Shown: in pieces, positions 1 to 64,000 of the stretch
Layout of the letters: the number at the start of each line of letters is the position of its first letter
Numbering within the stretch: position 1 is the stretch's first letter
Assembly (NCBI GenBank): GCA_021325135.1
Contig: JAJPHT010000014.1
Location: 1-64,000 of the forward strand
DNA: 64,000 nucleotides
DNA from: Pseudomonadota bacterium
GTDB taxonomy: Archaea > Thermoplasmatota > SW-10-69-26 > JACQPN01 > JAJPHT01
Reading direction: 5' to 3'
The notes under the pieces: generated by a model
What the model saw: the letters and a program-made list of their open reading frames with translations, nothing else
Database searches by the model: none
What the model was told of the DNA's origin: nothing
Position numbers and translations under genes: made by a program

Positions 1-639
1 AGCGCGCGCGGCGGCCAGGTGACCGAGACGCTGCGCCACCTCCAGACGCACGACTTCGGGCCGCTCACGACGGACATCCGCCAGCTCTACTCGCGCCTCA
101 ACCTGCGCGTCGACGACGAGGCGGCCTGGGAGTGGTTCGCGGCGGACTGCGGGTCGAACCTCATCAAGAACTTCAGCAGCATGTTCGTCGAGGGCGTGAA
201 GGCCGGCGGCAAGGCCGACCAGATCGGGAAGATCATCTCGGAGAACTTCATCACCATCATCACCCTGCGGAAGTCCCGATATCAGACCGCGGGCAACTTC
301 AAGGGCATGCTCTACGGCCTCGTGGCCGGCATGGCGTTCTCGCTCTACGTGGGTGTCGGCATCGTGGGCATGCTGAAGAAGATCTTCAGCGACATCCAGC
401 TCCCCCCCGACACGCCCTTCGCGAGCTTCCTCCACTTCAGCGTGGACATCGCGCTCATCAGCTTCATGGTCATCGTGCTCATGCTCGCGCACAGCATCGC
501 GAGCGGGCTCATGCTCCACATCGCGGACGGCGGGAACTACTTCCGCACCTACACGGACCTCGTGGGCATGTTCTGGGTCGCGGCGGTGGTGTCCGTCGTG
601 GCGACCTCCGCGCTGGGCTCGCTCCTGGGAGCCGGATAG
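1..639 (+). CDS. flaJ: Archaellum assembly platform protein FlaJ/ArlJ, C-terminal part (5' truncated by window edge)
   Basis: HDFGPLTTDIRQLYSRL..AWEWFAADCGSNLIKNFSSMF..GG..IGKIISENF followed by TM helices, typical of FlaJ (T2SS-F family); frame is open back to base 1. Confidence 0.85.
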   Translation, partial: SARGGQVTETLRHLQTHDFGPLTTDIRQLYSRLNLRVDDEAAWEWFAADCGSNLIKNFSSMFVEGVKAGGKADQIGKIISENFITIITLRKSRYQTAGNFKGMLYGLVAGMAFSLYVGVGIVGMLKKIFSDIQLPPDTPFASFLHFSVDIALISFMVIVLMLAHSIASGLMLHIADGGNYFRTYTDLVGMFWVAAVVSVVATSALGSLLGAG

Positions 640-696
640 CGGTCCGCCCGCGCGGCGCGGGCCGAACGCTTTATCCCGAAAGCGGCATCCGCGGCC

Positions 697-1347
697 GTGA
701 GCCTCCGGGCGGTCATCTTCGACGTGGACGGCGTGCTCGTGCGCTCCATGGAGAACCACGCCGCGGCATACCAGAAGGCGTTCGCCGAGATCGGCGTCGC
801 GATCCGGCCCGAGGAGGTATACGCCAACGAGGGGCGCCGCTCGCGGGAGGTCATCGAGTCGTTGGCGCAGGAGCGCGGCTTGGACCTCTCCGAGGCGAAG
901 CTGGAGGAGATGAACCGCCGCAAGCAGGCGACGTTCTACGCCTTCGGGCCCGCGCCGCTCTATCCTGGCGTGCGCGACCTGCTGGAGCGTCTGCACGCCC
1001 ACGGCCTGCGCCTCGCGGCCGTCACCGGCACGAACCGCGCCAACGTGCACCACCACCTGGGCGAGCTGGTCAACCTCTTCGACGTCCTCGTGACCAGCGA
1101 CGACGTGACCCGCACCAAGCCCGACCCCGAGCCGTACCTCAAGGCGCTGGAGAAGCTCCGCCTCAAGCCCGAGGAGTGCGTCGTCGTCGAGAACGCGCCC
1201 CTGGGCATCCGCGCCGCCAAGGCCGCGGGGCTGCGCGTCGTGGGCGTGCTGACCACGAACCCGCCCGACGTGCTCCGCAAGGCCGGCGCGGACTGGGTCG
1301 AGCCCTCGACCGCCGACGCGTGGAAGGTGCTGGAGGGGCTCGCGTGA
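697..1347 (+). CDS. HAD-IA family phosphatase (beta-phosphoglucomutase-like)
   Basis: FDVDGVL motif I, KPDPEPY, VVENAPLGI; TATA-like CTTTATCC at about 669. Confidence 0.9.
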   Translation: MSLRAVIFDVDGVLVRSMENHAAAYQKAFAEIGVAIRPEEVYANEGRRSREVIESLAQERGLDLSEAKLEEMNRRKQATFYAFGPAPLYPGVRDLLERLHAHGLRLAAVTGTNRANVHHHLGELVNLFDVLVTSDDVTRTKPDPEPYLKALEKLRLKPEECVVVENAPLGIRAAKAAGLRVVGVLTTNPPDVLRKAGADWVEPSTADAWKVLEGLA

Positions 1348-2327
1348 CGAAGGCCACGGCGGAAGCCCGCGCCAACATCGCGCTCATCAAATACTGGGGC
1401 CAGAGCGACCCGCGCCTCAACCTGCCGCTCACGAGCAGCATCTCGATGACGGTGGACAAGCTCGTGACGCGCACCACCGTGGAGCCCGACGCCTCGCTCA
1501 AGGCCGACACGCTCTCCATCAACGGCGTCGCGCAGGCGGGAGCGCCCCTCGCTCGCGCGCAGCGGCACTTGGACCGCCTGCGCCAGCGCGCGGGGAGCGC
1601 CGCCTTCTGCCGCGTCGCCAGCGAGAACACCTTCGCCGCCAGCGCGGGGCTCGCCTCCAGCGCCAGCGCGTTCGCGGCGCTCACCGTCGCGGGCTTCGCC
1701 GCGCTGGGCGCCAAGGTGTCCGAGCGCGAGATGACGACCTTCGCGCGCCTGGGCTCGGGCAGCGCGGCGCGCAGCATCCACGGCGGGTTCGTCGAGTGGC
1801 GCGCGGGCCCCACGCACGAGGCGAGCTACGCGGAGCCCCTCGCGCCCGCGTCGCACCTCGACCTGCACGACGTGGTCGTCGTCCTCTCCGAGGGCGAGAA
1901 GAAGGTGGGCAGCAGCGAGGGGCACGGCCTCGCGGAGACGAGCCCGCTCAACGCCGGCCGCGTGGCGCGGGTCCCCGCGCTCCTCGCCGAGGTCCGCGAA
2001 GGCATTCTACATCGTGATATCAAGAAGCTGGGCCGCGCCGCGCAGGAGGACGCGCTCCTCATGCACGCCGTCATGATGACCTCGACGCCCAGCCTCCTCT
2101 ACTGGACGCCGGGCACCGTGGCGGGCCTGCACGCGGTCCGCCGGTGGCGCGAGGAGGGGCTCATGGTCTACGCGACCATCGACGCGGGCCCCAACCTGCA
2201 CCTGCTCTGCGCGGGCCGCGACGCGCCAGAGGCCGCGCGCCGCGCCCGCGAGGAGCTTGCCCCCGCGGCGCTCCTGGACAACGCTCCGGGCGAGGGCGCG
2301 AGGCTCGTCGCCGCTCACCTCTTCTGA
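1344..2327 (+). CDS. mvaD: (Di)phosphomevalonate decarboxylase, GHMP family
   Basis: ANIALIKYWG, GLASSASAFAAL, RLGSGSAARS, TIDAGPNLH; GTG start overlaps upstream TGA (GTGA). Confidence 0.9.
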   Translation: MTKATAEARANIALIKYWGQSDPRLNLPLTSSISMTVDKLVTRTTVEPDASLKADTLSINGVAQAGAPLARAQRHLDRLRQRAGSAAFCRVASENTFAASAGLASSASAFAALTVAGFAALGAKVSEREMTTFARLGSGSAARSIHGGFVEWRAGPTHEASYAEPLAPASHLDLHDVVVVLSEGEKKVGSSEGHGLAETSPLNAGRVARVPALLAEVREGILHRDIKKLGRAAQEDALLMHAVMMTSTPSLLYWTPGTVAGLHAVRRWREEGLMVYATIDAGPNLHLLCAGRDAPEAARRAREELAPAALLDNAPGEGARLVAAHLF

Positions 2328-3595
2328 GCGCGGCGCGAGAGGAAGAGGCCGGCGCCCGCGCCCGCGACGCCGCAGCCCAGGACGAAGGCGTAGCCGCCCA
2401 CGGGCGCGCGGGCCTCGTGGGACTGCACGACGAGGGGCGTCTCCTGGGAGGGGGGCGTGGGGGCGGTCCGCAGGGGGGCCGCCGGCGCGGGGGCGGGGGT
2501 CGGGAGGGGCGCGTCGTCCGCCTGGCAGCGCGCCGGGACGTGCAGGCCGACGGGGAAGCTCATGCGCCCCGACGTGGCGCCCGCGGTGCCCTCGGCGATG
2601 GCGCTCACCTCGATCCGGTCCGTGAAGTACCCCACGAGGTCGGATTCCCCCACGAGGATCGTCAGGCGGAACGTCGCGGTGGACGTGAAGGCCCCGGATG
2701 CGTCGGCGAGGGGGGGCGGGTTGGGGAACACGCCGTCGGCGTGGTCGAGGACCACCGTCGCCCACGCGGGCGCCTTGGTGACGCTGAGGTGATAGCCCAC
2801 GCCGATCAGGTTGGCGTATGCGGTCGGGTCGGTCTCCAGCGTCATCTGGTCCGCGACCGTCGTGACGTTGCCGGGCACGAGGGGGTCCGGAAGCGAGACG
2901 CTGCCGATGACGACGACCCCGCTCCTCTGCGCGCTCGCGGCGGGCAGGGCCACGGGGAGCGCGAGGAGGGCGAGGAGCGCCAGCGAGCCGGCGGCGCGGG
3001 GCGCGCGCAGCGCCAGGGCGAAGCCCAGGCCCGCGGCGGCCAGCGCGCCCGCGGCCCATGCGCCCCACGCGCCCCCCGTGACGACCGCGCTGGCGTCCTG
3101 CGTGCGGAGGGGCGTAGTGCCGGGCGGGCAGGGCGCGTCGCCCGTCGTGACCATGAAGGGGAGGGACCCGCGGCCGCTGAGCGAGCCCATGCTGGTCTGC
3201 GTGATGGCGGTGATCTCCACGACGCCCGGCAGCGGGCCCTGGGGGGCGAGGTCGGAGTGGATGGCGACGTGGACCTTGATGGGGCGCGCGCTCTCGAAGT
3301 CCGCCGCGGACGTGGGGGCGTGGGCCGGGAAGAAGTCGGTCTCGGGGCTCACCGTGACGGTGGCCCACGCGGGGGCCTTGCTGACGATGTAGGTCACGGG
3401 GACGCCGCCCAGCGACGCGTAGGCGGTGGGGTCGGCGATGAACGTGGCCGTCCCCACGACGTCGACCTGGTCGCCGGGGGCGAGGGCGTGGCGGGGCGGG
3501 TCAAGCTGGATGACGATGGCGCCGGCCTTCTGGGCGAGGGCGGCGGGGGCCGCCAGGAGGAGGGCGAAGAGGGCGACGAGAAGCGCGGCGCGCAT
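2315..3595 (-). CDS. Membrane-anchored surface protein made of two homologous units
   Basis: Signal peptide; duplicated DPTAYA..V(S/T)KAPAWATV..D..FP; internal TM plus second signal-like segment; C-terminal TM and basic tail. Confidence 0.7.
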   Translation of the reverse strand: MRAALLVALFALLLAAPAALAQKAGAIVIQLDPPRHALAPGDQVDVVGTATFIADPTAYASLGGVPVTYIVSKAPAWATVTVSPETDFFPAHAPTSAADFESARPIKVHVAIHSDLAPQGPLPGVVEITAITQTSMGSLSGRGSLPFMVTTGDAPCPPGTTPLRTQDASAVVTGGAWGAWAAGALAAAGLGFALALRAPRAAGSLALLALLALPVALPAASAQRSGVVVIGSVSLPDPLVPGNVTTVADQMTLETDPTAYANLIGVGYHLSVTKAPAWATVVLDHADGVFPNPPPLADASGAFTSTATFRLTILVGESDLVGYFTDRIEVSAIAEGTAGATSGRMSFPVGLHVPARCQADDAPLPTPAPAPAAPLRTAPTPPSQETPLVVQSHEARAPVGGYAFVLGCGVAGAGAGLFLSRRAQKR

Positions 3596-3792
3596 GGGGA
3601 TCGGCCTGGACCGCTCCACGGGGGGCATCCCCTTTCTGGATGCGCCGCTTTCGAGATGATGCTAGATCGTGTTTCCCGAGCCCCGCGACGTGCTGGCGCC
3701 GGTCGAAGCGGTGGGGAAGAAGACGTTGGGGAACGCGCGCGGCAGAGCGCCTCCGCCGCGCGGATGACGAGGGCGTTCTTGTGAGAGACGCC

Positions 3793-4596
3793 CTAGTTGC
3801 CGGTGGCGCTGGAGATGTGGCTGGCGACGTACTGAGCGTTCACGTCAACCGTGTGCCTCACGTCCTCCACGGCCAGGCCATACACGCACGAGGGCGCCGG
3901 CGACAACGGGTCAAACCAAAGGAAGCAGACGTAGGGTCCGGGAACGCAAGGCTGCCCGGGCTCCACGTAACCGCAACCGTCGGGGGGCGGGGTGAAGTTG
4001 CAATATGCAGCGTTTTCGGTGGGCGGGCACTCTCCACCCAGCTGGAATTGGCCTGTGGGGTCCGCGGTGGGAGGGTAGGGCGTGGGGGTCGAGTCCAGGG
4101 TGAGGATCGCCTGGGAGGCCGTTCGGCCGCTGAACGCCACGTAGGTGACGGCGAGCCCTTGCGCGGTGAGGAGGGTGGCCGGAGGATCGCAGAAGTCGAC
4201 TTCGTAGCCCTGTTGGGGCGGGTCGCCCATGATCTGGGGGCTCTCGCCGGTCACGTCGGGGAGGTGGCCGCAGGCGCTCTGGCAGGCCTGCGCCGCCATG
4301 ACGCAGGGCGGGGGCGGCACGTCCGTTAGAGTGGTCAGCCAGTATTCTTGGCAGAAGTCGGGCAGACCGTTGCAAAGGCAGGCGTCCTCCGAGTCGGACG
4401 TCTCGCACACCAGGACCTGACCCGGGGAGATGCATGTCGAGGTGTCGCAGTGCCCGCAGGCGTCGCCCGAGTTGACCACGCACGTGCCGGGATCGTCCCC
4501 ACTCGAATCTGTGGCGGCCACTGCCAAGACCGGCGGGGATCCCAGGATTGCCACGAGGAGAAGCGTGCTTGCAAGAACGAACCGCGACCGGATCAT
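3793..4596 (-). CDS. Secreted cysteine/proline-rich hypothetical protein
   Basis: N-terminal signal peptide, many Cys, locally lower GC. Confidence 0.6.
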   Translation of the reverse strand: MIRSRFVLASTLLLVAILGSPPVLAVAATDSSGDDPGTCVVNSGDACGHCDTSTCISPGQVLVCETSDSEDACLCNGLPDFCQEYWLTTLTDVPPPPCVMAAQACQSACGHLPDVTGESPQIMGDPPQQGYEVDFCDPPATLLTAQGLAVTYVAFSGRTASQAILTLDSTPTPYPPTADPTGQFQLGGECPPTENAAYCNFTPPPDGCGYVEPGQPCVPGPYVCFLWFDPLSPAPSCVYGLAVEDVRHTVDVNAQYVASHISSATGN

Positions 4597-4672
4597 GCAG
4601 CCACCGCCAACCCCGATGGCCTTGCCACGTATAGACGCAGGCAGGGGAACGCTTGCCTCGACCGCTCGGCAG

Positions 4673-5458
4673 CTACCAGTCAGCGAGGCTCTTCTGGCCC
4701 GCCTTGAGGAGGTCCGCCGCGCCTCGGCGCAGCTTGTCCCAGTCCAGCTCCCGGTATTCCAGCGAGAGGTCCGCGAGGTACTTGCGCGCGGTGTCGCTGA
4801 CCTTGGGGGCCACGAGGATGCCGCGCACGGGCGTCTCGCCCCGCGCCGCCCGCTCGCGCTCCACGTAGCGCCGCAGCTGGTCCGCCTCCTTGACGCCCGC
4901 CGCGCGGCGCTTCACCTCGACGACGACGCGGCGGCCCTGGGCGTCCTCGCCGTAGAGATCCATGGGGCCGCGCCCCGAGGCGCGCTCGCGGCGCCAGAAC
5001 CTGAAGCCCGGCTCGATGAGCTGCGGCCGCGTGGCGAGGAACGCCTGCAGGTCGTCCTCGCTGCCCGCGAGGTCCAGCTCCACGCCGTCGTCCAGGCCCA
5101 GCGAGAAGACGAGGTGGACGGCCTCCAGCGCGATGCGCACCGTCTCCCGGGGCTTCTCGCGGCTGGCGGTGATGACGAGGCTCTCGCCCTCGCGGCTCGC
5201 GCTGAACGTGCAGCCCGGCGGCTGCCAGTTGACGGGCTTGAGCTTGGTCGAGGTGTGGACGAGGAGCGTGCCGTCGGGCTTGAAGATCATGAGGCGCTCG
5301 CCGCTGCCGAGCCTGCTCTCGGCGCGCCCTTGGTAGTCGATGCTGCACCGCGCCGCGACCTGCACCATGCGGTGCCCAAGCTCGTGGCGCAGGAACTCCA
5401 CCGCCGCTTCGGGCGTGAGGTCGCGCAGGACGCGGGCGCCGCTCACGAGGGGGCCCAT
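4673..5458 (-). CDS. nucS: Mismatch-specific endonuclease NucS/EndoMS
   Basis: CSIDYQGRAES.L..GERL..FKPDGTLLVH, KPVNWQPPG, GSEDDL, D..VVVEVKR, QLRRY, RGILVAP. Confidence 0.95.
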   Translation of the reverse strand: MGPLVSGARVLRDLTPEAAVEFLRHELGHRMVQVAARCSIDYQGRAESRLGSGERLMIFKPDGTLLVHTSTKLKPVNWQPPGCTFSASREGESLVITASREKPRETVRIALEAVHLVFSLGLDDGVELDLAGSEDDLQAFLATRPQLIEPGFRFWRRERASGRGPMDLYGEDAQGRRVVVEVKRRAAGVKEADQLRRYVERERAARGETPVRGILVAPKVSDTARKYLADLSLEYRELDWDKLRRGAADLLKAGQKSLADW

Positions 5459-5519
5459 CCCTGGGGGGGCGAAGAAGGTTTGGTCGGGCGCGGTTTCGCC
5501 TCTTCAAGATCTCAGGCGC

Positions 5520-6098
5520 CTACGTCAGCGCGAAGTCGCGGCCGTAGCCCACGTCGGGGGCTCGGTCGCGGAACCAGAGGGAGCCGCCGCCGCTCTTAAA
5601 GTTCGGGTCCGTCGTGCTGATCGCCAGGAGGCTGCTGGCGATCGTATGCCGCAGGACGGTGCTGCACCCGACCGCGGCGAGGGCCGAGCGGGGCACCTCG
5701 ACGTGGATCAGGTTTCCATCCACGCTCGCCTGCAGGTGAGCAGGATAGAACTCCAAGGTGCCACCGATGAAGTTCGGAGACTCCTGGACGTAAGCGTCGA
5801 CCCCGAGCAGGGTCCCGTTGCAGTCGAAACCCATGCTGAAACCCAGGGCTTCTGGCGACTTGAATCGGTGGGAAGCGTTGACGACTTCCCATGTGACTTC
5901 GATGGTGGTTTCGTTCATATCGAACCAGGCGGCGACGAGGTTGATCTCGGGCGCGTCCAGCGTCGTGTCCCCGCGCAGCGCGCCGTAGGCCGCGTCCAGG
6001 AGGGGTGGGCTGTCCACGATCTCAGGGTCCGCCTGCGTGCCCGCATGGACGAGGGGCAGGAGAACGAGCAGCGCGAGGACGACGACGGGGAGGCGCAT
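5520..6098 (-). CDS. Secreted hypothetical protein
   Basis: Signal peptide, AGTQADPEIVD start, ends DRAPDVGYGRDF; beta-rich. Confidence 0.65.
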   Translation of the reverse strand: MRLPVVVLALLVLLPLVHAGTQADPEIVDSPPLLDAAYGALRGDTTLDAPEINLVAAWFDMNETTIEVTWEVVNASHRFKSPEALGFSMGFDCNGTLLGVDAYVQESPNFIGGTLEFYPAHLQASVDGNLIHVEVPRSALAAVGCSTVLRHTIASSLLAISTTDPNFKSGGGSLWFRDRAPDVGYGRDFALT

Positions 6099-6102
6099 GG
6101 GA

Positions 6103-6861
6103 TCACTGGCAGAGTGTCACGAGAGTTTGCCCGTGTTGGATGCCGTCGATCTTGATCTCGGTGGTCACGGTGAGCGGCAGGCCCTGCGAGCGTGCATAGC
6201 GGCAGAGGTTGGACTCGTCCCCGTAGGCCCAAGTCGTCTTGAGGAACGTGACGGAGGTGTCGCCCGTCTTCGCGGCGAAGGGGTCCTGAACTTCAGGGAC
6301 CGGCAGGAAGGGCGAGTCGGCGCAGCCCTTGGAGAAGACGTGCGTCTCGCTGGGCACGTCACCGTAGAAGCCCACCGGCGGGTTGTAGAGCACCTCCAGG
6401 CGGACGTCGTGGCACCCCATGAGCGCGACGCGCACGCTCTGGCAGATGATCCCCAGGCTGTCGCAATCGGCCTCGTGGACCAGACAGGGCGACTCGTCGA
6501 CGGGGACGGTGCTGAAGCACTCCCCGCCGGCCCACGCGTCGGTCGCGGTCTGAAGCTCGACGTAGCCCTCGGATTCGGCGCCGAGGCCCACGGGCTCGTA
6601 GCCGGTGGAGGTCGCCTCGAAGACGACGCCCGTGACAGGGTCCAGGAACTCGTCGTCCGGGATGGGCGCCGCGCCCGCGCTGCCGGCGCGGGTGGCGTCG
6701 AGGCAGCGCGTGGGCGACGCGGAATGGGGCGCGACGCCCTGGTCCAGGTACGAGAGGCAAGGCGAGTAGACGAGGGCCGCCTGGGCGGGCAGCGCGACGC
6801 CGCCCAGCGTGGCGAGGATCGCGAGGGCGGCCATGAGGCGAGGCAGGAGGTTGCGAGCCAT
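6103..6861 (-). CDS. Secreted Cys-containing hypothetical protein
   Basis: MARNLL.. signal peptide with AQA site; lies 4 bp upstream of the next gene. Confidence 0.6.
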   Translation of the reverse strand: MARNLLPRLMAALAILATLGGVALPAQAALVYSPCLSYLDQGVAPHSASPTRCLDATRAGSAGAAPIPDDEFLDPVTGVVFEATSTGYEPVGLGAESEGYVELQTATDAWAGGECFSTVPVDESPCLVHEADCDSLGIICQSVRVALMGCHDVRLEVLYNPPVGFYGDVPSETHVFSKGCADSPFLPVPEVQDPFAAKTGDTSVTFLKTTWAYGDESNLCRYARSQGLPLTVTTEIKIDGIQHGQTLVTLCQ

Positions 6862-7044
6862 GAAGGTTTCACCGTTCACCGAAGGGGGGACAAACAGGTC
6901 CCGCCGGCCTAACACATCAGATGAAGATAACAGTAACGGAGTTTCTTGGAGGCGCCCTGTGAAATCGGGGGAATCCAGACCATCTGGGGTGCCGGTCCAG
7001 GAGCGTGATGCATGAGCCCGCGGGAAGGCGCGTGCTTCGCCCGG

Positions 7045-7839
7045 TCACGGAGCCCTGGCAGGCCCGCGTCGGCCGCCGGCCCGCGAGGGCGGCATGACCC
7101 ACATCACGTCCCACCCCTTCTTGCGGGCGTGCATCTGGAGGCGCAGCGTGGGGTTCACCGCGACGGGGTGCCCCACGGTGGCGAGGAACGCGACGTCGGA
7201 GTAGTGGTCGCTGTACGCGTAGCTCGCCTGGAGGTCGATGCCGTTCTGCGCGGCATACGCGCGCACCGAGGCGGCCTTGTGGACGCCGTAGAGGGGTCCG
7301 TCGACGCGGCCCAGGTAGTGCCCGTCCTCCGAGAGGCGCATCTTGACGCCGATGACCTCCAGGTCCTCGCCCAGCGCGCGGCGCGCGTTCTGCACCAGCT
7401 CCTGGAGGCCCGTCGTGACGATGACGATGCGGCGGCCCGCCTTGCGATGCTCCGCGAGGACCTCGCGCATCCTCGGAAAGAGGCGCTCCTGGAGGCGCTC
7501 GTTCCAGACGCGCTCCATCTCGCGGCTCATCTCCTCGGCGCTGAAGCCTTCGAGGAAGGTGTAGCTCAACTCCACCATGCGGCTGCGCTTGAGCAGGCCC
7601 AGCACGTTGAGGCTGCGCCACGCGGCGCCCTTGGCGATGATCTTCGCGGCGTTCATCTGGACGTGCCGCTCGTAGCGGCGCCGCTCGGGGCTGCCCACGG
7701 GGAAGCGCACCGCCTGCTGCCACATCCAGTCCAGGAGGGCCCAGCCGAAGATGACGCCCGCGTCGCCGTGGAGGAGCGTCTTGTCGAAGTCGAAGAAGGC
7801 GGCGGCCCGTGCTGGCGCGGCGACCTCCTCGGCAGGCAT
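7045..7839 (-). CDS. HAD-IB family hydrolase (SerB-like)
   Basis: AFFDFDKTL, IVTTG, K..V, YAYSDHYSD, VAVNP. Confidence 0.9.
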   Translation of the reverse strand: MPAEEVAAPARAAAFFDFDKTLLHGDAGVIFGWALLDWMWQQAVRFPVGSPERRRYERHVQMNAAKIIAKGAAWRSLNVLGLLKRSRMVELSYTFLEGFSAEEMSREMERVWNERLQERLFPRMREVLAEHRKAGRRIVIVTTGLQELVQNARRALGEDLEVIGVKMRLSEDGHYLGRVDGPLYGVHKAASVRAYAAQNGIDLQASYAYSDHYSDVAFLATVGHPVAVNPTLRLQMHARKKGWDVMWVMPPSRAGGRRGPARAP

Positions 7840-7888
7840 CGGGCCCCGCGAGGGCGCTTTTCTGCTGTAAGGGTTTTCGCAGGCCAGG

Positions 7889-8055
7889 AGCGGGGGGTTC
7901 GGGGGGCGCAGCCCCCTGACGTCGTCTCGTCGTCTCCGCCGCGCCGCAGCGCCGCCAAAATGGGGGGTTTCAGGGGGGCGAGCCCCCCTGACGTGAAGTC
8001 CCGTTCCGGCAGACGATCAAGACGTCAGGGGGCTGCGCCCCCCGAACCCCCCGCT
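7889..8055. repeat. MITE/REP-like element with perfect 35-bp terminal inverted repeats and a third internal degenerate copy
   Basis: AGCGGGGGGTTCGGGGGGCGCAGCCCCCTGACGTC at 7889-7923, exact reverse complement at 8021-8055; variant at about 7962-7994. Confidence 0.8.
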
Positions 8056-9527
8056 TGTGATCCCGGCGTCCAGAGCATCAGCTCCCGCCCTTCGGTGCGC
8101 CCGTGGAGGCGCCCCGCCGCCGCGAGGCGCTTGAGGTGGTAGTGGAGCGCCTGGCGGCTCACGCCAAGCTCGCGCGCCAGGGCCGACGCGCTCACGCGGC
8201 CCCGCTCGTGGACGAGGGCGACGACGCGCTCCGGCAGCGGCGGCGCTCCGGGCGCCGCGCCCTGCGCGGCCACGTAGAGGCGGCGGCGCTGGCCGTCCGC
8301 GACGATGCGCACCTGCCCCGCCACCACGAGGCGGTGAAGGTGGTGGTCGAAGACGCCCCGCGCGAGGCCCAGCCGGCGCTGAAGCTCCCGCATGCTGACA
8401 CCGGGCTCCTGCCCGATGGCCTCCACCATGCGCGCTCGCGTCGGGTGCTCCAGGAGCTTCGAGGGGGCGAGGCGGTGGTAGAGGGCCGCGAAGGCCAGGG
8501 GCCACCGGCGGCGGGCCCACGCCAGCGCGAGCCCCGCGGCGCCCGCCAGCGCGGCGGCGATCGCCCACGGCGCGAGGGAGGGGGGCCGCGCCGCGAGGAC
8601 GGGGGGCGCGCTGGCGGCCAGCACGCGGACGGGCGGCTCGACGCGCACCGCGAAGGGCGCCGTGGCGTTCCCCGCCTGGGCCCGCGCCGCGAGCGTGGCG
8701 TTCTCCACGGCGCCGGGGAGGGCGTCCACGCGGAACGAGTAGACGCCGCCTTCGCGGGAGAGGAGCGTCGAGGCGAAGCCCGCGGGGAGCGCCAGCGTCA
8801 CGGGCACGAGGTCCGTCTCCACCACGGTGAGCGTGCCCGAGCCGTGGGGGGCCAGCACCAGGAGCGTGGGGTCGACGCCAAGCTGCCGCGGCGACTCCGG
8901 GGGGCGCGGCGCCGGGGGCGGCGCCTCGTCGCGGGCGGGGGCCGGCGCGGCGCCTTCCGTCACGGGGGCGTCGTCCTGCGGCGCCCCCTCCACCGCGGCA
9001 GGGGGGCCCTCGGGGGCGGGGTCCTGCCGCGGTGGAGGGGGCGAGGCGGCGGGCGCGGTGGCGTTCTCCTGGGGCGGCGGCGCCGTCGCGTTGGCGCTCT
9101 CCTTCTCAGGCTCGGGGGGCGCCTGGAAGACGTGGACGACGTAGACGACGTCGTTGGAGGTGGCGTTGGAGGCGGTGTCCTGCGCGCGCATCACGACGCG
9201 GTGGTCGCCCGCCGGGGTGGCGTTGGTGACGCCGAAGGTGACGGTGAAGGCGACCGGCCTCCCCGGGACCACGGGGGACTGGCCCGCGGGGGAGGCCGAG
9301 ACGGTCACGTCGGTGGGGTCCACGACGAGGGACACGAGGGCGGGGGCGACGCCTATGTTCGACACGGTGATGGTCGCGTTGGCCGTGAGGTTCCACGTCG
9401 CGTTGCCCCCGCTGCTGTCGATCTGCGCGACGAGGGTGGGGGTCGTCTGGGCCGAAGCCCCGGGGACCCCCCAGACGAGGGGGGCCCCCAGGAGGGCCAG
9501 CACGAGCAGGGCGCGACGCAGGGGCAT
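8025..9527 (-). CDS. Membrane-spanning protein: extracellular beta domains plus Pro-rich linker, TM, cytoplasmic tandem winged-HTH (COG3398-like)
   Basis: Signal peptide; TM WAIAAALAGAAGLALAW; LLEHPTRARM..I..EPGVSMRELQRRLGL..FDHHLHRL; second HTH SALARELGVSRQALHYHLKRL. Confidence 0.8.
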   Translation of the reverse strand: MPLRRALLVLALLGAPLVWGVPGASAQTTPTLVAQIDSSGGNATWNLTANATITVSNIGVAPALVSLVVDPTDVTVSASPAGQSPVVPGRPVAFTVTFGVTNATPAGDHRVVMRAQDTASNATSNDVVYVVHVFQAPPEPEKESANATAPPPQENATAPAASPPPPRQDPAPEGPPAAVEGAPQDDAPVTEGAAPAPARDEAPPPAPRPPESPRQLGVDPTLLVLAPHGSGTLTVVETDLVPVTLALPAGFASTLLSREGGVYSFRVDALPGAVENATLAARAQAGNATAPFAVRVEPPVRVLAASAPPVLAARPPSLAPWAIAAALAGAAGLALAWARRRWPLAFAALYHRLAPSKLLEHPTRARMVEAIGQEPGVSMRELQRRLGLARGVFDHHLHRLVVAGQVRIVADGQRRRLYVAAQGAAPGAPPLPERVVALVHERGRVSASALARELGVSRQALHYHLKRLAAAGRLHGRTEGRELMLWTPGSQAGGSGGAAP

Positions 9528-9575
9528 GGAAGGCGGTCTCCTCCGCTCACGGGGTCTTGAGCCTTGGGGCGCGCC

Positions 9576-10070
9576 TCACACCACGAGGAAGGACGCTTGC
9601 CCCTGGGCCGACTCGGTGGCCTCCGTCGCGTAGACGACGACGCTTCCGAAGCCCGGCAGCGCCCCGGGGGAGACCGAGAGATGGACCTGCGCCAAGGCCC
9701 AGCCCCCTTCGGGGACGTCCACGGCGCTGGGGTCCACCTGGGCCGTTCCATTGACGCCCAGGAGCGCGGCGCTCAGGTCGACGTGGTGCGTGGGGCCGGT
9801 GGTGTTGTTGCCCAGGCTGCCGGGGGACCAGCCGACGGCCACGGAGCACGAGGCGTTGGCGCCGGCCAGGAGGATGGCCGGGCACGTGACCTGCACGACG
9901 AGGTGCGTGGAGTTGGTGACGTTGCCCGTCCCGTTGCCATCCGCAAGCGCGATGCCCACGGGGAAGAGCTCAGAGACGGTGCCGGCCGTCGTGAAGGCGG
10001 GGGCGGCCAGGGCGACGAGGGCGATGCCGGATGCGAGGAGGGTTCGGGTGGTTCTCAACAGTCTCACCAA
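9576..10070 (-). CDS. Small secreted Ig-like/beta-rich protein
   Basis: Signal-like N-terminus, N-x-S/T sequons, co-oriented upstream of the TM regulator. Confidence 0.6.
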   Translation of the reverse strand: MVRLLRTTRTLLASGIALVALAAPAFTTAGTVSELFPVGIALADGNGTGNVTNSTHLVVQVTCPAILLAGANASCSVAVGWSPGSLGNNTTGPTHHVDLSAALLGVNGTAQVDPSAVDVPEGGWALAQVHLSVSPGALPGFGSVVVYATEATESAQGQASFLVV

Positions 10071-10184
10071 CGGCCAGGTGAGCGTGGGAAGGCATGCCGA
10101 GTTCGGACCGGTTTTGACGATCCGTCGCCGGGCCAGGGCGCAGCCTTATGCGGGCCCGGGCGCGATGGCGCGGCAGGTGGTCCC

Positions 10185-10835
10185 GTGACGGTGCTCCTCT
10201 ACGACCTGCCCATCAGCCACTACTGCGTGAAGGCGAAGCGCATCCTCGCGTACAAGGGCGTGGAGTTCCAGACGGAGCGCGCGCCCTACCACGACAGGCA
10301 GGACCTCCTGGCCGTCTCGGGGCAGGACTACGTGCCCTACCTCCTCTGGGAGGACAAGGGCGTCGCGTGGTACGACATCCCCGACTTCGTGGAGTCCAAG
10401 AAGCCCGACCCCACGCTCTACCCCGGCAAGCAGCGCAACCTCGCGCGCATCCTGGACTCGTGGGCGCACGACGTGGTGGAGGAGGCCGTCTGGAAGTGCG
10501 TCGTGTTCGACGCGCCCAAGACGTTCTCCGACCCGCGCGAACAGTGGGTCTTCGTCGAGCTGCAGGAGCGCAAGCGCGGCCCGCTGGAGGTCATGGGCCT
10601 GCGCAAGCAGGAGTTCCTCAAGGGGCTCGTCAACGTGCTCAAGCCCGCCGAGGACCGCCTCGCGGAGAGCCCCTTCCTCCTGGGCGAGAAGCCCAGCCTC
10701 GCCGACTTCGCGCTCTTCGGCGCCACGGAGCCGCTGCCCTACACGGGGAACCCCATTCCCCGAGAGCTTCCGCATCTGAAGGCCTGGCGCGACCGCGTGG
10801 AGAAGGCGGCGCCGGTGCCCAAGGCTCACGCGTAG
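10185..10835 (+). CDS. Glutathione S-transferase family protein
   Basis: LYDLPISHYCVKAKRILAYKG, SGQDYVP, PFLLGEKPSLADFALFG; GTG start. Confidence 0.85.
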   Translation: MTVLLYDLPISHYCVKAKRILAYKGVEFQTERAPYHDRQDLLAVSGQDYVPYLLWEDKGVAWYDIPDFVESKKPDPTLYPGKQRNLARILDSWAHDVVEEAVWKCVVFDAPKTFSDPREQWVFVELQERKRGPLEVMGLRKQEFLKGLVNVLKPAEDRLAESPFLLGEKPSLADFALFGATEPLPYTGNPIPRELPHLKAWRDRVEKAAPVPKAHA

Positions 10836-11149
10836 AGGTACGCGTAGACGCCCAACGGGAGCCAGAGCGCCAGCGCGAACGCGAAGAGCGCGAGCCCGCG
10901 CCGGATCTCGGCCTTGCGCTTGGGCGCGTCCAGCGTGTAGACGGGCTTGCCGTCGGGGTCGCGCCCCACCATGGTCTTCGAGCCGCCCAGGCGGACGTGG
11001 GTGAGGCTCCAGCCCAGCGCGACGGCGCCCGCGAGGAACATCGCGTTGCCGAAGCCTAGAGGCGTCGGGCGGCCCACGGCGAAGCACGCGGCCACGACGG
11101 CGAGATACGCCAGCGGCCAGCGCGCCCAGCGGGGGATGCTATCACGCAT
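10826..11149 (-). CDS. Small membrane protein
   Basis: Three hydrophobic segments; overlaps lysS stop. Confidence 0.6.
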   Translation of the reverse strand: MRDSIPRWARWPLAYLAVVAACFAVGRPTPLGFGNAMFLAGAVALGWSLTHVRLGGSKTMVGRDPDGKPVYTLDAPKRKAEIRRGLALFAFALALWLPLGVYAYLYA

Positions 11150-12722
11150 GGCTCGCTTCCTGGAGCCGCCGCAGCACGAAGGCCGGGTCGAGGCTCGCGA
11201 GGAAGTGGCCCGCGCGGGGGCCCTTCTTGGCGCCCAGGAACGCGGCGTAGAGCGCCTGGAACGCCTTGCCGCCGGGGAGGCCGACCTCCTTGGCGCTCTC
11301 GTGGATCGCGTTGTGGATGGCCTCCGCGCTGCGCGCGCCGTGGGCGAGCCGGCCGTGGAGCGCGCGCAGGAAGCGGCGCTCGTTCTCGCCCACCTGCGCC
11401 GCGGCCTCGGGCGTCCAGTGCTCGACGATCTTCGTGCGCGCCTCGGCGGGCGCGAAGTGGTCGAGCCAGTACTTCGCGTGCTCGACGCGCGCCTTGAGGT
11501 GCTCCTCGTCGGCCTTGGAGAGGTCGCCCACCATCTCGCTGCGCTGGAGGATGGCCTTCACCTTGGGCCAGTCGCCATTCGTCAATTCCGTGAGCAGCAC
11601 GAGGTGGTTGTACGGGATCGCGGGCGGCGCCTCGGCGGGCACCTGCCCCGAGGGCTGCGACAGCTCGACGACGCGGTCAAGCTCCTTGAACTGCGGGTCC
11701 TCGCGGGCCTGCGGGCCGCCGGTGAAGAACGCCTGCTCCCAGCGGTCGTATTCGTTGACCAGGTCGACGATGCCAAGCCCGGGGTCGAAGTCGATGTGCT
11801 TGGAGGGCTGATAGCGCGCGATGAGGAAGCGCAGCGTCTCGGGGGGCGTCATGCGCAGCATCTCGCTGGCGCTGATGGCGTTCCCCGCGCTGCTGTGCAT
11901 GGCGCCGCCGGACTTCAATTGGATGAACTCGTAGACGGTGCGCAGCGGGGGCGCGTAGCCGAAGACCTTCTCGCTGATCTCGACGCCCGTGTCCCACGAG
12001 CTTCCGGCCGCGGCGTGGTCCTTGCCCATGGCCTCGAAGGTGACCTCCAGGAACTTCCAGCGCGCGGGCCAGTCCACGCGCCAGGGGAGCTTGCCTTCGC
12101 CGGGGACGCGGATGTCCTTCTTCCCCTCGTGGCCGCACGCCTCGCAGCGGTACTCGATGAAGGGGTACTCGTAGAGCGTGGGGATGGGGCCGTTGAGCCG
12201 CTGGCAGCCGGCGCACTGGACGTTGAAGGGGATCCAGTTCTTGGGCAGCGCGCGGCCCGAGACGCGGGTGATGATCTCGTCGACGACGTTGGTCTGCTCC
12301 AGCGCGTCCTTCGTCGCGTCGAGGTACATCCCCTTGCGGTACATCTCGTGGGCCAGCAGCACGCGCGGGCGCACGCCGAGGGCCTCCAGGTCCTTGAGGA
12401 ACGGGTCGAGGAAGTGCGCCGCGTAGTTGTCGTGGCACCCGTCGGGGCACGGGATGTCGCAGAGGGGCTTGCCGACGTGCTCCTGGTAGACGCCCGCGTC
12501 GAGGAAGGGGTAGACCTTGCGGAGGGGATCGTAGGTGTCGCCGATGTAGATGAGCTCGGCGTCGCACCCCATCTTGTCGAGGCTGCGGTAGACCAGCTCG
12601 GTGGTCAGCACCTCGCGCATGTTGCCCACGTGGATGGGCCCCGAGGGGGTGATGGCGGTGGCGAGGACGTGCCGGGAGCCGCGGCCCGCAAGCTCCTTGG
12701 CCAGGACGTCGGCCCAGTGCAT
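11142..12722 (-). CDS. lysS: Lysine--tRNA ligase, class I
   Basis: MHWAD, TPSGPIHVGNMRE, DTYDPLRKV, KLPWRVDWPARW, GKDH, AMHSSAG (KMSKS-like), GPRAG. Confidence 0.97.
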   Translation of the reverse strand: MHWADVLAKELAGRGSRHVLATAITPSGPIHVGNMREVLTTELVYRSLDKMGCDAELIYIGDTYDPLRKVYPFLDAGVYQEHVGKPLCDIPCPDGCHDNYAAHFLDPFLKDLEALGVRPRVLLAHEMYRKGMYLDATKDALEQTNVVDEIITRVSGRALPKNWIPFNVQCAGCQRLNGPIPTLYEYPFIEYRCEACGHEGKKDIRVPGEGKLPWRVDWPARWKFLEVTFEAMGKDHAAAGSSWDTGVEISEKVFGYAPPLRTVYEFIQLKSGGAMHSSAGNAISASEMLRMTPPETLRFLIARYQPSKHIDFDPGLGIVDLVNEYDRWEQAFFTGGPQAREDPQFKELDRVVELSQPSGQVPAEAPPAIPYNHLVLLTELTNGDWPKVKAILQRSEMVGDLSKADEEHLKARVEHAKYWLDHFAPAEARTKIVEHWTPEAAAQVGENERRFLRALHGRLAHGARSAEAIHNAIHESAKEVGLPGGKAFQALYAAFLGAKKGPRAGHFLASLDPAFVLRRLQEASHA

Positions 12723-12753
12723 GAGCCGCGGAGGCGCGACCGCAGGATAAACC

Positions 12754-13155
12754 CTAGGGGACCCTGCGGGCCCGCGCCGCGGCGAGGTAGGCGCCGCCTG
12801 CGAGCAGCGCCGCGACGCCCGACTGCCACACGTCGCCCCGCAGCGCCGCCGCGCGCATCGCGGGGCTCCACCCCACGAGGCTGGCCGCCGCGTTGAGCGC
12901 CCAGGCCGCGGCCACCAGCGCGGCCGCCGCCAAGAGGGCGCTCCGCTCTTCGCGCGCCGCGCCCCACGCCGCGAGGATCGCGCCGCTGAGGACGAGTGGC
13001 GTCATGACGCCCCACGACCACGCCGGGCAGGAGAGGGCGCCGCCGGGGCAGCGCAGCGGGGGCTCGCCCGCGACGTGGATCGCGATGGACGCCGCGACGA
13101 AGAGCGTCGCGCCCGCGGCGGCGAGGGCGAGCGCGCGCAGGAGGGCCGGACGCAT
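12754..13155 (-). CDS. Small membrane protein
   Basis: MRPALLRALAL.., four hydrophobic segments; 3' part of a long shadow ORF. Confidence 0.5.
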   Translation of the reverse strand: MRPALLRALALAAAGATLFVAASIAIHVAGEPPLRCPGGALSCPAWSWGVMTPLVLSGAILAAWGAAREERSALLAAAALVAAAWALNAAASLVGWSPAMRAAALRGDVWQSGVAALLAGGAYLAAARARRVP

Positions 13156-13242
13156 GCCTGCCCTTCGGAGGCGCGGGCGCTTGGACCTGCCGCTCCGGCC
13201 GTGGCGCGGTGCTTTCAAGGGGGGTCGCCCCACTCCCCCGCC

Positions 13243-15051
13243 GTGGCGACCCGCCTCCAGCGGCTGCGACGCGATGGGCTCCGGGAGTCCTTCACGTTCG
13301 CCGGCCCCGCCCTGCGCCGCGCCGCGCCCTGGCTCCTTGCGGGCGTCTTCGCGGCGGCAGTCCTCGTGCGGCTCTGGCCCGCGGTGCGCTTCGGCGTGTG
13401 GGGCTCTGACGAGGGCGAGTACCTCTACCTCACGCGCCGCCTGGTGGACACGGGGCGCATCTCCTTCGCCTACCAGGGGTGGGGCGTCGCGTATCCGTAC
13501 TTCCCGGGCCTCTTCGTCGTGAGCGGCGCCGTCACGGCGGTCCTGGGCGTGGACGTCTTCCACGCGACGCTCTGGACGACGCCCGTCCTCTCGGCCATCC
13601 TGCCGGTGCTCGTGGGCCTGCTCGCCTACCGCGTCACCAGCGACCCGCGGGCGGGCCTCGTCGCGGCGGCGTTCGCGGCCGTGACCGCCGGCATCGTCGT
13701 CACCACGAGCCACGCGATGCCCGGCGCCCTGGGCCAGTTCCTCCTCCTGGGCCTCCTCGCGCTCCTGCCCGACGCGTACAAGGACCGCACGCACCTCGTC
13801 TGGCTCTCCCTGGTGGGCGCGGCGCTCATCCTCACGCACCACCTCTCCACGTACTTCGCCATCGGCATCCTCGTCTTCATCCCGTTCTGGCGCGAGCTGA
13901 CGCAGGACCACTATGATGTCTTGCGCCTCCGCGTCGAGGTGCCCTTCGCGCTGGCCATGATCGCCGCGACGCTCGTGTGGTGGCTGGGCGTCGCGGGGCC
14001 CTTCCGCGACCAGATCGTGGGCGACGAGATCAAGCTCAACCCCTGGCTCACGGCGGCGATCTTCCTGCTGCCCCTGGCGGCCGTGCCCGCGCTCGTGGCG
14101 TACAAGCGCAGCCGCGCGCGCTGGTTCCTGCTGCCGCGATACCCCTCCTTCCCGCGCCAGAGGAGGCTTGTCGTGGGCGGCTTCCTCCTCTTCGCGGGCG
14201 TCGCGCTGGCGCTGGTCCTCGTGAAGCTCCCCGGAAGCGACATCGACCTGCCCTGGTCGACGTTCTGGTACACGCTGCCCCTCATCGCGTTCCTCTGCTT
14301 CGTGCCGCTGGGCATCGCGCTGGCGCGCTTCTACCGCCAGGGCACCATGATCGGCGCGTGGACCTACGCCATCCTCGCCTCGCTGGCGTTCGCCATCGCC
14401 ACCAACAGCCACGTCCTCTTCCCGTTCCGCCACGTGGACTACATGACCGAGGCCATGGCGATCTTCGTCGCCATCGGCATGCTCGTGGCCTACGACGAGA
14501 CGCTGGCCTCGCGCATCCCCGCGGACCGCCCGCGCGTGAGGGCCTACCTCGTCGCGGGGCTCGTGGCCCTCCTCGTCGTGGCCGCCGTCGCCAGCAACCC
14601 GCCCCGCGAGACGCTGGGCGGCTTCGAGGAGGGCATCAGCCAGGAGGAGCTTTCCGCCGTCCAGTGGGCCGCCGCGCACCATGATATCATCCCCCCGGGC
14701 GCCACCATCGCGGCGGACCATCGCGTCTCGTCGCTCCTCTGGGGGCTCGCGGACCTGCACGCGACGTGGGACTACACGCCGCAGACGTACCACGCCGAGA
14801 ACCTCAGCGCCGTGAAGGGGGAGCTTGCCCACGCGCAGGTCCCCGCCGAGGGGCACGCCCGCGTGGACTACGTGTTCCTCTCTCCCGAGATCGAGCAGGG
14901 CGTGACGCTCCTCCAGTGGGAGAACAGCGCGCCCATGAGCGCCGCCGCCGTCGCGAAGTTCGCCAACGCCACCGTCTTCCCCAAGGTGTACGACGAGGAG
15001 GGCGTGCGCATCTACCGCGTGAACTGGACGGCGCTGGACGCGGCGACGTGA
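13243..15051 (+). CDS. Polytopic membrane protein, GT-C (PMT/ArnT-like) glycosyltransferase candidate
   Basis: WGSDEGEY acidic motif after TM1, many TM helices, C-terminal external domain; start inferred (GTG after AT-rich patch). Confidence 0.6.
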   Translation: MATRLQRLRRDGLRESFTFAGPALRRAAPWLLAGVFAAAVLVRLWPAVRFGVWGSDEGEYLYLTRRLVDTGRISFAYQGWGVAYPYFPGLFVVSGAVTAVLGVDVFHATLWTTPVLSAILPVLVGLLAYRVTSDPRAGLVAAAFAAVTAGIVVTTSHAMPGALGQFLLLGLLALLPDAYKDRTHLVWLSLVGAALILTHHLSTYFAIGILVFIPFWRELTQDHYDVLRLRVEVPFALAMIAATLVWWLGVAGPFRDQIVGDEIKLNPWLTAAIFLLPLAAVPALVAYKRSRARWFLLPRYPSFPRQRRLVVGGFLLFAGVALALVLVKLPGSDIDLPWSTFWYTLPLIAFLCFVPLGIALARFYRQGTMIGAWTYAILASLAFAIATNSHVLFPFRHVDYMTEAMAIFVAIGMLVAYDETLASRIPADRPRVRAYLVAGLVALLVVAAVASNPPRETLGGFEEGISQEELSAVQWAAAHHDIIPPGATIAADHRVSSLLWGLADLHATWDYTPQTYHAENLSAVKGELAHAQVPAEGHARVDYVFLSPEIEQGVTLLQWENSAPMSAAAVAKFANATVFPKVYDEEGVRIYRVNWTALDAAT

Positions 15052-15112
15052 CTCACCTCTGGTGATCGCGCATGCGCCCCCCTTTTGTAGGGGAGCGCGT
15101 TGCGGCCCCTGG

Positions 15113-16378
15113 ATGGCCGAGGCCGCGTCGAACGTCTTCCTGCTGCTCAGCGCGGTCATCACGCTGGGCTTCCTGGGCTACATTCTCTACGAGCGGACGC
15201 GCGTGAGCGAGGTCCTCATGCTCCTGGCGTTCGGCGTCCTCGTGGGGCCCGTGCTGCACCTGGTGCCCGTGGAGAGCTTCGCCGCCGCGGCGCCTTTCTT
15301 CACGACGCTGGCGCTGGCGATGATCATGCTCGAAGGCGGCCTGGAGCTCCACCTCCAGGACCTCGTCGCCGCCGCGGGGCGCAGCAGCCTGCTGGCGCTC
15401 CTGGGGTTCGGCCTCTCCCTGGGCGGCGTCGCCGTGGCCGCGCACGCGCTCCTGGGGCTGGGCTGGCTGGAGAGCGCGCTCCTGGGCGCCATCCTGGGCG
15501 CCGCGAGCAGCGTCGTCGTCTTCCCCCTCGCCGCGCGCCTCGCCGCCAGCGACCGCGTGCGCGTCATGCTGGGCCTGGACGCCGCGCTGGGCGAGGTCTT
15601 GAGCGTCGTCTCCGCCATCACGCTCATGGAGGCCCTCTCGCTCCAGCAGGCCAACGTCGCGCACGCCGCGCAGCAGATGGCCGCCCAGTTCAGCGTCGCC
15701 ATCGTGCTGGGCCTCGTCGCGGGCGTCGCGTGGGCGAGGCTCCTCACGGCGCTCGCGGGGAAACGCTATCACTACATGCTCACCATGGCGGTCGTCCTCG
15801 CGCTCCACGTGGGCGTCGTCGCGCTGGGCGGGAGCGGCCCCATCGCCGTCCTGGTCTTCGGCGTCGTCCTGGGCAACGCGTCCACGCTGCGGCGCGCGGG
15901 GCTGCGGGCCAGCGACTTCACGCCGGAGATGCGCACGTTCCAGGGGGAGATCACGTTCTTCCTGCGCACGTTCTTCTTCGTCTACCTGGGGATGACCGCG
16001 AGCCTCGCGCAGCTCACGGGCCGCTCCTTCGCCGTCGCCAGCGGCGCGCTGACGCTGGCGCTCCTCCTGGCGCGCCTCGTCGCGGCGCGGGTGGCGATCC
16101 TGCGCGGCGGGTTCGAGCCGGGCACCACGGCCCTCCTCGCCACCATCATCCCGCGCGGCCTCGCCGTCGCCATCCTGGCCGCGCTCCCCGCGGCGGAGTA
16201 CGGCCTTGCGTTCGCGCGGGACTTCCCGGGCTACGCGCTGGGCGTCATCGTGCTCTCCAACCTCGTCGCCACGCTGGGGGTGCTCGCGTTCGGCCGCGCG
16301 CGGAGCCGCGAGGTGTCCGTGGCGGAGCCCGCCCCGCGGGAGGCACGCTCCAACGCCGCCGCTGGAATCCTTAAATGA
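15113..16378 (+). CDS. Cation:proton antiporter (NhaP/CPA1 family)
   Basis: FGVLVGPVL, LEGGLEL, FFLRTFFFVYLG, PRGLAVAILA. Confidence 0.9.
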   Translation: MAEAASNVFLLLSAVITLGFLGYILYERTRVSEVLMLLAFGVLVGPVLHLVPVESFAAAAPFFTTLALAMIMLEGGLELHLQDLVAAAGRSSLLALLGFGLSLGGVAVAAHALLGLGWLESALLGAILGAASSVVVFPLAARLAASDRVRVMLGLDAALGEVLSVVSAITLMEALSLQQANVAHAAQQMAAQFSVAIVLGLVAGVAWARLLTALAGKRYHYMLTMAVVLALHVGVVALGGSGPIAVLVFGVVLGNASTLRRAGLRASDFTPEMRTFQGEITFFLRTFFFVYLGMTASLAQLTGRSFAVASGALTLALLLARLVAARVAILRGGFEPGTTALLATIIPRGLAVAILAALPAAEYGLAFARDFPGYALGVIVLSNLVATLGVLAFGRARSREVSVAEPAPREARSNAAAGILK

Positions 16379-16400
16379 GGGCAGGCCGGAACCCCGATCC

Positions 16401-17771
16401 ATGCTTTCGCGCCCCCTCCTGGCGGCCGCCCTCGTGGCCCTCGCCTTCGCGGGCTGCGTCCAGAGCGGCGAGACGCCCGGCGCCGTCACCGTCACGCCCG
16501 CGGGCACCGGCGGCGCGCCCGCCTTCCGCCTCGTGGACGTGGCGGGCTCCTCCGACGTCAGCGAGCCCTCCATCGCCATCGACCACAAGGGGCACCTCTA
16601 CGTCAGCGCGCCCACGGGCCTGCCCCACGCGTCGAGGCTCTGGACGAGCGCGGACGACGGCGCGACGTGGAAGGAATTGACGCCCAACCCGACTCCGCTG
16701 GGCGGGGGTGACACGAGCATCGCCATCGCTCCGGATGATAGCATCTACGTCACGGACCTCTGGGCCGGGAGCGCCACCATCAGCACGAGCCACGACGGGG
16801 GCGCCTCGTGGTTCGCGAGCCCCATCGCGAGCCCCGTGCCCTTCTACGACCGCGAGTGGAACGCCGTCGACAAGGAGGGGCGCGCCTACTTCCTGGGGCG
16901 CACGTTCACGCCGGGCATCGCCGCGTGGGTGAGCCGCAGCGACGACGGCGGCATGACGTGGATCCACGCCGGCAACCCGTGGATCAACCCCGACACGAGC
17001 CAGGAGAGCCAGGACGGCCCCCTGATCGTGAACCCCAGGACCGACGAGGTCGCGGTGGTCTACAGCTGCCCCGGGCCCGCGGTGTGCGTCTCCACGAGCA
17101 AGGACCAGGGCATGACGTGGGCCTCCCACGTCGCGGCCAAGGCCTCGGGCAGCGTGGGCAACGACTTCGCGGGGCTCGCCGCCGACGCCGCGGGCAACTG
17201 GTACGTCGCCTACGCGGAGTCCGTGGAGAAGGGCACCGTGATCAAGGTCGCAAGCTCGCGCGACGGCGCGACGTGGAGCGTGCCCCAGGTGGTGACCCGC
17301 GACGCGGGCACGCGCCTCTTCCCGTGGATCGTCGCGGGCTCCGAAGGGCGCGTCGCCATCGCGTGGTACGGCACCGGCGTCGCGGGCGACCCCAACGACC
17401 AGGCCGCGATGAAGGACGCCCGGTGGGACGTCATCATGGCCCAGAGCCTCGACGCCATGGGCGCCGCGCCCTCGTGGCAGCTCACGCGCGTCAACGCGGA
17501 GCCCGTGCACACCGGCACCATCAGCACCGAAGGGCTCGACCCCAGCAACCCCAACCCGCCCGACCGCGGCCTGGGCGACTTCTTCACCACCGCCGTGGGC
17601 CCCGACGGCATGGTGCAGATGGCGTTCATGAAGGGCGAAGGCGGCAAGGTGGGCCTCGTCGTCGCGCAGCAGACCAGCGGCCCGAGCCTCCTCGCGGGCC
17701 CCGTGCTGCCCGTGGCGACGCCGAGCGCCGGCGGCCTCCCGGTGACCCTGCCCACGCTCCTGGGACCGTGA
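16401..17771 (+). CDS. Lipoprotein with BNR/Asp-box repeats (sialidase-like beta-propeller)
   Basis: Lipobox FAGC; repeats SADDGATW, SHDGGASW, SDDGGMTW, SKDQGMTW, SRDGATW; GLGDFF. Confidence 0.85.
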   Translation: MLSRPLLAAALVALAFAGCVQSGETPGAVTVTPAGTGGAPAFRLVDVAGSSDVSEPSIAIDHKGHLYVSAPTGLPHASRLWTSADDGATWKELTPNPTPLGGGDTSIAIAPDDSIYVTDLWAGSATISTSHDGGASWFASPIASPVPFYDREWNAVDKEGRAYFLGRTFTPGIAAWVSRSDDGGMTWIHAGNPWINPDTSQESQDGPLIVNPRTDEVAVVYSCPGPAVCVSTSKDQGMTWASHVAAKASGSVGNDFAGLAADAAGNWYVAYAESVEKGTVIKVASSRDGATWSVPQVVTRDAGTRLFPWIVAGSEGRVAIAWYGTGVAGDPNDQAAMKDARWDVIMAQSLDAMGAAPSWQLTRVNAEPVHTGTISTEGLDPSNPNPPDRGLGDFFTTAVGPDGMVQMAFMKGEGGKVGLVVAQQTSGPSLLAGPVLPVATPSAGGLPVTLPTLLGP

Positions 17772-17829
17772 TAAGGTTTAAGGGGGCGAGGGAACTGCCC
17801 ATCCATCCCCGTAAGGGGAAACCATCCCT

Positions 17830-17905
17830 GGCCGGAATGGGGTAGCTTGGTTCATCCTTGGGGACTGTGGATCCCCGGACTCGTGTTCAAATCACGGTTC
17901 CGGCC
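17830..17905 (+). tRNA. tRNA-His(GUG); G-1 encoded, CCA not encoded
   Basis: Acceptor GCCGGAA/TTCCGGC, anticodon arm GGGGA-CTGTGGA-TCCCC, T arm CGTG-TTCAAAT-CACG, discriminator C; TTTAAG TATA at about 17778. Confidence 0.95.
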
Positions 17906-18016
17906 CTTGCCATCGCCGCGCGAGCGCGACTGGTTGTCGCCCCCGGAGCGCCGCGCAAGCGGCGCGGAGCGGGGCGCGCAGCGCGTATTGCGCCGCTGGT
18001 ACGCCAGCGGTCCTGG

Positions 18017-18034
18017 ATCACGGTTCCGGCCCTT
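18017..18034 (+). repeat. 18-bp direct repeat of the tRNA-His 3' end (att-like)
   Basis: ATCACGGTTCCGGCCCTT identical to 17891-17908. Confidence 0.85.
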
Positions 18035-18060
18035 CATCTCGTCATCCGCGTGGTGGTCCC

Positions 18061-18417
18061 TTGGCCGAGCGCGCTGAACTCGAGTCCTTGGGCTGGCTGA
18101 ACATCGTCACCGGCCTGGCCGTCGTCGCCGCCACGCTGCTCTCGGCGGGGCTGGAGCCCAGCGCCTACTGGTTCAGCCTGATCGAGGGGCTCCTGCTGCT
18201 GGGCGTCGCCGGGTACGCCGCGGGGGCCTGGGAGCGCATGAGCGCGGGCCGCCGCGTGGGCCTCTCCATCCTCGCCGCGGCCATCGCGTTCGCGCTCCTC
18301 GCCGAGTGGTGGTCCGCCGACTTCCCCGTGAGCCTTCGCCGCGTCATGATTGCGCTGGGCCTCGTGGGCACGCTCGTCGGGGCCTTCGCGGCGTGGAAGG
18401 CCCGCCCCGCGGCGTGA
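18061..18417 (+). CDS. Small 4-TM membrane protein (SPW-repeat-like), paralog of the next gene
   Basis: RAELESLGWLNIVTGL..ATLLSAGL and SLRRVMIALG. Confidence 0.65.
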   Translation: MAERAELESLGWLNIVTGLAVVAATLLSAGLEPSAYWFSLIEGLLLLGVAGYAAGAWERMSAGRRVGLSILAAAIAFALLAEWWSADFPVSLRRVMIALGLVGTLVGAFAAWKARPAA

Positions 18418-18516
18418 GCTTCCCCTTGGCGTTTTCCGCACCCTTCAAACCGTTCATACCTGCGGCCCAAGGCCTCTGGCGGGGGGCTTATCCACCCCGC
18501 GCGCCAAGGGGGAGGC

Positions 18517-18888
18517 ATGCCCCGCGCGGACCTCGAAGCCGGCTCCTGGCTCAACGTCGCCCTCGGCCTCCTCATCCTCGCCGTGACGCTCCTCTCCGGC
18601 GGGCTCACGCCCCTCCTTCTGTGGGGCAACGTGGCGGCCGGCGTCGCGATCCTCGCCCTCTCCGCCTACGAGGCCTCGCGCTGGGGCGCCCTGGGCCGCG
18701 CGCGCCTGGTGGGCCTGAGCGCCGCGAGCGCCGTCATCGGCGTCGCCCTCGTCCTCCTCTGGGCATCCTCCGCCGAATCCCTGAGCCTGCGGCGCATCCT
18801 CTTCGTGCTGGGCGCCCTGGTGGTCGCCGTGGGCGCCTACGGCGCGTGGAGCCTCCGCGCCCGCGCGCCCGCCCCCGCCGCGGCCTGA
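18517..18888 (+). CDS. Small 4-TM membrane protein (SPW-repeat-like)
   Basis: RADLEAGSWLNVALGL..VTLLSGGL and SLRRILFVLG. Confidence 0.7.
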   Translation: MPRADLEAGSWLNVALGLLILAVTLLSGGLTPLLLWGNVAAGVAILALSAYEASRWGALGRARLVGLSAASAVIGVALVLLWASSAESLSLRRILFVLGALVVAVGAYGAWSLRARAPAPAAA

Positions 18889-18976
18889 GACGCCTGGAGG
18901 TTCTCCTCGGTCTTCGACGCGTCGGGCCCAGGCCCATTCCGGAAGGCTCACATGCAGGGCGCCGCGTGCCTGTCGC

Positions 18977-19426
18977 ATGAAGGCCTGGCTGAAGTGGACC
19001 CTCATCGTCGTCGGCGCCCTCGTCCTGCTCTACGGCGCGCTCGTCGCGTTCGCCTCCTACAGCAACGGGAACGACGTGAACGTCACGCTCAACGTCGGCG
19101 TGAGCGGCAGCTCGATGTACATGCGCTGCGACCAGGCCAAGTCCACGCCCGGCGTCTGCGGTGGCGGGGACCAGGCCACCGTCACGGTCCACAAGCGCGA
19201 CCGCGTCCACCTCACCATCCACAACGACCAGGGCGGCGACCACACCCACGACTTCAACGTCCAGGGCTGGCAGTACGCGTTCCCGCCCGTCTCGCCCGAG
19301 ATGGAGCTTCACCAGGCCGACCAGTCGTGGACCTTCACTGCGTGGGCCTCCGGAAGCTATCACATGCTCTGCGAGCTGACGGGCCACGACGCCGCCGGCA
19401 TGCACGGGACCTTCGTCGTCCAGTAG
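18977..19426 (+). CDS. Membrane-anchored cupredoxin (type 1 copper protein)
   Basis: N-terminal TM; HDF and YHMLCELTGHDAAGMHGTFVV ligand loop (H, C, H, M). Confidence 0.88.
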   Translation: MKAWLKWTLIVVGALVLLYGALVAFASYSNGNDVNVTLNVGVSGSSMYMRCDQAKSTPGVCGGGDQATVTVHKRDRVHLTIHNDQGGDHTHDFNVQGWQYAFPPVSPEMELHQADQSWTFTAWASGSYHMLCELTGHDAAGMHGTFVVQ

Positions 19427-19502
19427 GCAGGCGGGCAGCCGGGGGCCCAAGCGGCGACCGGGTGACGGAAAGGATATCCACGCCCGCAAGGTCAGGCGAG
19501 GC

Positions 19503-20045
19503 ATGCAGTCGCGCATGCGCGTCGGCCGGCACCCGATCCACCCCATGCTGGTGGTGTTCCCGGTCGCCCTCTTCCCCGTCCTCGTCGTCCTGGACGTCCT
19601 CCACGGCTACTTCCGCAGCGACCCCACGTTCTGGCGCATCGGCTTCTGGGCCGCCGTCGGGGGCGTCGTGACGACGGTCCTCGCCATGATCCCGGGCCTC
19701 GTCGACCTCTCGGCGATCCCCGACGAGTCGCCCGCGCACCGCACCGCGCTCGTGCACCTCGGCGTCGGCGTCGTCATCCTCGTCCTCTACCTCGGGGCCG
19801 TCGCCGCGCGCTGGCCCGCCGGCAGCGACGACGCCCGCTTCCTTCCCGCGGTCGTCGTCGACGTGCTGGGCCTCCTCGCCATCACGGCGCAGGGCTGGCT
19901 GGGCGGCGAGCTGGTCTACAAGCACCACGTCGGCGTGCTCACGCCCTCCGAAGGGGGCGACCCCGTCACGCTGGAGGCGCGGCCGGCGCAGGGCCCGTCC
20001 TCCGCGCGAGGAGGCGCTCGCCGACCTGGCGCCGAGCGCCCTTGA
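19503..20045 (+). CDS. DUF2231 membrane protein
   Basis: HPIHPMLVVFP, PGLVD, GWLGGELVYKHHVGV. Confidence 0.9.
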   Translation: MQSRMRVGRHPIHPMLVVFPVALFPVLVVLDVLHGYFRSDPTFWRIGFWAAVGGVVTTVLAMIPGLVDLSAIPDESPAHRTALVHLGVGVVILVLYLGAVAARWPAGSDDARFLPAVVVDVLGLLAITAQGWLGGELVYKHHVGVLTPSEGGDPVTLEARPAQGPSSARGGARRPGAERP

Positions 20046-22488
20046 GCTCCCCCGTCGCAGCGCCCGAGAGCAGCGCGTCCATCATGCGCCCCTTGGCGTC
20101 CAGCACGGCGGCCACGTCCTCGTCCACTGTCTCCTCCGCCAGGAAGAAGTGCGCCGTCACCGGCTTCGTCTGCCCGCGCCGGTGGATGCGGTCCATGGCC
20201 TGGCGGTGGTTCGCCGGGTTCCAGTCCAGGTCCGCGAAGACCGCGTGCGTCCCCGCCGTGAGCGTGAGCGCCGTGCCCGCCGCCACGAGCTGCCCCAGGA
20301 AGACCATGCACGCGGGGTCCTCCTGGAACGCCTTCTCCGCCGCGACGCGCTCCTCGGGCGGCGTCTCGCCGTGGAGCGTCGCGGGCTTGAGGTCCGCAAG
20401 CGCCTCCGCGAGGCTCGCGAGCGCATTTCGATAGCGCGAGAACACGACGACCTTGGCGCCCTGCCGCGCCAGCGAGCGCACGAACGCGACGACCTCGGGC
20501 ATCTTGCCCGAGAGCGCGGCCTGCTTGAGGCGCTCCAGCTTGCCGCCCGCCTTCGCGCTGGAGAGCGACGCCGCGCCCTCCGCCTTCACGAACGACTCGA
20601 AGTCCTCCTCCAGCGCGACGTAGGCGCGCCGCGCCTCGGGCGGCAGCCGCACGCGGTGCCACTGGATCGTCTTCGCGGGAAGCTCCGGCAGCGCGACCGC
20701 CTTCTCGCGGCGGATCATGACGCCCTCCAGGAACTGCCGCAGCCGCGAGAGCACCGCCTCGCGCACCTCGGGCGTCCCGCCCTCGAAGGGCTCCTCGAAG
20801 CGGCGCTTGAACCACGCGCCGTCGCTCCACTCCTCGGGGTGCAGGAAGGCAAGCTGCGCGCGCACCTCCTCGGGCGTGTTCATCACGGGGGTCCCGCTGA
20901 CGACGAGCCGGCGCGGCACCGCCTGAAGCCGCTCGCGCACGACGCGGGCGCGGCCGGACTGCGCGTTCTTCACGTAGTGCGACTCGTCCAGGATCACGAG
21001 GTCGAACGCGTCGGGCCGCACCGCGTCCCCCAGCGCCTCCAGGTTGCTGTACCCCGTGACGACGTACTTCTCGGGGCCCGAGAGCGTCGCCGGGTCCGCG
21101 CCGGGGCCCAGCACGACGGCCCGTTCGGAGGTGAACTTCGCCACCTCGCGGCGCCACACCTCGCGCGCCGACGCCGGGCAGACCACGAGCACGCGCCCCG
21201 GAAGGAACTGCGCCGCCGCGACGGCCTCCAGCGTCTTGCCCAGCCCCATGTCGTCGGCCAGGAGGCAGGTGTGGGCGTGGTGCAGGATGAACGCGACCGC
21301 CTCGCTTTGATAGCCCGCAAGCGCCGCGTCCGGGTTGAGGCCGGGGACGGCGCGGTCCAGCGCGCCGTGGAACGGCTCGCGCAGCCGCGGCCGCGCCCCC
21401 GAGAGGTCCTCGGGAAGCTGGGGCGCCCACGAAAGGTGGCGCGCGTTGGCGGGCGCCAGGCGGCGGTACGTCACGTCCGCGCCCAGCGCGCGGAGCCCCT
21501 CCTCCACGTCCACGACGCGCGTCGCCGGCACGAGGACGTGCCCGTTCTCCGCATCCACCACCGGCTCGCCCCCGAGGATGCGCACGAGCGCCGCGCGCAA
21601 CGCCTCGTTCGCGACGGGGGATTCCGCGCCCGCCTCGCGCAGCCGCGCCGGGAGGCACCCCGGGTCCAGGAGCACCTCCACCGCGCGCAGCGGCTTCGGG
21701 TTGAGCGAGAGGTCCGGCGCCACCTCCGCGGAGCGCCACGCCTCCAGGAGCCACGACGCGAAGCCCGCGCCCTCCGGGAGGCTCCACATCTCCGCGGGCA
21801 GGGCGCCCGGAAAGGGCACGCCGCCCCGCGCCGCGAGCCCCGCCGCCAGCGCGAGCGATCCCTCGGAGCCCGGCGACTCCAGGCGAACGTGGATCGTCTC
21901 GCCCAGCGCGCGCTGGTGGAACCACGCACGCCCGGCGCCACCCGTGCCCGCCCGTGCGCGCAGCCCGCGCGCCGCGAGAAGCTGGAGAGCCTGCGCCAGC
22001 GTGCGCGCCTCGCCGCTCATGGCGCCCGCCTCCTCGCGGCGCCACCAGAGCCAGCGCAGCGCCTCCGCGGCCGGCTCGGGAAAGGGCCCCGCCGACGCGA
22101 GGCGCAAGCGGCCCGGGTCGCGGGGGTCGAGGGCAAGGGCGAGGAGAGTGGGGTCCGCGGGGGGCGGAGGGGGCGGCGCGGGCGCGGCCGGCGCGGGGGG
22201 CGCGACCGGGGGCGGCGGCGCGGGGGCAGGCGGCTCCGGCGTCGGGGGCTGGACGAGGATCACCGCCAGCGCGTGCTCGCAGGGCTGCGCGTCGCCGCAG
22301 TCGCACCGCGAGGCCAGGGTGGAGAGGTCGACGCGGGTGCGCACGCCGATGAGGCCGGAGAAGTTGGCGGTGGCGGTGGCGCCCTGCACGGCGCAGCCGC
22401 GCATCCAGCGCCGCGCGGCGAGGCGGGCGCGCTCCCAGCGCTCGGCGGGGACGTGGCGGAGCCGTGGGTCGTCCTGGAGCGCGGGCAT
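19966..22488 (-). CDS. SNF2-family helicase/translocase with N-terminal SWIM-type zinc finger
   Basis: CDC..PCEH; LLADDMGLGKT, ILDESH, SGTPVMN, WNPANHRQAMDRIHRRGQ. Confidence 0.9.
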   Translation of the reverse strand: MPALQDDPRLRHVPAERWERARLAARRWMRGCAVQGATATANFSGLIGVRTRVDLSTLASRCDCGDAQPCEHALAVILVQPPTPEPPAPAPPPPVAPPAPAAPAPPPPPPADPTLLALALDPRDPGRLRLASAGPFPEPAAEALRWLWWRREEAGAMSGEARTLAQALQLLAARGLRARAGTGGAGRAWFHQRALGETIHVRLESPGSEGSLALAAGLAARGGVPFPGALPAEMWSLPEGAGFASWLLEAWRSAEVAPDLSLNPKPLRAVEVLLDPGCLPARLREAGAESPVANEALRAALVRILGGEPVVDAENGHVLVPATRVVDVEEGLRALGADVTYRRLAPANARHLSWAPQLPEDLSGARPRLREPFHGALDRAVPGLNPDAALAGYQSEAVAFILHHAHTCLLADDMGLGKTLEAVAAAQFLPGRVLVVCPASAREVWRREVAKFTSERAVVLGPGADPATLSGPEKYVVTGYSNLEALGDAVRPDAFDLVILDESHYVKNAQSGRARVVRERLQAVPRRLVVSGTPVMNTPEEVRAQLAFLHPEEWSDGAWFKRRFEEPFEGGTPEVREAVLSRLRQFLEGVMIRREKAVALPELPAKTIQWHRVRLPPEARRAYVALEEDFESFVKAEGAASLSSAKAGGKLERLKQAALSGKMPEVVAFVRSLARQGAKVVVFSRYRNALASLAEALADLKPATLHGETPPEERVAAEKAFQEDPACMVFLGQLVAAGTALTLTAGTHAVFADLDWNPANHRQAMDRIHRRGQTKPVTAHFFLAEETVDEDVAAVLDAKGRMMDALLSGAATGELKGARRQVGERLLARRTGPAPAAPPA

Positions 22489-22517
22489 CCCGTCTGGAGG
22501 GAGCCGGGGAGCGGCCT

Positions 22518-22979
22518 TCAACGTTCCGAACTGGGCCTTGCCAGGAGGGCGCCGTGGCGGTAGCCGGGGAGGGGCACGCCGCGCCAGGCGCGCAGGAAGC
22601 GCGGCCAGGGCCAGTAGGCGTCTCCGGGGAGGCTTGCGAGGGAGACGCCCTCGGGCCCCGCGGCGTGGGCCACGGCCCAGTGCATCATGGGGGCGCGGCG
22701 GCCCACGTCCAGGAGCACGATGGCGGGGCCGCTCTCGGCGAGGTGGCGGGCGAGGCGCGCGACGTCGCGGTGCCCCCAGACGTAGCGCGCGTCGAGGCCC
22801 AGCGCCCGCGCGGCGCGCAGGAGCCCCCAAGGGGTCGTGCCCAGGAGGCGGAAGGGCGTGTCGGGAGGGTGGGCGCGGTCGAGGGCGCGCACGTCCACGG
22901 GCCGTCCGTGGTGGTGGAGAAGGGTGGCGAGGGCGGCCTGCGCGCAGCCGTTGCGCCCCGCGGCGGGGTACGACCTCAT
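22518..22979 (-). CDS. Peptidase C39-like protein
   Basis: NGCAQAALATLL catalytic Cys context, GTTP, HWAV. Confidence 0.65.
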   Translation of the reverse strand: MRSYPAAGRNGCAQAALATLLHHHGRPVDVRALDRAHPPDTPFRLLGTTPWGLLRAARALGLDARYVWGHRDVARLARHLAESGPAIVLLDVGRRAPMMHWAVAHAAGPEGVSLASLPGDAYWPWPRFLRAWRGVPLPGYRHGALLARPSSER

Positions 22980-23863
22980 GCCGCGACGTTCACCGGGATG
23001 CGCGTGGGGTCGCAGTCCAGGAGGGCCTGGGCCACGACGGGGAAGTGGTCGCTGGGGAGCTTCCCCTGGACGCGGTCGCGGACGACCTGGTAGTGGGAGA
23101 ACTGCTGCACGTGGCGGCCCAGGATGTAGTCAATGCGGTAGAGGCCGCGGCCGGTGAAGCGGTGGAAGGTGCCGTTCCACTTGGTGGGGACCTCGGTGGC
23201 GCTGGCCCAGCGGGAGTCCACGAGCGCCGCGCCCGCAGTGCCGGTGAGGTAACGGTACGTGCCGCCGCGCTGGAGGGCGTTGAAGTCGCCGGTGAGGAGC
23301 ACGGGGAGGTCGCGGGGGAGGCGCTGGTGGATGAGGAGGGCGCCGCGCTTCCTGGCGGTGGGGATGAGGTGGTCGAGGTGCGTGTTGAGGTGGAAGAAGC
23401 GGCCCCCGGTGTCCTTGTCGACGAAGGTCGCCCAGGTGGCCATGCGGGGGACGAGGTTCCCCCAGTGGCGGCTGCCCGGGACGTGGGGCGTTTCGCTCAG
23501 CCAGAAGTTGCCGGTGGCCTCCACCTTGAACTTGGCCTTGCGGTAGAAGATGGCGTTGTACTCGTCGCGCCTGCCGCCGAAGCGGGCCTCGCCCAGCACG
23601 CCGTACTCGGGGAAGTGCTGGTGGAGGAAGTCGATCTGGTCCTGGAGCCCCTCCTGCGTGCCCAGAAGGTCTGGGTGGTGGCGCGCCACCACGGCGGCGG
23701 CCGCGTCGCGGCGGGAGGACCAGCCGTTGGCGCCGTCGGACTCCTTGTCGCGCCTGAGGTTGAAGCTCATGACCTTCAGCGCGACCTCGTGCTCGGGCGT
23801 CAACGAGCGGTTGGTTGTCTGGCGGAGGCCTTGAACGTTGCTGCGACGTGCGGACCGGGCCAT
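22976..23863 (-). CDS. Endonuclease/exonuclease/phosphatase family protein
   Basis: VMSFNLR, DLLGTQE, NTHLDH, LTGDFNA, RIDYIL, SDHFPV. Confidence 0.92.
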   Translation of the reverse strand: MARSARRSNVQGLRQTTNRSLTPEHEVALKVMSFNLRRDKESDGANGWSSRRDAAAAVVARHHPDLLGTQEGLQDQIDFLHQHFPEYGVLGEARFGGRRDEYNAIFYRKAKFKVEATGNFWLSETPHVPGSRHWGNLVPRMATWATFVDKDTGGRFFHLNTHLDHLIPTARKRGALLIHQRLPRDLPVLLTGDFNALQRGGTYRYLTGTAGAALVDSRWASATEVPTKWNGTFHRFTGRGLYRIDYILGRHVQQFSHYQVVRDRVQGKLPSDHFPVVAQALLDCDPTRIPVNVAA

Positions 23864-24016
23864 GACCCCTGAGGTGCGGCCTGGATGGGTGCTGGAGGTT
23901 GCGGTTTTCCACTTCCGCGGATTCGGCCCATGCGCGCGTCCGCGTCCTCGTCGTCTCGCCGGCATCCTCGCAAGCCAAGTCGCCCGGGCGGCCTCTGCCG
24001 TATCGGTGGACAACCC

Positions 24017-24250
24017 GTGCTGATCGCCGAACCGAAGACCGAATCCGGCCCGAAGGAGCTCCGCGTCAAGATCGGGGTCGAGTACCACCTCAAGCTGCAC
24101 GCCCTCAAGCTCCTGCGGGGGAAGCGGATGAGCGAGGCGGTGGAGGAGGCGCTGGAGTTCTACTTCGAGCGCGTAAGGGCGGAGACCGAGGCGCAGCAGG
24201 GCGAGGCGATCCAGCTTCCGCCCCTCTCCGCGCTGGGCGTCGACGAGTGA
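24017..24250 (+). CDS. Small ribbon-helix-helix-like DNA-binding protein
   Basis: KELRVKI strand, then helix LKLHALKLLRGK and MSEAVEEALEFYF. Confidence 0.6.
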   Translation: MLIAEPKTESGPKELRVKIGVEYHLKLHALKLLRGKRMSEAVEEALEFYFERVRAETEAQQGEAIQLPPLSALGVDE

Positions 24251-24310
24251 GGGGCGCGTTTCGAGCCCCGATCCAGAAACGTTCTTCTTCTCCCGGCCCG
24301 CGGGGGGCGC

Positions 24311-24688
24311 ATGTCGCTCGCGGGCCTCCTGGTGGTCGTTCCGCTCCTGGTGGTCCTGCCAGGCTGGCTGCTCGTCAATGCCCTCTTCGTGCCCCGGCGC
24401 GTCGCGCTGGGGTGGATGACGCGGGCGTACCTGGCCGTGGCGGGCGGAGCCCTGCTTCTGAGCCTGGTGGGCGTGATCCTGGGCCTCCTGCCCCACCGCA
24501 AGACGGGCTACTACGAGACGCTGGCCACAGGGGCGCCCACGGTGGAATTGGCCATGCTCGCCGTGATGGCGCTCCTCTTCTACGTGGGCCTCGTCCGGGG
24601 GGCGTACCCCCGGGTGGCGGCGCGCTTTCCCAAGCTCGTGGCGGCGCCCGAGCCGAAGAAGGACGTCGTCGCCTACGAGAGCCGCTGA
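24311..24688 (+). CDS. Membrane protein (DUF1616 N-terminus-like)
   Basis: LLVVLPGWLLVNALF.P, three TMs. Confidence 0.55.
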   Translation: MSLAGLLVVVPLLVVLPGWLLVNALFVPRRVALGWMTRAYLAVAGGALLLSLVGVILGLLPHRKTGYYETLATGAPTVELAMLAVMALLFYVGLVRGAYPRVAARFPKLVAAPEPKKDVVAYESR

Positions 24689-24801
24689 ACGAGGGCCACC
24701 AGGGCCACGGCCACGGCGAGGATCGCGCTCACGGTGAGCACCTCCCGGGCGGCGAGGGCGTCCTCGTCCGGCCGGGCGTCGATGCGGAGGGTCCGGGTCA
24801 T
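24673..24801 (-). CDS. Putative 42-aa single-TM microprotein
   Basis: MTRTLRIDARPDEDALAAREVLTVSAILAVAVALVALVQRLS, divergent from trmB. Confidence 0.35.
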   Translation of the reverse strand: MTRTLRIDARPDEDALAAREVLTVSAILAVAVALVALVQRLS

Positions 24802-24846
24802 CGAGGGGCCCGCAGCGGTCCCACGGCTTGAGCCTTCGGGATCGAA

Positions 24847-24866
24847 TACTCCGCCTAGGAGTGAAA
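24847..24866. promoter_or_regulatory. Putative TrmB operator just upstream of the trmB TATA box
   Basis: TACTccgcctagGAGTGAAA followed by CTTATTT; same pattern at 28772. Confidence 0.55.
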
Positions 24867-24898
24867 CCCTTATTTGGCCGGTCGCCGGATGGGGTCGC

Positions 24899-25807
24899 AT
24901 GGCTCCGCCCGACGTGGAGGAGAAGGCCCGTGCCCTGGACGAGCGAGGCCTGCTGGAGGCCCTGGGCCTCACGAAGTACGAGACCAACGCGTACCTCTCC
25001 CTCCTGCAGCTGGGCGTGAGCGACGCGCGCGAATTGTCGCGCGCCAGCGGCGTCCCCACGTCGAAGATCTACGAGACCATGGTGCGCCTGGAGGCGCTTG
25101 GCCTCGTGGAGGTGCAGGCCAGCCGCCCGCGCAAGTTCATGGCGCGTGAGGTGGGCGAGGCGCTGGACGAGCTGAAGAACGCCAAGCGCCGCGAGTTCGA
25201 GGGGCTCCTCAAGAGCCTCCCCTCCCTGGAGCAGCGCCTCAAGGTCCGCGCCCGCACGAGCCCCAAGGAGTCCACCTTCTGGAGCGTGACCACCTCCTGG
25301 CACGACTTCGCCAACAAGCACCTCGCCAAGGCCGCGGAGGCCAGCGAGGAGGTGCTCATCTACGTCGACCTCTCGGGCTGCTTCGGCGACCTGCTCCAGG
25401 CCATGAAGAGCGGCACGGAGCCCAAGAGCTTCAACGAGGCCGACATCCGGATCCTGGAAGCGATCCGCAACATCCGCAAGCACCTGCGCAACGAGAAGGT
25501 GAGCTTCCGCATCCTCGTGGGCGCGATGCCGGCCGACAAGGAGGCCGCCCGCGCGTGGATCAGCACCATCGGCGGGCCGCGCATGTCCACCAAGTTCCGC
25601 GTCGCGGAGCCCGGCCGCCAGCAGTTCCTCGTGCTGGACCGCGAGGGCGTCATCCTCCTCCTCATGAACCCCGCGCGCGTCGGCACGCCCCTGGGCAGCA
25701 CGTTCGCGCAGGACGCGGGCCTCGCGCGGGAGATCGTGGGCGCGTTCAACGAGATGTGGGACCGCAGCGAGCCCGTGGTGGCGCGCGCGCCGGTCGCGTC
25801 GGGCTAG
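24899..25807 (+). CDS. TrmB family transcriptional regulator
   Basis: LEALGLTKYETNAYLSLL..ARELSRASGVPTSKIYE..L..LGLVEV..RPRKF. Confidence 0.92.
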   Translation: MAPPDVEEKARALDERGLLEALGLTKYETNAYLSLLQLGVSDARELSRASGVPTSKIYETMVRLEALGLVEVQASRPRKFMAREVGEALDELKNAKRREFEGLLKSLPSLEQRLKVRARTSPKESTFWSVTTSWHDFANKHLAKAAEASEEVLIYVDLSGCFGDLLQAMKSGTEPKSFNEADIRILEAIRNIRKHLRNEKVSFRILVGAMPADKEAARAWISTIGGPRMSTKFRVAEPGRQQFLVLDREGVILLLMNPARVGTPLGSTFAQDAGLAREIVGAFNEMWDRSEPVVARAPVASG

Positions 25808-26883
25808 GGCGCCTTGGCGAGAAGCGCGGTGACGCGGTAGAGCCCCGTGCGCTCCAGCCGCGAGGCCGCCTCCGTCGTCTCCTCCTGGAGCGCGAGCCCC
25901 GCGCGCGCCGCCGCGGCCAGCGTGTGCGAGCCCACGCTGCGCAGCAGCAGCCGGCCGCCGGGCGCGAGACCCCGCGCGGCGCGGCGGAAGAGGCGCTCCA
26001 GCGCGTCGCCCTGGAGCCAGTCGGGCGCGTCGAGGAGGTCGACGGCGTCGTAGGTCTCCGGCCGGCCTGCCAGGTGCGCTGCCACGTCGCCCACCTCGAC
26101 GCGCAGCCGGCGCGCGCCGCGACGCATGGCATCCAGACGCCGGGGGCGCAGGTGCGCGGGCGGCGTCGCGTAGCGGTGCAGCGTGGCCAGCTGCATCCAC
26201 GGGTTGTCGCGCAGCAGCGTGTGGGAGAACACCTCGTCGAGGCGGCGCGCCAGCACGCGGTCGTAGTCGCGCAGCGCGGCGGCCTGCTCGGCGGGCACGC
26301 CGAAGAGGCGCAGGAAGGGGCGCTGCGCGACGGCGCGGGCGAGGTCCGGCGCCAGGAGACGCGGCGCCAGCTCCTCGCGCCACAGGGCGTGGCTCTCCGC
26401 CACGTCGCGGCACTCCAGCAGGCGCTCGAGTGCGGGGAGGCCGCCCCGCGAGCGCACGAACGCGCGCACCCAGCGCAGCGGGCGGCCCGCGGCACCGTGG
26501 AGGTGGAAGCTCTCCTCGAAGGAGTCCGCGCGTTCGCGCCAGTGCTCCAGCGTGCCGGGCGGCAGGTCCAGGCGCGGCAGCAGCGCGGCGAAGGCCGGGT
26601 AGCGCCCGTCGCCGAAGAGGGGCGCGTAGTCGCCCGGCGAGCGCAGGAGCGTCTGCCGCTTCAGGCGCGCGAGGTGGACCTGCGCCGGGTTCACGTCCAG
26701 GGCCAGCACGTCGGCGCCGCAGGCGGCGTAGGCCAGGGCGTTCTCGCCCGCGCTCGCGATGCAGAGCACGCGCTCGCCGGGCCGGGGCGCCAGGAGGTCC
26801 GCGTTGAGGTCGGTGTCCTCCCACATGACGTGGAAGGCGGCCTCCCCCTGGCGCAGCGCGAGGCGCTGGGGCGCCCACGTCAC
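25804..26883 (-). CDS. DUF3419 / BtaA-like SAM-dependent transferase
   Basis: MWED, VLCIASAGENALAY, ALDVNPAQ..L..LK, DNPW, LLDAPDWL, PGGRLLLRS; GTGA-coupled to upstream gene. Confidence 0.8.
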   Translation of the reverse strand: MTWAPQRLALRQGEAAFHVMWEDTDLNADLLAPRPGERVLCIASAGENALAYAACGADVLALDVNPAQVHLARLKRQTLLRSPGDYAPLFGDGRYPAFAALLPRLDLPPGTLEHWRERADSFEESFHLHGAAGRPLRWVRAFVRSRGGLPALERLLECRDVAESHALWREELAPRLLAPDLARAVAQRPFLRLFGVPAEQAAALRDYDRVLARRLDEVFSHTLLRDNPWMQLATLHRYATPPAHLRPRRLDAMRRGARRLRVEVGDVAAHLAGRPETYDAVDLLDAPDWLQGDALERLFRRAARGLAPGGRLLLRSVGSHTLAAAARAGLALQEETTEAASRLERTGLYRVTALLAKAP

Positions 26884-28160
26884 GCGACCGCCTCCGCGAC
26901 GATGGGGCGCCACTTGGCGCCGCGGCGCGCGTGGGGAAGCTCCTCCGCGCGCACGCAGCGCACCTGCGCGCCGCCGCGCGTCGCGAAGGCGCGCTCCAGG
27001 ATCGGCAGGATCTCGGCGTCGCAGTCGCGGCGCGCCACGTAGTGGAACGCGACGCGGTCGCCCCCCTCGTGGACCATCTGATATCGCTCCACGGGCGCGC
27101 CGGCGAGGATCACCTCGTAGCAGGCGTCCAGCAGGAAGCCGGGCGTGAGGACGCGGCCGCCGGGGAAGCGGAAGGCGTCGTTGGCGCGCCCCTCCAACTC
27201 GACGAGCTCGGGGAAGGGCCAGCTGCACGGGCAGTCCGTCTCGCGCAGGCGCCCCAGGTCCCCCTGCTCGTAGCGCAGCACGGGGTTCGTCCACTCGTGG
27301 AGGTTCCACCCCACCAGCCGCCCCCCGTCGTCCTCGAGCCAGACAAGGTCGGTGAAGACGTGATAGCGCCGCTCCGGGCACTCCGCCGCGACGCGGCCCA
27401 GCTCCTCGGTGCTGTATTCGTCCAGCACGGGGGCGCCCAAGGCCTCGGAGAAGCGGTCGCGCTCGGCGCGCGTCGAGGCCTCCGAGTTGGTGCTCACGAG
27501 CCTGAGGCGCTCGCGGATGCGCGCCATCTGCGCGGGCGTGGCGGCCTCCAGAAGCTCGCGCAGGTGGCTGGGGTAGGCCGCGAGGACGTGCGGGCGCGCG
27601 GCGGCGAGGCGGCGCGCGATCTCGGCGGGCGGCGTGAGCGTGGGCACGTAGACCAGGGGATAGAGGCCCAGCACGGAGCCTACGGGGTAGGGCGAGGTGT
27701 AGACGTAGGCCTGCACGTGCCAGGGCCGATAGCGGAACGCGGGGCGCCACATGCGCCGCGTCGCGAGGCCGTGGTGGGCGAGGCGAGTGGGGTCGTGGCG
27801 CAGCGTGAGCGTCGCGCCGCTGGTGCCCGACGACACGCTGGGCAGCAGGCGCTCCGGCCGCGCGCGGCGGTCCACCACCGAGGGGCCCGCGCGCAGGAGG
27901 TCCGCCTTGGCGACCCGCGGCACGAGGCGCAGCGCGTCCTCGTCGGCGCGCAGGTGGGCGGGCGAGAAGCCGTGCGCGTCGTAGTGCGCGCGGTAGAACG
28001 GGCTGCGGTCGTACGCGTGCTCGACGAGGCGCCGCATGCGGCGCAGCGCGAAGGCGCGCTGCTCGCGGGGCGGGCGCCGCAGCGCGCGGGCCTGGGATGC
28101 CGCGTGCGCGGGGGCGCGGGCGAGGTTCAGCAGCGTCTCGGCGGGGGTGAGGGCACGCAT
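26880..28160 (-). CDS. Phenylacetate-CoA ligase-like adenylate-forming enzyme (PaaK/CapK family)
   Basis: HAYDRSPFYR, SSGTSG P-loop, AYPS, DEYSTEELG, VLRYEQGD, EGRAND. Confidence 0.85.
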   Translation of the reverse strand: MRALTPAETLLNLARAPAHAASQARALRRPPREQRAFALRRMRRLVEHAYDRSPFYRAHYDAHGFSPAHLRADEDALRLVPRVAKADLLRAGPSVVDRRARPERLLPSVSSGTSGATLTLRHDPTRLAHHGLATRRMWRPAFRYRPWHVQAYVYTSPYPVGSVLGLYPLVYVPTLTPPAEIARRLAAARPHVLAAYPSHLRELLEAATPAQMARIRERLRLVSTNSEASTRAERDRFSEALGAPVLDEYSTEELGRVAAECPERRYHVFTDLVWLEDDGGRLVGWNLHEWTNPVLRYEQGDLGRLRETDCPCSWPFPELVELEGRANDAFRFPGGRVLTPGFLLDACYEVILAGAPVERYQMVHEGGDRVAFHYVARRDCDAEILPILERAFATRGGAQVRCVRAEELPHARRGAKWRPIVAEAVA

Positions 28161-28721
28161 TCAGATTCCTCCGTAGCGGACGAAGATGGCGGCGTAGATG
28201 GCGGCGTAGAGGACGATCCACAGGGCGACGTATGCCGCGAGGACGGCGCGGGGGCGGCGCGCGAGGGGCCCGCGCAGGGCGAGGCCCGCGAGGCCGAAGC
28301 CAAGCGCGACGGGCAGGAAGCGCTCCAGCCGGGCGGGGACGCTCAGCAGGGCGAACGGCCCCGCGGGCGCGTGCGCGAGGCCCAGCTCGTCGGCGTATAC
28401 CTTGTAGGGGATGCCGCTCGCGGGGCCGGAGAGCATCGCGGCCGGACCGCGCGCGGCGACCTCGCCGTGGACCTGGGCGATCATGCCGGCGGGGATGCCA
28501 GGCAGGCGCGGCAGGAGCGGCGCGAAGAGGGCCGGGTGCGTGAGCACGACGAGGCCCCCCAGGAGGGCGCCCGCGGTCGCGGCGGCGGTGGCGGCGAGGC
28601 CGACGCGCCAGTCGCGCAGAGCGATCCAACCCAGGAGCGCGTCGGGCACGACGAAGAGCACCGTGGCCTCGGCGAAGCCCCAGGCGAAGGCCGCGGGGAG
28701 CGCCCAGCGCAGGTCGCGCAT
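28161..28721 (-). CDS. YqaA/DedA-like membrane protein
   Basis: WGFAEATVLFVVPD, GALLGG, SGIPYKVY, RLERF. Confidence 0.75.
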   Translation of the reverse strand: MRDLRWALPAAFAWGFAEATVLFVVPDALLGWIALRDWRVGLAATAAATAGALLGGLVVLTHPALFAPLLPRLPGIPAGMIAQVHGEVAARGPAAMLSGPASGIPYKVYADELGLAHAPAGPFALLSVPARLERFLPVALGFGLAGLALRGPLARRPRAVLAAYVALWIVLYAAIYAAIFVRYGGI

Positions 28722-28771
28722 CGTCACGCCTCCCCAGGCGATCCCCGGGCACAAGAGGATTCTGATTTTTC

Positions 28772-28793
28772 TACTACCTTTGGGAGTGAAAAA
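28772..28793. promoter_or_regulatory. Putative TrmB operator in the promoter of the 28721-25804 operon
   Basis: TACTacctttggGAGTGAAAAA in an AT-rich intergenic patch. Confidence 0.55.
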
Positions 28794-28806
28794 GGCGTAT
28801 CCTTCT

Positions 28807-29610
28807 TCACTCGTCCAACAGCGTCGCCCTTACGGCCTCGCGCACCGCCGCGCCGCCCAGCTTCCACGCCTCCAGGTGCCCCGCGCCCTCCACGACGTGG
28901 TGCCGCGCGAGCGGGCTCGCTGCGCGCACGAGGCGCCGCGCGTGGTCGGGGGGCACGCCGTGGTCCGCGGAGCCGCTGAGGTAGAGCACGCGGTCGGCCT
29001 TGGCCTCCAGAGCATGCGCCTCCGCGGGGAGCCAGCGCGCGCCCTCGGGCGCCAGCGCGCGTGATAGCACGCCGCCCGCGCGCAGGAGGGGGCGCCCCTT
29101 CACGCGGTACTGGAGGAGGTCGGGCGCCACCTGCTCGAAGATCGCGCTGGCCACGCCGCGCTCGTCGCGCGCCAGGGCGTGGTGCGCGAAGTAGCCCCCG
29201 AGGCTCACGCCCCAGACGTGGAGGGGCAGGTCGGGGAAGCGACGCCGCGCCCACGCCAGCACGTCGGCCCACTCGCGGTGGTAGAGCCCCTGCATGGCGT
29301 CGCTCTCGCCGAAGCCTCCATGGTCGAACGTGACGACGGAGAAGCCCAGCCCGCGCAGGAACGGGATGCGCTGGTCGCGGTGGAAGTACCCCTTCGCGGG
29401 CCCGATGCCCGGGTGGCCCAGCAGCACGACGCCGCGCGGCTCCGCGCTGGGGAAGAGGAGCGCCGCGAGCACACCGCCCGCCGCTCGCGGGACGCCGAAG
29501 GGCTGCGCGCCCCACTCCGCGGGCGGCGCGTCCTGCGGCTGCGCGAAGAGGTCCGCGAGGAAGGCGCGCTCCAGCAGGCGTTGGAGGACGCGCTCGTCCC
29601 GCGGATTCAT
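28807..29610 (-). CDS. Alpha/beta hydrolase
   Basis: FDHGGFGES, GVSLGG nucleophile elbow, GSADH, GAGH. Confidence 0.85.
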   Translation of the reverse strand: MNPRDERVLQRLLERAFLADLFAQPQDAPPAEWGAQPFGVPRAAGGVLAALLFPSAEPRGVVLLGHPGIGPAKGYFHRDQRIPFLRGLGFSVVTFDHGGFGESDAMQGLYHREWADVLAWARRRFPDLPLHVWGVSLGGYFAHHALARDERGVASAIFEQVAPDLLQYRVKGRPLLRAGGVLSRALAPEGARWLPAEAHALEAKADRVLYLSGSADHGVPPDHARRLVRAASPLARHHVVEGAGHLEAWKLGGAAVREAVRATLLDE

Positions 29611-29632
29611 CGCGTCCCCATGGCGGCTCCGC

Positions 29633-29869
29633 TCACAAGGGTTTCGGGGTCGTGCGCACGCGCAGCAGCGCGTACACGGGGTCCCATTCCTTTCGAGCCG
29701 TGAGGAAGAGGTACGCCGCCAGGCCGGCCAGCGAGAGGCCGATGGGCCCCGCGCGCGGGACGCGCAGCGCGAACCAGACGACCCACGCCGCGGCGACGAG
29801 GAGCGCCGCGGCGGCGTTGCGCGGGACGTACTCCTGCTCCCCGACGTTGCGCCGGGCCTTGCGGACCAT
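29633..29869 (-). CDS. Small 2-TM protein (DUF2892-like)
   Basis: RNVG start, two TMs, DPVYALL. Confidence 0.5.
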   Translation of the reverse strand: MVRKARRNVGEQEYVPRNAAAALLVAAAWVVWFALRVPRAGPIGLSLAGLAAYLFLTARKEWDPVYALLRVRTTPKPL

Positions 29870-29893
29870 GCTCCCGTCTCGGCGCGGCCGGGC

Positions 29894-30712
29894 TTAAGGG
29901 ACGCCCTCATTCCCGGGGGCGAGGGCCTCCACGGGCCGCCCGCCGCCGCAGTGGACGCAGACGCGCCAGGCCTGCGTCTCGCCGTGGACCGCGATCTCCG
30001 CGTCGTGGAAGGAGTGCCCGCGCCGCTCCACCGCGCACGGGCCGTCCATCTCCTCCTCGCTCAGGAGCCGCACGCGGCCCACCTCCGCGCGGGGGCGCAG
30101 CGCGCGCCAGCCCAGCCACGCCAACGCGCCCACCACCAGGAGCAGCCCGAGGCCGCCGCCCACGAGGCGCGCGAGGTCGCCGGGCCTCCACGCCGTCTCG
30201 GCAGCGTAGGAGGCGTGCGGCGCCATGATATCACCCGGGATGCTGGAGTGGCCGAAGCCCAGCGCGTGCCCGATCTCGTGCTCGCTCACCTCGCGCACGA
30301 GGCGGTACGCGACGTAGGTGCCGTCCTCGCGGCGCGCGATGACCTCGATGGGCACGGGGCGCTCGAAGGGGCGCGCGCAGCCCAGGGCGCCCGGCGCCTC
30401 TTCGCACAGGGGCCCGACGCGCCCCGCATCGCGGAACCAGAAGACGACGTCCGCCTCGCTGGCGTTGGCCACCTCGACGAACGTGACGTTCCACCGGAGG
30501 CGCCCGTTGCCGCCGGCCTCCCACCAGCGCAGCGCGGCGCGCACCTCGTCCGCGAAGCCCGCGTCCGCGCTCGTGAGGTTGGAGAAGTCGAGCTTCACGC
30601 GCACGGGCACGTGGCCGAACGGGTTGGTCGCGCCCTCGGGGAACTCGCTCCCCTGCGCCAGGACGGGCGTGGCGAGGAGAACCACGAGCAGGAGCGCCGC
30701 GGCGCGGGGCAC
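29894..30712 (-). CDS. Membrane-anchored matrixin-family zinc metalloprotease with C-terminal Cys/His tail
   Basis: Signal; HEIGHALGFGHS, DIM Met-turn; TM; C..H..CVHCG. Confidence 0.85.
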   Translation of the reverse strand: MPRAAALLLVVLLATPVLAQGSEFPEGATNPFGHVPVRVKLDFSNLTSADAGFADEVRAALRWWEAGGNGRLRWNVTFVEVANASEADVVFWFRDAGRVGPLCEEAPGALGCARPFERPVPIEVIARREDGTYVAYRLVREVSEHEIGHALGFGHSSIPGDIMAPHASYAAETAWRPGDLARLVGGGLGLLLVVGALAWLGWRALRPRAEVGRVRLLSEEEMDGPCAVERRGHSFHDAEIAVHGETQAWRVCVHCGGGRPVEALAPGNEGVP

Positions 30713-30742
30713 GCGCCCGCACCGGCGGCGGGGCTCAAAGGC

Positions 30743-30979
30743 CTACTGCCTGTGGTGATGGCGCGTGTCGATGCCCGCGATCATGTAGACGGGGTCCACG
30801 TGGACGAAGGAGGAGAGCAGCAGGTACGCGATGGCCGGGAAGCCCGCGAGGACGAGGATGATGGTGGCGTTCTCGTCCAGCGCGACCAGGAAGGGCATGG
30901 CGGCCAGGATGGCCAGCGCGATCGCGACGCGGATGCCCTCGTCGAGGACGCCGACGTTGCCGGGCACGTTCTCGTGCAT
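30743..30979 (-). CDS. YgaP/DUF2892-like membrane protein
   Basis: NVGVLDEGIR, two TMs, DPVYMIAGIDT. Confidence 0.6.
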   Translation of the reverse strand: MHENVPGNVGVLDEGIRVAIALAILAAMPFLVALDENATIILVLAGFPAIAYLLLSSFVHVDPVYMIAGIDTRHHHRQ

Positions 30980-31030
30980 GCCAAGGTGGTGCGCGGAGGG
31001 GCCGATAAGGGGGTGCCCCATTCCCACCCG

Positions 31031-31573
31031 TCAAAACGACGGCGCGGGCGGCCGTCGCCAGGCCTCCGCCACGTCGTCGTGCCCGCGGGCGTAGGCCGAC
31101 GCGGGGAGCGTCGCGAGGTCGTGCCACGCCAGCGCGGCGTACCAGGGCGGCGGCTCGACGCGAAGCCCGCGGGGCGCGGCCGTGTCCAGGAGGAAGCACA
31201 CGTCGTGGTGGCGCTCCCCTGGCAGGCGGTCCAGCTCGTAGACGAACGTCGCGACGCGCGGCTCGCCCAGGCGGAGGCCGTCCACGCCGAGGATCTCGCG
31301 GGCCACGCGCAGCGCCGCGTCGCGCGGGTCCTCGCCCAGCTTGAGATGGCTTGCGGGCACGGTCCACCCGGTGGAGTAGCGCCGCACGCGGCCCGCGTCG
31401 AGCCCCGTGAGCGCGGCCCATCGCGAGTCCTCCGCGTAGCGCCCCAGCAGGACCTCGCCCCGCTCGTTGCGAAGGAAGAGGAACGCGGAGAGGCACAGGC
31501 CGCCGGGCGGCGCGCGGTCGAAGCCGCCGGGGAACGCGCCGGGCGAGATCGCGAGGAAGGGGCCGGTGGGCAC
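31031..31573 (-). CDS. NUDIX-fold protein (degenerate Nudix box)
   Basis: GEVLLGR, WTVPASHLKLGEDPRDAALRVAREILG. Confidence 0.7.
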   Translation of the reverse strand: MPTGPFLAISPGAFPGGFDRAPPGGLCLSAFLFLRNERGEVLLGRYAEDSRWAALTGLDAGRVRRYSTGWTVPASHLKLGEDPRDAALRVAREILGVDGLRLGEPRVATFVYELDRLPGERHHDVCFLLDTAAPRGLRVEPPPWYAALAWHDLATLPASAYARGHDDVAEAWRRPPAPSF

Positions 31574-31609
31574 GGGGGAGACTGCCCGTGGAGGCGCGTC
31601 AAGGCTTCG

Positions 31610-32404
31610 CTATCCCGAGAGCCACCCGCCGTCGACGTAAAACGCCTCGCCGGTGCAGTAGGCGGCCTCGTCGGAGGCGAGGAACGCGATGAGCGCGCCC
31701 ACCTCCTCGGGCTTCCCCGCGCGGCCCAGCGGGATGCGCCCCAGCATGGCCTGCCGCGCGGCGGGGTCGCGCAGGAACGAGGAGGTCATGTCGGTGTCGA
31801 TGACGCCGGGCGCCACGGCGTTCACGGTGATGCGGTGCGGCGCCATCTCCAGCGCCATGGACTCGGTCATGCCGATGATGCCGCCCTTGGAGGCCGCGTA
31901 GTGCGTGGCGCCGGGGAAGCCGACGCCCACGCCGCCCGACGCGATGGAGGCGACGTTCACGATGCGCCCCTCGCGGCCTTCGCGGATCATCTCCCGCGCC
32001 GCGGCGCGCGCCACGAGGAACTCGCCCTTGAGGTTCGTGTCCACGACGCGGTCCCACTCGGCGTCCGGCATCTCCACCATGGGCGTGGAGCCCGCGACGC
32101 CGGCGTTGTTCACGACGATGTCAAGCCGGCCCAGGCGGCGCGCGGCCTCCTCCACCATGGCGTCGACCGCCCGCGCGTCCGTCACGTCCGCCTGGAGGAC
32201 GATCGAGCGCCGGCCCATCTTCTCAAGGGTCTGCCGCGTCTCCTCCACGGCCTCGGGGTGCGCAGCGTAGCCCAGCGCGACATCGGCGCCCTGCCGCGCC
32301 AGCGCGAGGGCCGCGCCGCGCCCGATGCCTCGTCCGCCGCCGGTGACGAGGGCGACGCGGCCGGTCAGGTCGAACAGGCGTCCATAAGGGTCTGCGCGGG
32401 GCAT
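31610..32404 (-). CDS. Short-chain dehydrogenase/reductase (FabG/KduD-like)
   Basis: TGGGRGIG, NNAG, YAASKGG, NAVAPG, VDGG. Confidence 0.93.
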   Translation of the reverse strand: MPRADPYGRLFDLTGRVALVTGGGRGIGRGAALALARQGADVALGYAAHPEAVEETRQTLEKMGRRSIVLQADVTDARAVDAMVEEAARRLGRLDIVVNNAGVAGSTPMVEMPDAEWDRVVDTNLKGEFLVARAAAREMIREGREGRIVNVASIASGGVGVGFPGATHYAASKGGIIGMTESMALEMAPHRITVNAVAPGVIDTDMTSSFLRDPAARQAMLGRIPLGRAGKPEEVGALIAFLASDEAAYCTGEAFYVDGGWLSG

Positions 32405-32473
32405 GGGCATCGGGCTCCCCATGGCGGCCCTTCTCCATGGGCGTGCCGCCGAACGCCTTCGGCTGGCGAGCCC

Positions 32474-33055
32474 TCAGACGACGAAGGTCATGCTCATCAG
32501 CACGTAGTCCGCGACGGGCGAGGTCCCGCTGGCGGGGAGGATCTCCAGCCAGTAGGAGACGACGGCGTTCTGCTGCGGGAGCGTCGCCTTCGCGCCCGCG
32601 AGGATGGACGCCGTGCCGCCCGCGGGGATGGTGACGAGCGCGCCCGCCGTGCCCGCCGCGGGCGCCACGCCGTTGGTGACGTTGAACTCGCTGGTCACGG
32701 TGGCGCCCAGGCGGATCTGCATCTCGCAGACGAGGCAGCGCGACGCGGAGGCGGAGGCCGACTGGAAGACGAGCCGCGCGCGCACCGCCTGGCTCCCCGG
32801 GTTCGCGAGCCGCGTGTTGTTGGACGAGGCCTCGACGACGCCGCCGGGGAGGGCGGAGAGCGTCGCGCTGCTGCTGGTGTTCGTGGAGCTGATGGTCGCG
32901 CCGTCAGGGCCCGCCGAGAGCTGGAGCGGCAGCGTCGCGAACGCGGCGAGGCCCAGCGTCTCGCGGGAAGGCGCCGGGTAGGCGACGCTCCGCGTCCCGT
33001 CGGCCGCGCCCACGGCGAGGAGCAGGACGGCGAGGGGCAGCGCGGCGCGGCTCAC
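32474..33055 (-). CDS. Secreted beta-rich protein, paralog of 33361-33936
   Basis: GTG start coupled to upstream stop; signal; YPAPSRETL..LSAGPD. Confidence 0.6.
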   Translation of the reverse strand: MSRAALPLAVLLLAVGAADGTRSVAYPAPSRETLGLAAFATLPLQLSAGPDGATISSTNTSSSATLSALPGGVVEASSNNTRLANPGSQAVRARLVFQSASASASRCLVCEMQIRLGATVTSEFNVTNGVAPAAGTAGALVTIPAGGTASILAGAKATLPQQNAVVSYWLEILPASGTSPVADYVLMSMTFVV

Positions 33056-33351
33056 GCCTGGTGGCCGCCCCCCGGTGTGGCCGCACCTGGGGCCGCCGGG
33101 CGCGGCGTGAGCGCGCGCCACGCCACCAGGGCAAGCGCCATCGACAGGTAGAGCGCGTCCACCGCGAGACCCAGGAGCGAGGCGCGCAACGCGGCGTTGG
33201 CCACCATGAGGGCGACGCCCGCGAGGCCCAGCGCCAGCGCGAGGCGCTCCTGTGCGGCGCGGCGCGCAGGCATCGTGAGCAGGAGCGACGCCGCGAGCAC
33301 GCCGCCGAAGGTCAGCCCCTTCATCGCGGCTTCGAGGAGGGTCCACGCCAC
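33052..33351 (-). CDS. Small 3-TM membrane protein
   Basis: Hydrophobic; between the two paralogs; GGTGA SD-like motif upstream. Confidence 0.55.
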   Translation of the reverse strand: MAWTLLEAAMKGLTFGGVLAASLLLTMPARRAAQERLALALGLAGVALMVANAALRASLLGLAVDALYLSMALALVAWRALTPRPAAPGAATPGGGHQA

Positions 33352-33360
33352 GTCATCACC

Positions 33361-33936
33361 TCACGCAAGCGACAGGCTGACGTCCACGCTGGCGGGCAGG
33401 TCCGAGGCGCTCGTGCCGGTGGCAAGCTGCACGTAGGATTTCACGTACACGCTGCTCCCGGCCGCGAGGCTGCCCAGGCTCACCGAGGGCGATCCCGCGG
33501 TGAGGTTCATGGCGCCCACGAGGGAGTTGGAGCCGTAGGCGTAGAACTCCAGGCGGAAGGAGATGATCTTCGAGAAGGACGACACGCTGGTCCCGCTCAC
33601 GGTCACGCTCCACGCGGAGGAGTCCTGGTTGGTGAGCGACGTGAGGTTCGACCAGGTGACGTTGGCCTCGGGCACGGGCTTGAGCGTCACGGTGTAGAAC
33701 GTCGCGTTGCTGCTGAGCGTCCACGAGGCCACGAAGCCGTTGCCCGAGCTGTCGGGGCCCGCGGACCAGACGACGGGCGGGGGCTTGAGGCTCAGCGTGG
33801 CGGTGGAGGGCGTGGGGTAGGTGATGACGACGGACGCGACGGCGGCCGACGCGATCAGCGCGATGGCGACGACGAGGCCGGAGCCGGACGCGGAGAGGCC
33901 GGAGGCGCCCGCGCCCCAGGGAGGTCGCTTGATCAT
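33361..33936 (-). CDS. Secreted Ser/Thr-rich beta protein (possible filament subunit)
   Basis: Hydrophobic signal with AVA site; YPTPSTATL..WSAGPD; several N-glycosylation sequons. Confidence 0.65.
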   Translation of the reverse strand: MIKRPPWGAGASGLSASGSGLVVAIALIASAAVASVVITYPTPSTATLSLKPPPVVWSAGPDSSGNGFVASWTLSSNATFYTVTLKPVPEANVTWSNLTSLTNQDSSAWSVTVSGTSVSSFSKIISFRLEFYAYGSNSLVGAMNLTAGSPSVSLGSLAAGSSVYVKSYVQLATGTSASDLPASVDVSLSLA

Positions 33937-34080
33937 GGCCAAGGGTGGCCCTCCAAGGGGGTCGTTCGTTCCGCCTTTCCGGTTTCGCCGACGCCTTCGG
34001 GTGTCATACGGGGCCTGGGGGCGCGGCCCCGCTGCAATCCGGCAGGCTCATGCCGGCGCCTCCTCGATCCCCGCCCGGAG

Positions 34081-34506
34081 ATGGCATTGATCACGCTCCC
34101 CTCGGTGAACTGGATCGCGGTCGTCGTGGCCGCCCTCGCGACCGTCGTCATCGGCGGCCTCTGGTACGCGCCCTTCGCGTTCGGGAAGGCGTGGCAGCGC
34201 GCGCTGGGCAAGACCGACGCCGAGCTTCAGGCGATGCGCAAGAACGCCGCGCCCGGCTACGTCCTCGCCATCGTGGGCGCGCTCGTGACGGCGTGGGTCG
34301 TCGCGGTCACCGTCAAGGCCTTCGGCGCCACGACCGCGGCGGACGCCATCGAGGTCGCGCTCATCGTCTGGATCGGCTACATCGTGAGCCAGACCGTCAT
34401 CGGCACGATGTTCGAGGGGCGCTCGTGGACGCTCTTCGGCATCAACATGGCCAACCAGCTTGTCAACGTCCTCGTGATGGCGCTGATCACGACCCTCTGG
34501 ACCTGA
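34081..34506 (+). CDS. DUF1761 membrane protein
   Basis: VNWIAVVVAA, GGLWY.P..FGKAW, FEGRSW..FGIN. Confidence 0.88.
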   Translation: MALITLPSVNWIAVVVAALATVVIGGLWYAPFAFGKAWQRALGKTDAELQAMRKNAAPGYVLAIVGALVTAWVVAVTVKAFGATTAADAIEVALIVWIGYIVSQTVIGTMFEGRSWTLFGINMANQLVNVLVMALITTLWT

Positions 34507-34512
34507 GTCTCC

Positions 34513-35031
34513 ATGGCCCTCGTCGTCTTCCTGCGCGGCGCGAACCTCGGCAACCGCCGCTTCAAGCCCGCCCAGCTGGCCCAGACGCTGGCGGACCTCG
34601 ACGTCACCAACCTCGGCGCGGCCGGCACGTTCGTCGTCCGCAAGAAGGTCGCCGAGAGGACGCTGCGCGCGAAGCTCCAGGCAGAGATCCCCTTCGACGC
34701 GCCCATGGTCGTCTGTACGGAGAAGGAGGTCCTTGCCGCGCTGGAGGCGGGGGCCACGGTCGACGCGCCCGAAGGCACGAGGCGCTTCGCGACCGCCATG
34801 GAGAAGGCGCCCTCGCCCGCGCCCAAGCTCCCCCTCACCGCGCCCGCGGGCTCCGCGTGGGCCGTGCGCGTGGCCCTCCTCGAAGGGCGCTTCGCCATCG
34901 GCACGCGGCGGCCCGCGGGCGAGACGGGCGTCTACCCCAACGAGGTCGTCGAGAAGGCGTTCAAGGTGAGCGCGACCACGAGGGATTGGCCCACCATGGA
35001 GAAGCTCGGGAAGCTCCTGGAGAAGGGCTGA
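34513..35031 (+). CDS. DUF1697 family protein
   Basis: VVFLRGANLG and ATTRDW..MEKL. Confidence 0.8.
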   Translation: MALVVFLRGANLGNRRFKPAQLAQTLADLDVTNLGAAGTFVVRKKVAERTLRAKLQAEIPFDAPMVVCTEKEVLAALEAGATVDAPEGTRRFATAMEKAPSPAPKLPLTAPAGSAWAVRVALLEGRFAIGTRRPAGETGVYPNEVVEKAFKVSATTRDWPTMEKLGKLLEKG

Positions 35032-35402
35032 TGAAGGGCCGCCCTGTCGTCTTCGTCCCCACGAGCGACCCCAAGCGCGCGGCGCGCTGGTACGCGACGC
35101 GGCTGGGCATGAGGTACGTCGCGGACGAGGCCTACGCCTCCGTGGTGAAGGACGATGATATCACCATCCGCCTCTCGCGGGTCGAAGGCGTGGAGCCCGC
35201 TCCCTTCACGATTCTCGGTTGGGAGGTCGCGGACCTGGCGCGCGCCCTGCGCGGGCTCAAGGCGAAGAAGGTCAAGCCGATCCGCTATCCCGGGATGGCG
35301 CAGGACAAGGAGGGCGTCTGGAAGTCGCCCTCGGGGGCGCGCGTCGTCTGGTTCCACGACCGCGACGGGAACGTGCTGTCGCTGACGCAGCTTCCGAAGT
35401 GA
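35031..35402 (+). CDS. VOC/glyoxalase family protein
   Basis: A..WY...LG, FTILGWEV, VVWFHDRDGNVLSL. Confidence 0.85.
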   Translation: MKGRPVVFVPTSDPKRAARWYATRLGMRYVADEAYASVVKDDDITIRLSRVEGVEPAPFTILGWEVADLARALRGLKAKKVKPIRYPGMAQDKEGVWKSPSGARVVWFHDRDGNVLSLTQLPK

Positions 35403-35612
35403 CGCCCGGCCCGGCGCGCGGCTCCTTGTCGCCACGGCCTTTGCGCGCGCCTTGGGCTCGCGCAGGCGGCCGAGCGCCCCTGAAGCCCACGGCTCCGGGA
35501 GGGCATTCCTCGTGGGGACGCGACGCCGGGGTGGCTCTCGCGCCGCCTCGATCGAGGCGAAGCCCCCTGTGCCAACGGCCACTCCGCCTGAGGGCCGCAG
35601 CCTTCGCTTCGC

Positions 35613-36767
35613 TCAGCCCTTGATCTTGCCCAGGAGCGATCTCGCGATGATCAGCTTGTGCACTTCCTTGGTGCCCTCGTAGATCTCGGTGATCTTCGCG
35701 TCGCGGTAGAGCTTCTCGGCGGGCATCTCGTCGACGTAGCCCATGCCGCCGAGGATCTGCACGGCCTCGTCGGCGTTCTCCACGGCGGCGCGGCCGGCGA
35801 ACCACTTGGCCATGCTGCTGGCCTGGGGAGAGGGCTTGCCCTGGTCGTTGAGCCACGCGGCCTTGTAGGCCAGGAGGCGCGCGGCCTCGGTGCGGGTCGC
35901 CATCTCGGCGAGCTTGAACTGGATGCCCTGGAGGTCCGCGATGGGCTTGCCGAACGCCTCGCGCTGCATGGCGTACTGCGTGGCGACGTTGAGCGCGCCC
36001 TGCGCGATGCCCACGCCCTGCGCGGCGACGCCGATGCGCGTGTTGTTGAAGAACTCCATGACGTAGTAGAACCCCTTGCCCTCCTCGCCCAGGAGGTTCG
36101 CCTTGGGGACCTTGCAGTCGGTGAATTGCAGTTCCGCCGTGTCGCTGGCGCGGATGCCCAGCTTGCCGTGGATCTTGTTGGCCTTGAAGCCGGGCGCCGT
36201 CTTCTCGACGACCACGAGGGAGAAGCGCGCGTGGGGCTTGGGGTTCTTGGGGTCGGTCTGGACCAGCGTGATGAAGTAGTCCGCGACGTCGCCGTTGGTG
36301 ATCCACATCTTGGCGCCGTTGATGACGTAGTGGTCGCCCTGCTTGACCGCGGTGCAGGTGGCGCCCGCGACGTCGCTGCCCGCGCCGGCCTCGCTGATGG
36401 CGGCGCCCGACATCATCTCGCCGCGCGGGATGGGGCTCAGCCACTTCTGCTTCTGCTCCTCCGTGCCCAGGCGGATGATGGCCTCGGTGCCGAAGTCCGC
36501 GGCGAAGATGCAGAGGGCCAGGCCCGGGTCCACCGCGTTGAGCTCCTCGGCGCAGATGGCGGACTCGATCATGCCCAGCCCCGCGCCGCCGTACTGCGTG
36601 GGGATCATGATCCCCAGGAGCCCCTGCGCGGCGGCCTTCTTCATCAGCTCGTGGGGGTACTGCTCCTTGTCGTCGCAGACCTTGCCGTAGGCGGGGAACT
36701 CCTTGAGGGCGAACTCGCGGGCCATCTGGCGAAGGGCGCGCTGCTCGTCCGTGAACGCGAACTCCAT
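35613..36767 (-). CDS. Acyl-CoA dehydrogenase
   Basis: ISEAGAGSD, NGAKMWITNG, KLGIRAS, REAFGKPI, QILGGMGY, IYEGT. Confidence 0.95.
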   Translation of the reverse strand: MEFAFTDEQRALRQMAREFALKEFPAYGKVCDDKEQYPHELMKKAAAQGLLGIMIPTQYGGAGLGMIESAICAEELNAVDPGLALCIFAADFGTEAIIRLGTEEQKQKWLSPIPRGEMMSGAAISEAGAGSDVAGATCTAVKQGDHYVINGAKMWITNGDVADYFITLVQTDPKNPKPHARFSLVVVEKTAPGFKANKIHGKLGIRASDTAELQFTDCKVPKANLLGEEGKGFYYVMEFFNNTRIGVAAQGVGIAQGALNVATQYAMQREAFGKPIADLQGIQFKLAEMATRTEAARLLAYKAAWLNDQGKPSPQASSMAKWFAGRAAVENADEAVQILGGMGYVDEMPAEKLYRDAKITEIYEGTKEVHKLIIARSLLGKIKG

Positions 36768-37002
36768 GGGTCCCGATTCCGCCCGCCGGCTTTTAAGGGT
36801 ATTTCCCTCCGGGAGACTCCGAGGGGGAGAAGGGCGCGTCTGGCCCGCAACGCGCGGGGCGCCCCCTCAGGCCGCGGCGGGCGCCCGCCCGATGCCATGG
36901 CCCTCTGCGTGCACCGCCGCCACCGCGCGCATCATCGGTCTTCCGACGGCGAGGGCCCCGCGCCGGGGGCGGGGGCCATCGTCGTCCCGCGGGCCCGACG
37001 CT

Positions 37003-37389
37003 TCACGCGGGGCGGCCGCGCATGCGGGTGCGCGCGCCACCGGCCGCCCACACGTCGTAGGCGGAGACGAGGATCACGAGGATGCCCAGGATGACGTTCG
37101 ACCAGCGCAGCGTGAGCGTGGTCGTCATCGCGAAGGGGAACACCGCGATGACGATGCCCGCGATGAGGTTCACGATGGAGACCCAGCGCATCGGCTCGCC
37201 GCGGCTCGTGGAGTAGACGTTCCAGCCCGCCAGGATCAGCACGATGGCGCCCAGGACGACGTTGGTCGCCATGACGCCGCCCGACTCGCCCGACCAGAAG
37301 GGGGCGGCGATGGTGAGGATGCCCAGGATGACGTTCGCCCACGAGGCCCAGACCGTGCGGCCAGCCGGCCGCTGCGACAGAGTGGTCAT
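37003..37389 (-). CDS. SPW-repeat membrane protein
   Basis: WASWANVILG..APF and WVS..NLIAG..FPF repeats. Confidence 0.75.
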   Translation of the reverse strand: MTTLSQRPAGRTVWASWANVILGILTIAAPFWSGESGGVMATNVVLGAIVLILAGWNVYSTSRGEPMRWVSIVNLIAGIVIAVFPFAMTTTLTLRWSNVILGILVILVSAYDVWAAGGARTRMRGRPA

Positions 37390-37512
37390 GGGTCGCCTCG
37401 CCTCGGGGCCTTCCCCTTTGGGTCTTCTGGCGCATCGCTGGGTGCGCGGGCCAACGTTGATGGCGCGCGCCCCCGTGGGGGCCTCGTGGCCGACCTCTGC
37501 CCCCGCTGCCTC

Positions 37513-37863
37513 ATGGCGTTCCGGCACCACGTCGTCGTCCGCGCTCGGTGCCTGAAGCGGTGGCGCGGCGCGAACTTCGATGCCGCCGCCGCGCAGGGCA
37601 ACGTCGGAGCCGCGGTCGCCGCCGCGCTGGGCCTGCCTGCGCGCACGTCCAAGGACCTGGAGGCCTTCCTCCAGAAGGCGGTCGTGAAGACGTACGGCGA
37701 GGGGCTCGACCCCAACCCCGCCGCGGAGTTCGACGCGGCGGAGGGGGAGGCGTTCGAGTTCCACGTGGGGTTGCGCTTCGACGCGGACCCCGGGACGCTG
37801 GCCGCGGTGGAGAAGGCCGCCCGCGACGCCGTGGCGTCAAGCCGGCGCTTCGCGCTGGCCTGA
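37513..37863 (+). CDS. Hypothetical protein
   Basis: Normal codon bias and composition; 3' part of ORF 36703-37863. Confidence 0.5.
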   Translation: MAFRHHVVVRARCLKRWRGANFDAAAAQGNVGAAVAAALGLPARTSKDLEAFLQKAVVKTYGEGLDPNPAAEFDAAEGEAFEFHVGLRFDADPGTLAAVEKAARDAVASSRRFALA

Positions 37864-40152
37864 GGGCTCGAAGAGGCGGCGCGCGTCGGCGACCTGCCGC
37901 GGCGTCCCCAGCAGCACCACCGCGTCCCCCTCGGCGAGGCGCAGCACGGGCGCGGGGTTGAGGATGGGCACGCCTTCGCGGCGCAGCCCGACCACCGTGG
38001 CGCCCGTCGTCTCGCGGATGCGGGAGCCGGCCAGCGTGACGCCCGCCATGGGGGAGCCGGGCGGGACTGGCACCTCCTCCACGTGGACGCCCTCGGCGGC
38101 GCCCGCGGGCCGCTGCGTCAGCGGCGCCTCGCCGGTCACGAGGCGGCGCGCGTGGTCCACCTGCTCGCGGCCCCCCAGGAGGCCCAGCACGTCGCCCGGC
38201 TCGATGAGGAGGTCGGGCGGCGGGTTGAGCACGCTGCGCCCCGCGCGCTCGTGCGTCACGATGGTGGCGCCGGTCTTCTGCGGAAGCTGGAGGTCGCGGA
38301 TGCGGCGGTTGGCGGCGCGGGAGCCGGGAGGGATGATGACGCTCTGCGCGTGCATGTCCCACGGCGCCTGCTCGCGGATGATCCGGAGCACGCGGTCGCG
38401 CGTGCCTGGCGCGTCGGCGCCGCCCAGCAGCACGACGTCCAGGGCCTTCTCGATCTGCTCGTCCAGGCGGCGCAGCGCGCCGCGCAGCAGCACGACCGCG
38501 AGCGCGACGAGGATCAGCGCGCCTGCCAGGAGCGGCAGGGGAGGGACGAACGCCGCGCCCGCGGCGAAGACGACGAGCCCCGCGAGGACCGCCAGGAAGA
38601 CGTAGAGCGTGCGGCGCAGCACGGCGGCGGCTGCGGCGCCCTGCCCGCGCGCCTCGTCGGGCGGGATGATGGCCTCGGTGAGGTGGCGCACGAGGTCGCG
38701 CACGGCGCGGGCGAGGCCGTAGAGGATGACGAGGCCCGCCAGCGCGAAGAGGGCGATGCTCGCGACGCGCGCCGCGGGGGGCGCGCCGCTGGCCACCAGG
38801 CGCCCGTCCGCGTAGGCCGCGCCCAGGCCCGAGCCCACCAGGAGGAGCACGAAGACCGCGACGCGCGCGGCGTCGGCGCGGCGCAGGCCCCCTTCGAACG
38901 CCTCGGGGCGGCCGCGGCGGCGCCGCGCGCGCTGCGCCCACGAGGAGTATGTGGAGGCGAACCCGCGCACCGAGGCGGGCGCGCGCCGCGAGAGGGCGCG
39001 CACGATGTCGTCGGAACGGCGCACAAGGGGCGGCGTCACGAGGGTCGTGAGCGCGGAGACGGCGACGGCGATGGGGAGGAGGAAGCCGTTGGTCGCGCCA
39101 AGCGTCGCGCCCTGCGAGGCGATGACGAAGCTGAACTCGCCGATCATCGCCATGCCGATGCCCACGCGCACGGCCTCCGTGGCGGGGTAGCCCGCGATGA
39201 ACGTCGCGCCGCTCACGGCGAGCAGCTTCCCCGCGATGCTCAGGACGCCCAGCGCGAGCACGGCGGGCCAGTGGGCGACCACCTGCGCGGGATCGAGAAG
39301 GATGCCCGTGGAGACGAAGAACACGGCGGTGAACACGTCCCTCAGGGGCGCGATGCGGTGCTCGACCGCGGCGGAGGCGCGCGACTCGGCGACCACCGCG
39401 CCCGCGATGAAGGCGCCCAGCGCCAGCGAGAGCCCCAGCCCCACGGCCATCATGGAGACCGCGAAGGCGAGGCCCACGGCGAGGAGCACGAGGATGGCCT
39501 CCACGCGCATCGTGGCGACGTAGTCCACGAGGCGCGGCACGACCGCGAGGCCCAGCACCAGCGCGACGGCGACGAAGACGGCCATGCGCAGCGCCAGCGC
39601 GCCCGCGACGGCGAGGCCTCCCGCCCCGCCCCCGCCCACGGAGGGGAGGACCGCCAGGAGCACGACCGCGACCAGGTCCTCCACGAGGAGGATGCCGAAG
39701 ATGACCTCGCTGCTGGCGGCGCCCGCGCGGCCCAGGTCTTGCAGCGTCTTGACGACGAGCGTCGTGGAGGAGATGGCGAGGATCGCGCCCAGCACCAGCG
39801 AGTCCGCGAGGCCCCAGCCGAAGAGGCGGCCCGCGACGAAGCCCGCGCCCACCATGAGGCTCGTCTCCAGCACGCCCGCGGTGATGGCGATGCCGCCCAC
39901 GCGGCGCAGGCGACCCAGGTGGAAGTCCAGTCCCAGGCCGAAGAGGAGGAAGACGATGCCCATCTGCGCGAGGACCGCGATGTCGCCGGGGTCGCCGATG
40001 AGCGGCACGGGCGAGGCGTGCGCGACGAGGACGCCGGCCACGAGATAGCCAAGCACCGCCGGGAGGCGCAGTCGGTGGAACGCCAGCGCGACGACGCCCG
40101 CCGTGACGAGGACGACGGCGAGGTCCCGCACTAGGGTCAGGTCCTCGGCCAC
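37837..40152 (-). CDS. CPA2 cation:proton antiporter (KefB/YbaL-like) with two TrkA-C (RCK-C) domains
   Basis: LGYLVAG, GIVFLLFGLGLDF, AISSTT, GILLVED, IGEFSF; two TGAT(I/V)V..NP domains. Confidence 0.92.
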   Translation of the reverse strand: MAEDLTLVRDLAVVLVTAGVVALAFHRLRLPAVLGYLVAGVLVAHASPVPLIGDPGDIAVLAQMGIVFLLFGLGLDFHLGRLRRVGGIAITAGVLETSLMVGAGFVAGRLFGWGLADSLVLGAILAISSTTLVVKTLQDLGRAGAASSEVIFGILLVEDLVAVVLLAVLPSVGGGGAGGLAVAGALALRMAVFVAVALVLGLAVVPRLVDYVATMRVEAILVLLAVGLAFAVSMMAVGLGLSLALGAFIAGAVVAESRASAAVEHRIAPLRDVFTAVFFVSTGILLDPAQVVAHWPAVLALGVLSIAGKLLAVSGATFIAGYPATEAVRVGIGMAMIGEFSFVIASQGATLGATNGFLLPIAVAVSALTTLVTPPLVRRSDDIVRALSRRAPASVRGFASTYSSWAQRARRRRGRPEAFEGGLRRADAARVAVFVLLLVGSGLGAAYADGRLVASGAPPAARVASIALFALAGLVILYGLARAVRDLVRHLTEAIIPPDEARGQGAAAAAVLRRTLYVFLAVLAGLVVFAAGAAFVPPLPLLAGALILVALAVVLLRGALRRLDEQIEKALDVVLLGGADAPGTRDRVLRIIREQAPWDMHAQSVIIPPGSRAANRRIRDLQLPQKTGATIVTHERAGRSVLNPPPDLLIEPGDVLGLLGGREQVDHARRLVTGEAPLTQRPAGAAEGVHVEEVPVPPGSPMAGVTLAGSRIRETTGATVVGLRREGVPILNPAPVLRLAEGDAVVLLGTPRQVADARRLFEPSGQREAPA

Positions 40153-40250
40153 GCCCCCGGTTCGCGGCGCGGCCGCAAAAGGGCGCCGGTTGGGCGGCTC
40201 CCCATCGATTCCCAAGCTTGCTTCTCCTCGCTGCGCCTCCTTCGTCGTGC

Positions 40251-40622
40251 ATGCCTCGAACCGCATCGCGGGTCGCCCTCGCGGCCCTCCTCCTGGCCCT
40301 GCTTCCGACCGCCCTCGCGCAGGACGCGCACCCCGGCGTCGCGTGCCCTCCCGGCGAGACCTGCTCCGAGAAGGCCGCCGGCGGCGTGCGCGCCGGCCCC
40401 TGCCCCACCGACGTGAACTGCACCGGCGGCACGAAGCCCGGCTCGGGCACCTGCATGGACGGCCAGCAGGGGAACGAGACCTGCGACCCCGACGTGCGCT
40501 ACCTGGGCGGCCCCTCGCCGCAGGCGGAGAGCGCGAAGAGCGTCCCCGCGGGGGGCGTCCTCGTGGTGTTCGCCGCCTTCGCGCTGGCCGTCGCCGCGGT
40601 CGCCACGCTGCGCCGCCGCTGA
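40251..40622 (+). CDS. Small Cys-rich surface protein with C-terminal VP-TM-RRR anchor
   Basis: Signal with ALA site; six Cys; VPAGGVLVVFAAFALAVAAVATLRRR. Confidence 0.65.
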   Translation: MPRTASRVALAALLLALLPTALAQDAHPGVACPPGETCSEKAAGGVRAGPCPTDVNCTGGTKPGSGTCMDGQQGNETCDPDVRYLGGPSPQAESAKSVPAGGVLVVFAAFALAVAAVATLRRR

Positions 40623-40711
40623 GCCCATGATCGCCGGGGGCGGACGCTCCGCTCCGACACTCCCTTAGCCAACAGGCGGCGCGGGGAGGCCGCCCCCGGC
40701 CTTGCCCTTCT

Positions 40712-40990
40712 TCACGCGGGCTTGAGGCGCAGCGTGACGTCGCGCAGCAGCGCGACCTCTTCGCGCCCCACGTCCACGAGCCCCGCCTTCTCCATGCGCC
40801 GCAGGTGGAAGCGCAGCCCCGTGGCGTCCAGCAGGATGCCCTCCTTCTCCAGGCGCGCCCGCAGCGCGGCCGGCGCCATGCGGCGCTCCCCCCTCAGGAT
40901 GCGCGAGATGGCGACGCGCGCCGGATGCGCCAGCCCCTCGTGGAGCGCGGCGGCCTGCTCCGGCGCGAGGTCGGCATCCAGCGAGACCAT
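40712..40990 (-). CDS. ArsR-like HTH protein
   Basis: LAHPARVAI and LRFHLRRMEKAGLV. Confidence 0.7.
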   Translation of the reverse strand: MVSLDADLAPEQAAALHEGLAHPARVAISRILRGERRMAPAALRARLEKEGILLDATGLRFHLRRMEKAGLVDVGREEVALLRDVTLRLKPA

Positions 40991-41063
40991 GCGCGCCGGA
41001 AGGGTGTACGCGCGTACAGGCCTTCCGAAAGCGTCTTCCCCGCGGGGCGGCGCTTGGCGGAGC

Positions 41064-41708
41064 ATGGACGTCATCGAGGCGCTCACGAGCAAGGACCTCC
41101 GCGCGCTGGAGGCAATGCTCCGGGAGGACCCGGCGGAGGCCGACGCGCGCACGCCCGAGGGCTTGAGCGCGCTCCAGCTGGCGTGCTATCTCCGGTTCTC
41201 GCAGGGGATCGACGCCCTCCTGCGCGCGGGCGCCCAGCCCGACGTGTTCGCCGCCGCGTGCCTGGGCGACGCGGCCCGCGTGCGCGCCCTCGTGGCGCGG
41301 GACCGCTCCCTCCTGGAGAAGCACGGCCCCGACGGCGGCGCGCCCCTGCACCTGGCCGCGCACTTCGGCCGCCTCGACGTCGTGCGCGCGCTCCTGAGCC
41401 TGGGCGCGGACCCCAACGGATTCTCCGGCGGGATGTTCAACAACGCGCCCCTCCACGCCGCGGCCGCGGGCTCCCAGGGCGAGGCCGTGGAGGTCCTCCT
41501 GGCCGCGGGCGCCAAGCCCGACCTCCCCGACAAGAACGGCTACACGCCGCTCCACGTCGCGGCGGCCAACGGCGCCGCGCGCGCCATCCGGGCGCTGCTA
41601 TCAAAAGGCGCGGACCCCAAGGCGAAGGGGCCCGACGGCAAGACCGCGCTGGACTTCGCGCGGGAGCGCGGCATGGACGAGGCCGCCGCGCTGCTCGCCT
41701 CAGCTTGA
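41064..41708 (+). CDS. Ankyrin repeat protein
   Basis: [33 protein letters not shown]. Confidence 0.92.
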
Positions 41709-42854
41709 GGGCAGCCCCAGGCTCCGCGCGATCACGAGCTGCTGGATCTCGCTCGTGCCCTCGTAGATCGTCGTGATCTTGGCGTCGCGCATGTAGCGCT
41801 CCACGGGGTAGTCCGTGGTGTAGCCGTTGCCGCCGTGGATCTGCACGGCCTCGATGGTGGCCCACTGGGCAAGCTCAGTGGCGAACCACTTGGCCTGCGC
41901 GGCCTCCTTGGTGCAGGGCAGGCCGCGGTCCTTCAGCTCCGCGGCGCGCAGGATCATCATGCGGGCGGCCTCGATGCGCGTCGCCATGTCGGCGAGCTTC
42001 CACTGCACGGCCTGGAAGGAGCCGATGGGGCGGCCGAACTGCTCGCGCTCCTTGGCGTAGCGCACGGAGGCCTCGTAGGCCGCGCGCGCGATGCCCAGCC
42101 CTTGCGCGCCGATGCCGATGCGCGAGGGGTCCAGCGCCTTCATGGCGAGCTTGAAGCCGTCCCCCTCCGCGCCGATGCGCGCGCTCTCGGGAATCCAAGC
42201 GTCCTCCAGGTGGAAGGTGGAGGTGACGCTGCCGCGGATGCCCATCTTGTGCTCCTTCGCGCCGAGGTTGAACCCCTTGGGGAAGGGCGCCGTGAGCAGG
42301 AAGCACGAGAGCCCCTTGTTGCCGGCCTTGGGGTCGGTGCGCGCCATGAGGATGACGTGCCCCGCCTCGTGGCCGTTGGTGACCCAGATCTTGGTCCCGT
42401 TGAGCTTGTAGCCGTCCCCCTCGCGGACGGCGGTGGTCTGGAGCCCTCCGGGGTCGCTGCCCGCGCTGGGCTCCGAGAGGGAGAAGCACCCGATGCGCTC
42501 GCCGCTGGCGAGCTTGGGGAACGCGTCGGCCTTCTGCGCGTCCGAGCCCTTCTCCAGCAGCGGGTAGACCGCGACGCTGGTGTGGACGCCGTAGGTCACG
42601 GCCACGCTGGCGTCCCAGTAGCCAAGCTCCTCCATGATGAGCGCGTGCGTGCGCACGGGGAGGTTCGTGCCGCCGTACTCCTCGGGGATGTTGGGCCCCA
42701 GGAGGCCGAGGTCGGCCATCTTGCGCATCTCCTCGCGGGGGAAGATGCGCTTCTCGTCGCGCTCCTTCGCCTTGGGGCCAAGCTCGCGCTCGCCGAACTC
42801 GCGCACCGTCTTGAGGATGAGGCGCTCGTCCTCGGAGAGGTCGAAGCTGGGCAT
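41700..42854 (-). CDS. Acyl-CoA dehydrogenase
   Basis: [51 protein letters not shown]. Confidence 0.95.
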
Positions 42855-43318
42855 CACTCGATCTCCACGAGCACGTCCTTGCCCTCGACGTTCTGCCCGG
42901 GCTTGACGTGGACCTTCTTGACGACGCCCGCCGCGGGCGCGGGGATCTCGTTCTGCATCTTCATGGCCTCCAGGATGAGGAGCACCTGCCCCTGCTGGAC
43001 CTCCTGGCCCTCCTGCACGGCGACGTTCACGATCTTGCCGGGCATGGGGGGGCGGACCCTGGCGCCGCGCGCGCCGCCCTTCTCGCCGGCCGCGCCGGCG
43101 CGGAGGTCCGCGATGCGGAAGGCCACGTGCATGCCGTTGATCTCGGCCTTGCTCTCGCCGAGCTTCACCTGGAAGGGCTTGCCGCCCAGCGTGACGACGC
43201 CGCCTTCGCCCAGCTTGGCCTCGAAGGGGGTGCCGCCCACGTCGATCTTCACGACGTCGCCCTCGCGCTGGAGCACGCATTCGTACTCCTCGCCCTCGAT
43301 CTCGATGAGGACGCGCAC
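42854..43318 (-). CDS. Biotin carboxyl carrier protein
   Basis: [17 protein letters not shown]. Confidence 0.93.
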
Positions 43319-43320
43319 GC

Positions 43321-44850
43321 TCAGACCCTCCTGTGGGGCATGGCCCAGGCGGGGGTCTGCGCCTCGGGGCCCGCAAGCGGCTTGGGCGCGGTCTGGCGGT
43401 GGTGGACGCCGCGGATGCCGCCGCCGGGGGCGCGCGTCAGCGCGGCCACGAGGGCGGCGGCGCGCTCGGCGCGGGCGCGGGCCGCGGCGCGCGCCTCCTC
43501 GTCCAGGGCCTCCATGAGCTTCTCGCGTCCGATGAAGCCCGTGTTGAGGTCGCCGGCCTGGAACGCCTTGTTGCGCAGCACCATGCGGTGGAAGGGGACG
43601 TTGGTCTTGAGGTCGCCCTCGATGACGAGCTCGTCGAGCGCGCGCTGCATGCGCTCGATGTCGTCGTGCCGCGTCTCGGCGGTGGTGATGAGCTTCATCA
43701 CCATGCTATCATACGTGGAGGGGATAGTGAAGCCCTCCTCGATGCCGTCGTCCACGCGCACGCCGGGGCCCGCGGGGCGGCGCAGCCGCTTCACCAGGCC
43801 GGGCGCGGGCGCGAACTGGTTGTACGCGTCCTCCGCGTTGATGCGAAGCTCCAGCGCGTGGCCGCGCAGCTTCACGTCGGACTGCTTGATGGTGAGCTTC
43901 TCGCCCGAGGCGACGCGCAGCTGCCACTTCACGAGGTCGACGCCCGTGACCAGCTCCGTCACCGGGTGCTCCACCTGGAGGCGCGTGTTCATCTCCATGA
44001 AGTAGAACTGGCCGTCCTTGTAGAGGAACTCCATGGTGCCGGCCGCGGAGTAGCCGACGCTCTTGGCCAGCGCGACGCAGCGCTCGCCGATCTCGTGGCG
44101 CTGCTCGGGCGTGATGGCGGGGGAGGGGCTCTCCTCCAGGAGCTTCTGGTTGCGGCGCTGGATGCTGCATTCGCGCTCGCCCAGGTAGACGACGTGCCCG
44201 TGCTCGTCGCCCAGAATCTGGAACTCGATGTGGCGCGGGTCGGTCACGAACTTCTCGATGAAGACCTCGTCCGAGCCGAAGGCGCTGGCGGCCTGCGCGC
44301 TGGCGTCGCGCACGGCCTTCTCCAGCTCCTCCATGGTGTGGACGACGCGCATGCCCATGCCGCCGCCGCCGTGGACGGCCTTCACGATGACGGGCAGGCC
44401 GATCTTCTCGACGACCTTGCGCGCGTCGCCGGGGTGGACCGCGCCGTCGGACGCGGGGGCCACGGGCACGCCTGCCTTGATGGCGTTGCGCTTCGCGCTG
44501 ACCTTGTCGCCCATGGCGTCCATGGCCTTCGAGTTGGGGCCGATGAACTTGACGCCGGCCTTCTCGCACATGCGCACGAAGTCGCTCTTCTCCGAGAGGA
44601 AGCCGTAGCCGGGGTGGATGCCGTCGGCTCCGGTGTCCTTGGCCGCCTTGAGGATCTTCTCCTTGACGAGGTAGCTCTGGAGCGAGGGCGCGGGGCCCAG
44701 GAGCACGGCCTCGTCGGCCATCTTCACGTGGGGCGCGCGGGCGTCGGCCTCGGAGTAGACGGCGACCGTGCCGATGCCCATCTCCTTGCAGGCCCGGAAG
44801 ACGCGCACCGCGATCTCGCCGCGGTTCGCCACGAGGACCTTCTCGAACAT
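43321..44850 (-). CDS. accC: Biotin carboxylase subunit of acyl-CoA carboxylase
   Basis: [48 protein letters not shown]. Confidence 0.95.
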
Positions 44851-45015
44851 GACGTCGCGCGGAACCTTGGGGTGGGGGATAAACGTTGGGGGCTCCCGCG
44901 GAGGGGCGGACGTGAGCCCAGGAGCGAGACGCAAGGCGAGTGGGCCCCGACGAACGGAGCCCCCGGCGATCCCCGAAACCCTCATCAACGGGGTCCCCTT
45001 CTGCGCCGCATCCCC

Positions 45016-45384
45016 ATGGCCAAGTCCAAGCGCGAAGAGGCCGCAGAAGCCAAGGACGACGGCTACGAGTTCAAGCTCCCCGACTTCGACGAGAAAGCTT
45101 TCGTGCGTCGCGAGGTGCTGGGCGCCCGGGCGTCGTTCATCGCGCTGGGCATCGGCGCCGGGGGCGGGGCGCTGGCCGCGCTCCTCTGGTTCGTCCTGCC
45201 CCAATCCCTCTGGTACGTCGGCTGGCTGCCCATCCTCGCGGCGTCGCTGGGCCTGCGCAAGGTGCTCCAGGCCATGGGCTACCCGGAGGACCTGACCTCG
45301 CTGCGCGCCGCCTTCGGCTCCATGACCATGGTCTTCTTCACGGGCCTCGCGGTCTGGATCCTGGGCGTCAACCTCCCCCTCTGA
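45016..45384 (+). CDS. Conserved-looking 3-TM membrane protein
   Basis: YEFKLPDFDEKAFVRRE followed by three TMs. Confidence 0.7.
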   Translation: MAKSKREEAAEAKDDGYEFKLPDFDEKAFVRREVLGARASFIALGIGAGGGALAALLWFVLPQSLWYVGWLPILAASLGLRKVLQAMGYPEDLTSLRAAFGSMTMVFFTGLAVWILGVNLPL

Positions 45385-45391
45385 GGTGCGC

Positions 45392-45886
45392 ATGGACGAG
45401 ACGCGGCGCCGGACGCTCTCCCTGGCCATCCTGGCCGCGGCCGCGCTCCTCCTCGTCGCGGGCGTCGCGGTCTACCTCGTGCGCGGCGCGGAGGCCCGCT
45501 CGGCCTACCTGGCCCTCGTCGTGGTGCTGCTCCTCCTGGGCCTCGCGCAGGCGTACCTCCTCTTCGCGAAGCGCGTCGCGCAGGCCATGGCGCCCAAGGA
45601 GGAGTACCTCCTGGCCGACGAGTCGCCGGTCCTGGAGGAGGACGTCTACGACGTGAAGTGCGGAAGCTGCGGCACCGAGTTCCGCGTCCCCGACACGCTC
45701 CAGCGCCCCCTCCTCGCCCACTGCCCGGTCTGCGGCGCCGAGGGGATCGTCCCCCTGCGGAGGCCCGCCAAGGAGGTCCGCCTCCGCTGCCCCCGCTGCC
45801 AGAGGGTGAACGCGGTCGCGGACGACGGCTCCCGGCCCCTCCGGGCGCGGTGCGCTGGCTGCTCTGCCATGCTGGCCGTGCGCTGA
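45392..45886 (+). CDS. 2-TM protein with four CxxC motifs (double zinc ribbon)
   Basis: CGSCG, CPVCG, CPRC, CAGC. Confidence 0.75.
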   Translation: MDETRRRTLSLAILAAAALLLVAGVAVYLVRGAEARSAYLALVVVLLLLGLAQAYLLFAKRVAQAMAPKEEYLLADESPVLEEDVYDVKCGSCGTEFRVPDTLQRPLLAHCPVCGAEGIVPLRRPAKEVRLRCPRCQRVNAVADDGSRPLRARCAGCSAMLAVR

Positions 45887-46003
45887 AGCCACCCATCAAC
45901 GCCAGGATCAACGGGTGATCCACAAATTCGCGCTGTTGTCCTGCGGGGCTGTGGCAAATCCTTATCCTCGCACGTTCGTTGGAGCGTTCTAGAGCGGAAC
46001 TCT

Positions 46004-46291
46004 ATGCTGGGAGGGAAGCGGAGCGACGTGGCCATCACGCTGGACATCCTGCGCCTCGTCCGGAAGGGCGAGAAGAAGACGCGGATCATGTACGGCGCGA
46101 ACCTCTCCTACGAGATGCTGACCCGCTACCTGGACTTCCTCACGGAGCGCGCCTTCATCCAGGCCGACGCGGCCACCGGCGCCTTCCGCGTCACCGACCG
46201 CGGGGCCTCCCTCATGGCCGACCTGGAGCGCGTCCACCGCCACTTCGAGCCCGCCGAGCGCGGGGACGCCGTCCTCAACGTCCGCATGTAG
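46004..46291 (+). CDS. Archaeal winged-helix regulator (HTH_45/COG3432-like)
   Basis: KRS..I..DIL, KKTRIMYGANLSY..L..YL..L, VTDRG. Confidence 0.88.
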   Translation: MLGGKRSDVAITLDILRLVRKGEKKTRIMYGANLSYEMLTRYLDFLTERAFIQADAATGAFRVTDRGASLMADLERVHRHFEPAERGDAVLNVRM

Positions 46292-46326
46292 GCCTGGCGA
46301 ACGCGCGTACAACGCCTGAGATAAGC

Positions 46327-47253
46327 ATGCCCACCCAGACCGGCGACGGGAATCGCGTGGGCGCCTCGACCCAGTTCCACGTCGTCGACAGCAAGGACCA
46401 CAGGCCGCTCTCCCCCATGGCCGTCCTGGGCCGCGGCACCGCCCCCACGCTGGAGGGGCGCCTGGCGCGCACGCCCTTCGCCCGCACCTGGCCCACCATG
46501 GCGGCCCTCTTCGCGGTCATCCTCGTGGGCGAGGTCTCGCAGGTCATCCCCTTCCTGGGCGCGCGCTGGGCCGTCGTGTTCCACGGCCTCGCCCTCGTCC
46601 TCCTGGGCACGCACGCCCCCCTGGTGCGGCGCCTCAACGCGCCCCTCGCGCGCCTCGAGGTGGCCATGCTCCCGGTGCCCCTCATCCGCATCGTCTCCCT
46701 CACGAGCCCGCTGGCCACCTTCTCGTACATCCAGTGGTTCTCCATCCTCGCGGTGATCCTGTACGCAGGCATCGTCGCCTCCATCCGCCTGCTGAAGCCC
46801 CAGATGGCCAGCATCGGCCTCCGGCTCCCCGAGAAGAAGCACATCCCCATCGAGGTGGGCATCGCCCTCTTCGGCTTCGTCCTGGGCTACACCGAGTGGC
46901 ACATCCTCAAGCCCGGCTCCCTGGTGCCCAGCCTCAGCCTGCGCAGCCTCGCCGCGCCCATCGTCATCCTCTTCGTCTCCACCGGGCTCCTGGAGGAGCT
47001 TCTCTTCCGCGGCCTCCTCCAGCGCTACGCCGGCCAGGCCGTGGGCGCCCTCCCGGGCATCCTCTTCGTGAGCCTCCTCTTCGCCGTCCTCCACACGGGC
47101 TGGGAGAGCTGGCTGGACGTCCTCTTCGTGGGCTCCGTCGGCCTGGGGTACAGCCTCATCGTCCGCAAGACGGGAAGCCTCCTGGGTGTCTCCATCAGCC
47201 ACGGCATCACCAACGCCATGCTGTTCCTCATCATGCCGACCCTGCGGTTCTGA
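46327..47253 (+). CDS. CPBP family intramembrane glutamic endopeptidase
   Basis: EELLFRG, LFAVLH, SHGITN. Confidence 0.92.
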   Translation: MPTQTGDGNRVGASTQFHVVDSKDHRPLSPMAVLGRGTAPTLEGRLARTPFARTWPTMAALFAVILVGEVSQVIPFLGARWAVVFHGLALVLLGTHAPLVRRLNAPLARLEVAMLPVPLIRIVSLTSPLATFSYIQWFSILAVILYAGIVASIRLLKPQMASIGLRLPEKKHIPIEVGIALFGFVLGYTEWHILKPGSLVPSLSLRSLAAPIVILFVSTGLLEELLFRGLLQRYAGQAVGALPGILFVSLLFAVLHTGWESWLDVLFVGSVGLGYSLIVRKTGSLLGVSISHGITNAMLFLIMPTLRF

Positions 47254-47314
47254 AGCAGTCCTCCAGAATCCTTATGATGGCTGAGTGGGTCGTCGCGCCA
47301 GTAGAGGCTGGAGC

Positions 47315-48640
47315 ATGGCCCCTGTCACCCCCAAGAAGATGACCCTCGCTGCGACGGGCACGGCCCTCCTGGCGTTCCTGCTGATCGTCCCGACCGTCCT
47401 CGTCGCCTCGGGCGCGCTCGGCCAGAACAACCCCCTCTGCGCGGCGACGGGCTACTGCGCCACGGTCCCCTCCTCCACCGGGAGCACGGGCGCCATCACC
47501 GCCGGTGGCGGCGTCGGCAACCTCGCCGCCGGCCAGTCGGCCACCATCGTCATCGGCCAGCCCACCTCCGCGCCCCTGGAAACCGCGTCGGTCATCCCCG
47601 ACTCGGTCATCAACAACCTCATCTCCAGCCCGGCCACGCTCACCGCGACGCTCAACGACCCCGCCCAGCTCCAGCAGCTCGCGACCGCGCCCGCCGCGCT
47701 CCAGACCCTCCTGGCCAACGCGGACGCCCGCCAGGCCATCCTCTCCAATGCCGACGCCCTCAACGCCATCCTCGGCTCCGGCCTGGGCGCCAGCGCGGCC
47801 CTCCAGAACGACGCGGTCCGCAGCGCCGTCGTGAGCCAGCTGGGCTCCAACGCGCAGCTCACCGCCACCGTCGCCTCCAACCCCGCGGCCCTCACCTCCC
47901 TGCTCCAGGACAGCGGCGCCGCCAGCACCCTCATCAACCAGGTGACGACCAACTCCGCCGTCCTCGACGCGCTCTCCCACAACACCGCGGCCGTGGGCGC
48001 CCTGCTCCAGAACGACGCCGCGCGCCAGGCCATCACCTCCAACGCGCAGGTCCTCAACACGATCCTCCAGAACGTCCTCAACGACCAGCACGTCAGCGCG
48101 GTGGACATCACCGCGGGCCAGGCCGGCTCCAACGTGCAGGTCAACGTCAAGGAGTACCTGCCCAACGACCCCACCCAGAGCGCGGTCAACTCCCCCGAGG
48201 GCAGCAGCCTCGCCCACATCACGCTCCAGGTCGCGACCCCCGACGCGGGCGGCGCCACCAGCTTCGCCGCCATGAAGGTGCTGGACATCAGCACGAGCCT
48301 CGGCGCGGGCGGCGTCTCCGCGGCCACGGTGACCTTCAAGGTGACCCAGGCCGAGCTCCTCGCCATGGGCAAGAGCACGGCCGACATCCGCCTGCTCCAC
48401 CAGGTCAACGGCCAGTGGGTCCCCCTGCCCACGACGCTGGTCAGCGGCCCCGACGCCTCGGGCACGTACACCTTCAGCGCCCAGACGCCCAGCTTCTCCT
48501 ACTTCGCCATCGCGGCCGCCCAGCCCGTGCAGAGCACGAGCGCGGGCTTCGCCGGCCTCGGCGTCGCGCTGCTGATCCTCGGCGTCCTCGCCGTGATCGC
48601 CATCGTGGCCGTGCTCGTGATGAAGAAGAAGCAGGCGTAA
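47315..48640 (+). CDS. Surface protein with helical N/Q/A-rich repeats, PGF-pre-PGF domain and C-terminal anchor
   Basis: ATVTFKV..IRLLH..W..LPT..YTFSAQTPSFSYFAI; AGF + TM + KKK. Confidence 0.8.
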   Translation: MAPVTPKKMTLAATGTALLAFLLIVPTVLVASGALGQNNPLCAATGYCATVPSSTGSTGAITAGGGVGNLAAGQSATIVIGQPTSAPLETASVIPDSVINNLISSPATLTATLNDPAQLQQLATAPAALQTLLANADARQAILSNADALNAILGSGLGASAALQNDAVRSAVVSQLGSNAQLTATVASNPAALTSLLQDSGAASTLINQVTTNSAVLDALSHNTAAVGALLQNDAARQAITSNAQVLNTILQNVLNDQHVSAVDITAGQAGSNVQVNVKEYLPNDPTQSAVNSPEGSSLAHITLQVATPDAGGATSFAAMKVLDISTSLGAGGVSAATVTFKVTQAELLAMGKSTADIRLLHQVNGQWVPLPTTLVSGPDASGTYTFSAQTPSFSYFAIAAAQPVQSTSAGFAGLGVALLILGVLAVIAIVAVLVMKKKQA

Positions 48641-48764
48641 GCCGAACGCTTCCCGGGCGCGGTCGCCGCGCCCGCTCTTCTCCTTCTCCCAGGCTCCTTT
48701 TCTGCAACCCCTTTTGGATCCCCAGCGGGAGCCATGTCGCGTGGGGCTGGAGAGGCAGCGGGGA

Positions 48765-48840
48765 GGCGGCCCGGGTCACGTGACCGGTCACGTGACGCAA
48801 CGCCGCGAGTCACGTGACCGGTCACGTGACCCGGGCCGCC
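48765..48840. promoter_or_regulatory. Nested palindrome: perfect 32-bp arms, 12-nt spacer, four GTCACGTGAC boxes
   Basis: Boxes at 48775, 48787, 48809 and 48821; arms at 48765-48796 and 48809-48840. Confidence 0.8.
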
Positions 48841-48892
48841 CGTTGGGTGATTCCCGGAGAAGAGCCAAGTCTTCCTCAACCCTCCATGGCGC

Positions 48893-49273
48893 GTGGACCC
48901 GATCCCCGCCGAAGTCGAGCTTGCCTTCCTTCGCTCCGGCCACCGGAAGCGCAGCGTGATGATGCTCAGTTCGCTGGGCGAGGCGTCCCCCGGCCAGCTG
49001 GCCCGCTCGCTCGGCCTGCCTTGCACTCGCCAGAGGTGGATCATGGAGGGCGACGGGCGCTACTACAGCAAGGACCTCGCTCCGGTCCAGCTTGGCCTCG
49101 CGACGCTCATCGAGGCTCCGCGGCGGCGGAAGTACGTCATCACGCCCTTGGGGCGCAAGATGGCGCGCCGGTTCACGGCGCGAGAGGCGCGGAGGGCCCG
49201 CCGGGCGGCCGCGATCAAGCGATCCGATGAGGCGCACCGGAACGGCGAGCCGACGCCCGTGGAAGAGGGGTGA
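48893..49273 (+). CDS. Winged-helix DNA-binding protein, EarA/DUF1495-like
   Basis: RS..RKR..L..QLAR..G.GRYY....V.LGL....KYVITPLG resembles the euryarchaeal archaellum regulator family. Confidence 0.7.
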   Translation: MDPIPAEVELAFLRSGHRKRSVMMLSSLGEASPGQLARSLGLPCTRQRWIMEGDGRYYSKDLAPVQLGLATLIEAPRRRKYVITPLGRKMARRFTAREARRARRAAAIKRSDEAHRNGEPTPVEEG

Positions 49274-49431
49274 GCGGGCTTGCGCCAGGGTCGCGCGACC
49301 CCGTCCTGTTTCCTGCGCACCTTGGCCCCGACCAAGAAGCTGGGATCGCGACGGCGGCTCCCTGGCGCAGCGCCCCCGCTGGGGCTCCAGAAAAGGCTGC
49401 AGAAAAGGGGTTCTTGTTCTTGGCGCCGGTC

Positions 49432-49722
49432 TCAGAGGACCGAGGCGACCTTCGTGATGACGATCATCGCGAAGATGAACATGAGGGGGATGATGGCGAC
49501 GTTGAGGTTGGCCGCGTAGAAGCGGGCCGCCTTGGCCTTCCAGGTGTGCTGGACGCGGTCCTCGGCGGCGTAGGCCAGGAGGAGCTCCTTGGCGACGAGG
49601 AGGCCGATGAGGAGGAGCGTCGCGAAGACGCCCAGGGCAACGGCCTGCTGCACGGTGATGGCGGCGACGACCGCCGTGGTCGTGGTCGCCGTCGTGGCCG
49701 CAGCGGTGGTCGTGGTCATCAT
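49432..49722 (-). CDS. Small 2-TM protein with poly-Thr N-terminus
   Basis: MMTTTTAAATTATTTT; LLIGLLVAKEL; LNVAIIPL; TATA-like CTTATC upstream. Confidence 0.8.
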   Translation of the reverse strand: MMTTTTAAATTATTTTAVVAAITVQQAVALGVFATLLLIGLLVAKELLLAYAAEDRVQHTWKAKAARFYAANLNVAIIPLMFIFAMIVITKVASVL

Positions 49723-49789
49723 GGGGTTCGGGCCTCGGGGGTGGGTATCCTATACGTGCGATAAGCTTTGTGGAGGACAGGACCAGCGC

Positions 49790-50476
49790 TCACGTCCAGC
49801 CCTTCTTGGAGCGGACCACGACGACGCCACCCACCACGAGGGCGCCGAGGCCCAGGAGGGCGAGGGCGGGGAGCTCGGGGAGGGGGACGGTCGCGCTGCT
49901 GGCCGAGGTCGCGCCCAGCGTGCCGGCGGAGGTGAACAGGCCGTTGCTGTTGCTGGAGATGACCTGGATGGCGGGGTAGGAGCCGCGGGGGAAGGCGCCG
50001 TTGACGCCGCTGATGGTGGCGGTGGCGCGCCCGATGTCCAGGCTCGTGCCCGTCCGGGGGAGGGTCTGGCCGCCCACGAGGTTGCGCGACGCGGCGGCGA
50101 CGGTGGTGGGCTGGGACGCCTTGAGGGCGCGGAAGTGCCAGACGTGGGTGACGGGGTCCTGCTCGTAGTCGCCGAAGACGACCTTCACGCTGCCCACGTG
50201 GTTGGCGAAGTAGAGGTCGAAGGCGAAGGCGCCGTTGGTGAAGGCGACGCCGGTGGCGAGGGGGGTGGGGTAGACCCAGGTCACCGCGCCGTTGGCGGGG
50301 AGGTTGACCGCGCCGGAGCCGGCGGTCGCGGCGTTGGCCAGGGCGAGGGTGCCGCCGATGGGGGCCGCCGCGTTGACGGTGGGGGTGAAGGCGTAGCTCT
50401 TCTGGGAGGCCGCGGCGGCGGACGGGGCGAAGCCCGCCAGGAGGGCGAGCGTGATGGCGAGGACGAGGGTGCGCAT
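49790..50476 (-). CDS. Surface protein with PEF-CTERM-like sorting signal (LPELP-TM-RSKK)
   Basis: Signal MRTLVLA..AAA; C-terminus VPLPELPALALLGLGALVVGGVVVVRSKK. Confidence 0.75.
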   Translation of the reverse strand: MRTLVLAITLALLAGFAPSAAAASQKSYAFTPTVNAAAPIGGTLALANAATAGSGAVNLPANGAVTWVYPTPLATGVAFTNGAFAFDLYFANHVGSVKVVFGDYEQDPVTHVWHFRALKASQPTTVAAASRNLVGGQTLPRTGTSLDIGRATATISGVNGAFPRGSYPAIQVISSNSNGLFTSAGTLGATSASSATVPLPELPALALLGLGALVVGGVVVVRSKKGWT

Positions 50477-50644
50477 GGGACTCCCTGGACGTGAGTCACC
50501 CCGCGGACCGCTATAACAAACCCAGGAAGGCGGCATCTAGAGGTGTCCTCCATGTGGACCGATTCCAGATAGTCGATCACCAAAAGGACCATAGGGGGCG
50601 ATACGGTCGATGGGGCCTTTGGCTGTGCCATCGAGGCTGTCCCG

Positions 50645-50962
50645 ATGAGGTTCGCTCCGCTTTTCGTGCTCGCCGCCCTGCTGCTTCCCTTCGCGGTCGC
50701 CGCCCCGGTGCGCGACGACTCGTCCTACACCTTCCACGGCTTCCCCTCCCGGAACCAGCCGGCGGACACCTACTACGTGTCCCTCTGCCGCGACTACCTC
50801 CACCAGGGCCCGGCCGTCGAGTTCTTCGACGACTGCTTCACGTCGGGCATCTACAAGGAGACCAACGGGCGCGCCGGCCTCCAGGTCCGCGCGGGCGTCG
50901 ACGACCTGGGCATCGCCTACGCGGCCGACACGCTGCTCGCGCCGGTGCTGCCCCAGCTGTAG
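50645..50962 (+). CDS. Small secreted hypothetical protein
   Basis: Signal peptide with AVA site; first gene upstream of the exosortase. Confidence 0.6.
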   Translation: MRFAPLFVLAALLLPFAVAAPVRDDSSYTFHGFPSRNQPADTYYVSLCRDYLHQGPAVEFFDDCFTSGIYKETNGRAGLQVRAGVDDLGIAYAADTLLAPVLPQL

Positions 50963-50977
50963 ACCGGTGAGCGCATC

Positions 50978-51835
50978 GTGGAGCCCGCCCACCCCCTCGT
51001 GAAGGCCCCCGGGCGAAGCCCGGCGGTCGCGCGCCGGGTGGCGGGCGCCTTCGTCCTCCTGGGCGTCCTTCTTCTCTACCGCGCTCCCGCGCGCTTCGTC
51101 TGGAACGCGTGGCTCAGCGACCCCTACTACGCCCACGGCCTCCCCGTCTTCGCGGCGGCGGTGGCGCTGGCGGCGTGGCGCCTCTGGAAGGCCCCGCGCG
51201 CCGAAGCGTCCGTCCCCGCGTGGGCGCTCCTGGGCCTCCCCCTTGCGGGCGCGCTCTACCTCGCGGGCCTCCTGCGCGCGGACGCGTACCTGCTATCATG
51301 GAGCGCGCTCGCGCTCGCGGCCTCCGTCGCGCTGGCCTCGGGCGGCTGGCCCCGCCTGCGCCTCGTGGGCGCGCCGCTCCTCCTCGCCGCGCTGGCGCTG
51401 CCCACCCCCTGGACGATCCAGGTCTGCGTGGCGCTCCAGGACGGCGCCACCGCCGCGACGGGCTTCCTGCTCTCCCTGGCGGGCATCGCGCTGGAGCGCG
51501 GCCTCACGACGCTCACCGCCGGGGGCCTCTCCTTCGAGGTGACGCCCGCGTGCAGCGGCTTCCAGTCCGCCGTGAGCCTCCTCGCCGTGGGCGCGGGCAT
51601 CGCGACAATCTTCCCGCGCCGCGCGGGCCTCGTCCTCGCCCTGGCGGTCCCCGTGGCGCTGGCGCTCAACGTCCTCCGCCTCGTCCTCGTCGTCCTCATC
51701 AGCCTCGCGTGGGGCCCCGGCGCCGCGGAGGGCTTCTTCCACGGCCTCTCCGACGCGCTGATCTTCGTCGCCGAGACGCTTCTTCTCCTCGCCGTCGCGG
51801 GCGCGCTCTCGCGCCCCCGGGGGCGGGCCGCATGA
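50978..51835 (+). CDS. Exosortase/archaeosortase family transpeptidase
   Basis: DPYYAHG; catalytic VTPACSG, NVLR, GFFHG; multiple TMs. Confidence 0.92.
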   Translation: MEPAHPLVKAPGRSPAVARRVAGAFVLLGVLLLYRAPARFVWNAWLSDPYYAHGLPVFAAAVALAAWRLWKAPRAEASVPAWALLGLPLAGALYLAGLLRADAYLLSWSALALAASVALASGGWPRLRLVGAPLLLAALALPTPWTIQVCVALQDGATAATGFLLSLAGIALERGLTTLTAGGLSFEVTPACSGFQSAVSLLAVGAGIATIFPRRAGLVLALAVPVALALNVLRLVLVVLISLAWGPGAAEGFFHGLSDALIFVAETLLLLAVAGALSRPRGRAA

Positions 51836-52698
51836 GGAGCGAGGACACCTGGCGCGTCGTGGGCGGCGCCGTCGCGCTCCTCATCGTCGCGGGCCTCCTC
51901 CTCTCCACGCCCAGCATGATCTTCGTGCGCAAGGTGGACATCGTCGACGCCGAGCTTCGCGACTCGGGCCACTCCCACGCCGTCCTCGCGCGCATGGACC
52001 TGGGGGACCCCAAGGCCCTCAAGGCCATCCCCAGGACGCTGGGCGCGTGGAACGAGTCGCGCGAGTATGACTACGACAACGTGGCCGCGATCCTCAACAC
52101 CAACGTGCTCCTCAGCCGTGACTACCAGCGCGACGACGTGTTCCAGCCGGTGAACCTCCTCGTCATCGAGAGCGAGAACGTCAGCTCGTTCCACCCCGCG
52201 CCCGTCTGCTATCGCGCGCAGGGCTACGACGTGCCCGCCGACGAGGGGGCCGTCGTCACGGTGCCCGTGCCCAACGAGACGTGGGCCCAGGAGCGGTGGC
52301 TCAGCGCGCAGGAGCAGAACGTCTTCGCGGGCAACCTCAGCGCGAAGCTCCTGGAGGTCACGAAGCCCGGCCCCAACGGCACGGTGGCCGAGAAGCGCGT
52401 CGCGCTCTACGTCTACCTCAAGCGCGAGGACTGGCGCGTCACGGACCAGGTGACGTGGGTGCGCCTGGAGATGGTCGTGACGCCCGACACCCGGGGCGCG
52501 GACGTGCTCCCCATCCTCGGCGACATGATGAAGGAGGTCGTGCCCAACCTCTTCCTCTTCAAGGTCACCGAGGAGCGCACGCTGGGCGAGAGCCTCGTCG
52601 ACAGGTTCGGCGTGGGCGGCGCGGGGCTCGTCGCCGCCGCGGTCGCCATCCCCTGCTGGCCCATCGCGATGGCGTTCTGGCGCAGCCGCCGAGGTTGA
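51832..52698 (+). CDS. Exosortase-associated EpsI-like protein
   Basis: IPRTLGAW, LSRDY, FHPAPVCYRAQGY; ATGA-coupled to the exosortase. Confidence 0.8.
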   Translation: MRSEDTWRVVGGAVALLIVAGLLLSTPSMIFVRKVDIVDAELRDSGHSHAVLARMDLGDPKALKAIPRTLGAWNESREYDYDNVAAILNTNVLLSRDYQRDDVFQPVNLLVIESENVSSFHPAPVCYRAQGYDVPADEGAVVTVPVPNETWAQERWLSAQEQNVFAGNLSAKLLEVTKPGPNGTVAEKRVALYVYLKREDWRVTDQVTWVRLEMVVTPDTRGADVLPILGDMMKEVVPNLFLFKVTEERTLGESLVDRFGVGGAGLVAAAVAIPCWPIAMAFWRSRRG

Positions 52699-52785
52699 TT
52701 CGTCTTCGGCGCCAAGCCCAACGTTCATCACCCTCGTGGTCATGGCAGCCGCGGGCGGACCCCGCCCTGCGAAGGAGGCATTCCC

Positions 52786-53442
52786 ATGCAACTCTACGTC
52801 AGACTAGCCCTTGCCATTGCCCTTGTGACCGTCGCCATCCCCGCCGTGCCCACCGCGTCCGCGACGTGCGTCGATTCGATCTGCTTCTGCACCACGCCCG
52901 TGGGGCCGTGCGTCCTCTGTCTCGTCGAAGGCGAGGGGACCTGCTGCACGAACCTCACCACGTGCTACCTCCAGCCCATCGAGCAGCTCGTGCCCCAGGT
53001 GAAGAACGTCCAGACGACGACCAACCCCGACGGCACCGAGACCGTGAGCTTCGACGTCTGCTTCGGGAGCGGCAGCTGCACGCACGTGGCCGAGACCATC
53101 CCCACCGCGTGCCTGGCCTACAACCCCGACGCGCTCACGAACCTCTGCGTCACGACGGGCTCCCAGCCCGAGGGCGTCTCCGTCCCCGAGCCCACCGTCG
53201 GCTCGCGCACCATCACGGTGCCCGTCCCCACCGTGGGCACCACGCCCGACCACGTCTGCATCGTGGGCCCCGAGTGCGTGGACGTCCCCGTGCCCGGCGT
53301 GGGCACCAACCCCACGCCCGAGACGGTCCCCGACGTCGGCGTCTCCTGGCAGACCGTCGTCGTCAACGTCCCCACCGTGGGCGGCTACGTCGAGGCCACC
53401 GCGCTCTGCGGCCTCAACGTCCCCTGCAGCGTGACGCTGTAG
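52786..53442 (+). CDS. Secreted Cys-rich protein with VP(V)P-TVG repeats
   Basis: AAGGAGG SD; signal with ASA site; many Cys; VPEPTVG, VPVPTVG, VPVPGVG, VPTVG. Confidence 0.7.
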   Translation: MQLYVRLALAIALVTVAIPAVPTASATCVDSICFCTTPVGPCVLCLVEGEGTCCTNLTTCYLQPIEQLVPQVKNVQTTTNPDGTETVSFDVCFGSGSCTHVAETIPTACLAYNPDALTNLCVTTGSQPEGVSVPEPTVGSRTITVPVPTVGTTPDHVCIVGPECVDVPVPGVGTNPTPETVPDVGVSWQTVVVNVPTVGGYVEATALCGLNVPCSVTL

Positions 53443-53448
53443 GCTCCC

Positions 53449-55566
53449 TCAGAACTCCCAGCTTTTTTTCCTGTTCAGGTGCCGCGTCAGCAGCCGCGCC
53501 GTGTCCTCGTCCACGACGTCGAGGCCCGCCTCCACGGCGAAGCCTTCGCGCATCACCTCGTTGAGGTGCTTGCCCAGGTCGTACTCCAGGAGCTTGGCCC
53601 GCAGCAGGTCGTCCGCGCGGCGGAACTCGCGCAGGCGCTCCACCTTGAGGCGCCCCTCCTCCTCGTACACCGGGCTGCGCGCGTCGCGGTGGCCGCTCCA
53701 CGCCTTGCGGAACCTCTCGGCGTGCTCCTTGCTGCGCACGGGAGGACCCGTGTGGGTCACGGTGTCGGGCAGGCGGATGCGCGGAAGCTCCAGGAGGATG
53801 AGAAGCTCGCGGCCGCCCACCTCGTAGCTCGCGCGCTTGAGGTCGAACTCGTGGCGCTCCAGCAGCCGCTTGACGGCGTCCACCGCCTTGCGCATCTGGT
53901 CGTGCAGGTGGTCCTCCAGCACGTCGGGCGCGCGCGTGCGCACGAGGATGAACTCGCTGCGCCGCCGCCGCACGGCCAGTTCCAGCTCGTCGGGCGGGCG
54001 CGGCACCAGCTGGCGCGGGAAGAAGAACTGGAGCCCCTCGCGGCGCAGGTACGCGCGGCACGACTCCGCGAAGTGCGCGAGCGTCTCGCTGGAGACGGCG
54101 CTGGCCGCGTTGCGCCGCGTGTCCACGGGGTCGAGGAACACCAGGGGGTCGTTGAAGCGCGGGGTCCCCTCCAGCATGTCGAGGACGAGGAAGGTGCCCG
54201 GCTTCCACCCCTGCCCGGCTTCCAGGACGCGGCGGAAGCTGCCGTACTTGAGCACGAGAAGCTCGCAGAGGTAGCCCGAGAAGCCGTGGGTCTTGGCCTC
54301 CGCGCCGTAGACGCCCACGCCCTTCATGAACGCCTTGAGGAGGCGCACCTGGTCGCGCTGCTCGCGGGACATCCTCCGCAGCACGAAGCGCGTGTGGAAC
54401 GGCGTGCGGTCCACGGCGGTCATGCGCTGGCTCACGTCCGCGATCTCGTAGGCGGGCACGACGTCGGCCTTCACGCCCTCGAAGAGGCCGTGCGTGTACG
54501 GGTGCTCCGCGTACTTCTCCTCGGGGTCGTCCAGCGTGGCGCGGCCCAGGTCGAGGCCCCACGTCTCCAGGCTCTCGCGGGGCACGTCCATGGGGAAGAG
54601 GACGAACGCGTCGAGGTCCACGTTGCTGCGCAGGTAGGTGTCCTTGGCGACGCTGCCCACGAGCATCGGCTTCCCCCGGAGCTTCCGCTCCGCGAGCGCG
54701 TCGCGCAGCCTCCCCAGCAGGCGCTCGGCGCGCTCCACGGTGTGCTGCGCCTCCTCGGGCGTCGGCTTCACGCGCTGGAGGGCGAGGCGCTCGGTGCTGA
54801 TGAAGCGGCTCGTGAAGACGGCCACGACGCCCGCGACGAGGAGGCCGCCCAGCACGTCCACGATCCAGTGGATGTTGAGATAGAGCGTCGCGAGGACCAG
54901 CGCGACCGCGTAGGCGTAGGCGAAGATGCGGAAGTTGCGGTTGCGCGAGTAGCGCGCCGCGTTGGCCGTGAGCACCGCGAAGGCGACCTGGAGGGAGGGG
55001 AACGTGTTGTTGACGGTGGTGAAGCTGTAGTAGATGTCCGCCAGCTGCGGGAAGAGGTCGAACACCGGGCTCTGCACGTGGTGGTACACGTACACGTTGT
55101 TGATGGGCATCAGCAGGTAGAAGGGCAGCGCGATGACGTAAGCCAGGGGGAACATCAGCAGGTTCGCCTTGGCGGGGCGCTCCTCGTCGCTGAGCACGTA
55201 GAGGAGGATGGGGAAGTAGAGCATCCACGGGTGGATGGCGACGTAGACGATGCTGAAGAAGTAGTCCAGCGGCGGGTTCCAGAGGTGCTGGAGGCTGGGG
55301 ACGGCGCCGCGCTCCAGCGCGTCCACCTGCGGCGTGAGGTCGTGGTAGGGCAGGCGCGACGTGATGGCCGCGTCCGCCTGCACGAGGAGCAGGTGCACCA
55401 GCAGCACGGCGCCCGCGGCGAGGAGGAACTTGCCGTACTTGTCCACGAGGCGCGGCCCCTCCTTGCGGCCCACGGGCACGGGCGTCTCGGGGAGGAAGAG
55501 GATAAGCCCCGCGCCCAGGAGCAGGAGGTTCACCAGCACGACGACGACCCAGACGGGGAGGTCCAT
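53449..55566 (-). CDS. cca: Archaeal CCA-adding enzyme fused to an N-terminal multi-pass PAP2-superfamily domain
   Basis: LVGSVAKDTYL..VDLDAF, YAEHPY, AVDRTPFH, GVYGAE..GFSGYLCELL, DPVD..RNAA; N-terminal TFPSLQ and HWIVDVLGG. Confidence 0.9.
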   Translation of the reverse strand: MDLPVWVVVVLVNLLLLGAGLILFLPETPVPVGRKEGPRLVDKYGKFLLAAGAVLLVHLLLVQADAAITSRLPYHDLTPQVDALERGAVPSLQHLWNPPLDYFFSIVYVAIHPWMLYFPILLYVLSDEERPAKANLLMFPLAYVIALPFYLLMPINNVYVYHHVQSPVFDLFPQLADIYYSFTTVNNTFPSLQVAFAVLTANAARYSRNRNFRIFAYAYAVALVLATLYLNIHWIVDVLGGLLVAGVVAVFTSRFISTERLALQRVKPTPEEAQHTVERAERLLGRLRDALAERKLRGKPMLVGSVAKDTYLRSNVDLDAFVLFPMDVPRESLETWGLDLGRATLDDPEEKYAEHPYTHGLFEGVKADVVPAYEIADVSQRMTAVDRTPFHTRFVLRRMSREQRDQVRLLKAFMKGVGVYGAEAKTHGFSGYLCELLVLKYGSFRRVLEAGQGWKPGTFLVLDMLEGTPRFNDPLVFLDPVDTRRNAASAVSSETLAHFAESCRAYLRREGLQFFFPRQLVPRPPDELELAVRRRRSEFILVRTRAPDVLEDHLHDQMRKAVDAVKRLLERHEFDLKRASYEVGGRELLILLELPRIRLPDTVTHTGPPVRSKEHAERFRKAWSGHRDARSPVYEEEGRLKVERLREFRRADDLLRAKLLEYDLGKHLNEVMREGFAVEAGLDVVDEDTARLLTRHLNRKKSWEF

Positions 55567-56115
55567 CTACACGCCCTCCAGCCGCGCGCCGTGCAGCGTC
55601 TCGTGCCTCGCGCCGCCCGGGCCCAGCACGCTGCGGTAGAGGTTCACGACCTCGACGCGCACGGCGGGGAGGGGCTCGTCGCGGCGCGACGCGAGCAGCG
55701 CAGGAAGCCCCGCGAGGCGGCCCCCTTCGCGCACGCGCGCCAGCGTGACGTGCGCGCGGAAGGGCTTCGCGTCGTCGGGCGGCAGCGCCTTGCGCACGCG
55801 CTCCGCCAGGGCGTCCAGCGGGGGGCAGGGGCGCGCTCCGGCCCACACGACGCGGGGCTGCCGCGGGTTGGGGAAGGCCCCGATCCCGTGAAGCTCCAGC
55901 GTGAACGCGGAGACGCCCCGCGCGGTCTCGTCCAGCGCGGCGGCCATGCGGGGCGCGGCGTCGTCGGGCGCGTCGCCCAGGAACGAGAGCGTGAGGTGGA
56001 GGTGGGCCGGGTCCGAGGGCTTCAGGTCCGCCCCGGTCGCCCGCAGGGCGTCCAGCGCGCCGGAGAGCGCGGGGTCGGGCGGGAGCGGGATCCCCACGAA
56101 CGCCCGGAACGCCAT
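55567..56115 (-). CDS. thpR: RNA 2',3'-cyclic phosphodiesterase (2H family)
   Basis: RAFVGI, HLTL.FLG, GAFP..PRVVW, HVTLAR. Confidence 0.93.
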   Translation of the reverse strand: MAFRAFVGIPLPPDPALSGALDALRATGADLKPSDPAHLHLTLSFLGDAPDDAAPRMAAALDETARGVSAFTLELHGIGAFPNPRQPRVVWAGARPCPPLDALAERVRKALPPDDAKPFRAHVTLARVREGGRLAGLPALLASRRDEPLPAVRVEVVNLYRSVLGPGGARHETLHGARLEGV

Positions 56116-56244
56116 CGGGGCGGGACCGGCCCCTCGCCGACATAAGGGTTCGGGCCCGCGCCGGCCGCGCTCCGGGGCCGCCCGGTTTGGGCGCAGGCCG
56201 GGGCCGAAGGTAACACCTCCGCGCGGAAAGGGGTGGGGTTTGAA

Positions 56245-57036
56245 ATGGACGGAGCGAGGAAGCCGGCTCTCGGTCCCTTGATCGCCTCCCTCCTCGTCGC
56301 GGCGTTGGGCACCGGGGTGGTGGGGGTGACCTACGCCTGGGTCGGGGCCCGGCTCGCGCGCCGCCAGGTCCGCGACGCCGCGGACCGCGCCGCCCTGCGC
56401 GGCTTCGCCCTCTGGTGGCTCGCCATGGCGGCCACCCAGGCGCTGGATGCTGCGCTGGACTCCGCGGCGGCCCTCGGGAGCGCGGGCCCCGGGGCCGTGA
56501 CCATCGAAGGCATCCTGGAGCGCCTTCTCGTGGCCTCCGCGCTGGCGGGGCTCATGGTCTACCTGCTCTACATCGTCCAGGGGCGCCTGCGCCTCGCGGC
56601 CGTGGGCGCGTTCTACCTCGCTTACTTCACGGCGTCGCTCTACGCGTTCCACTGGCGCGGACCGCAGGGCGTCCACGCGGGGGCGTGGCGCGTCGAGGCG
56701 GCGTTCGCGCGCCCCGCGCCGCTGCCCGCCGAGGCCCTGCTGGACCTCGCGCTCCTGGCGCCGCCGGTGGCCGGCGCGCTGGCGTTCGGCCTCGCGGGGC
56801 GCCACGCGGCGAGCCTCGCCCAGCGCGCCCGCGTCGCGGCCACCTCGTGGGGGCTCCTCCTCTGGTGGGTCCTCACCGTGGCCTCCTCCTCACCGCAGCT
56901 CCTGGACGCCTCGTGGCTCCAGGCGGGCGCCCTCGTGGTGGGCCTCGGCACCTCGCTGGCCATCCTCCTCTCCCACGCGCCGCCCACGTGGGTCCTGCGC
57001 CGCTGGGCGGGCCGCGCGGAGCCCGTCGCAAGGTGA
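56245..57036 (+). CDS. Approximately 7-TM membrane protein of unknown function
   Basis: Seven hydrophobic segments, ending PPTWVLRRW. Confidence 0.7.
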   Translation: MDGARKPALGPLIASLLVAALGTGVVGVTYAWVGARLARRQVRDAADRAALRGFALWWLAMAATQALDAALDSAAALGSAGPGAVTIEGILERLLVASALAGLMVYLLYIVQGRLRLAAVGAFYLAYFTASLYAFHWRGPQGVHAGAWRVEAAFARPAPLPAEALLDLALLAPPVAGALAFGLAGRHAASLAQRARVAATSWGLLLWWVLTVASSSPQLLDASWLQAGALVVGLGTSLAILLSHAPPTWVLRRWAGRAEPVAR

Positions 57037-57069
57037 AGGTATTTCTCGCGCGCCGCGGCTGGCGCCACG

Positions 57070-58464
57070 ATGCGTTGGGCGGCCCTCGTCCTCGCCCTGC
57101 TCTCCGCGGGGTGCGCGGCCTCCACGGTGCAGCCCGCCCTGCCCGCGGGCGAGCCCCAGGCGGCGGTCCCCTTCGCGGGCGAGCCCCTGGTGCAGGACCA
57201 CGACCACAACGACCCCTCGCTGCACAACGCGTCGCTGAACCTGCGGCTCCTCTCCCGCGTCATCCCCTACGGCAACGGCACCGCGTGGGGGCAGGGCTCC
57301 ATCAACGAGATCGCGTTCAGCGGCAACCTCATCTTCGTCTCGCGCAGCAACCCCGAGGGGGGCTTCGCCGTCGTGGACGCCACCGACCTGCGCCACCCGC
57401 AGGTGATCGGCGACTTCCACGCCGAGGGCGGGGCGGACATCGAGGTCACCAGCGACGGCGCCTACGCGCTCCTCATGACGCAGCGCACGACGCCCGGGGC
57501 GCAGACGCTGGACAGCCCCGCCACGCGCGAGGTGCGCGGCATCGACGTGGTGGACGTGCGCGACCCGGCGCACCCCTCGCTATCCAGCTTCCTGCCGCTC
57601 CCCACCAACGGCCCGCACACCGCGAGCTACCGCCTGCTCCCCGACGGGCGCGAGGTCGTCGCCATCGAGACCTACGACCTCGTGACCGACCCCACCACGG
57701 GCGCCATCGCGGGCGCGAGCCCCGCCACGCAGCGCGTCTACCTCGCGCTCCTCGCGCGCGACTCCCTGGGCGCGCACCTGCAAATCCAGGGCGTCTACCA
57801 GGTGACGGACCCCGCGCCGCCGGGGAAGCTCTACTTCCCGCACGACTCCTTCATCGAGCCCCAGAAGGACGGCCGCGTGCTGATGTACGTCGCCTACTGG
57901 GACGCGGGCGTGCGCATCGTTGATATCACCGACCTCTCGCAGCCCAAGGAGATCGCGAGCTATCGCGACTTCGCGCCCAGCGCGCTGGCCCAGATGCACG
58001 ACGTGAGGACGTTCCCCGCGCCCGTCGCCGGCAAGCACGTCCTGGCCGCGGCGCCCGAGATCATCACCGCCCCCGAGACGGGGCAGGTCACCTTCGTCGA
58101 CGTCACCGACCCCGCGAAGCCGACGAAGCTGGGCCGCTGGGGCATCCCCGGCAACCTCACCGTGGACAAACCCTACGACTTCAGCCCCCACGTGTTCGAC
58201 ACCGACGCGCGGGGCCGCCTCGTCATCGGCCACTACCACGCGGGCGTCTGGCTCGTGGACGCCAGCGATCCCACGGACCCCGTCACGCTGGGCTTCTACC
58301 TGCCCCACGAGACGCGCCCCGGCTTCACCGGCATGGTGCCCGACGTGTGGGCGGCCAAGTTCTTCCACGGCCACGTCGTCGCCAGCGACCAGGGCACGGG
58401 CCTCTACATCCTCGAAGCGGCGCCGGGCCTCCTCGACCCGCTGCCGCCGGGCGTGATCCCCTGA
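57070..58464 (+). CDS. LVIVD-repeat lipoprotein
   Basis: Lipobox SAGC; VVDVRDP, YWDAGVRIVDITD, YHAGVWLVDASDP. Confidence 0.88.
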   Translation: MRWAALVLALLSAGCAASTVQPALPAGEPQAAVPFAGEPLVQDHDHNDPSLHNASLNLRLLSRVIPYGNGTAWGQGSINEIAFSGNLIFVSRSNPEGGFAVVDATDLRHPQVIGDFHAEGGADIEVTSDGAYALLMTQRTTPGAQTLDSPATREVRGIDVVDVRDPAHPSLSSFLPLPTNGPHTASYRLLPDGREVVAIETYDLVTDPTTGAIAGASPATQRVYLALLARDSLGAHLQIQGVYQVTDPAPPGKLYFPHDSFIEPQKDGRVLMYVAYWDAGVRIVDITDLSQPKEIASYRDFAPSALAQMHDVRTFPAPVAGKHVLAAAPEIITAPETGQVTFVDVTDPAKPTKLGRWGIPGNLTVDKPYDFSPHVFDTDARGRLVIGHYHAGVWLVDASDPTDPVTLGFYLPHETRPGFTGMVPDVWAAKFFHGHVVASDQGTGLYILEAAPGLLDPLPPGVIP

Positions 58465-59387
58465 CGCGCCTCCAGGGCCCCGTCGACCTCGCCGCGACGC
58501 TCCAGGGCGGGCAGGCCTTCCGCTGGACGCGCGAGGAGGACGGCGCCTTCGTGGGCGTCGTGGGTCGGCGCGTCGTGCGCTATCAGTCCGCGGGCGCGGG
58601 CGTCGAGGCGGAGGCCTTCCCCCGCGCCACGCCGCGCTGGCACGCCCGCTACCTGGGCGCGACGCCCGAGGACGACGCCGCGCGCGGGCGGCTGCGCGCC
58701 GACCCCGTGCTGGCCCCCGCCCTCGCCGCGCACGAGGGGCTTCGCATCCTGCGCCAGGAGCCGTGGGAGACGACGGCCGCGTTCCTCGTGAGCGCCAACA
58801 ACAACGTCCTGCGCATCGAGGGCATCCTCCGCGCCCTCGCGCGCCGCGGCGACGCGCTGGGCTCGCCGTGGGGCGAGCGCCACGCCTTCCCCGACGCCGC
58901 GACGGTCGCGCGCCTTCCGGAGTCCCGCCTGCGCGCGCTGGGGCTGGGCTACCGCGCGCCCTTCCTGCGCGCGACGGCGCGCCTCGTCGCGTCGGGCGAC
59001 GTGGACCTCGATTCCCTCGTGGGCGCGCCGCTGCCCGAGGTCCGCGAGGCGCTGCTCGCGCTGCCGGGCGTCGGGCCCAAGGTCGCGGACTGCATCGCCC
59101 TCTTCGCGCTGGAGGCCGGCGGCGCGTTCCCGGTGGACCGCTGGGTGCTGCGCGCCGTGTCCGAGGCGTTCTTCGCAGGCCGCGAGGTGAAGCCCCGCGA
59201 GGCGGAGGCGTTCGCCCGCGCGCGCTGGGGCGACGACGCGGGCCTCGCGCAGCAGTTCCTCTTCCACGCCGTGCGGACGAGGGCGAACGCGCCCGGCGCC
59301 CGGAGGCTTTCTGCGACGCAGAACGACCACCAAGGCCAAGAGCGGGTCGCGCGATCGGCCCCTTCGTGGACCCGTTCATCGCCGTGA
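58461..59387 (+). CDS. OGG1-like HhH-GPD DNA glycosylase (start uncertain)
   Basis: GQAFRW, GLRILRQEPWE, SANNN, GLGYRA, LPGVGPKVADC, FPVD, AQQFLF. Confidence 0.88.
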   Translation: MTRLQGPVDLAATLQGGQAFRWTREEDGAFVGVVGRRVVRYQSAGAGVEAEAFPRATPRWHARYLGATPEDDAARGRLRADPVLAPALAAHEGLRILRQEPWETTAAFLVSANNNVLRIEGILRALARRGDALGSPWGERHAFPDAATVARLPESRLRALGLGYRAPFLRATARLVASGDVDLDSLVGAPLPEVREALLALPGVGPKVADCIALFALEAGGAFPVDRWVLRAVSEAFFAGREVKPREAEAFARARWGDDAGLAQQFLFHAVRTRANAPGARRLSATQNDHQGQERVARSAPSWTRSSP

Positions 59388-59794
59388 GCGTCGGGCTCGT
59401 CCTCGCGGTGCTCGCGCTCGTCGTCACCGTGCGCATCTACAACGACCGTCTGGATCGTCTCCGCGAGGAGCTTCGCAGCGTCGCGTCCTCGCGCCAGTCC
59501 CTCGCCGCGTCCCACGACCGCCTCACGGCCCAGTGGGCGCCGCTCCTCTCGCGCTATCCCTACGACCCGCGCCGCTTCCGCTTCGTGGGCTCTCCCGTGG
59601 ACGGCGTGCAGTTCGAGGAGGACCGCGTCGTCTTCGTGGAGTTCACGGAGGGCGTCGACCTCGGCCCCGAGCAGCAGCGCGTGCGCGACCTCGTGCGCGC
59701 GGGCCGCGTCGAGTGGCTGGAGGTCCCGCTGGAGGCGCCGCCGACCCCCGAGCCCGCGCCGCCCGCGACGGACCCGTGGTCGCACACGCCCTGA
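59366..59794 (+). CDS. TM-anchored Holliday junction resolvase-like protein (COG4741-like)
   Basis: N-terminal TM and coiled coil; FRFVGSPVDGVQF..VVFVEF, QQRVRDLV..GRVEW. Confidence 0.75.
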   Translation: MDPFIAVSVGLVLAVLALVVTVRIYNDRLDRLREELRSVASSRQSLAASHDRLTAQWAPLLSRYPYDPRRFRFVGSPVDGVQFEEDRVVFVEFTEGVDLGPEQQRVRDLVRAGRVEWLEVPLEAPPTPEPAPPATDPWSHTP

Positions 59795-60343
59795 TCAGGC
59801 GCCCTGCTGCGCGCGCCGCTTCGCCAGCTCGCTCGCGAGGGTCCTGCGCTCCGCGGGCGCGCCCTTGGGCTGCACCACCAGCGCGAGCACGTCCTCCGGC
59901 CCCTGCGCCCACACGCGCAGCGGCTCGCCCGCGGGCGCGAACCCCCAGTGGCCAGGCTCGACGCGGAGCGCGTCCCCGTTCTGCGCGAAGAGGAGGCCGT
60001 GCCCGCGCAGCACGAGGATCACGCGCTCGCTCTCGGGGCCCGTGTCCAGCCTTCGTCCTCCTGCGATGGAGAGCGCCGCCGCCAGCGTCGTCGCGCTCTC
60101 GTGGAGCGGCCGGAACGCGTTCCCGCGCAGCAGCGGATCGACCACGACCTCGCGCCCATCGCCGGGCGCCGCGCGGCTCGCGTAGGCGAAGCGCGTCGCG
60201 TCGGGCAGCGGCATCACGATCTCGCACCCCTGCGGCGCGGCGCCGCCTGCGGGCAGGTGATAGCAAAGCGCGGCGGGCGTCCCGAAGGCGGGCGCCGTCG
60301 CGTCGGGCGGGGGCAGCGGGCGCGCGGCGGGGAGCGTCTCCAC
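59795..60343 (-). CDS. Cupin-fold protein
   Basis: ERVILVLRGHG..VEPG...FAPAGE. Confidence 0.55.
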   Translation of the reverse strand: METLPAARPLPPPDATAPAFGTPAALCYHLPAGGAAPQGCEIVMPLPDATRFAYASRAAPGDGREVVVDPLLRGNAFRPLHESATTLAAALSIAGGRRLDTGPESERVILVLRGHGLLFAQNGDALRVEPGHWGFAPAGEPLRVWAQGPEDVLALVVQPKGAPAERRTLASELAKRRAQQGA

Positions 60344-60403
60344 GGCGGGGGCAGCCCCGGCGCGGGCCTAAGGGCTTTTCCCCTGGGCGCGGCTCCAGCC
60401 TCG

Positions 60404-60862
60404 ATGAACCCCGAGGAGAACCTCGCCAAGCTCGGCCTCGCCCTGCCCGCGCCCGGCAAGCCCGTCGCCGCCTACGTGCCCACCGTCCGCACGGGGAGCC
60501 TCGTCTACGTCGCGGGGCAGCTCCCCTTCGTCGAGGGCAAGCTCCCCAAGACGGGGCGCCTGGGGGAGAACGTCAGCATCGAGGAGGGGCAGATGTTCGC
60601 GCGCCAGTGCGTGCTCAACGGCCTCGCGGTTCTCAAGGCCGAGATCGGCGACCTGCGCAAGGTCAAGCGCGTCGTGCGCGTGGGGGCCTTCGTCGCGTGC
60701 GCCGACACCTTCGCGGACCAGCCCAAGGTCGCCAACGGCGGCAGCGAGCTTCTTCAGCAGGTCTTCGGAGAGAAGGGGCGCCACGCGCGCGCCGCCGTGG
60801 GGACCAACGCGCTGCCGCTGGGCGCGCCCGTCGAGATCGAGTTCCTCTTCGAGGTGGAATAA
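60404..60862 (+). CDS. RidA/YjgF family protein
   Basis: AAYVP, YVAGQLP, VANGGSEL, GRHARAAVG..LPLGAPVEIE. Confidence 0.93.
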   Translation: MNPEENLAKLGLALPAPGKPVAAYVPTVRTGSLVYVAGQLPFVEGKLPKTGRLGENVSIEEGQMFARQCVLNGLAVLKAEIGDLRKVKRVVRVGAFVACADTFADQPKVANGGSELLQQVFGEKGRHARAAVGTNALPLGAPVEIEFLFEVE

Positions 60863-60863
60863 G

Positions 60864-61268
60864 TCAGACCGCCGCGCCGCAGCGGTCGCAGAACTGCGCG
60901 CCGGGGCGCGCGACGCGGCCGCACGCGGCGCACGCGGGGCCCGAGCCCTGCGGCCGCGCGTCCTCGGTCCACCCCTCGCGGGCGGCGCGCGCCGAGACCT
61001 CCAACGCGGGGGCCGTCTCGCGGGCGACGTAGCGCGAGGCCGGACCCAGGTAGGCCCACCACGTGGCCTGGAAGCCGCCGCCGAGCAGCAGGATGCCGAG
61101 GAAGATCGCGGGAGTGACCCCGAAGGCCGGGTCGTTGGTGAGAACCGGCGCAGGCTCCGTGGCCGCCTGCACAAACCGCACGAGCACGTAGCCGAAGCAC
61201 AGGACGCCCAGCGCCAGCAGGACGGGGCCAACCACGCGGAGGACGCGAGCCCCCTGGGGGGATGCCAT
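60864..61268 (-). CDS. 2-TM protein with C-terminal zinc ribbon
   Basis: CAACG..AQFCDRCG. Confidence 0.7.
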   Translation of the reverse strand: MASPQGARVLRVVGPVLLALGVLCFGYVLVRFVQAATEPAPVLTNDPAFGVTPAIFLGILLLGGGFQATWWAYLGPASRYVARETAPALEVSARAAREGWTEDARPQGSGPACAACGRVARPGAQFCDRCGAAV

Positions 61269-61376
61269 CGGCCAGGCAAGCCCCGGACGTAACAAGAAGG
61301 TGCGCACGCCCGATGGGGCCGGCCCCCGCCCGTCCTCACAGCCTTTATCTGCCTCTCCTGTGGTCGCGCCGCGACG

Positions 61377-62192
61377 ATGGCCGCGACGCAGCAGGCTCCC
61401 GCCCGGGAGCCGGACCGGGAGATGCGCGCCTACATGGCGATCACGCGCAGGCTCCCCAAGGTGTTCGGCGTCGGCGCGTTCGCCAACGTGCTCAAGCGCC
61501 TCTACGCGCGCAAGCCGCGGGCGCCCGTCGTGTGCGAGGTCCACGGCGCGCGGATGCTCCTCGACCCCAACGACGAGTTGGACCGCGAGCTGATCTTCAC
61601 GCCGCAGCTCTACGACCGCGAGATGCTGGACTTCCTGCGCGCGGCGCTGAAGCCGGGCGACGCGTTCCTCGACGCGGGCGCGCACGTGGGGGGCTTCACC
61701 GTCGTGGCCGCGCCCCTCGTGGCGCCGGGCCGCGTGCTGGCCGTGGACGCGGACCCGCACGTCTTCTCCATCCTCCGGCGGAACGTCGAGATGAACAAGC
61801 TCTCCAACGTCGCGCTGGCGAACGTCGGGCTCTCGGACAAGCGCGAGCGGCTGAGGTTCCACCGCGGCGACGAGGGGCTGCGCGGCGTCTCGAACTTCAT
61901 CGACGGCACCGGCGAGAGCGAGCTGGACCTCAAGCCCCTGGCGGAGGTCGCGGCGGAGCACGGCTTCGAGAGCTTCGCGGGCGTGAAGATCGACATCGAG
62001 GGGTTCGAGTTCCGCGTGCTGAGGCGCTACCTGGAGGACGTGCCGCGGGAGTGCTGGCCCCGCTTCTTCATCGTCGAGCGCCTGCCGCACCTCGTCGAGA
62101 GGGCGGGCGGCGACGTCGTCGAGCTTCTCCGGTCAAAAGGGTACGAGGTCCGCTGGAGCCGGGCGGCGGACCACGTCATGGCGCTGCCCTGA
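61377..62192 (+). CDS. FkbM family methyltransferase
   Basis: FLDAGAHVG, VGLSD, VKIDIEGFE. Confidence 0.9.
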   Translation: MAATQQAPAREPDREMRAYMAITRRLPKVFGVGAFANVLKRLYARKPRAPVVCEVHGARMLLDPNDELDRELIFTPQLYDREMLDFLRAALKPGDAFLDAGAHVGGFTVVAAPLVAPGRVLAVDADPHVFSILRRNVEMNKLSNVALANVGLSDKRERLRFHRGDEGLRGVSNFIDGTGESELDLKPLAEVAAEHGFESFAGVKIDIEGFEFRVLRRYLEDVPRECWPRFFIVERLPHLVERAGGDVVELLRSKGYEVRWSRAADHVMALP

Positions 62193-62292
62193 GCGCCTCC
62201 GGACCCCGGGGGCGACGGGAGCGCGCCTCAGCCTCCGAGCGCGCGGCCCGGGCCCCCGGGGCGGAGGGCCTCCGATGGCAACACCTTCAGCG

Positions 62293-62475
62293 TCAGTTGA
62301 GCGCGGCCTCCACGTGGGCCACGACGCCCAGGCTGGCCACGCGGGCGCGAAGCTCGTCCCGGCACGCGAGGCACGGGGGCGACGCGCCGCCGCAGAGCGG
62401 GCAGCCGGACACGCTGCCGATCTCGCCGGAGCGCGGCCCGCGCCGCAGGAGCGAGAAGGAGGCGAGCGCCCTCAA
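62293..62475 (-). CDS. CPxCG-type zinc-finger microprotein (60 aa)
   Basis: CPLCG..PCLAC; TTG start overlaps upstream TGA. Confidence 0.5.
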   Translation of the reverse strand: MRALASFSLLRRGPRSGEIGSVSGCPLCGGASPPCLACRDELRARVASLGVVAHVEAALN

Positions 62476-62600
62476 GCCCGCACCCCCGAGGCCGCGCGGG
62501 CGCACAGGTTGCACAGGGCGCCGCTCCCCCCGAGGCCGGGGCAGAAGGGGCAGGAGGTCCGGGCCGCCGCGCGGGGGAGGAAGGGGTTGTGGAACGTCAT
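62472..62600 (-). CDS. Zinc-finger microprotein (42 aa), absent from the ORF track
   Basis: Manual translation MTFHNPFLPRAAARTSCPFCPGLGGSGALCNLCARAASGVRA. Confidence 0.5.
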   Translation of the reverse strand: MTFHNPFLPRAAARTSCPFCPGLGGSGALCNLCARAASGVRA

Positions 62601-62786
62601 CGAGGACGGACCACGGGGGGAGGGGGTATAGCCTGGGTTGAACCCCCTTGGACGATGTCCGCGACCGTTTCGCGAGAGCGTATTCTCTCGTGGAACTGCG
62701 AGGGCGGGGGGCCCTTCCAGCCGCAGGCGGGCGAGGTGGTCCCCGCAGACATCGGCTTCTTATCGGGGAACCCGATTGGCAGCGCC

Positions 62787-63944
62787 ATGGAGTTCGCCAT
62801 CACCGAGGAGCAGAAGCTGCTCCGCCAGACGGTGCAGGAGTTCGTCGCCAAGGAGATCAGCCCCCACGTGGAGGCGTGGGAGGAGAAGGGCGACGTGCCG
62901 GACTCGGTCTTCCGCAAGCTGGGCGAGATCGGCCTCCTGGGCGCGCCCATCCCCGTGGAGTACGGCGGCGCGGGGCTCGACGCGGTCACCTACGCGATGC
63001 TCACCGAGGAGCTTGCCAAGGGGTGCTCCTCCCTGCGGACGACCATCAGCGTCAACACCTCCCTCTTCGGGATGAACGTCCTCCTCTTCGGCAGCGAGGC
63101 GCAGAAGAGGTTCTATCTGCCCAAGATCAGCAGCGGCGAGAAGCGCGGCGCGTGGGCCCTCACCGAGCCCCAGAGCGGCAGCGACGCCGCGGGCCTGCGC
63201 ACCACCGCGCGCAGGAAGGGGGACCACTGGGTCCTCAACGGCCACAAGATGTGGATCAGCGACGGGGGCAAGGCGGACTACCACGTCGTCTACGCGCGCA
63301 CCGACGAGTTCGATCCCAGGACGAAGCGCAACCACATCGCGACGTTCGTCGTCCACAAGGACGACCCCGGGTTCAAGGTGGGCAGCGTCGAGAGCAAGAC
63401 GAAGCTGGGCCTGCGCGCGAGCCCCACGGCGGAGCTTCTCTACGAGGACTGCACGATCCCCGCGGACCGCATGCTCGGCAAGCCCGACTCGGGCTGGGAG
63501 CAGGCGAACAAGATCCTCAACGGCGGCCGCCTCAGCGTCGCCGCGGGCGCGGTGGGCATCGCGCAGGCCGCGCTGGACGCCGGCATCGCCTACGTGAAGA
63601 GCCGCGAGGCGTTCGGCAAGAAGATCGGCGAGTTCCAGCTGGTCAAGGAGCACGTCGCGTACATGACGCTGGAGGTGGAGACGATGCGTCTCCTCGTCTA
63701 CAAGGCGGCGTGGATGAAGGACCAGGGGCTGGACAACCGCCTCGCGGTCTCCCTGGCCAAGCTCCACGCCGGCGAGGCGTGCACGCGCGTCACCGAGCGC
63801 GCCGTGCAGCTTCACGGCGGTAACGGCTTCTCGGGCGAGTACCCCGTGGAGCGCTACTGGCGCGACTCCAAGATCATCGGCATCTACGAGGGGACCAACG
63901 AGATCCAAAAAATCATCGTCGCGGGAGAAGTGCTCGATCGCTGA
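62787..63944 (+). CDS. Acyl-CoA dehydrogenase
   Basis: LTEPQSGSD, NGHKMWIS, KLGLRAS, REAFGKKI, QLHGGNGF, IYEGTNEIQ. Confidence 0.95.
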   Translation: MEFAITEEQKLLRQTVQEFVAKEISPHVEAWEEKGDVPDSVFRKLGEIGLLGAPIPVEYGGAGLDAVTYAMLTEELAKGCSSLRTTISVNTSLFGMNVLLFGSEAQKRFYLPKISSGEKRGAWALTEPQSGSDAAGLRTTARRKGDHWVLNGHKMWISDGGKADYHVVYARTDEFDPRTKRNHIATFVVHKDDPGFKVGSVESKTKLGLRASPTAELLYEDCTIPADRMLGKPDSGWEQANKILNGGRLSVAAGAVGIAQAALDAGIAYVKSREAFGKKIGEFQLVKEHVAYMTLEVETMRLLVYKAAWMKDQGLDNRLAVSLAKLHAGEACTRVTERAVQLHGGNGFSGEYPVERYWRDSKIIGIYEGTNEIQKIIVAGEVLDR

Positions 63945-63973
63945 GGCGATCTCGCACTTCTCCCGTCGACGGG

Positions 63974-63994
63974 CTCAGCCGCTTCGCGGCTGAG
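63974..63994 (+). terminator. Hairpin downstream of the acyl-CoA dehydrogenase
   Basis: CTCAGCCGC-TTC-GCGGCTGAG 9-bp stem; function inferred only. Confidence 0.3.
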
Positions 63995-64000
63995 GTACTG

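Follow-up and report, generated by a model that had tools for sequence, protein, structure and literature searches.

The structure of AspA, from the Sulfolobus plasmid pNOB8 (PDB 4rs8, 5k5q), has reportedly been solved on centromere DNA. For EarA, four 6-bp sites have been described immediately upstream of the BRE (PMC5512572), with a site spacing of 9–11 bp in Thermococcales (PMC10665913). In bacteria, genes and short repeats are associated in the REPIN/RAYT layout (PMC3116915). At the other end of the transcription unit, a pair of consecutive U-tracts is the form that Term-seq in M. maripaludis has established for archaeal terminators (PMC7515710). Here we describe a locus that can be set beside each of these systems: a gene for an EarA-like winged-helix protein that adjoins a four-box palindrome and is enclosed, together with it, by a 37-nt inverted repeat. 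Among the papers searched, none describes such a layout for EarA-like proteins.

The locus lies in a window of 64,000 nucleotides, the whole stretch of DNA that was analysed, which corresponds to bases 1–64000 of contig C6 in the 94%-complete genome (G000; 3.77 Mb, 71.6% GC, 51 contigs) of an uncultured Thermoplasmata archaeon. The sister genome (G002) is a Thermoplasmata MAG. Upstream of the EarA-like gene is a gene for a 451-aa surface protein with a C-terminal transmembrane anchor (47285–48640, plus strand), and downstream is one for a 96-aa membrane protein with a poly-Thr N-terminus (49432–49722, minus strand), both called from open reading frames and codon-position GC. Both neighbours point toward the EarA-like gene segment and form a convergent pair, as an earlier note on this DNA had stated. 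A foreign origin of the segment was considered; its composition shows no sign of one (70.1% GC vs. 72.4% for the window). Elsewhere in the window, a second small winged-helix gene (46004–46291; Pfam HTH_45, E 4.5e-22) stands at the head of a CPBP-protease/surface-protein block, which lies next to the EarA-like segment and is collinear with G002.

The EarA-like gene (48893–49273, plus strand) has a GTG start and encodes a protein of 126 aa with a long C-terminal helix. In a profile search, this protein scored 24.5 bits against the EarA-like family of Pfam (PF07381; cut-off 22, E 2.4e-5). All 21 of the 21 aligned family members match the same profile (best E 5.7e-18), and an identical 126-aa sequence is present in the protein collection. 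An AlphaFold2 model (pLDDT 92.5) consists of helices, a beta-hairpin wing and the long C-terminal helix. A fold search with the 126-aa protein returned generic MarR/ArsR-type matches with Z of about 11–12, with AspA, TubR and Sso10a-2 among the matches in many tied rows, and a sequence search of the PDB gave no match. The protein is thus EarA-like by profile and a winged helix by fold, in agreement with the assignment made in the earlier note. In five of the longer family members (L008, L010, L011, L016 and L017), a Pro/Ala-rich linker leads into a shared S-x-[RG]-W-[SH]-[VT] motif at the C-terminus; this tail is absent from the window protein.

The palindrome upstream of the gene, which had been noticed before, spans 76 bp (48765–48840) and has 32-nt arms that are 100% complementary, separated by a 12-nt spacer. 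It is composed of two inverted units, each with two GTCACGTGAC boxes, and the four boxes begin at 48775, 48787, 48809 and 48821. CACGTG centres are 12 bp apart, and the units are 34 bp apart from start to start. Four boxes compare with a chance expectation of 0.08, and none of 100 shuffles had as many. We predict that the palindrome is the operator of the adjacent gene and very probably the site to which the encoded protein itself binds. In two copies, the palindrome extends 7–8 nt past the boxes (48765–48774/48831–48840 in the window and C16:29062–29070/29127–29135). These extended flanks (C6, C16) are locus-specific yet self-complementary, which suggests that the flank was duplicated in inverted and not in direct orientation.

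Two further elements of the locus had been overlooked. A promoter-like motif, predicted from sequence (48849–48869, plus strand), begins 8 nt past the end of the palindrome and reads GATTCCCGGA, then GAAG, then CCAAG. Its 10-nt core (48849–48858) ends 34 nt before the GTG start. The core occurs 19 times in the genome, and in 11 of these cases a called start codon follows 29–40 nt downstream (mode 34); 3 of the 4 paralogues are among them. The motif fits a BRE/TATA-like element of a putative, nearly leaderless transcript; it may represent a special promoter class or another factor's site. Copies of GATTCCCGGA[G/T]AAG, often followed by CCAAG, were seen on C5, C15, C18, C23, C24, C30, C37, C38, C39 and C50, and the window gene and an unrelated C30 gene share a 25-nt version of the motif without a mismatch.

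The other element is a degenerate fifth box, GGTCGCGCGACC (49289–49300), located 15 nt past the stop of the EarA-like gene, with a short T-rich run behind it. Outside the arrays, just two sites in the 3.77 Mb match GGTC[AG]CG[CT]GACC, and this box is one of them. The sole find of a bacterial promoter/terminator scan was the hairpin made up of this box and the T run (49288–49301), and Rfam returned merely hairpin-shaped microRNA matches, far below thresholds. The fifth box could serve as an operator downstream of the gene, like those of the paralogues described below, or be the gene's own terminator hairpin.

Homologues of the EarA-like gene were found in 8 of 8 genomes of the window's taxonomic family, at 1–4 copies per genome, and in 0 of 52 genomes outside it. 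The closest homologue elsewhere in the 61 genomes searched has 50% identity, and homologue P0002 has 57%. The proposal in the earlier note that protein and site make up a self-contained module is borne out and extends to the whole family, as most homologues do carry a palindrome: of the 20 family members examined, drawn from nine related genomes, about 15 have a large, near-perfect one of their own next to the start, the stop or both. The family palindromes are lineage-specific and made up of paired CANNTG-type hexamers at a distance of about 12 bp, arranged as two inverted units 33–36 bp apart. The box sequence varies by member (CACGTG, CAGGTG, CATGTG, CACGGG and others), and the geometry is kept in most. 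Arms of at least 24 nt were present within 220 nt upstream at 6 of the 19 homologue loci that had enough upstream sequence, vs. 6 of 393 random genes of this genome.

At least five members are bracketed by 21–60-nt inverted repeats of their own boxes, 350–480 nt apart (C5 and C18 in the same genome as the window, L012 in G005, L021 in G002 and L015 in G001). These bracketing repeats are box arrays, not T-rich arms of the kind that enclose the window segment. With its degenerate box past the stop, the window gene is bracketed by its own boxes too. At their own promoters, the C5 paralogue and the G002 orthologue with which it shares 68% identity have kept related boxes. Among the 61 genomes searched, the window's box dyad is confined to the one that encodes the 126-aa protein. 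This family-wide pairing, and the confinement of the dyad to the genome encoding the protein, support the prediction that gene and palindrome are a matched protein-plus-site module in which each paralogue would have a private palindrome. In the C5 paralogue, the second copy of its own type of palindrome falls within the 3′ coding part of the gene (C5:13804–13860; gene C5:13756–14220, minus strand).

The four-box array of the window is one of six copies in its genome, the other five of which are without a gene, and it is absent from 60 relatives. Four of the gene-less (solo) arrays have the 12-nt spacer (C16:29069–29128, C33:115600–115657, C40:186879–186938 and C50:8035–8095), and the fifth is a degenerate copy (C1:9520–9565). 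All five finds of a paired-unit array scan of the genome were loci of this type, the degenerate C1 copy being below its detection. Across the copies, boxes differ at 4 of 176 positions (2.3%) and spacers at 16 of 48 (33%), and the flanks are barely alignable. Since box divergence is far below spacer divergence, the boxes appear to be constrained. The C6 and C16 spacers are identical at 11 of 12 positions in opposite orientation, which indicates that the arrays arose by copying.

Three of four window-type solo arrays with both neighbours callable sit between convergent 3′ ends. Their neighbours include an AsnRS/AspRS-type gene and the PheRS alpha gene, and one array precedes sepF by 101 nt. No array was found at the orthologous 3′ flanks of the AsnRS/AspRS-type and PheRS alpha genes in the congeners with these genes, three for one gene and four for the other. 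Overall, 8 of 15 classifiable solo arrays are in convergent gaps vs. 15–17% expected; these contexts come from a crude GC3-based gene caller, by which arrays placed inside genes are unreliable. Across the family, solo arrays occupy 0–8 other loci per genome: 8 for the G005 type, 6 for the G007 type (inside a longer repeat), about 6 for the C5 type of the window's own genome (several in divergent promoter regions), 1 for the G008 type and 0 for the type of L021 in G002, whose copies are around its own gene only. Upstream of the three archaellin loci of the window's genome (C38, C15 and C12), no CANNTG-N6-CANNTG arrays were present. On this ground we reject the link to the archaellum that the earlier note had drawn.

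In G002, the orthologue of the 451-aa surface protein has 69% identity. The surface-gene block and the block with the 96-aa, 248-aa and exosortase genes are in the interior of two different contigs there, and the EarA-like gene segment lies at a synteny break relative to G002. No EarA-like gene is present in the 3′ flank of the G002 surface gene. G002 has an orphan array family of its own, with 11 loci, none of which has an EarA-like gene within 1.5 kb. One of these arrays lies directly behind the putative surface-gene terminator, at the spot occupied by the EarA-like segment in the window. The orphan family (L040–L059) is built on the 18-mer CAGGTGACTAGACASSTG, with 27 boxes in a 35-bp register, and some array copies are inside larger repeats with long inverted flanks. 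At locus L037 (G002:C111, minus strand), immediately past the stop of the surface-protein orthologue, an insert of ~60 nt carries a GGCCGAAC...GTTCGGCC hairpin, and after it the final eight codons of the gene and its stop appear a second time. This arrangement resembles that of a small inserted element that duplicated ~22 bp of its target. The hairpin turns up again close to other arrays of G002.

The earlier note had taken the outer inverted repeat as the boundary of a cassette. The repeat itself is real: its arms (48696–48732 and 49372–49408) are 37 nt long, complementary at 31 of 37 positions (84%) and 639 nt apart, and by our own estimate such a match has a chance of ~1e-11 per alignment, or roughly 1e-3 over the whole window. 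The left arm, on the plus strand, contains two consecutive T-tracts and a small GC hairpin 56 nt past the stop of the surface-protein gene. The right arm, read on the minus strand, contains two consecutive T-tracts 24 nt downstream of the 96-aa gene's stop. Read along its neighbour's coding strand, each arm has the layout CCTTTTCTG, a few bases, a second T-tract and then the small GC hairpin. The search for additional copies that the earlier note had proposed was run by BLAST and motif searches over all contigs and found no further copy of either arm in the genome. Likewise, neither a direct repeat nor a target-site duplication was seen at the outer edges of the arms, as had been remarked before. 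No recombinase was found in or beside the 713-bp segment, and no catalytic gene is inside it.

The twin-T-tract motif of the arms has 26 matches in the genome, of which 24 are intergenic, and 10 of these 24 are at most 150 nt past a same-strand stop codon. An arm-like motif is also present at C12:12864 and behind an unrelated gene in the congener G001. In G002, the 3′ flank of the surface-protein orthologue matches one arm at 22 of 26 positions, a score reached by 0 of 500 shuffles; the flank of the 96-aa gene there has no significant match to the right arm (160 of 500 shuffles). With twin U-tracts after the stops, their recurrence elsewhere and their match to the published definition (PMC7515710), we read each arm as the putative terminator of its convergent neighbour. 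As a caveat, single T4 runs show no excess after stops vs. before starts in this genome (9.3% vs. 10.4%), and U-tract termination as a general rule is not supported by these counts; of the two signals, the twin-tract motif alone proved informative. The two arms also agree at 15 of 17 positions outside the T-tracts, a likeness beyond what a generic terminator consensus would explain. The suggestion that the repeats delimit a cassette is at odds with arms that are unique in the genome, follow stop codons, and have their motif in G002 without the cassette and behind unrelated genes. As for a terminator element repeated genome-wide, the arms as such are single-copy, and it is the twin-T-tract motif that recurs intergenically and past other genes.

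Taken together, these data are best explained by an ordinary chromosomal gene for an EarA-family transcription factor with its own predicted operator, probably autoregulated, and a dispersed cognate element, the outer arms being terminators of the convergent neighbours. We consider this account more probable than not. Protein dimers would bind the two CACGTG-N6-CACGTG units of the palindrome, which ends just upstream of the BRE/TATA-like promoter, the position from which EarA activates. The protein would then control its own synthesis, more plausibly as an activator than as a repressor, since the position of the array relative to the promoter-like motif is a geometry that favours autoactivation. 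The degenerate box past the stop could serve as a second, weaker site. The whole module would sit in a dead zone between convergent genes, where the 37-nt repeat would be two facing terminators. The solo copies derive from copying and have retained intact boxes, so the protein probably binds them too. To the anatomy, family recurrence and copy distribution observed here, the proposal adds binding and autoregulation, which we infer, together with operator, promoter and terminator roles that are assigned from sequence features. Convergent 3′-end sites are unexpected for a factor that acts at promoters, so a simple regulon does not explain the solo arrays. The G002 orphan arrays without an EarA-like gene, the likeness of the arms (15 of 17), the mismatch of the right arm in G002 and the T4 counts were all counted against this account.

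How else might the repeats be read? The 37-nt arms could be recombination sites or terminal repeats, with the 713-bp segment inverting or transposing as a unit. The repeat is real and well beyond chance, the 15 of 17 shared positions outside the T-tracts invite such a reading, and the segment coincides with the synteny break in G002. The arms have no other genomic copy, however, and they come with neither a target-site duplication nor a recombinase within or next to the segment; in G002, where the cassette is absent, the arm motif is still found with the neighbour gene; and paralogues are bracketed by box arrays instead of T-rich arms. As for an invertible phase switch, inverted repeats do flank the segment, but what they would turn around is a complete gene along with its promoter, set between two terminators, and no consequence for expression is obvious. 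For a mobile regulator bounded by terminal repeats, the arms are single-copy, no target-site duplication was seen and no catalytic gene is inside. We regard inversion or transposition of the segment as very improbable. A selfish or semi-selfish protein-plus-repeat system would place mobility elsewhere: the EarA-like gene and its doublets would co-evolve like RAYT/REPINs or IS/MITEs, the protein would be needed to copy, protect or maintain the solo doublets, and the gene module itself would move between convergent gaps. Genes bracketed by their own repeats are what such a system predicts, as are lineage-specific solo doublets at 0–8 or more loci per genome, the 11 of 12 identical positions of the C6 and C16 spacers (implying copying), orthologous 3′ flanks free of solo arrays in four congeners, the convergent position of 8 of 15 solo arrays against 15–17% expected, the G007 and G002 arrays inside longer repeated elements, and a segment at the G002 synteny break with a different array type at the same spot there. 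Set against this are a winged helix of 100–150 aa without a catalytic domain and the lack of any Y1 transposase (PF01797) in the 94%-complete genome, in a search for which control genomes gave matches. Furthermore, there are ~6 copies rather than tens to hundreds, target-site duplications were not seen, one family member has copies around its own gene only, and the boxes are far better kept than the spacers, which points to long-term constraint instead of recent bursts of copying. On this evidence, a selfish system is unlikely, although much less so than movement of the segment by its outer arms.

A further alternative assigns the arrays an architectural, roadblock or centromere-like role, in which bound arrays would stop read-through or replication forks, bridge sites or mark segregation, and the copy at the gene itself would serve autoregulation. 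Precedents for such an autoregulatory copy are AspA and RTP of B. subtilis. Conserved boxes at gene-less sites beyond T-tracts in convergent gaps are suggestive here, as is the symmetry of the doublets; the long C-terminal helix of the model could mediate higher-order assembly, and AspA, TubR and Sso10a-2 are among the fold matches. These matches are tied with hundreds of MarR/ArsR regulators, however, and no partition genes are adjacent to the EarA-like gene. Such a role is also opposed by several paralogues that have different sites in one genome, by a lack of site conservation between congeners and by C5-type solo arrays that lie in divergent promoter regions instead. Fully symmetrical fork barriers, finally, would stop replication from both sides. 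An RTP/Ter-like replication terminator was considered in its own right and found no support among the best 50 fold matches, which do not include RTP; symmetrical barriers argue against it. We therefore rate architectural sites as distinctly improbable, less so than a movable segment and more so than a selfish system. The centromere-like site envisaged in the earlier note survives within this alternative, weakened by a gene that stands alone, by the missing partition genes and by a likeness to AspA that is that of the generic winged-helix fold. As a speculative extension, which we offer tentatively and consider doubtful, EarA-like proteins of these GC-rich Thermoplasmata and their private doublets may be matched, fast-diverging protein-repeat pairs whose solo doublets would spread as well as persist in convergent gaps without a transposase of their own, either as a REPIN/RAYT-like replicator or as roadblocks or insulators behind weak terminators. 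In sum, what the earlier note saw is real, and its module is right and family-wide; its ideas of repeats as boundaries, of a switch and of a transposon are not supported.

These results yield operator predictions for this clade of the EarA family, namely CANNTG pairs ~12 bp apart in inverted units spaced 33–36 bp from each other, which differ by paralogue; the clade comprises 466 representative clusters at E 1e-3 or better. They also indicate that not all EarA-like proteins are archaellum regulators. Two convergent terminators can by themselves give a gene a conspicuous inverted-repeat frame, which calls for caution in scans for mobile or invertible cassettes. Gene-less arrays between convergent genes, which turn over between species, could reveal a new route of repeat spread or a new use of a protein at archaeal gene ends.

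Compared with archaeal U-tract terminators, each outer arm has the two consecutive coding-strand T-tracts, 24 or 56 nt past a stop. In contrast to those terminators, the tracts are just 4 nt long in a 72% GC genome, and the arms resemble each other beyond the need of a generic signal. AspA is likewise an archaeal winged-helix protein, and the fold match has a TM of 0.64–0.68 (normalised to target), a match tied with hundreds of ArsR/MarR proteins. The setting differs as well: whereas aspA is the first gene of aspA-parB-parA on a plasmid, the window gene stands alone, with no parB/parA operon downstream, in a chromosomal, multi-paralogue context.

The likeness to REPIN/RAYT systems is one of layout. 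Both have short-repeat inverted doublets in extragenic space, often between convergent genes, with a single-copy gene flanked by them; in both, several gene-repeat pairs of different sequence coexist in one genome, and the repeats are lineage-specific. The protein described here is a winged-helix DNA binder and not a Y1 HUH transposase, and there are ~6 copies as opposed to tens to hundreds. Its repeats form perfect double-strand dyads of the kind typically bound by dimers. EarA of M. maripaludis and Pyrococcus furiosus shares PF07381, a small winged-helix architecture and four hexamers just upstream of BRE/TATA (PMC5512572, PMC10665913), but its sites are at an archaellin operon, whereas those described here form perfect palindromic doublets next to the gene of the regulator itself. 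Our genomes also differ in having several paralogues with private sites and dispersed solo copies, and identity between family members is just 25–57%. The published site TACATA and the CACGTG/CACATG hexamers found here all fit YACRTR, which is our own observation and not a tested rule.
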